From assembly GCF_036971445.1 (NCBI RefSeq), contig NC_091470.1, positions 154,442,001 to 154,506,000 of the forward strand: a stretch of 64,000 nucleotides of DNA. The letters are read 5' to 3'. The stretch is from Narcine bancroftii (taxonomy: Eukaryota). This document shows positions 1 to 64,000 of this stretch, in pieces. A model generated the notes under the pieces. That model did no database searches. It was not told the DNA's origin and worked only from the letters and a program-made list of their open reading frames with translations. The translations under genes and the position numbers were made by a program. Each line of letters opens with the position of its first letter. The first letter of the stretch is position 1.

Positions 1-2191
1 TCAACACCTGCTCATCAAATGTCCCTCTGCCTCTTGGCATTTTCATTATTGTTGGTGTATTTATTTCTCATGATCAAAAGGAAATGAGATCACTTCTCAA
101 GAGTTGGTGAGTAGAGTCACCATAATCTGCCAACCACTGTCCTATCAAAAGCTTACTTGCATTTTTTTTTTGAAATGTGGTATTCTGACATTTATAGCTT
201 GGCTGAGAAAGGGGATGTCCTTTAGTAATTGAGGTTCCCAGAAACTCTTATTTATAAACCTGCCTGCGGTACACACAACTGGATATTAGATGATATAGAA
301 AAACTTAAACATGGCATCATAAACTAGCATCTAATTATTTCAACTACTTAAATATAGAGATCAGTGATCCAGTTAACAATTGAACCCCTTGTTTCATCTT
401 GTAAAAATAGTGATCTGTTTTTCTCCCTATCTTCTTCTCTTTTTTTTGTGGTCGGTGCTGAACTTTTTCCTGACCTCAAAATCCATCATCTTCCTTTTAT
501 TGAAATGATAACGAATACATTTTCCTGCATCTCAAACCTACAATGTATTTCTTTTATTTCGAGATGAGAATTTTTGCATGCAAATTCAAAATCAAAAGGG
601 AAAATGCTGAACATCAGCATGGATCCACACTTTATTGGGAGTTCTGGTCTTTTAAATATTTGACTGTTCAAGTCCTTTGACAGTAATTCATATTCTCTGT
701 GCTTTCCAATTTCTGTACTGCAGAATAATTTATGTTATAATTATTTTCATTCTCTGAATTTTCTCAGCTCTTCAATGACCAATATTGTTGTTTATTGGGA
801 TGCAAATGTCCACCTGTGAAAGAACATTTTGGGCAATTAAATGTGTAAAAGTTAGTGGGTTGTTTTTGCTCTTCTCTACACAGCACAGCATGGTTATTGA
901 AATCTGTCCACAAAGAACCCACCTCTCAAAATGCAAAAGATCAAAGCCCTGTAAATAGAAAGTTCTGTAAGTGCAGCACAGGTTGGTAGTACCTACAAGT
1001 AAAGGATGTTGTGGATGTATCAGTGTATCTCTTCATTATTACCTGCTTTAGGAAATTCTGGTCATTGCCACAGTTGACCGCGGAAGCCAAGTCATTGGGT
1101 GTATTTAGAGAGGAGCTTCATAAGTTTAATTAGTAAGGCTGTTAAAGGTTATGGGGAGAAGGTAGGAGAAATGAGGCTGAGAGAAAAAATAAATTGGCCA
1201 CTATTTGATTTCTCTGCGGCGAATGGCTTAATTCTGCTCCTTCATCCTGTGGCCTTGTTCATGAGTTTAGCGTTATAAGGAAGGGAAAAGGTTCCTTTGA
1301 CCCACTGCCAGCTCAAAGTTCATCGTGTACAAATCCTACACTTATCCCATTTAATATTTCCTGGCATTATTTTCCACATTTCTATTCATTCTCCATTTAC
1401 ATTCCAGATTCTACCAATCACTTACATACGAGGGCCAATTTACAATGGTCAATTAACCCCAAACCTGCAAGACTTTGTCTGTTGGTTGTTAGATCATTTT
1501 CTCTTGCATGATGTTTTTGCTTTTCAACAGGGATGTAGTCCAAGGTTCTACTTTTAAGTGTGTGTGGTGTAGTTCCCAGAATACCCTTGATTACTACTCA
1601 TTAAACCAGGGTTGAGCTTCTGGCGTGACAGAAATGGTTGTGTGAGGATGTGCCAAACTCTGAGGTTACAGATTATAGTTGTCTACATTTCTGCTGCTGC
1701 TGAAGTTTGTAACACCTCCTGAATGTTCCGTTTATAGCTGCCAGATCTATTCTGCGTAAATCCTATTTAGCACGTCTGTAATGCCACATAACATGATGGA
1801 GGCTGTCCTCCCTCGGTGTAAAAACAGGACTTTGTTTCCACAAGGATTGTGTGATGGTTATTTTTACCAATACTATCATTGACCAACATGTCCTCCAGAG
1901 ATAAATTGCTTCAGATTGTCTCTCGTGTTGGTTCAGCTGAATAAGTGTCCTTGGTTTTAATACATCTCCCCCAATAGGACAAACCTTTGATTAATGAGAA
2001 AAGTACTACTGTGTTTTGCCAACTGATCTACCTTGATATGGTGAGGTGCTAATTGTAACCTATTGGTAGTGGCTATTGAGAACGAATGGATGAATAATAC
2101 AAGAATTATTTTTTTCAAGGAATGCAAGACTCTGCTAACTTGAAGAAAGCACACAGACGTTAAAGGATTGTGCCTTCCTTAAGTTGCTAAC

Positions 2192-5100
2192 ATGTCGAGT
2201 GCTGGACTGGCGGCACAGGACATCCGGAGTCCGCTGAGTAATGGCTTTATGCATGGCAGCCATGGAGTCATCAATAACAAAACCTGCTGGAATCCATCCA
2301 GCACCTTTGACAAGTGAGTTGCCCAATGGTTGATTTAGAAAGTGGAACCTTCACTGATGTGGGAGACAATGTGACAAAATGTAGCACGATTTTTACCATC
2401 AAACCTCTCTGTGAAAGCATTGAGATTTCTCGGTAAACATGGAATAATTGTCAGGGTAAAACTCCAGTGTGTTGGTATTGGGTCTGTCTTGGATTACATT
2501 TGTGCTGGCTGAAATTCACTGCAGATGTTGCAACTTGAACTGTGAATGGGAAGATGAGATTTCATAAAAAGGGTTGAACAGCCACAGGGAAAATGGAGAC
2601 CTTTACAATTGATTCATCGATCATACAATAAACAAGATAAATAATACTGCGATATCAGTTGTGCTGACACCATAAAATACCCTGGTCAAGGTTCAGACCA
2701 ATAGGTTAAGATCTTTTTAGAACTGCACCAATATGGTGTCTTCCTGTGTTGAGTAAAATGATGTTTGCTGGGATCACGGGGAGGGGGGAGGGAAATTGTA
2801 TGTGAAGATGCTCTTGGACTTTCAAACCCTTGATGTATTTCTTAACAGCATTGAAAGGTAAACCAGATCAATACCATTAGTTATCCCAGGTGTCATTTGG
2901 TCACATGGGTATATTTGAGCTGGAACGGCCTGTTACCATACTGTATTTCTAAATTAAAATTTAAAATATATTAAAAAAAGACTTGGACTTCAGAATGGGA
3001 AAATGGGGTGGGGATTGGTGCCTTGGAAGAATAGGATTGGAAGAGATCAAAGGAGTTGAACTTTTGTGTTCTACTGATGAACTTTTTATTCTGACTCTTT
3101 GACAAACCATTTATTTTTCTGTGAATTTTAGCATCTATTTTGCTGACACGACAGCCATGACCTGTGCTTTGAATGCTGCTCCCCATAAACAGCCCTATAT
3201 GGCATCTTCAACCCACCGTAAGTAGTTCCTCTCAAAGGAGTACATCAAAGTTTGAGAATTGGTATTATAAAGAAATTGATTGTGAAAATGGAATAGAACC
3301 ATGTTTATTTAAATATTGGTTCATGGATTGTGGCAGCCAATGGCAATGCCAGCATTTTATTGTCCATTTCCAAGTTTCCCTGAACTGAGTCGGCAGTTAA
3401 TTGTCAACTGCATTATTGTAGAAAGCCTCCAACATCTTGCAAAGGAAAAAATAACTCTGTCTGGGTGTCTAACCTAAATCTATTACTACTTCAGAGAAGT
3501 TGACTTTTAACTAATGTTTGAATTGCCTAGAAGTTCAAAAATACATGACAATCAGGAATGGGAAATAAGCACTAGCCTTACCAGTTATGTTTTGTTTCTA
3601 TGTGACAGCACATAATAGCCTGAATACGCCTGCGATTGTCCGATCTTGGAAGCTAAGCAGGTTCAGGACTGGTCAGTACTTGGAGGGGAGTCCGCCAAGG
3701 AACACCAGGTGCTGTAGGTTTCTGTGAGGGGTGCTGGATAAAGTATGTTGCATTCTAAGTGTACTATTATGTGACAATAATGGAATCTTTACCTTAACTC
3801 TGCTTGGTAAACTATTTCCCTACCTGTTATGATACTATTTCATGTGGGCTGAGGCAATGTGAAGCCCTGTTTCTGAGGTACGTTCTCTTGCTCATAATTA
3901 TTACCAAGAAATTCCATGAATTTTGTTTAATTACCGTAATTCTTGGTAGTTCTTGAAATGTCACCTTGAGTGAGGTACTGAGATGGCCAATGGCTCTAGA
4001 ACTCAGACCTCAGCAAAGAGGGAAGGAGAGGGAGAAAATTGATGGTCATTGAACATTTAAAAAAAAAATAAAATAAACACTCCTTCTCTCCCATCAAACA
4101 GGACAAGAAACAGTGCCACTTGGACTGAACAGAGACTGTTGTTTTGGAAACTGCCTCAGATCATCCTTCCACAAGCTGCAACCACCGCCCCTGCAAATGC
4201 AAAATTGTGAGGAGTCGTGTGCACAGCTGGAGAAGGATCAGCTGCTGTCTCCGTTTAGGAAACTCTCCGTGAATAGCACTGTGCTGTCGCCACTTCAAAC
4301 ACCAGTGAGGGGATCAACTGCACTAATTAATTCTGGATGTTCTAGCGATCGAAGCTCGAAGCCACTTCCCCCGCTGCCTCTCACTGGTGACGTGTCCTTT
4401 GATGACGTGGACAGTGAGGTTGAGTCCATTACAAACTCTGAAACTGACTCACTCTTGCAGGAGAGCAAGCCAATCAGTTTCCGGTATGGGGCTCCCAGCA
4501 GGAGGAGCTTCCGTGGATGTGGGCAGACCAACTATGCCTACTCTGAGGGCGTCAGTCAGACTAAATTGCCAGAGAGTTGCCTAGTTGTGAAAGATAGCAA
4601 CCTGGAAAATAAAGAGGTCGCTGAGCAACCCACCCGGCCTCGCCGTAAGTTACGGCGTTCACATTCCGGCCCAGCTGGATCCTACAACAAGCCCGCCATG
4701 TTGAAAAATACAAGCTGCCTGTCCAGCTCTTCGGCAAATTCCAATGAGGTGAAGCCTGAGATCCCCCCTCGAGTACCCATACCCCCACGGCCGATGAAAA
4801 ACGACTACCGGAGATGGTCTGCAGAGGTGATGTCAGCCATGCACTGTGATGAGGACAAGCCGCCAAAAGTCCCTCCACGGGAACCAATGTCCAGAAGCAA
4901 TTCGCGCACTCCAAGCCCCAAAAGTATCCCGGCCTACCTCAACGGAGTGATGCCCCCAACACGAAGCTTTGCACCGGACCCCAAATACGTCAGCAGCAAA
5001 GCCCTCCAGCGGCAGGCAAGTGATGGGGCAGCCACACGGATACCCTGCATTTTGCCGATCATTGAAGATGGAAAGAAAGTGAGCTCTACACACTACTACC

Positions 5101-5252
5101 TGCTGCCCGAGAGACCTTCCTATCTTCACAAATTTCCAAAATGTTTTGTGGAGGTCCCGTCCTCTGAGGAATCAAATGATTGCTCGGCGGAGAGCTTCAA
5201 GACATTTGCATTGACCAAACCGGTGATAGTAAAACAGAAACTTGTTTCTTGA
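2192..5252 (+). CDS. ERRFI1: ERBB receptor feedback inhibitor 1 (MIG6), 3 coding exons: 2192-2313, 3132-3217, 4102-5252; 452 aa
   Basis: The first coding exon reads MSSAGLAAQDIRSPLSNGF (human MSIAGVAAQEIRVPLKTGF). GT/AG boundaries give consistent phases (2, 1) and 1359 nt in total. The last exon has PPRVPIPP, PPKVPPREP, SPKSIPAYLNGVMPPTRSFAPDPKYVS and CILPIIEDGKKVSSTHYYLLPERP (EGFR-binding region). Confidence 0.95.
3615..3795 (+). mobile_element. 5S rRNA-derived SINE (SINE3-like) in ERRFI1 intron
   Basis: GATCTTGGAAGCTAAGCAGG..GGTCAGTACTTGGA..CCAGGTGCTGTAGGTTT matches the 5S rRNA internal region. It is followed by a non-5S tail shared with the copy at 33143-33402. Confidence 0.75.
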
Positions 5253-6199
5253 GTAGCATAAAAAACAATAGTAGCAAGGCTCCTGGTTTGCAGAATCCAC
5301 AGGAAAATGAAATCGAACTGTAGAATGAGATCCCAAACCCTCATCAGTGAAATTCCATATAGTATATGTGGAGTATATGACTTGACCATTATCTATAATC
5401 CAGAGGTCCTTGAACAAACCACCAGTGGATGTCCAGTTTAGATTTTGCTGTAAAATTGTTTTGTGATCTTTTCATCAGTATGCCTCAGTTTTTATTGCAC
5501 TTTATCTACTTTTGGAACTTCTCAACGAGCCGTGAACTGGACATTGGGCATGGTCACAAAGCTGTTTGATGTTTTAGCAGGTGCCGTATCTATTTCGGTC
5601 CTTCATGGACATGTAATACCAGCACAACTAAGTCAAGATTAGTTTCTCTGGCCAAAACCTTTCTCATCCCTTGTGGTTGAGAAACTGCAGCATTTATTAC
5701 TGGGCAGTATACATAAAATAATTGTGCTTGGTATAATTTCAGCTCAGGGATGCTCAATGAAGGTCATGTATCACTTAATGGCTATTTAAGTGAAAAAAAG
5801 TATTATGTTCAAGTGAAGGGATAGAATTAAATGGTTTTTTTTAAGCACAGATTTGCTATAGGTTCATGTCTCTGCCTCTTTCCCCACTCCCTACCAACCC
5901 AACAATTTGCAGCATTTGTAGTATGATGGTGTAAAAATTCCAAAGTTCAGAAGGAATGGAGTGAGCAACTTTTTTTTAACTTCAAAGATGAGAAATCTCC
6001 ATGCTGCTGTTTCGTTTCCACCTTCTGCAAGTGTTGAGTGGATGTGGTTGGAGGAAGGAGGGCTGGTAGTGGGAAGGGTTCAGCATTGTCAGAGTCTAAT
6101 CATTCACTACATAACAACACTGGAAGCTTGTCTGTTCTCCACTGTTCTAACTTAACGCACAATATGTTCTGCACTTGGCAAAAAAAAAATGTGCAGATG

Positions 6200-6560
6200 C
6201 TCTGGCTGTTTAGTGGGAGTTGATGTGGTTAAGGACCTGTTGGGTGCAAGACTGCTGAAATGTGGTTTTGACAAGCTACCCTTTGAGATTATGTCCAGAT
6301 GCTCATTCAAAGCGATCACAAAAGGTACCAGAGTTGAATTGATGGGCAGAGGGATCTGAGAACCAGGCCCAGAGCTCCTTAAAGGTGGCTACACAAGTAG
6401 ATAGGGTGGTAAAGAATGTGTATGACATTCATTCTCTCCTTCGAGAGTCAGGGGATTGAGTACAAGAGTATTGTAGCTATGTATAACTTCAGTTTGGTCA
6501 CACTTGTGCAATTCTGGTCACCCCTGAAAGGAAGGATGTGGAGCCTTTGGAAAGAATACA
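6200..6560 (+). mobile_element. Degenerate CR1-type LINE fragment
   Basis: CR1-like segments: GAGGGATCTGAG..AAAGGTGGCTACACAAGTAGATAGGGTGGTAAAGAA..GGGATTGAGTACAAGAG..GTGCAATTCTGGTCACC. Confidence 0.6.
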
Positions 6561-6799
6561 GAATACATTTATCAGAATGTTGGAAACACAGGAAATCTCC
6601 TGGGAGAACTCAGCAGGAGTGATTCATGAACATCAGCAACTCCTAATGTAGGGTTCCAACCATTCTTTTACTGATGCTGCTCGACCCACTGAGTTCTGCC
6701 AGTGGATTATTTTTATTAATCACGATGCTGCCTGGATGAGACAGTTTGAGCAATGGGGAGATAACAAGTTTATTATCATACACGTTATAAAACGTTCAT

Positions 6800-7231
6800 G
6801 TGCACCAAGATTCTTGCTCGTGCACCAAGATTCTTGCTCGTGCACCAAGATTCTTGCTCGTGCACCAAGATTCTTGCTCGTGCACCAAGATTCTTGCTCG
6901 TGCACCAAGATTCTTGCTCGTGCACCAAGATTCTTGCTCGTGCACCAAGATTCTTGCTCGTGCACCAAGATTCTTGCTCGTGCACCAAGATTCTTGCTCG
7001 TGCACCAAGATTCTTGCTCGTGCACCAAGATTCTTGCTCGTGCACCAAGATTCTTGCTCGTGCACCAAGATTCTTGCTCGTGCACCAAGATTCTTGCTCG
7101 TGCACCAAGATTCTTGCTCGTGCACCAAGATTCTTGCTCGTGCACCAAGATTCTTGCTCGTGCACCAAGATTCTTGCTCGTGCACCAAGATTCTTGCTCG
7201 TGCACCAAGATTCTTGCTCGTGCACCAAGAT
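6800..7231. repeat. Perfect 20-bp minisatellite (TGCACCAAGATTCTTGCTCG) x ~21.5
   Basis: Identical units are read directly from 6801-7220, plus a partial unit. This explains the six spurious ORFs here. Confidence 0.98.
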
Positions 7232-7289
7232 CATTTTAAAAAAATATAGCATACATAAATTTTAAAAAATGATGAACCAAAACATAATA

Positions 7290-7692
7290 ATGGAGGTGAT
7301 GGACAAACTTGGGTTGTTTTTTTTTCTGGAGTGTTACAGGCTGAAGGGAGAGCTGATGAAGGTTTATATTAAAAAAATGCATAGATATAGTGATTATCTT
7401 TTTCCCTTGATACTTGTCACCTACTAGAGGACACGAGTTTGAAGTGAAAGGGGGAAATGTTTAAAGGAGATGAGTGGGATAAGTTTTTACAATAATTGGA
7501 AGGTGCCTGGTATTGGCTGCAGGGTAGTGATGGAAGCAGATGCAGTTGTGGAGTTTGAGAGGTTTCTAGATAGACACATGAATTGTCAAAGGATGGAGAG
7601 ATATGCATCATGTGCAAGTAGTAGAGGTTTGGTTTGGCCATCATGGTCAGTGCAGCCATTGTAATTTCTGTGTTCAGCTGCTCTATGTTCTG
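7290..7692 (+). mobile_element. CR1 LINE 3' fragment
   Basis: GGACAAACTTGGGTTGTTTT..AGGCTGAAGGGAGAGCTGAT..GAGAGGTTTCTAGATAGACACATG, ending in a CTGCTCTATGTTCT tail typical of CR1 3' ends. Confidence 0.65.
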
Positions 7693-10600
7693 GTACAGCC
7701 AAATTCTGACCTTGTATGCATGTTATACGGGGCCAAGTACTAGATTTTTAGACATAGCCACCACACTCCACAATAGCTACTTTCCAGGAGTTCTTGCCAT
7801 GTGTTTGTGGAGAAACATGGTGCCTACCTTTGGTGGTGTATGGCCTTTAGTGATTCAGGCCTTGGACTCGCCAAGTTTGTACTTGGCATCATTCTATCAT
7901 CTGGAATTGGGGGAGGAGGAAGGAAGACAAAGAGAAACCATTCAGGAAGTAAGTGACTGAAGAATGTTGGACCTTTCTGTCCTGACAAAGCTCCCTGCTG
8001 AATGTCAGTGAAAAGGAAGGATACTTCAACAGGAATTTGATTCAGAAATAAAACAATATTCTTCACCCTCCTCATAAATAAATATGAGCATAATTAGAAA
8101 CCTTGGAGATAAGCAACTATGTTTGTAATAATAAATTAAAATGGGTTGAGTAAAGGGTAGCGTGATAAAAGGCTTGATACTAACCTACAAGCTAGTTTAC
8201 ATGATATAGGATTGGACTAGGGACCTACATGAAGAATCATGCAGTACTTTTTGGGAAGTTTTGCATATTAGAAACTAATTAACCGTATGTAACATAAATG
8301 AAGGCTTATATTCTCGTTTATACTCACTGGCTGTATCATATTTTGTTTCTATAATATTTGTTGAAAAGCCTCAGAACAATGTTTCTGTGGATCTGTGCAG
8401 TATTATTACATTTATTTTTTAAAAAATCTTGGCTGTCTTTCTTTTCAGTTGTATATGTTGGTGGGATTTTGATTTCTCTCCATATACAGCTGCTCTCCCA
8501 ATGCAGTTTGGTGATAAACTTGCTACTGTGACAAGCTAATGAAAATTCAATGCATGAACAGCACTGCACCTACACACTGTTCAAGCTCTGACTTTGACCT
8601 GTAGCAATTGTTGAAAAGTCTCTCCCTTGGGGCACATTACAGACTTTCTGTTCTCTTGTAGCTTAATTGGAAGCGAGAGCAATGTTTTACACATGATGTG
8701 CAGGGGTGGGCCCTTCACACCAAACCAGCTACACAGGAGTCAATTGTTCCCTGCTTGGTGGATACAGATGTACAGGAACTTGGACTGAAATGCACACACA
8801 TGAGATGAACATAATAGAAGGAATGAATTATTTTTCAGGAAAGTACGTACTAAATTTTAAAAAAAATTGCATATACAGTACATAGTACCATTCAATGCCA
8901 CAGGCTGTTAGAATTTTAGTCAGTGTGAAATATGGCTGCTGGTATAAGATGGTAGCCAATTTATGCAGAGCAAACTGTTCATAACAGTATGGTAAAGAAA
9001 TGACCAGATAAATAGTTTCTAAAACCTTCCTTGCATCCAGTTCCAGCTTCCTTTATCTTATCCATCAATGAGTTTAGAATATAACAGATTAATTCATTCA
9101 GCCAGACATTCCCCTTTGAACCCTTGCCTAAGTAGATGTCGCCTTGTGTTACATTCTCAACCTTTTTTTGACTATGGGCCTCTTAGGACTCTGCTCAAAG
9201 TTTATGGCCCCCTTCCCTGAGAAGTTTTGCTAGCTTTGGCTTCTTCTGTTCTCTCCTACTGACTACATAAAGAAATATTTTATGATTTCTGTCTGTGGCT
9301 TGCCTTAAAAAATGGCAGATATTTTCCATTTGTTTTCACAGTTCATACAAAACTAGTAAAAAAATTTAAAAATGAGAGACTTAAAACAATAAATACAAGT
9401 TGATAAAAAGATATGTAAATTAGTGGTTTGAGAGACCAACAAATTTCTTGTGACCTGCATTCTAACAATCTAATAGAAATGCTTCAGTAATAGTGTATTT
9501 CTTGTGAACTTTCAAAATACCCTATATCCTGGAAGGGTCCCTTTCACTTGGGAAACTGCAAATGGTTGTTTTTGAGAAAAGAATGGAGGAAGCTAACATT
9601 TCAGATATTTTAACATGGGATCACGCTGGTTTCCGTTATGAAGGAAATAGTAAAAGTAATGGAAGTTCTTACCATGTTCTGTTCTTGTCCTGCATTACCT
9701 GATCCTCAGACTGTTCTACTTTCGTGGTCCTGAAGTATTAAACCAGAATCACTTGTTTATAAATCAACTCCTCAACCCTGAACCCAAGTAATCTATGAAT
9801 AACAAAGCACTCTCTGGATTTTTATGTTTATAATCACAGGAATCTTGACTGATCACGTCTTTTAATTCCCCATTTGTTTTCTCTCAATCAGCTTTTTCTA
9901 TCACAAATGGATCATTTCATTTCACCAAGGTGTTTTGGAAATATTTCTGGGGAGCCAAATGTACTTCATTTATAAACATTTATATGACCCATGCCTTGTG
10001 GATGTCATACATTCTCTTATGCCTGCAGGGAAAAGATATTTTTTAACCATTAGAAATGCTACTATTGAATTACTTTAGATTTTAAGTTGATTAGTTTGAA
10101 TGTATTTGCAGTGTTGTGAGATGTAGGTTAGGCACTCAGATAAAATGCCCGAACAATAGAACAACAGAGAATGAGTCGACACTTTTGTGTCATTTATCCA
10201 CACCTGTTTTTGTTGAAGTGGCTCAATTCATTTAAGTTCAGAAAAGCTAGTTGCTGGATCAACTGATGCTTTCTACATTCAGAAATAGTATGGCTTAACT
10301 CCTGTCAGTGAGTTGTTATAATTTGACATTGTAATGTGAAATAGGAAAGATGCATTCACATGAGCTACTAATACTAACAAGAGTCATCCCCGACATGATG
10401 GAAATTCTTATCCCATTCTTCCAATGTGGCAATTTCCAATCTATTTTCATCACCAATCATTCTATATCATCACCTAATCTCCATTTTCCGTACTGTTATG
10501 TCCAAAGAGTGCTCAGTGATGAGTATCTGCACAGTCTAGATAAAAGGAACTGACCCAAAAATTTGATAATTTCTCTTCATTGATGTTGCTTGACTTACAG

Positions 10601-10854
10601 AGTCGTTCCTGCCTCTGTTCACTCAACCACTATCTGCTGGTTTGTGTTTCTCTGCAGTATATTTAACATTAAAGTAACCTTCAATTTAATGAGACAAAAA
10701 AAGTAAAGCAACATTCCAAACAGGGATATTCAGAGGGATTTATGTTTTAATCTATTCACAATATGTAGATGACAGTGGCCTCCATTATCTGTCTCTTACT
10801 GCCTCTGAGAGGAAGCAGTTGAAAGGCAACAAGTGGAGTGAAACACAAAAGACT

Positions 10855-11980
10855 TCAGATGCTGCGATTGTAGTCAAAACACAGAAATGCTGGAGGAACT
10901 GTCAGTCTCGCGGTATCCATAGAAGATAAAGATATATTAATGACGTTTCGAGCCTGACCTCTTCCTCCAGGTATAAATGAAAAAAAGATGGGCATCTGAA
11001 TTAAAGACCGGTGGGGGGGGGGAAATGGGAGGAAGAGGAGTACAGAAGACAAAAGGTGTTAATTGGATATATTAAGAGGAAAGGTGAGAATTGATTTTGG
11101 TTCAGTGAAATTGGCTCAGTGAAAGGAGAGAGAAAGAAAAAAGATGGAGGGGGGGGTGTTTCAACAGAAAACAGATGTTGATATTAATGCCATTTGATTG
11201 GAGGATGTCCAGACAGAAGATGAGGTGTTCCAATTTGCAGGTGGTCTCAGTCTGGCAGTGCATGAGACCATGGACAAACATGTCAGCAAGGGAATGGGGT
11301 GGGGAATTGAAATGGATGGCCACAGGGAGATCCACAGTATTGTAGTGGACAGAGCTGAGGTTCTCAATGAAATAATCTCCCAGTCTGCAGAGGAGACCAC
11401 CACGAGAGCACTGGATGCAATAGATAACCCCTGTATATTCATAAGTGAAGTGTTAGTTCACTTGGAAGGACTGATTGGGACACCGAATGGTGGTGAGAGA
11501 GGAGGTATGGGTGCAAGTGGAGCATATCCTGTGGTCAGATGGGTAGGAGCTAAAGGGGGAAAATGGTTGGGAGGGAGAGGTGGACAAGGGAGTCAAGGAG
11601 CGATCCCTACAGAAGGCAGAAAGCAAAATATTTGTTTGGTGGTGAGATCACATAGTAGTTGGTAGAAATGGCGGAGGAATATATATTGGATGTGGAGGAT
11701 GGTGGGGTGGTCGTTGAGGACAAGGAGTGTTGTTTGAAGGAGGTCATCTCTAAAGATCTGGCATCAAAGTCCTCAATCTGGGAGACAGAGGAATTGAGAG
11801 AAAGGAATAGAATTCTTATGGGGACAAGTTGTGAAGAGGTGTAGTCGAGGTAGCTGTGGGAATTGGTGGGTTTGTAGAAGATGACTGTCAATAGTTTGTC
11901 TCAGATCAAGACAGAGAGATCGAGAAAAGGAAAGTGTTGCTAGAGATGGAGCAAATGAATTTGAGTCACATTTAGACAAA
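10855..11980 (-). mobile_element. Penelope-like retroelement remnant
   Basis: The minus-strand peptide IFYKPTNSHSYLDYTSS is the PLE RT C-terminal KPT..YL..S.HP motif. The flanking terminal-repeat segment resembles copies at ~24600, ~43750, ~45140 and ~57010. Confidence 0.65.
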
Positions 11981-12352
11981 ACTGGATTTGGAAGATTTCC
12001 TCCCCTAAATAAACAATGATAGATTTTTTTTGAATATCATATTTCTGAAACTATCTTCTTTTAAATTTCAGATTTATTCAATAACTTGGGCCATCTTGGA
12101 ATTAAAATGAGATCTGAGATATATGAATCTTAGTTAAGTGAATTGGGCACTAAGCACTGAATTGAAGAGTGGTTGTAGTGAGGGATGAAGATACAGAACC
12201 AGGGTGCTTGATGGAGGGAACTGGAAAGCACTGTGGTATCACAGCATCCCCTAGTGTCCAGTACCTGCACTATGACAACAAACAAAGTCTTTATGAAACT
12301 GTATCATGTGAAAAAATTCTGCATTCACATAGTACACAGTAAAAAATAAAAG

Positions 12353-13641
12353 TTCAGAATTCAAGGAGTAGTTCCAAAACAACTGATGAATGATCATATA
12401 AAACTCCATCTCATTTGATATAACCCAAGACAAAACTTGTCTTGTACAGCAAGGCATGTGGGGTTGTGCAGAGTAACTACGAGATGGAGGTCAGAATGTT
12501 GTAGAATTGGGCCTCCAAATAAGAGTTGCATGCCATTCGACACCTCTTACAATGCTCAGGCTTCTCTGCATCTATTCTCAATATTTACATCAAGGTCTGA
12601 AAGGACGTGAAGCTAAATGTAATATTAGCGATCACTTTTCCAATGAAATTCTATTGTGTGGCCCAAATTAATGTCACACACGATGATGGAAGTTCAGAGA
12701 TTTGATGTTTACATACGAGGCCACCACAGATCCAATGTCGTGAGCTCTATCATTTCCCATTGAATATGGTGTTAAACATGTTCCAGTTCACTCTGGTTCC
12801 CGAAGCCAGCTTCCAGATTGTTTATGCACTGGGAGTTATCCAATTCTGTACTGCAGTTGTCAGTCTGAAGCAGCTGGATCCAATGAACCTCCCAAGACCA
12901 AGGTCCAGAGAAATTCTTGGGCAGAATTGTGAGTCAAAAGTTAATAAAATAGGTCGCTGATTTTTGCATTTTTTTCCTCTCACCTTTCTACATCTGAATG
13001 AGGTTTAAATGTGATTCTTATGCTACCTATCAAACCGTGCATCTTGGCGCCTCACAGTTTGGCGGGCAGCAACCTCCTTTGAAGAAGACCGCAGAGCCTA
13101 CCTCACTGACAAAAGGCAAAGGAGGAAAAACCCAACACCCAACCCCAACCCACCAATTTTCCCCTGCAACCGCTGCAATCGTGTCTGCCTGTCCCGCATC
13201 GGACTTGTCAGCCACAAACGAGCCTGCAGCTGACGTGGACTTTTTACCCCCTCCATAAATCTTCGTCCGCGAAGCCAAGCAAAAGAAAGATTAAACATAC
13301 ATGGGGATATGCTTACTATATCCCTGTACACATCAGAGTAGCTCTGACAATCTAATTCCCCACAGCATGTACAACTTTGAGCTTCACATCCTTTCAGACC
13401 TTGATGTAAATATTGAGAATAGATGCAGAGAAGCCTGAGCATTGTAAGAGGTGTCGAATGGCATGCAACTCTTATTTAGAGGCCCAATTCTACAACATTC
13501 TGACCTCCATCTCGTAGTTACTCTGCACAACCCCACATGCCTTGCTGTACAAAACAAGTTTTGTCCTGGGTTATACCAAATGAGATGGAGTTTTAAATGA
13601 TCATTCATCAGTTGTTTTGGAACTGTTCCTTGAATTCTGAA
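12353..13641. repeat. Long inverted repeat: arms 12353-12614 and 13380-13641 (~262 bp), ~765 bp spacer
   Basis: TTCAGAATTCAAGG...GGTCTGAAAGGACGTGAAGCT is mirrored as its reverse complement with only scattered mismatches. Confidence 0.92.
13030..13290 (+). mobile_element. RTE-clade LINE 3' end
   Basis: Encodes ..[26 protein letters not shown], followed by a 3' UTR and a GAAA tail. Near-identical to three other copies in the window. Confidence 0.85.
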
Positions 13642-39214: not shown

Positions 39215-42200
39215 ATGACTTGCTGCATTTTGCAGTTGGTTTTCTATTTTCTATTGAGCAGGCAATCTATCACTGAGGCACCAGGACTTCATGGAATCAA
39301 TGCACAGTACCTATTGCCCGGTGACTACACCATAGGAGCCATATTCCCTTTTCACAAGACAAGTATTAGTCTAACTCATCGGTTCATCCCTGAGAAGGTG
39401 ACTTGTGACAGGTAAGAAACTATAATCTTTAAATTCTCTGCTTACCTGATCTCCCCTGGTGTGGCAGTTCGCCTCTTCCCAAGTACTTAGTCCTCTCCAT
39501 CACTGTACCTCAGCCCAATCCTGCTGTTTTTTTGATTTTACTGACTCCCAAAGTGGACAGCCCTGAACATACTCTTTTTTTCTTTGAAGCACTCATCCAG
39601 TTCCCTTTTGAAATCTAAAATTGATCTAACCTCCACTACTGCATTTCAGGCTCTAATTACTCACTACAACAAAAAGGACTTCATTCATGACATTTTTTAT
39701 TGTTGCTAATTGCCTTCATTTTCTGATTGCTATGGTAATATAATGGTTATGTTTGAAGACTAGAATTCTGGTCCATTAAGCCAGAGGATTTCATTCCCAT
39801 TATGGCATGTGGGTAATTTAAATTAAAATAAAATGTCTGGAATTTTTAAAAGCCAGTTTTAGTTTGGTAATCATGGAAGTATTGGATTGTCCAAGAAACC
39901 CATCTGATTAATGAATGTTGATCCTTGCCTGTTCTGTTTCTGATATGTGAACTTAGACCTACCAATGAGATTGACACTCATCGACCTTGTTGATCAGATG
40001 CAAAATAAATACCAACGTTAGCAGAGGCGTCCACAACCCACAAATAACTAGAAGTTCTCTAGTCCCTCACCTTTCTGACACAGCTTGCACAGAAATATTT
40101 AAGCTATCAGCTCCTCAACATCCAGAAGCAAGTTAACAATCCAACAGGATGACTCAATTAGTGTAGCAGTTAATGAGATGCTACTCCTGAGCCAGTAACC
40201 CGGGTTCGAATCCAGTGCTGTCTGTAAAGAGTTTGTATGTTGTCTCCATGACCTACGCGGTTTTTCCCTGGGTGCTCCAGTTTCCTCTCACCCTCCAAAA
40301 TGTATGAGGTTTTAGGTTAAATGAGTGTAATTGGGCAACATGGGTTTAAATGGCCGTAATGGCTTTTACCATACTGTAAAATTTTTTTAACATTTGAAGA
40401 AAGTTTTGTACAATAATCATTATTAGTTGTTCCATCAAAGTCATCTAAAGCAGAACTGGTGAGAAACCTCATACTCATCCCATCACCCAACCCTGGTGAG
40501 TTGGCATGTGAGCTAATCTCTTCTGCCAGGCTGCAGTTGGCTCATGGCACTGTATGCCAACCAATGTCTCTAAATCCTGGATTTTATTTGTCTGTTTTGG
40601 TTGTTCATGTATTCTCTCTCTTTTACTTTGCTAATATTGTCCTCATGTTTTCAAAGCTAATATCTGTACGCCACTAATATCTTGTTTATCTCTGTTTAAG
40701 CTTTTACCTTCTTGGTTATGGAATGTTTCTGGCAATGGCATTTGCGATCGACGAAATAAATAACTCCACTTCCCTGTTGCCGGGCATACGCTTGGGTTAT
40801 GAAATCCACGATGACTGTTTCGAGACTTTGGTTTCCATTGGGCCTAGCCTTCTATTCTTATCTCGCGACAAAGGGAGTGGGATTCATGTGCTCTGCAATT
40901 ACACACAGTTCAGGAGCCGAGTGATAGCACTGGTGGGACCGTGGACATCGGAACAGGCAATTACCACAGCCAAATTGTTTGGTTTATTTTTACTTCCACA
41001 AGTAAGTCACTTCATGATTTGCTCTTGATCTTAGTTGGAGCCATCATAAAATCAGCAATAAGTTTTGAATCCTGTGGGAATTTGTGGAAAAGAAGTTAGG
41101 CTCAGTCTAAATTCTGCAACTATTCTGCTATAGCACAAAACTGAATTTCTGTCCTTCAGTTTCCAGATATGTCTGAGGTTCTGTTTCAATTGTTGTGAAG
41201 ACAGTTCATTTCAACCAATATCAAAAAGTTTGTTTATTGCCACGTCCCAAGCTGCAGTGGTTGAGATTGTTTTGTAAGTAGATCCATCTTTATGGATCAT
41301 ACAAGTAAGACACAGCACAAGAGTGCAGAGCTACAGAGAGAAATCAATTGGTGCAGAGCAAAGGCAGCATAATTTTATTATTTTGATGTTCATTCAGGCG
41401 TCTGTTCACAGTGGGAAAGAAAATGTTCTTGAATCTGATGGTGCGTGATCTCAAAAGTGTGAATCTTATTCCTGATGGGATGAGTCTTTTAAAATATTGG
41501 CTGCTTTTCTAAAGCAGCAGGAGTTATAGATGGAGTCAATAGAGGGGAAGGGTGTGGTATGTGTGATGGTCTGAACCATATTCACAATCCTCTGTAGTTT
41601 CCTGTGGTCTTGGCTAGAGCAGATCCCATGCCATGCAGTGGTGCACTGTGATCAGATGCTTTCAATGGTGCACCAGAAGAAGTTGTCAAGAGATGCAGGT
41701 GACATGCTAAATGTCCTCAGGCTTCTAAGGTCATAGAGGCACTAGTGCATTTTCTTGGTCATTACATCATTTTGGGTGGACCAGGTTAAATCATTGGACA
41801 TGTTTAAAGCTGTCTACTGTCTCTACCTCAGCACCGTTGATGCAGACCAGACATTGAGCTCTGCTGCTCTTCCAGATGCCTATAACACAGCTCTTCAGCC
41901 TTGCTGATATTCAGGAAGAGCTTGTTGTCCTTGTATCTCCAACTCTTCTTTTTTAAAATAATAATCATACTTCAGTTACTTTCAGCATATAACCACAGTC
42001 AAGTAATCTCCTGGAGCGGAGACTAGTGATACCAGTCAGGTTTTCATTTCCTGATCACTGCCTAAAGCCCTGTCATGACCAAAAGTAGGAGAAATATCAG
42101 AATATCAAGTGGAGATAATCACAGGGAATTCCAGAGCAATGAGAAAAAGACACAGTAAACCAAAATTTAACCAGTTATGGAATCTTATATTCTGGGGAAC

Positions 42201-45200
42201 TAACTGTTCCCTGAGAACAAAGGCCAGGAAGACTCACCCTGGACACCTTGCACCTAGCTTCACAGATGCGCAAGTTATTGGAGGAAGCGGGCAGCCTTAG
42301 TTCCATGAAAAATACAATACTATACTATGGAAAACCATAAAGGAAGCTGGATAAATATGGAACTAGTTAGTCACTCAAATGTAAATCATTTTTTCCATAT
42401 TGAGAGATCAGGCACTGGACCAAACCTGAAATTAATGATCAAGCACAATAGCCTTAAATTCTACGTTTACAAAAGTGAAGAGTAAGGAAAGGTGCAATAA
42501 TCTTGACTTCGGAAGAAGAGGAAGGAAAAGTGCGCAGAACTGTATTTGTTTGTAAAGTGACATGACACAGTTGGAATGAGGAAGATGCAAAGTGCAAAGA
42601 TCCAATCATGGATTCTCTTCTTTTTCAGGTTAGTTATGGGGCCTCCAGTGCTCGACTAAGCAACAAGAAGATCTTCCCATCATTTCTACGAACAGTGCCA
42701 AGTGATAATAACCAAGCCATTGCCATTGTCTCTATTATCAGGAAGTTCAAGTGGAACTGGATTGCTGGAATTGGGAGTGATGATGAATATGGCCAACATG
42801 GGATAGAACTAATCCAGAGATATGCATCACTCCAAGGTATCTGTGTAGGCTACACTGAGAAGATCCCCACATACCCCGGCCTGCCTGGCACCAACCAAAA
42901 ACTTTTGGAGATCCTGGACCACATCAGTCAAATGAAATTTAATGCTATTATCCTCTTCTCCAGTGAGGGACCTGCTCAGGAACTGTTGAAAGAGGCAGTA
43001 AAGATGAACATCACCAGGAAAGTTTGGATTGCAAGTGAAGCCTGGCTTAAATTGAATGTTGTTAACAATATTCCAGGCATTGAGCGCATTGGCACAGTGA
43101 TTGGCTCAGTCATTAACAGCGGCAGCATGCCAGGTTTCGAGGGTTACATTTTAAACCATCTCACCCACATCAGAGATTCGAGGGAACAGAGAATGCGTTG
43201 TTTTAGCCCTTATCCCACTTCACATCATCTCCTCAGAGATGTTCAGCACCTGTCTCCAGATAATCTGTCCATTGTGTTGGATCAGTCAGTAAGATGGGTC
43301 ACCTTCAGTGTGTACACGGCGGTGTACAGTATTGCTCATGCATTACACACTCTACTAAAGTGCCACACTGGAAGATGCCAAACTGCAACAATATGGTACA
43401 CCTGGCAGGTACTAAAAGTTTTAATGTTTATGCCCAGGGTCAAAAATAGTATGAAGATTTGATTTCTTTTTCTGGAAGTGCACCACCTGTTCACAGGGTC
43501 TGTCCACTGGATCCTGTGATCACATCCTATGATCATGGATTCCTTAGTGGTGTGACTTATTTATCTCTCTGTCCTAGATTCAGTGGAAATGAGGTACAGA
43601 GAGATGGTTGACTCCATCAGCTCAGGACAGTTGTTGGTCCTGGCCCGGTGGGGGGGGGGGGGGGGGGGTGGGGGAGAGAGTTGAGGACCAGGGCACTCAA
43701 TGGTCAAAGTATGAGGATCTTTAACGCTTGGGGAAGTTAAACATGAAAGTCTACAGGCACTGTGATTGATGTAAAAACATAATGCTGAAGAAAGTCAGAA
43801 GGTCAGACAGGGTTACTTCATATTGCAAAGATACATAACCAACATTTCAGGCTTGAGCCCTTCATCAAACTACCTTGAAGTGCCCATACCTTGGTGTTGG
43901 TTATGTATCTTTATCTTTGCTATATGTAGTTACCTCGTTTGACCTACTGAGTTTCTCCAGTTTTTATATCCTAGGGGAAGATTTGCAGGTTCTGGATGTC
44001 AAATGTGAGTATAAATGTTGAATAAGGAATTTTTTTTACAATTATTAAAATTTTATTCTTTAAAAAAAGTTTCTCCTTGAGTCAGTTAAAGTTATATAAA
44101 TCATAAGTTACAAAACATAAACTTATCCATAAAATAAACAAACATGGCAGCAAAAATATCAATATAATAATCACGTGTCTATCTAGACCTCTAATAACAA
44201 AAACAAAACTGCTATTCATTAATATGCTTCACCACAACATCTACCACTATACCCCCCAGGAAACCTAGATATTTACCATATTTTTGTGTATCGATATCCA
44301 ATTTATCAAACTGTTTGTGAGACGTGCGTTCAAATGCTGGCACTGGGCCATTTCTGAGGCCCTCTCCTGAAATGATGATCCCCAAATTCTTCCATCCTCA
44401 AAGTATAATTTGGCTTCCAACCATTATACTTGTCTGAATCCAATTTTGAGAGTATTTATCCACCAATAACCCAAGGAGGTCTCCCAAGGCAAAAAGTCTG
44501 GGGCAAAAGGGAATTTGAATACCTGAAAAGTCACCAATATACTGATGTATCATAATCTGGGACAGGACCAAAGTGCATGTACTAAGTCCACTTTATCTGC
44601 CTGAATGAAGAAATTTAATGTTTTTATTGCGCTTGAAAAATGACCACCAAAGGCATTTATTTTTCAGAGAAATAATGAACTGCTGTTTGAATTTCATACA
44701 TCTGTTAAAAAAAAGAGAAATGTAGGGGTAAAAATGATAATTGACAGAGGTCATCAAGTCCCTTTCTAAACAATCTTATTTTAAACACTGCCACATTCAT
44801 GAAGCAGGATCTAGGCCCCAGGTGCCCACCATCACTTTCTGCTGCTCCTCATCTACTTGCTTCCTGAGGCACCTTCCTTGCTGAGTTAAATCTGGAATTT
44901 TCCAACCCTGTAGCATTATGAGTAAGTTACTGGACCAGCAGCTAGAGTACAATCCAGAGATATGAATTTAAACCCCACCATGGCAACTGAGGAACTGAAA
45001 TTGGAGTAATTACATAAAAATAAGGAATTAAAAATGAAAACTTGCATGAGTAAGATGAACAATAAATTTAATGTTGTTAATATTAATTGGGCTCACTAAT
45101 GTTCTTCAAGGAAGGACCTCTTTCATTCTTCCTGATGGTTCCTGACGAAGGGCTCAGGCCTGAAATGTTGTCTGCTTTTGGGCGGCATGGTTAGCACAAT

Positions 45201-48200
45201 AGTTTTGCAGCGCCAGCAACCTGGGTGCTGTCTGTAAGGTGTTTGTAGGTTCTCCCTGTATCGTCCCACATCCAAAGACTTTCAGGGTTAGGAGATTAAT
45301 TGGTCACGAGTGTATATTTGGGCAGTGCGGGCTCATGGGTCAGAAGAGCTTTTTACTGTGCTGTATCTCTCAATTTAAAAAAATGCATTCATGTCCAAAG
45401 TATAATGAACCACCTGAGCTCCAATATAGGAGGCAGAAAATGCACACAGATGTGCACCTCTCAGCAGCAGAAACAAATCAGCTGTCCAAAGGTTTGGTGG
45501 TGGGAGGTGCACTGCTTTAGCAAAGTGTTCCTGTTTTCAAGCTTGATGGATTTCCGAGGCCAAAGGTTCTTGATATTATCTGTTCTTGACTGACTTTCTC
45601 ATGACAGCTTCTGGAAGAATTGAAGCAAATTAACTTCACAATCAATGACGCTGCCTTTTCATTCAACGCTGAAGGAAGCACACAGAGAAGTTATGATGTA
45701 ATTACCTTGACACAGCACTTGGGTCAGCTCCAACTATCAGTTATTGGCAGTTACAAAGATCACTTGACAATCAATGCTTCTCAGATTCAGTGGAAAACAG
45801 ACAATAATGAGGTAAATTTTGGTGACATTCATACTAAACAGTATCCATCCACCATTCTCTGTAGTCCATTATTACCATCAGGTGCCTGATCTGTTGTTAT
45901 GCAGCTACTTCCCCAAATCTCTCTGCTTTATCTTATGGGCCCTCCTTAAAAATTGAAAGAAATTTATTATTCATCATTCTAATATCTTCTGTTGTTGTCT
46001 CACTGTCACTTTTGTCTCATGATGTTGCTGCTAATTCCATTGGGATCCTTCATTATGGCACATTTGCTATATAAATGCAAGCTGTTTTTTTTAATCCATT
46101 GTTCACACTGACCATTAGGCTCGACCTTCATTTTTGCTCCAAGTCTGACCGACATAAATTTGACCATGTGTCTCAGACATTGCCTGATTTGACTGTAACA
46201 TATCATGCACAACTGAATCCTGCACTCCATTGCCTGAACTGCTCAATATTTCCCAGAATGGGCCATTCACCTTCCTTAATTCACCTTCTTCCCTTCTTCC
46301 TCTCTCGCTTCCAACAACAAGTATGAGGAGTTCAAGGAATCAGCTCGGTGAGTGGTGTCACACCAACAACTTTGAACTCAACATTAGCAAAACCAAGGAG
46401 ATGATTGTGGACTTCAGGAGAAAGTCAGGAGAACATGATCCAGTCTTCATCGAGGGCTCAGTGGAGGAGAGGGTCAATAACTTAAAATTCCTGGGTGTCA
46501 ACATCTCTGAGGATCTGTCCTGAAGCCTAAAAGGCTTGCCAGAAGCTATAATTTGCAAGATGTTTGAGGAAATTCGGTATGTCTCCGAAGACACTTGAAA
46601 ACCTCTACATGTGTACCATGGAGAGCATTCTGTCTGGTTGCATCACTGTCTGGTACGTAGGTGTCAACACTCAGGACAAGAAAAAAATTCCAGAGGGTTG
46701 TTAACTCGCCCTGCGACATCACGGGCACCAGACTTCACTCCATCGCTGTCATCTCCAAGAGGTGATGTCTTAAGAAAGCAACCTCTATCCTCGAGGAAAC
46801 CCACCACCCAGGCTTCACTCTGCTACCATTGGGGAAAAGGTGGAGGAGCCTAATGATGTGCACTTGGTGGCACAAGGACAGCTTCTTCCTCACCGCCATC
46901 AGACTACTGAATGATCAATGAACCAAAGACAATGCCTTACTTTGACTTTTATTGCACTATTTTTATTTAATTTTTGTAAGATGGTTTATATGAATGTTTG
47001 CACTGTGATGCTGCCACAAAATCAACAAAATTCATGAATTGCTCATGACAATAAATCCTGATCCTGAATTATTTGCTATGAAGATTGAAATATTCCTCTC
47101 TTTTCCCATCCTTCAAAGCTGAACCTCTTCCAGGGCTTCGTCCTGCTCTCGTCCTAAGCCAACGTTTTTCTTATCTCCCATCATGACCTTCATTTGTTTG
47201 TAATGACACTTCAGTGCTTCTCTATAAAATATGTTACACATCAGAAGTTATTGTTGCATCAGTTATATATGTTTTCCAAGTAATAGGTGATTTTCTGGCT
47301 TCATTAAGATTCTATTTTCTGCAACTTAATTGTTCTGTCCATGGCAGTGATTGGGTTTTATGCTGATTGCATGCAGATCTGAAATTTTGGATTGTTTCCC
47401 CAGGTCTGCCTGTCACTGGATTTGGATCCTGCAATCTGATTCCATGACAAGACTGGGTATTTACCCCAGTGGTAGTTTCTGAGCTAATTTCAACAATTAT
47501 TTTAACTGTTGCTTGGCTCTTTAACCAAAACTATCCAAACAGTGGAGGAAATCTGTCACAGATTTCAGTTAGTGTCCCTGTACCTAATACAGACTTAACC
47601 ATTTGCTGTTGGTCCTCAGTGACTAATTCACAGAGAATCCATCAAACCAGGAAGTAACCAGCATGCTACTTGTACTCACAGATACCTCTGTCGCACTGTT
47701 TCAAGAGCTGTGGTGTGGGCCAGAAGAAAATTATCATCAGTCCTTACTCCTGCTGTTTTAAATGTGAAGATTGTCCAAGTGGAACATTCCAGAACTCATC
47801 TGGTGAGCCCGAATACTTCTCTTCTAACATGCATCAGACCACATAAGGGCAAAGGAATTGAAATACATCATTCTCTGAAACATTTTAATAACAACAAGAA
47901 ATCTATATTTATTGGTATTGGATGATATTATAGAGAGAACTCAATAGAAGAGTTGTGGGTGGTATCTAATTGAGAAGATTGAACTTTTTAATGTGGAGAA
48001 TAACTGATGGCTAATTAAAAAGTTTGACTTTTGCTATATTGTTCTCAGAATTCTAACTGACGAGTAAATAAAATGACTGACACCTAGGAGTGTATTAGAA
48101 CGGGAATATAATATAGGAGTTTGCAACCTTATTGATAGACTGAGATTTACCAAGAGTGAGCTGCAATTCTACAAGAGTATGGAGGTTTATAAATAATGTA

Positions 48201-49684
48201 ATGTAATGGCAGTAATTTGTAGACTGGAATATCCTTTAGGTTCTTTATAAATACAGTAGCAGGTGACAGGAACTGAGTTATAGTTTCGAGTTTTTTTTAA
48301 AGTTTGAGTTTGTTAATAGAATAACAGATATAGTAGACTGGAATATAGTCAAGAATCAGAATCAATTACAGAAATTGGGGGCACATGTAAGCAAGGGGCT
48401 CAGGTGATTTGAATGCAGGATGACACCTTCACAGTCTGCAGTCTAGTTAAGAAGCCTCGCAGTTCGTGAAGGTATAAGATGTAAGGAATTCTCTCACTTC
48501 ATGTGATGTATGTTTTTTGTGAGATTGTGATAACACAGATTCTATCACCAATGTGTATATGTACAGATGGTCGTGTAGGATGACTGTGATTGGCTGAGAG
48601 CGTAGCTGCACCTACTGGCAGGTCTTAAAGTGTTGTTCCTAGCCAGACCAGGTCATTCTGGACTGGTCAACCTACTTGTGATAGGCTCCAGTCTTTTAGT
48701 TAATAGAAGCCTTGGTTTGGGTCGACAAGTCTTTGGTTCTTTCGACGCGCTCTCCAAAGATTGATTGATTTTGCTGTTTCAGGTGGCTATACCTGCTATC
48801 GGTGCCAATCTGATGAGTGGTCTCCGCCAAAAAGCCCTTTGTGTTTGAAGAAAACTCTACAATCCCTGTCCGTGTTCTCGCCTCTCGGAGTGACTCTGCT
48901 GTTGTTCACGATCCTTGAGCTCGCACTAATCGTGACAGTTCTGCTGATTTTCCTGGTGAATTCTGGAACTCCGATCGTGGAAGGTACTGGAGGGAGAGGG
49001 AACATACTCATCCTAATTTCACTCGCACTCTCATGCAGCAGTTCATTGCTGCTCCTGGGGAAACCCACTGAACTGATCTGTAAATCACGCCAGCCCATAA
49101 CTGCTTTCAGCCTCACCATTTGCACTTCTCTTCTGCTGATTAACTCAATACAGATCCTGCTCACCACTGAGCTCACCCATTTAAGCAAGCACTTCCTTGA
49201 CACATACCAACACTGTGGAAGGTACTTTATCCTCTGTGCCAGTCTCGGGGGGCAAGGAGCCATTTGTTACCTATGGCTAAGCACACAGGGCGACTTTCTA
49301 GTGAGGACCAGGGGTGATTCTGAAGATACCCTTTTTCTCTTCTGTAAGAGTGATTCAGAGCTAGTATTCTGGCTGATGTTGGGATACAGTGGCCTGCAGG
49401 CACTAGCCTGCTTTATGTGTACCTTTCTGATCCAAACCCCACCTCGAACCTACAATCTGGCCCGGGAGATTAGTGTCTCCATGATCTTCTATATTACGAT
49501 CTGGATTTGCTTCATCCCAACCTACCCAGGTGTAAACAAGAATCATGCACCTGCTGTACAGATCTCCGCCATACTCCTCAGCTCTTTGGCAATTCTCGGT
49601 GCCTATTTCATCCCCAAATGTTTTGTTCTTTGGTTTAAGCCACAATGCAATACCAGTGATTACTTCCAGGTTTATAATATTTAA
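39215..49684 (+). CDS. Taste receptor type 1 family gene B (T1R3/T1R4-side class C GPCR); exons 39215-39411, 40701-41001, 42629-43408, 45608-45811, 47682-47802, 48783-49684; 834 aa
   Basis: Six GT-AG exons, phases 2,0,0,0,1, 2505 nt open. Motifs: PGDYTIGAIFP, AMAFAIDEINNS, VSYGASS..FPSFLRTVPSD, FKWNWIA, a cysteine-rich domain, and a 7TM with PPRTYNLARE (resembling T1R3 PGRYNRARG rather than NYNEAK). Confidence 0.93.
40150..40385 (+). mobile_element. V-SINE copy
   Basis: B-box GGTTCGAATCC followed by GCTGTCTGTAAAGAGTTTGTATGT..GGGTGCTCCAGTTTCCTC. Confidence 0.7.
41215..41940 (-). mobile_element. Degenerate Rex/Babar-like LINE fragment
   Basis: Reverse-complement similarity to the Rex-type copies (AAGAAAATGCACTAGTGCCTCTATGACCTTAGAAGCCTGAGG; CTGTGAACAGACGCCTGAATGAAC). 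Confidence 0.5.
45180..45380 (+). mobile_element. V-SINE copy (internally deleted)
   Basis: GGGCGGCATGGTTAGC head followed by GCTGTCTGTAAGGTGTTTGTAGGTTCTCCC. Confidence 0.6.
46330..47070 (+). mobile_element. Rex1/Babar-type LINE 3' fragment
   Basis: WCHTNNFELNISKTKEMIVDFRR..FLGVNISEDLS, with a 3' tail GACAATAAATCCTGATCCTGA. Confidence 0.78.
48526..48756 (+). mobile_element. Short solo LTR (~231 bp) next to the exon-6 acceptor of gene B
   Basis: TG...CA ends flanked by GAGAT/AAGAT (5-bp TSD, one mismatch). Internal ATTGG (CCAAT), TTAAA box and a degenerate poly(A) signal in LTR-like order. Confidence 0.6.
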
Positions 49685-50112
49685 ATTTCAACACAGAACC
49701 AACCTCAATTATACAAAATTCTTGAATTAGGTTTAGAGATAGATCGGAAAGAGGGAAGGATTCAGATTGAGGGAAAGATGTGGATAGAAAATGGGTCTTA
49801 TGTAGAAAGGGGGAAATGGAAAGAGGGGAGATTGGATTGTGGAAAGCAATTAGATGGAGGTGGGGGAACATAGATTAATCAAGAGATATGGACAGTGAAA
49901 AGGAGAATGTTGCATAAAAATGAACACCTGTTTCCTATGATCTCACTGATCATTTCTACACTGGGTGTCCTACTCCTCATTCTTGGCCAAAGTTTATCAT
50001 TGATTACACTGGACAATGAAGATATTGCTTCCTGAACACTTGGGTGTATTTTATGGATTTTGGGCTACTCATCATAACATTTTCCTATCATGCTTTTTTT
50101 TTTAGGTATGAC

Positions 50113-50295
50113 TGGGGCATCACGGTTAGCGTAGAGAGCGGAAATGTTGTTACAGGACCAGCAATTGGGACTGGGGTTCAAATTTCACACTGTCTGTAAG
50201 GAGTTAGTATGGTCTCCCCGTGTCTGCATGGGCTTTCCTCGGGGCTCTACTTTACTCCCAATGTTAAAAACGTATGGGGATTGCATGTCAAATGG
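50113..50295 (+). mobile_element. V-SINE copy
   Basis: GGGGCATCACGGTTAGCGTAG..GGGGTTCAAAT..CTGTCTGTAAGGAGTTAGTATGGTCTCCCCGTGTCTGCATGGG. Confidence 0.7.
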
Positions 50296-50702
50296 GTTAG
50301 TCAGGATGACACTAAAATTGAGGTATTGTGGACAGTGAAAAAGGTTTTCAAAGCTTGCATAGGGATTGGAACCAGCTGGAAAATTAGTCTGAAAAATGGC
50401 AGATAGAATTTACTGCATGCAAATGTGAGGTGTTGCAATTTTGAAGGACTAAACAAGAAAGGACTAAACAAGAAAGGACATATACGGTGAATGGTAGGGC
50501 ACTGAGGAGTGTGGTAGAATTTGTGAATACAGTTACATAATTCCCTGTAAGTGGTGTTACAAACAGATAGAATTGTAAAGAGAGATTTTGGCATATTGGC
50601 TTTCATAAATCAAAGTATTGAGTAAAGGAGTTGGATATTGTGGTAAAGTTGTGCGTATAACAGATTGGCGAGGTCAAATTTGGATATTGTGTGAAGTTTT
50701 GG

Positions 50703-51558
50703 TGTAATGGAGGATTGAGACCAGCTTATGCAAGAATGTATACATGTGAATCAGAAGACATAATCTAAATTCCACCATGGGGCCCAGGGATGCAGTTGAA
50801 TCAGAAGACGTAATCTAATTTACACCATGAGGCCCAGAGATGCAATTGAATAAGAAGACATAATCTAATTTACACCATGAGGCCTAGAGATGCATATGAA
50901 TCAGTAGACATAATCTAATTTCCACCATGAGGCCCAGAGATACAGATGAATCAGAAGACATAATCTAAATTCCACCATGGGGCCCAGGGATGCAGTTGAA
51001 TAAGAAGACATCCAATTTACACCATGAGGCCCAGGATGCATATGAATCAGTAGACATAATCTAATTGCCACCATGAGGCCCAGAGATGCAGTTGTCTTTT
51101 GTTGGTCGCAGACTGTCAGGAGACCTTGAAGATAATTTAATCATTTATTCAAAGAGATAAGCTATGAGTAAACAGTTTTTGGGTAATATAAGCCATGGTC
51201 CCACTGCTGAAGTTTGAGACTCTCCGAGAGGTGGCAACATCTCTCAGCAAGAAGAAGAACTTCTAGACTCCAACCAATGTCCCGGTCAGGGGAGGTGGAG
51301 AAGCTGCTACCGGTGCCCAGACAACCTATTGCAAGTGTGTAGTCATTGCCTCGCTTCGGCAGTTGGGACCAGTCCAGGCATTGATAAGTATAATTGGGAA
51401 GGGCTTGCATATTGTAGTTTGAATTCAGCTTTAGATTTAGTAATAAAGATTTGTATAAACTGAAGTGCTCTCTGTGTGTGTCTCTGTTTTCTTTTGGTAG
51501 CTCAAACACTATGACCAATCTAAAATGAACAGTGAGAGGTACAAGTTTACCTAGGACA
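50703..51558 (+). mobile_element. Retroviral-type LTR (~856 bp) with seven ~50-bp tandem repeats in U3
   Basis: TGTAA...GGACA termini, repeat array at 50747-51093, TATAA at 51187 and AATAAA at 51442. Followed by TT and a tRNA primer-binding site. Confidence 0.85.
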
Positions 51559-51560
51559 TT

Positions 51561-51578
51561 TGGCGTAGTCAGCAGGAT
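51561..51578 (+). promoter_or_regulatory. tRNA-Ser primer-binding site (PBS)
   Basis: TGGCGTAGTCAGCAGGAT is 17/18 complementary to the vertebrate tRNA-Ser(AGA/TGA) 3' end ATCCTGCCGACTACGCCA. It lies 2 nt after the LTR CA. Confidence 0.88.
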
Positions 51579-51908
51579 CTCCAAAAATATCTTTGTTCAC
51601 AATGGTCTTATCCAGGGGAATGTCAACTGAGTACCTGGTTGGCATCAGGTGGTTATAATTGTACACTTTTACAAAGGACTTAATTTTGGATCTCTTGGCC
51701 ACCTTCTTCTTACCCATTTTTGCAGTCACTTTTTGAGGGTTCCGATCAATACCAGCAACAAGGGCATGACTGTAAGGCCGATCAGAAGTCCCATCATCAA
51801 TGTTCTTTACAATGACACCTCTGCATCCAGCATAGCGACCAGCCAGCAGCAGAACCACCTTCCCAGGTTTTATAAACTTCCCCATTCCAGCAGCTGCTGT
51901 TCAATGGC
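51571..51908 (-). pseudogene. RPL27: Processed, 3'-truncated 60S ribosomal protein L27 (eL27) pseudogene: ~23 nt 5' UTR plus codons 1-105
   Basis: [65 protein letters not shown]. Intronless, lacks the last ~31 residues and poly(A), and runs directly into the PBS. Confidence 0.95.
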
Positions 51909-54900
51909 AACAGATTGACGAGGTCAAATTTGGATATTGTGTGAAGTTTTGGTCACCTAATTACAGTACAAAAACAATATCAATAGGATGGAAAGAGTGC
52001 AGAGATTTATTAGGATGTTGTACGGACTTCAGGAACTGAATTAAAGGGAAAGGTTAAACAGATTAAGACTTTATTCCCTGGAGTGCAAAAGAAGAAGAAG
52101 GGGAGATTTGATAGAATTATTTAAAATTATGAGGGGTCTAGACAGAGTAAATGTAGGTAGGCTTTTTCCACAGAGGGCAGGTGAGATACAAACCAAAGGA
52201 CATGGGCTAAGGGTGAAAGGGGAAAAATTTAGAGGGAACATTAGGAAGAACTTCTTCACAGAGTGAGTGGTGGGAGGAGTGTGGAACAAACTGTCATCTG
52301 AAGTGGTGAATGCAGGCTTAATTTTAATATTTAAGAAGAATTTGGACAGACACACGGATGGGAGAGATATGGAGGGCTATGGATTGGGTGCAGGTCAGTG
52401 GGACTAGGCAGAAAAATTGATCAGCACAGAGTGGGACTAGGCAGAAAAATTGATCAGCACAGACTAAAAGGGCCAAAGGGGTCTTTTACTGTGCTGTAAT
52501 GTTCTATGGTCCTATGAATAGAAAAGCAGCTCACATGTACAGATGATGGGCATTACATTAATATAGATTGAACCCATGTTGATGCACATGTTCTTCAGTG
52601 AGTGTACTTAACAACAGCATTTATTGTCTTCAGGAGGATTCAATACAGCAGAAATATCTAGTCAATGTCACAACAGGTGTGATGCATTCTGTTGTATTCA
52701 GGGTGAGACATGGGGAGGAGCACAGGCTGCCAGATGATAGGTTTTTGCTGAAAATCAGGAAGATGTACAAACCAGAAACATTGGATGGCATTTACTTTCC
52801 ATGGATATTATATGACCTGCTGAATTTCTCCAGCACTTTTGTGTCCTGCACTAAACCTCAGCATCCGGAGATTTCTTGTTTACCTTTATAACCCTCCTCA
52901 CTGTACCATCACTGAAATGGCTCTGAAGACAAAGCAATCATATAAGCATTTATCAATGTGAGATTATCAGTTAATACACAATGACGTATATCTTCACATC
53001 ATGGACCCAAATCACAAAAGGTTGTATGCTGCTCTCCAAGCCGCTACACTAAAGAGTTGTATTCTCTCCCAATAATGACTGACTTTCTACTTGTTTAATC
53101 AACTGAAAATACACTAATAATGGATCACTGCAGGTGTTACATTTAATCTATGAGATATCTGCTGCATTCAGGTAGACCCAAGCAGTAATGAAATTCCAAG
53201 AAAACAAACTCTGGGATGGAAAACAAGAAATAGGGACAGAAATGACTGAGAGCAACCATGCAGATTAGCAGGACAGATCAAGACTAGAGGACATAAATAT
53301 AGGAGTTCTACTGAATCCAACAGGGAATTCAGGAAAAATACTTCTTTCTGCTGAGCCTAAAAGTGGAAGGAATATGGTGATTTCTCTTAAGAGTCAGTCA
53401 AGGCCAATAGTGTAGGCACAAAATGAGGGAATGAGCACGAGATAGGATATCCTAGAGGCCAGCCACCAGTATAGATTGTTGGGCTGAATGGACAGGATGC
53501 ATTGCAGAACATAGGTGTCTGTGAAAGAATCAACTCCATTCACCCAAACTTTGAACCTGAAAATTAAATCACTTATGGTTTGTGTCTCTTCCATCTCTCG
53601 TTATAACTAAGTCAACCTGTTTTGATATTACTGTACCTTTTATCTATCCATAGATACTCTACGCTTACTCTGTCCGTAGATAATATTACTCATGAATTTG
53701 TTCCAAACTCTTCCACTTCCTATGGGACCATCTGAATGACTTCCTTCATTTTGCAGAAATGTTTTACAGCAAAACTAACTGTCAAACATGATTACAACTC
53801 TGGTTCAAACAAGCTATGTTGGTTCAGCCCAACTGTTAAAATAACTGAGTGGCTTTACAAGTGTAAACTTCCAGCTCAAATATATATTAGTAAATAAGTA
53901 AATGATTTATTCTTTAAGAGTTGCCCAATTTGTTATTTATATATTTGGACATTGAGTGATGAATTTTTGTTTTATACATTATGATTGGCACATTTAGTGG
54001 TATAATACATAGCCCTAAAATTTTCTTATAAGTTATGTTATGCGTTCCACCAGTAGGGCACACAGAACACACTGCCCATGAATATTCCTTAGTTTGGAGA
54101 ATATATTAATATTATAAAAGCCCTAGGAGGCTATTCTTTGTCAGGTATTATGCGAGGTTTTATACAAAGTTCAATTTCAAAGTGACTCAACGACATATTG
54201 TAATTGCCTAAATATCTGCGTATTTCCAGTATGTTTAAAACTGACCTCAGCGTTTTTTATGATATGAAGCCAAATATGCAGTGAGAATACATTTAAATTA
54301 TATTAAAATTTTGTCAAAATCAAGTGCACTGCTTTCCCATGAGAACCCAGCTGTTTGTGTTCAAGGATGAGGGTACATGCTGAGGGTTCCACTACTTCCT
54401 GATGTTCCTTCAAGCTGAGGACTGATGTTAATTACTGATGCAGTGATGGATCTCAGGGACCCATCTGACACCTATTTCCAGCATTTCAAAGCAGCTGGAT
54501 GAGGTTTCTGCAGGTCTCAGGATGGGGGGGGGGGGGGGGGGGGGGGGGGGGGAGGTGGGAAGAGTGGAGTATCACAATAATTCTTTATGGTAGATGTTCT
54601 AGACACCTTCCTAACACGTAGGGGGTGGAGTGTAGCCTTCATATTCTGGTTGCAGGTGTTTTGATCTTCCTTGACAGATGTGTTGAAGAAACAGGAAACT
54701 GTATTAAAAATAACATATTGAGATTGTTGTTCCTGTAATCCAGGAACAAGTACTTGAAGACAAAAATCAGAAGGAATCAAATCAATCAAATAACATATAA
54801 AGTGGCACTTCAAGTGAATATCAGCCAGTATCATCAGCCAGGTTCCAGCTTTGACTTTGGAGAACAGTGTGGCTACATGGTGTTCACAATATAATATACA

Positions 54901-56589
54901 ATGCTATACCTGCAACAAATCTAGATGTGACACCAAATGCCAACTAGAAGGAGATGAGTAGAGAATAAATGTTGCAACCAGTGTTGGGGAGATGGACCAC
55001 TGCCAGAGCCTGCTCCAAATGCTCCTTCAACCATGCACAGGCAATAGACAGGGAGACAGCAATAAATCTTCTGTTAAGAACAGTAAATGCACTTCTCCCA
55101 TGAAGGCCCCAGTCAAGAACATCATGAATGATATGAAGGTGAAGTTGCAGTAAATTCCCTAGCCCAAGTCGCCAATCCCTAGCCAACAGTCAATGGTAGC
55201 AGCAAGGGAGCGTGGAGGAGGGCACTAGGTGGCAAAGAAGAGAATTGATAAATAATTCTCCAAATAGTAAAAGAACAGTTGATGATACGAGGATGAAAGA
55301 CAAATACAACAAATTTCCCAGTCAGCCAGCTGTTCTCTGCCTGAAGACAGGAGTGGCTAAATGAAAGGAGAAGGAAATAGAAAAAACCTCAGCTAAGAAA
55401 TTGTGAGGGGAGCAAAGAGCCCAGTACTTCTCATCTCTGTAAGTTCGGGAATGGCAAGAATGGACCCCCACTCCCCCCCCCCCCCTTTGCTGGCAACCCC
55501 ACAATAGGAATCTTGGAGAAATAAAGTGTTTAACATACAACACAAAATAGCAACCTTGAAAAAAGAAAGCACAAGGAGGAAGCAGCTCAGATCAAGAACT
55601 AAGCAGCGGTTCCATCAGCAATACCATCAGCTTCACCTCAGCAAACCATAGACCCCAGAGAAGATCAGGATCTCCAACTCAGCACATCTGGTGGAGGCAT
55701 GATGGAACAAAGTAATTGACTATGGCAATAAAATCGTCTATAGAAATATAAAGCAAATGGGGAGAAAATTGCACTTAAATGAGAATAGAAATCACTTTGG
55801 ATTTTAAATAGGGTATAGATAGTCAGGCATTTAGAACCTTTAGAATATTTCTTTGAGTTTCATTTTCAGCTTACTTGGTATAAGTTGAGTCTTACTGACA
55901 GAGGTAAATATCAGTGTCTTTTCAATGTGCTTGAATCTTACACTCATCAGTTGCAATTAGAAATTATTTCTATCTCTTCAGGTGACAGTCTAAGTGTTGA
56001 GTGTAACCACAGGCAGTTTCCAAGGGAGAAATGATGACATAGTCTCCACTCAAGAGGCTTTTCTGCTTTACATGTCCCTTGAACTCCTGTTCAGTGCTCC
56101 AGTACACTTCGACACTGTTTCCTTTGGTGATCTTTTCGGTGAATTTGGGTGCTTTGATCATGATAGGCATCTGTCAGAAGATGACCAAGGACATCTTAAC
56201 CTCACTACCTCTCTTGTACTAGATCTCATTTCCTAAGAAAATCTACCAAACTCACCAGCATATTACACCTGCCAGCTATTCGCTTCAGTTCACGATGCAC
56301 ATTCCAAAACAGAAACAAAATGTATCATGAATATTAATTTTGAACTGGGTGTACACTATCAAACAGATGGCAAGATAGCGTTAACCCCATTCAATTTGAC
56401 TTCCAAAGCATGCATGTTTTAACAATCCCCGAGAGCTTGCATGCAAACAGGATGCAACATGTAAATACACCAGCTTGGTGCAGGAACCATGCTCACAGAT
56501 GTTCAAAATAAACTTCTTTTACATCACAGTTCCTTGAAAAACAATGATAATAAAATATCTAACAATTTGCATGGAGTTGACCTCCCTCC

Positions 56590-58310
56590 AACCCAGCCAA
56601 TTGCTGTCCTACGAGTCTATTCTCAATCATCAGCAAAGTGATAGATGGGAAAATTCATGAAGCTATCGAGCAGCACTTGCTCAGCTACAATCTGCTCACA
56701 GAAGTCCATTTTGGGTTCAGCCACAGTTGCTCAGCTCCTGAGTTCATGGCAGCTAGGGTTCAATCATGGACAAGACATCTGAATTCCAGAGGTGAAGTGA
56801 AAGTAACTGCTCTTAAATTCAAGATTGCATTGATTGAGTATGGCATCAAGACGACCGGGCTAACTGGAGACATAGAACATGAACAGTATGTACAGCATAG
56901 TGTAGGCTTTTCAGCCCACAGTGTTGTGCCAACCTAATAACCTCCTCTAACAACTACCAAGAATTTCACTACTGAATAACCCTCCATTTTTCTCAGTCTC
57001 TTAGTAGATCCCTATACATAACCAACATTGAGCTTGAACCCTTCATCAAGGTAGGATGAAGGGCTCAAGCCCAAAACATTGGTTATGTATCTTATCTTTA
57101 CTATATAAAGTACACTGCATAACCTGCTGAGTTTCTCCAGCATTGTTTTTACTTCAATCATGGTGTCTGAAGACTTTTGTGTTTTACTCTTTAAAGATCC
57201 TATTGTATCTGCTTTCACCACCATTGCCGACAGCACATTTCCACTCTGTGTGAAAAATAGAAATCGGGAGAAAATCGTTCAATGGTTGGAATTATACTTA
57301 GCACAATGGAAGATTCTGATGGTTTTTAGTCAATCTTCTCTCACAGGGCATCTCTGCCGGAGTTTCCCAGTACGAGCTAGGCCCATCCATCTTTAGCTGC
57401 TTTACACAATCAATGACCTTTCCTCAATTGTAAGGTTAAAGGTTGGGATGCTTGCTGAGGATTGCATAATGTTCAGTAGTTCAGCACCATCGATGAGTGA
57501 CCTTTTGGATAATGAAAATGAAGCGCTCCACAACCAAATGTAGCAATATCTGGACAATATTGAGGCATAGGCTGACAAGTGATAAATGACATTTGCTTCA
57601 CACATGTGCAGGCGATGACAATATCCAACAAGAGAAATTTCAGCCATCACCCCTGACTTTCAATTATATTAGCTTCACTGACTCCCCCATTAACAATGTC
57701 TTGAGGGCTACCATATTGACCAGAAATTGAACTGAAGAAGGCATATACATAATGTGGCTATAAAAATCAATCATGAGCTAGGAGTACTACTGCAATTAAC
57801 TCTCCTCAGAGCCCCTCCAAATCCTGCCAAGGCAAAATTAAGGAGTGTGATAGAATACTTTCCAAAAGCCTGGAACAGTACAGTTTCAATAATATTTGAG
57901 AAGTACAATATCTATGAAATACCAGGCTATTCAATCCACTCCTATTCACACACACCACTATCGACACATGAGTTGTAGTTCATACCCCATATAGCATGCA
58001 CTGCAGCAATTCATGAAGAATCATTAGATAATACCTTCCAAACTCACGACCTCTACCAGCTAGAAGGTCAAGAACACCAAAAGCATGGGAGCACTACCAC
58101 CTGAAAGTTGCTCTCCAAACCACACACCATTCTGATTTATTGTCATTCCTTCAAAATTCTGGAACTTGCTCCCTCTCAGCTTAGTGCAGGTGTCCACGCC
58201 TCAAGGATTGCAGTGGCTCTTGAAGGCAGCTCACCACCATCTTCTCAAAGTCAATTAGAGATAGGGAATTAAATGCTGGCTCAGCGTGGAAAGCCTAAAT
58301 CCCTCGAATT
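56590..58310 (+). mobile_element. Old L2/CR1-group LINE remnant with nested insertions
   Basis: Degenerate RT pieces (QFGF-like HFGFSHSCSAPE; FADD-like GGGATGCTTGCTGAGGATTGC) and a 3' end CAATTAGAGATAGGGAATTAAATGCTGGC. Confidence 0.55.
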
Positions 58311-60283
58311 AATAAAACAAAAATCAGGGAATGCTGGTCTATATCAAAAGATGATTGGAATACAAGGGAAGGAAATTCTATGGGATTTTTTTCTGATGGT
58401 TAATGTGTTCACTTTTGGGCATTAATCTTGAGAAGGATATATCTGCATTGAATAGTACATTATCAGCACATTTTACCCTGTTTCTCTCCCTAACTCCTTC
58501 CCAACTTCTCCCTCCCATTTCCCCCTCCCCACATCATCTCAACATTTTTTCATGGCATATTAATTCCTTATCTTGCATTTTTGAGGACTGTTCAGTGTCC
58601 AGCTATTAAGTCATGAGTTGTGAATTTCATAGATGACTCAGAATTTGTGCAGAAAGGCTGTATTTTGTGGAAGCCCAAGATGGGCAGAGATCAGTATGGC
58701 TTTAGATTTTAACCACAAGAGGAAGAAGAGATGTGGCAGTGAATATGCATGAGGGTTTGGTTCTACTCTGCAGTTAGAATGTTGAGGCAGCACTAATGCA
58801 CACATCACAGATTGACTGAGATACTGCATGACATCAGGACCAAAGACTTGAAAATCAAGGCTTCAATTGATCTTATACGTGTAGATACAAATCAACTTTA
58901 AGGCAAGGGAAGTTTTCAGCTATGGTTGACCACATCTCATCTAGTTTTCACACTCTTGCACTCAATCTCTCTCTTGGATTTCTTGCCTTCCACTCCACCA
59001 CTTTCAATGTTCAATACAATATCCTTTATAATTTCTGCTAGCTCTAAGCAATTACACCTCTAATTACATCTTCTGCTAACCGTCCCTTTCACCATTCTTA
59101 AAGAAATTATTCTCTTTGCAACTCCCTGGTCTGGTCTTCCATCTCCACCAGCCACTCTCCTTCCTAAAAGATCTTCCCATGTAATCACAGGAAAGACAAC
59201 ACTGTGCTTTGACCTCTTCCCTTCCCACCATCTCGAGGACCAACAGTATTTACAGATGGACCTATGATTCACTTGCACTTCCTCCAATCTGGGTTTAATT
59301 CTTTAACTCACTTTTACTCTGACCTGTCCATTTGTGCCTTCCAACATGATTATAAATGAAATGCAATGTAAGCTTGAAGAACAGTGCACTCATCTTCCAT
59401 TTGGGCACATGGCAAACATTCTACCTTCTACAGTTTCAAGTAACCCACTTTCTGTGCTTCTATCTGAACTAGTCAGTTCTGGTTTCAGTCTTCCATCTAC
59501 AACACTGCCCAACTTTTTAAATAGTTCCACTAGAATGGCTTGAGCTGCTGGTCATTCCTTACAACTCTGCATTTTGTAGCTTTCTCATGAATCTATCAAA
59601 CAGATAACTTCATTTACAGTTTATCCATGCAGCAATCCTGGTCCCACCATATCAGAGATACAGGCATGTATTGTTTGCATATTCACACGCATTGTTTTCT
59701 GTATGTGTGCTATGTCTGTTTGTATGTCTGCATGTTTTGTACCAAGGACTTGACAGATGTTCTGCTAGATGTCCCTCAACTTTTTCTGGAAAGTAAAACT
59801 AAATTGAATTTTCTGTTTCCCAATTCTGACAAAAAGTCTTCAAGTAAAAATTTTAATTTTGCTTTTCTTTCCACAAATGCTGTCTGAGCTGCAGATGTTC
59901 CCTTTTTATTTCAGATACCTATTGATACCCTTAACTGCCATTTAGCTTTCCATTCTCAAGAGAATGCCATCTGAATTTCTGAACAAAATATTATGGATAA
60001 AATGTGACAAGTGGAAGGTATTGTAAAAGGAAAAGGCATAACAGTAGTTATTAGAAAATATGCAACATTGGTCAAATATCAGCAGATTAATAACATTCTT
60101 TATTCATAAATATGCAAACCATTTTTATTAAATAATGTGGAAGGAACACACATGGTCCAAAATAATGAAATGTTGAGAAAAATCAGAATGCAGATCAAGA
60201 AATTGAGATAATGATATTTGGGTAGAGACAATGAACCAGAAATGCAATTTGTTCCCATAATTTGTGCATAATGGTGGTGACTT

Positions 60284-62705
60284 TTTTTATTTATTTTTTT
60301 TTTCACACCATAAATCACATTAGCCATGATATACACTATTTCTTTTTCACACATATACAGTGACTTTTTCTCCCCCCCCTTTCCTCCCAAACCACCCCCC
60401 CCACCCCCCCTCATCCATTTTAGGTATACAATCTAGGTTGCATTAAGTCAGTCAGACAATGTTGTCATTCAACAAAATTACACCAGAAATTCTACTGAGT
60501 CCATTCTTTTCTTTCCTTCTCCTTCCATCAACTTAGGTACTGTTTGTCCCCGGTAGGTTTTCGCTATTGTATTTAATGTAAGGCTCCTATACTTGCTCGA
60601 ATATTTCAATATTATTCCTTAACCTATCTGTTATTTTTTCTAATGGAATACATTTATTCATTTAAATTTAGTAGTTTCTTCCTTTTAATTTGGTTATGTA
60701 TTCCATTAATATTTAAAGACATATAGTTCAGCGTAGCCCTTTTATATTTTGTTTATCTTCTCTTTCCGTTTTTCCATCATTACCTTTCCTCCTTTTCCAT
60801 TTCTGTTTTCTTATTTTCAACTCTTTATAAGACAACATTCCTACAACATCCAACATTTTCCTTATTCTCCTATTTCTATCTTATTTATCCCCAATCTCCC
60901 CTTCACCTCCTGAGTTGTCCTTTATCCCTTGTCGGACAACCACATCTCCCCTCTCCATTTCGATTTGCGAATCCACTCGCAAGCGTCAACTGATTTTGCA
61001 GTGACCGCTATTTCCCCCCACCCCGCCTCCCCCAGAAAAGATTTCACTTTTCATATGTCACAAAGGTCACTCTTTTAATTCCCTCCTTATTCTCTCTATT
61101 CCATTACCTTCCCTTATTAATTCTTGTCTATACTATCTATATTTTCCTCTAAGTACAGATACATTTATGTATGCTCATTGTCTCTATTCACTCTTATACC
61201 TCTTTACCCGCATACATATCAATCGTAATCATTTTTACTCTCATTACCCGTCTTCATCCCTCAGTCTATTTTGTCTTTACCCACATACATATCAATCGTG
61301 ATCATTTTAACTCTCATTACCCGTCTTCCTCCCTCAGTCTATTTTTGTAATTGTTCTGCAAATTTTCGTGCTTCTTCTGGATCCGAGAATAGTCTGTTTT
61401 GTTGTCCTGGAATAAATATTTTCAATGCCGCTGGATGCTTTAGTATAAATTTATACCCTTTCTTCCATAAAATCGCCTTTGCTGTATTGAACTCTTTTCT
61501 CTTCTTTAGGAGTTCAAAACTTATATCTGGATAAATGAAGATTTTTTGCCCTTTATACTCCAGTGGTTTGTTGCCCTCTCTTACTTTTTCCATTGTCTTC
61601 TCCAGTACCTTTTCTCTTGTAGTATATCTTAGGAATTTTACTACAATAGATCTTGGTTTTTGTTGTGGTTGTGGTTTAGAGGCCAATACTCTATGTGCCC
61701 TTTCTATTTCCATTTCTTGCTGTAGTTCTGGACATCCTAGGGTCTTAGGGATCCACTCTTTTATAAACTCCCTCATATTCTTGCCTTCTTCATCTTCCTT
61801 AAGGCCCACTATCTTTATGTTATTTCTTCTGTTATGGTTTTCCATTGTATCTATTTTTTGAGCTAGTAGTTCTTGTGTCTCTTTAGTTTTTTTTATTAGA
61901 TTTCTCCAATTTCTTTTTTAAGTCTTCTACCTCCATTTCTGCTGCTACTGCCCACTCTTCCATCTTGTCCATTTTCTTTCCCATTTCTGTTAAGGTCATC
62001 TCCATTTTATTTATTTTCTCTTCTGTGTTGTTTATTCTTTTTCTTAAATCCTTAAATTCCTGTGTTTGCCATTCTTTAAATGACTCCATGTATCCTTTAA
62101 TAAGAGCAAGTATATCCTTTACCTTGCCTTTCTTTTCTTCTTCTATTTCTCTGTACTCTTCCTCTTCCTCTTCTTCTTCCTCTGGGTTGGCCATCTGTTG
62201 TTTCTTTGGTGCCCTTTCCTCCTCTTCTTTCTTGTTTCTATTGTCTTCTATGGTCTCTTCTTGCTGCAGGTGTTCTGCAGCTATCGTTGCCGGCTGTGGA
62301 GATCGACTCCCCAGCTGGTCCCCCCTCCCGTCGGTGTGTTTTTTTTCATTCGCATCGCGCATGCGCGAAGTATCGCGCATGCGCGGTTGCGCACTTTTAC
62401 TCGGCTCTGCGAGCCATTTTTGTAGTCCATTATTTACCGACCTGAGGGAGCGGGTTTCTCTCTCCGCAGCGGGCCTCTTCGGACAGGTAAGGCCTTCACC
62501 TTTTTCCTCCTTTGTCTTCTCTTCCTCTCTTCTTACCGTTGCTTTCGATTTTTCTTTTTTTTGTCGCCATCTTCTTTCCACCTTTATACTCACTTTTCTG
62601 TAACTTTTATTTCTGTGCCTTTGTGTTTTTCTTTGTTTTTCCCGACTTTTCTGGAGAGGGCTGGAGTTCACCGTCCGGCCACTACTCCATCACGTGACTC
62701 CCCCT
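60284..62705 (-). mobile_element. L1 with complete 5' end, frameshifted ORF1 and poly(A), but ORF2 almost wholly deleted
   Basis: 13-bp TSD ATGGTGGTGACTT at 60271-60283 and 62706-62718. ORF1 motifs ENHNRRNNIKIVGLKE, EIERAHR and YPDIS, with a frameshift at the A-run near 61885-61895. The endonuclease N-terminus (ATLNYMSLNINGIHNQIKRKK) is joined to the ORF2 C-terminal MNKCIPLEKIT segment. The 3' UTR is nearly identical to the 34326 copy. Confidence 0.92.
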
Positions 62706-62721
62706 ATGGTGGTGACTTCTG

Positions 62722-62729
62722 ATGCAAAT
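62722..62729 (+). promoter_or_regulatory. Perfect octamer ATGCAAAT 100 bp upstream of TAS1R gene C ATG
   Basis: Exact motif in sense orientation, 3 bp from the L1 TSD. Function is inferred. Confidence 0.5.
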
Positions 62730-62828
62730 ATTGAGTGAGCGAAATCTGTGACTTGTGTTGGCATCATTGACACTGAAAGTGCTGGATTAGTACACTGATT
62801 TGCTTCTCTTTCTCAGCTGCAGTTTGAC

Positions 62829-64000
62829 ATGCTTCTCTGTCATTGCTGGCTGGTTTTGTTTCTCTTTACAAATGTACATTGTGGAACAGCTGTATCAGAA
62901 CCCCAAGGAGAGCCACTTGGCTGGCTTCAAGCCAATGGGGACTACATCCTCGGAGGACTCTTTCCACTTTACTCCAGTAACCCAAACAGAATTAATGGAA
63001 CAAATTCAGAATCTCCTAAGTGTGAAAGGTAAGGCATGCTATTTTTTTCCCCTTTTATAGTTAATTACTCCAGGCAGCCAGTTGTGGGGATGACTTATAC
63101 AGACTTGTACAGTGTATTTTTTTTAAATGTTGTTTCCTGAAGAGTTTGTTGTGTAACTACATGTTTATGGGACTGTATCAGAAACATTTGTGCAAGAAGC
63201 CACAGAAGGAGTTAATATCTTAGGTGACTGAAATCTTCACCCAGGATTTTAAGGACATGTGAGAGGTATGGAGGTGGTGATGTTTAAGAAAAATACAGAG
63301 TTTAGAGCAAGACTGAGGAATTTGTAGCTGCTTGTCATGGTGTGAAGGAAATCAAGAACATTTAGAAATGGTGCATAAAAAGCTTTCAGGGTTATATCTG
63401 GAGGAGATGATAGGCACCAGGAAGCAAGATACAATTATTTGATTTATACACTAGAGTGAAAAATTTAATATCAGTGCCTTGATGGGCTGGAATCAAACAA
63501 ACCTGTGAGGGGTTAGTGGAACTTGATGTGAGATGGAATAAACATTTTGGATAATCATCTCATTGACAGAGATTAAGTCAGTCAGTGATTCTTGCAGAAT
63601 TGTGAAGGGAGAAATGATTGGGAATGAGGAGAAATCAAGAGTTGGTCCAACTTTGTTTGATCTGGAAAAATGGAAGGGCTGCAGAGCTGGAAAAGTTGGG
63701 TAGAATTCTATTGGTAGAGAAGCATGTTACCCTCAATTTATTTACATTTGTTAGGAAGATCCAGGCAGGTTAAGTCATTGACTGTATCTCTACTGCTGTT
63801 AATTCTTCACACCCTCACTTCCTTCCAAGTGATTTTGTGAATATAAGCCTCTTTGTTGAGGTTCAATTCAGCCATTGATTTTTGCTTGTTTTTTTTCCTC
63901 TAACCATTTTTTTTTCATAGATTCCAGATCGATGGCTTCCTCTGGATTCAAGCAATGAAGTTTGCTATTGAAGAGATCAATAACTCAAGCACTCTCCTCC
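62829..64000 (+). CDS. TAS1R3: Taste receptor type 1 gene C, TAS1R3-like, partial: exon 1 62829-63028, exon 2 from 63921 to the window end
   Basis: Signal peptide, NGDYILGGLFPL and a phase-2 GT donor. Exon 2 reads [26 protein letters not shown], which resembles human T1R3 [21 protein letters not shown]. The subtype call rests on only ~93 residues. Confidence 0.8.

Follow-up and report, generated by a model that had tools for sequence, protein, structure and literature searches.

How did an intron-less, antisense copy of a ribosomal-protein mRNA come to stand directly behind the primer-binding site (PBS) of a single retroviral LTR? The question is raised by positions 50659-51953 of the window, the stretch of 64,000 nucleotides of Narcine bancroftii DNA analysed here, in which a single LTR and an 18-nt PBS run directly into intron-less antisense RPL27, all enclosed by a direct repeat. 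The initial annotation had read the layout as CR1, block, LTR, PBS, antisense RPL27, the same block and CR1 again, and every listed part was found to be present. It is quite likely that plus-strand strong-stop DNA of an endogenous retrovirus mis-primed on co-packaged RPL27 mRNA and that the product was then integrated by one end.

The LTR (50703..51558, plus strand, 856 bp, TG...CA) belongs to a large endogenous retrovirus family with 4305 candidates in the genome, and it matches its 39 best other copies at 92-95%. Its left end is flush at TG as in family members, and its U3 is expanded, with about seven tandem units of 50 nt. The dinucleotide between LTR and PBS (51559..51560, plus strand) is TT as had been noted, with the refinement that the family has AT and the window differs by a single-base change. 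The PBS itself (51561..51578, plus strand, 18 nt) is complementary to the 3' end of tRNA-Ser(AGA): it reads TGG and then 15 nt that are perfectly reverse-complementary to the end of a tRNA-Ser(AGA) gene of the same genome (L177), with 0 mismatches across the 15 encoded nt. Departure from the family sequence falls exactly after PBS nt 18, where ordinary members, whose post-PBS leader was checked, go on TGGTCTC, unlike the RPL27 of the window. The viral part of the insert is one complete LTR and exactly the tRNA-copied nucleotides, the leader being absent. Plus-strand strong-stop DNA consists of U3-R-U5 and 18 tRNA-derived nucleotides, and the viral part is taken as such DNA because it has this composition.

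The RPL27 copy lies antisense at 51571-51908 with an open frame of 105 codons (Pfam Ribosomal_L27e, E 3e-25), and it has no introns across the parent exon junctions 1/2, 2/3 and 3/4. Its suggested extent, from codon 105 back into the 5' UTR, agrees exon by exon with the parent gene. On the minus strand it contains the first 64 nt of exon 4 (51571..51634; parent G000:C24:84332252-84332315), where the copy ends at codon 105, exon 3 (51635..51804; G000:C24:84329662-84329831), exon 2 including the start codon (51805..51887; G000:C24:84327136-84327218) and the last 21 nt of exon 1, which are 5' UTR (51888..51908; G000:C24:84326339-84326359). DNA and protein searches of the genome returned the window and the parent exons and nothing else. 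The copy is without its 3' part, and a search for poly(A) found no stretch of at least 7 A or 7 T within 50601-52050. At the other end, an RNA contig of organism C fits up to 51908 and then continues as mRNA 5' end, so to speak past the copy, and alignment to RPL27 shows that the copy stops about 20-21 nt before a pyrimidine-rich putative start, this stretch being uncopied. Compared with the parent there are 8 non-synonymous and 3 synonymous changes in 318 nt, and judged from its sequence the copy is decaying neutrally. The first 12 nt of the exon-1 part are identical to the parent, and the last nine exon-1 bases include five mismatches to the parent of today. These differing bases prompted the idea of an mRNA from another species, which was not supported by the comparison of organisms: organisms C and D agree with each other at two coding sites in a letter that is absent from the window and organism A, and among the 11 coding differences 8 are given as specific to the window, the other three falling outside the listing. 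It is more likely that exon 1 of the parent changed afterwards than that the source was a foreign mRNA. A micro-exon as the source of the odd UTR bases was also rejected, with no good match in the 9 kb upstream of exon 2.

At the joint, 8 nt (51571..51578, plus strand) belong at once to the end of the PBS and to RPL27 exon 4 in antisense. That the last 8 nt of the PBS are also the complement of RPL27 codons D-P-A was confirmed against parent exon 4, and the overlap is real because the parent gene reads ATCCTGCT at D-P-A; it would be 7 nt if the PBS had the other tRNA variant. This is the sole such match to the PBS end on the 365 nt of RPL27 coding exons 2-4, on which the chance expectation is about 0.006 for 8 nt and 0.02 for 7 nt.

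The target is a CR1-type LINE fragment (left side 50305..50703, plus strand; 79% to another CR1 copy over 410 nt, with 40 genome matches at 80-83%, self excluded), which resumes in register at 51954..52430 on the plus strand, directly after the right copy of the block. The left copy (50659..50703, plus strand) is a 45-nt direct repeat, and the right copy (51909..51953, plus strand) has one mismatch to it and adjoins the cDNA without microhomology. The duplication is given as 44-45 nt, as the last T of the block is also the first base of the LTR; it encloses LTR and cDNA jointly and abuts both ends exactly. In 19/19 other CR1 copies the block is single, and therefore the doubling is a true, abnormally long duplication, as had been proposed, with a pre-existing CR1 repeat rejected as its origin. 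The window insert thus far described has one precise TG/CA end, a non-viral other end and a duplication of 44-45 bp versus the 5 bp of the family, seen in 7/8 of the solo LTRs checked. No empty allele was found among the contig loose ends listed; the state before insertion is deduced from the CR1 paralogues alone.

An assembly artefact was rejected on the basis of raw-run data. Of 44 words sampled across the two junctions, 91-95% were present in four DNA runs, probably from the sample of the assembly itself, and a contig of run X5, from a second sample, reads through from RPL27 into the duplication with 0 differences; the worry that reads might not span the junctions is contradicted by both. 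The second sample is labelled as another organism, yet 0 differences were seen in two low-depth contigs of 151 nt, and it counts as support for the junction and as no proof of sharing between species. Among the runs on record, no RNA run is listed as carrying the insert.

According to the proposed mechanism, the primer would have been removed and the free PBS end would have paired with RPL27 exon 4 and not with the minus-strand PBS, after which reverse transcriptase, presumably the viral enzyme, would extend this end along the mRNA, a spliced template, toward its 5' end. Copying in this direction would account for the antisense orientation and for the missing 3' part and poly(A). As a speculative step, the second strand may have been primed by a piece of RNA that remained close to the 5' end of the mRNA, from which the 20-nt shortfall would follow. 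Integrase would then join the intact U3 end and host repair the cDNA end 45 bp upstream, giving a replication dead end that became fixed in the germ line and which would belong to a recurrent class in the family. The mis-annealing of the PBS end claimed by the initial annotation is supported by the break at PBS nt 18, the 8-nt microhomology and related loci. Its claim of copying toward the cap held for the direction, and the cap itself was not reached. An L1-type processed pseudogene was rejected, as poly(A) and the 3' end are missing and the duplication takes in the LTR, and the same features fit an L1-independent, 3'-truncated copy. What counts against the proposal is the right junction without microhomology, as the aberrant end usually has some according to PMC5041404. 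For the window locus we infer copying in the viral complex as opposed to on the chromosome; no feature of the locus itself shows where the cDNA originated.

A genome scan for LTR and PBS breaks, as had been suggested, added 22 loci, among them products that read through into the tRNA and another antisense host mRNA. This brings to 23 the distinct loci broken at the PBS end or just beyond it, compared with 1062 normal junctions. The error rate is thus about 2% of the PBS-bearing loci of the family, and such counts are a lower bound because exact patterns were used. At position +1, 10 distinct breaks were found among 18 matches, and the small control sets (purines only) gave 0/11 at +4 and 1/11 at +5; another control locus breaks about 18 nt into the leader. 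Census loci with common landing sites (three in pol, two in gag) are possibly non-independent events. Other LTR families, ordinary leaders with point changes, L013 with its 12-nt PBS, two tRNA-derived copies without this LTR (L196, L199) and five extra near-identical copies of the C29 event were dropped, and the readings of ends exclude L134, L137, L143, L198, L201, L208 and L213. Seven loci extend about 5-35 nt into the body of the primer tRNA, three of them reaching the anticodon loop, and this sequence matches real tRNA-Ser genes of the genome; such read-through marks plus-strand strong-stop DNA. Landing sites matched at least 6 of the last 10 nt of the primer end in 10/12 loci with a located viral donor (random 2%), the other two, L140 and L157, having no match to the primer end. 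Duplications were 5 bp in 6/6 products with two LTR ends and readable flanks, one with a mismatch, and 43-383 bp in 5/10 one-LTR products, the other 5/10 having none in the stretch examined.

Among the alternatives, the one that survives best is that integration of naked strong-stop DNA through its U3 end came first and that a host or LINE reverse transcriptase extended the PBS end only afterwards, during repair, with RPL27 mRNA in the nucleus as template, which we regard as unlikely. LINEs are abundant in the window, and PMC5041404 proposes that a free 3' end is elongated by host polymerases using adjacent templates, whichever their strand; the templates named in that model are DNA and not spliced RNA. 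Naked strong-stop DNA may indeed integrate, since at L141 and L160 the PBS or tRNA tail is joined directly to unique flanking DNA; these two were rejected as host mRNA captures, the sequence past the primer end being single-copy and no mRNA copy, and no duplication was found within 8 kb upstream. Against later extension speak two other loci. One of the seven read-through loci, L179 (G000:C9:89119932), has LTR, PBS, tRNA read-through, a 7-nt microhomology and a spliced antisense HMGB-like mRNA, past which it returns to gag and a second LTR; its duplication has the normal 5 bp. At L142 two LTRs stand in inverted orientation, with a 5-bp duplication (4 of 5 matching). As both are two-ended with 5-bp duplications, integration in this family came after jumps to RNA-sense templates had been completed, and on this sequence evidence the action of viral reverse transcriptase before integration is supported at these loci.

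Far less probable is a normal provirus whose interior was deleted by a break, with repair patching in RPL27 cDNA and 45 bp of the empty homologue. Deletions after insertion do exist in the family, as the control breaks at +5 and about 18 nt into the leader indicate. However, a deletion requires a chance break at PBS nt 18, whereas breaks concentrate there, it cannot produce tRNA read-through, and it calls for another switch, to a site lying upstream of the LTR, such an arrangement being present at 5 loci.

A template switch in minus-strand synthesis gives a sense-oriented insert, and such a switch would have yielded the sense orientation here. Ordinary transduction in a two-LTR element that lost one side, or an independent LINE retrocopy beside an LTR, is barely credible: PMC5131818 reports LTR elements that contain parts of mRNAs joined through microsimilarity of about 6 bp, as well as four retrocopies in which element sequence is lost from one flank, but here only one copy was found and no other member carries RPL27 between two LTRs, the 3' and not the 5' end is missing, and the RPL27 piece has neither poly(A) nor a duplication of its own, the single duplication enclosing LTR and cDNA and abutting both ends exactly.

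The plus-strand strong-stop reading brings together errors that are known separately. Host mRNAs are packaged and used as templates (PMC4997597), and one-ended integration with long duplications has been described for ASLV and HIV-1 in PMC5041404, where, as in the window, one end is precise and host repair acts at the other, giving a duplication beyond the normal 4-6 bp, or a deletion. That work used cultured cells and either mutant ends, drugs or a mutant integrase, and the appended sequence came from DNA, whereas the window locus is germ-line and natural and its bad end is host cDNA. Strong-stop synthesis halts before m1A58 (18 nt), with a second stop before position 54 and read-through further on when these fail, and over-extended DNA cannot integrate (PMC8599865); in contrast, seven over-extended products are found here in the genome, rescued by jumps. 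The retrocopies of Tan et al. 2016 are alike in being partial intron-less mRNAs with microsimilarity at the fusion to an LTR element, without poly(A) and L1-independent, and their model is a switch out and back with both LTRs expected, PBS and strong-stop DNA having 0 occurrences in the text (PMC5131818). The window shares the microsimilarity, the partial mRNA and the lack of poly(A), and L179 also the element flanking on two sides and both LTRs. Unlike the type of Tan et al., the window has a switch at the PBS end, a copy antisense to the LTR, one LTR and a 45-bp duplication, the CR1 target coming directly after the cDNA without element sequence on a second side.

Possibly the nearest precedents are older. 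Pulsinelli and Temin (1991) reportedly described plus-strand transfer errors in which strong-stop DNA was mis-transferred at its PBS end, and Dunn, Olsen and Swanstrom (1992) are said to have found cell-derived inserts beside the LTR in unintegrated DNA; by their titles these concern single-round or unintegrated DNA, whereas the copies described here are fixed in a genome. Geuking et al. (2009) reportedly saw IAP reverse transcriptase switch to LCMV RNA near the primer tRNA with integration of the product, the template being an RNA virus in somatic cells and not, as here, a host mRNA. No description of the germ-line class was found in the literature searched, whose coverage leaves the key older strong-stop papers outside. 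The component errors are already known from cell culture.

We give roughly even chances to the wider proposal that plus-strand strong-stop DNA, by mis-priming on any co-packaged RNA, has left in vertebrate genomes a class of retrocopies and rearranged proviruses that is undescribed and can be searched for. Its signature would be an LTR and 18-nt PBS (or tRNA read-through) followed by antisense mRNA, simple enough to be scanned for in any genome, and it would be an L1-independent route to 3'-truncated antisense retrocopies that places antisense gene fragments behind putative LTR promoters. Such fossils would be a germ-line record of a chain of errors, from failed plus-strand transfer to host-RNA priming and one-ended integration, and of the host mRNAs in ancient virions and the stops of reverse transcriptase at primer-tRNA modifications, from which rates, landing-site rules and tRNA stop positions could be read.

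The source family has the order LTR-gag-pro-RT-RNase H-IN-env-LTR, with PBS, PPT and a short duplication. In a natural copy (C8:211.66 Mb) RVT_1, RNase_H and rve are above cut-off and TLV_coat is weak (E 3e-4, below cut-off). Against solved structures the best matches of the family RT, which we take to be foamy-type RTs, have E 2e-30 and the next group 3e-27. Its protein relatives are unnamed vertebrate ERV proteins (best 56%), and the tRNA-Ser PBS, 5-bp duplication and gag motif presumably fit class III (ERV-L / spuma-like).

The initial annotation gave the order of the insertion as CR1, block, LTR, TT, primer-binding site (PBS), antisense RPL27, block and CR1, and this order was borne out at the same coordinates. 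CR1 with the left copy of a 45-nt block (50659-50703) adjoins a plus-strand LTR (TG...CA, 50703-51558), directly 3' of which come TT and the 18-nt PBS (51561-51578, plus strand); RPL27 follows on the minus strand up to 51908, and CR1 resumes after the right copy of the block (51909-51953, one mismatch to the left). When both flanks were aligned to other CR1 copies, the block was single in 19 of 19, and thus the insertion duplicated it. In the PBS, TGG is followed by 15 nt that are perfectly complementary to the 3' end of a tRNA-Ser(AGA) gene from the same genome, in line with the tRNA-Ser identity first assigned to it. The right junction, between cDNA and duplication, is without microhomology, and poly(A), reported as absent, was not found at the insertion.

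In DNA and protein searches, RPL27 was matched only in the window and in the exons of a single parent gene on contig C24. The copy comes from a spliced template, as first read: it begins with the final 21 nt of exon 1, continues through exons 2 and 3 and stops 64 nt into exon 4, and all three introns are missing. The claimed overlap is present in the parent gene, whose antisense sequence at the joint is identical to the final 8 nt of the PBS; no second site with this 8-nt microhomology occurs in 365 nt (approximately 0.006 expected by chance). Copying toward the cap held for its direction, as exon 1 and its 5' UTR are reached, but not for the cap itself, as the copy ends 20-21 nt short of a putative start that is rich in pyrimidines. 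An RNA contig from organism C (a sample label, as is organism D) fits to 51908 and then runs on with a pyrimidine-rich 5' end. There are 11 differences to the parent in 318 coding nt, eight of them non-synonymous, as would be expected for neutral decay. The 3' end of parent exon 1 (L035, G000:C24:84326351-84326359, G000 being this assembly) and the retrocopy disagree at 5 of 9 bases, and organism C RNA and organism D DNA both match the retrocopy to its end; these sequences suggest a burst of change beside the exon 1 splice donor in the parent's lineage.

The LTR belongs to a large family (the best 40 of 4305 candidates were scored, at 92-95% apart from self), which may be a class III endogenous retrovirus, as foamy-type best matches suggest. 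A natural two-LTR copy on C8 encodes RT, RNase H and integrase domains, and env is matched weakly; 5-bp duplications (one mismatch at most) flank seven of the eight solo LTRs checked. Family members have a fixed leader after the PBS, the normal junction being matched at 1062 places, and it differs from the RPL27 continuation in the window, which departs from the family at the first base past PBS nt 18. On the same LTR and leader the PBS varies, with at least three tRNA-Ser isoacceptor types (loci L174, L176, L177, L178). Several LTR-end/PBS/leader units in both orientations cluster within 1-6 kb at G000:C1:31075038-31076491, C1:139071850-139074289, C9:177888624-177894262 and locus L134.

Exact patterns of LTR end, PBS and a non-leader base at +1, +2 or +3 after the PBS gave 18, 50 and 18 matches. 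Matches that belonged to other LTR families, had point mutations in the leader or repeated a single duplicated event (five extra copies) were removed, which left 10, 5 and 2 real breaks; a further 1, 2 and 3 loci came from three wider patterns. The genome scan proposed in the initial annotation thus yielded 23 distinct loci, the window counted and a second antisense host mRNA (L179) included, although not all need be independent because some landing sites are common to several (three loci in pol, two in gag). The control patterns, restricted to purines at +4 and at +5, had 11 matches each, of which 0 and 1 break at that position, and one further control locus breaks approximately 18 nt in. At most loci the jump target is internal viral sequence, sense or antisense. 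In 10 of the 12 loci with a located viral donor (the exceptions are L140 and L157), at least six of the ten terminal primer-end nucleotides agree with the landing site, a level reached by random sites in 2% of draws. Segmental duplication or redundant contigs account for six near-identical copies of a single aberrant element, on C29, C89 and C375 (L138, L144, L145, L077-L079). Fold-back products (L231, G000:C26:4945148; L201, G000:C17:71342721) carry an inverted tRNA read-through or LTR copy after the PBS or a short leader.

Duplication length follows the ends of the product. Where a product has two LTR-type ends and its flanks could be read, the duplication is always 5 bp (six of six: L133, L136, L138, L142 with 4 of 5 bases, L179, L207), whereas long ones flank five of the ten one-LTR products: the window (44-45 bp), L140 (43-44), L157 (44-51), L128 (approximately 61, with a 135-nt insert interrupting it) and L139 (approximately 383). 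No duplication was found within the stretch examined at L129, L132, L135, L141 and L160; seven other loci are outside these counts. Three of the five long duplications, few as they are, cluster at approximately 43-51 bp (window, L140, L157). At L142 (G000:C5:256571943) two inverted LTRs surround a 5.2-kb antisense interior, so that both ends look like U3 ends; annealing of the primer end to the viral RNA itself would give this arrangement. One-end joining by integrase is reported to leave a deletion or a long duplication on one side (PMC5041404), a pattern with which the window-type products agree. L131/L013 (G000:C8:220265062), with LTR, 12 nt of PBS and most of a second LTR ending CA-AT between copies of a 117-bp duplication, looks like a one-ended integration of another aberrant product.

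It is very likely that plus-strand strong-stop DNA mis-primed on RPL27 mRNA packaged alongside it. Extension would have run toward the 5' end of the mRNA, followed by second-strand synthesis; integrase would then have joined the U3 end, and host repair the cDNA end. The anatomy of the insertion, its spliced template, the microhomology, the class of such breaks and the end rule are directly shown, and from them we infer the enzyme, the order of steps and the co-packaging. Retroviral particles are known to take up small amounts of mRNA, and host RNA can be used as template (PMC4997597). The main rival has an identical start and locates the copying at the chromosome, which we consider unlikely. 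The signature recurs with a different gene at L179 (G000:C9:89119932; 89119400-89119960, minus strand), where host mRNA was copied before normal two-ended integration: LTR, PBS, tRNA-Ser(TGA) read-through, antisense mRNA, sense gag, the remainder of the element and a second LTR lie within a 5-bp target duplication. The captured mRNA, presumably HMGB-like from its sequence likeness, is represented by approximately 450 nt (3' UTR, acidic tail and part of the second HMG box). Its parent is on C17 (G000:C17:2274195-2274946), the last intron of which is missing from the copy, and 7 nt are common to primer side and parent at the entry point; one copy of this capture was found.

Seven loci run past the 18 nt into the tRNA-Ser body, by approximately 5, 8, 12, 12-18, 32, 32 and 35 nt, with bases matching tRNA-Ser genes found by ARAGORN; the last three end at the anticodon loop. 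In the established mechanism of reverse transcription the primer tRNA is copied only by plus-strand strong-stop synthesis. Such read-through cannot arise when a normal provirus loses sequence; later deletion with patch repair fits poorly and is very improbable. Ordinary transduction, in which many family members would share the RPL27 segment found here only in the window and parent exons, and a LINE-made copy also fit the evidence poorly and are hardly credible. Modified tRNA bases are known to set the stops of plus-strand strong-stop DNA (PMC8599865). L196 (G000:C5:40165667) and L199 (G000:C11:126232321) hold 3' halves of tRNA-Ser in antisense that include the CCA complement and stop near the anticodon loop; the window-type LTR is absent 5' of them.

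One-ended integration is already known, and LTR-mediated retrocopies with microsimilarity have been described (PMC5131818), but those are expected to have both LTRs, and that description does not mention PBS or strong-stop DNA. The insertion is probably an accident, yet its signature is clean, replicated and scannable. No description of germ-line LTR-PBS-antisense-mRNA fossils or their class was found in the open-access literature searched. Errors of plus-strand transfer and cell-derived inserts next to LTRs are reportedly known from older cell-culture work, which may contain the same PBS-end joint.

Support from reads was obtained for the junctions: 91-95% of 44 sampled words over 51520-51990 were present in four DNA runs, probably from the assembly's own sample, and a second-sample contig covers 51812-51962 with zero differences. 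Among the read-derived pieces listed, none spans the whole insertion and no empty allele was seen. The insertion lies approximately 1 kb downstream of a plus-strand 7tm_3 exon of a divergently oriented class C GPCR gene pair (exons at 15387-16328 and 26019-27068, minus strand, and 42566-43459 and 48707-49681, plus strand; ANF_receptor and 7tm_3 domains), which we assume to be V2R/taste-receptor-like. The window also holds a LINE reverse transcriptase with a 680-codon open stretch at 34585-36624 on the minus strand (RVT_1, weak zf-RVT).
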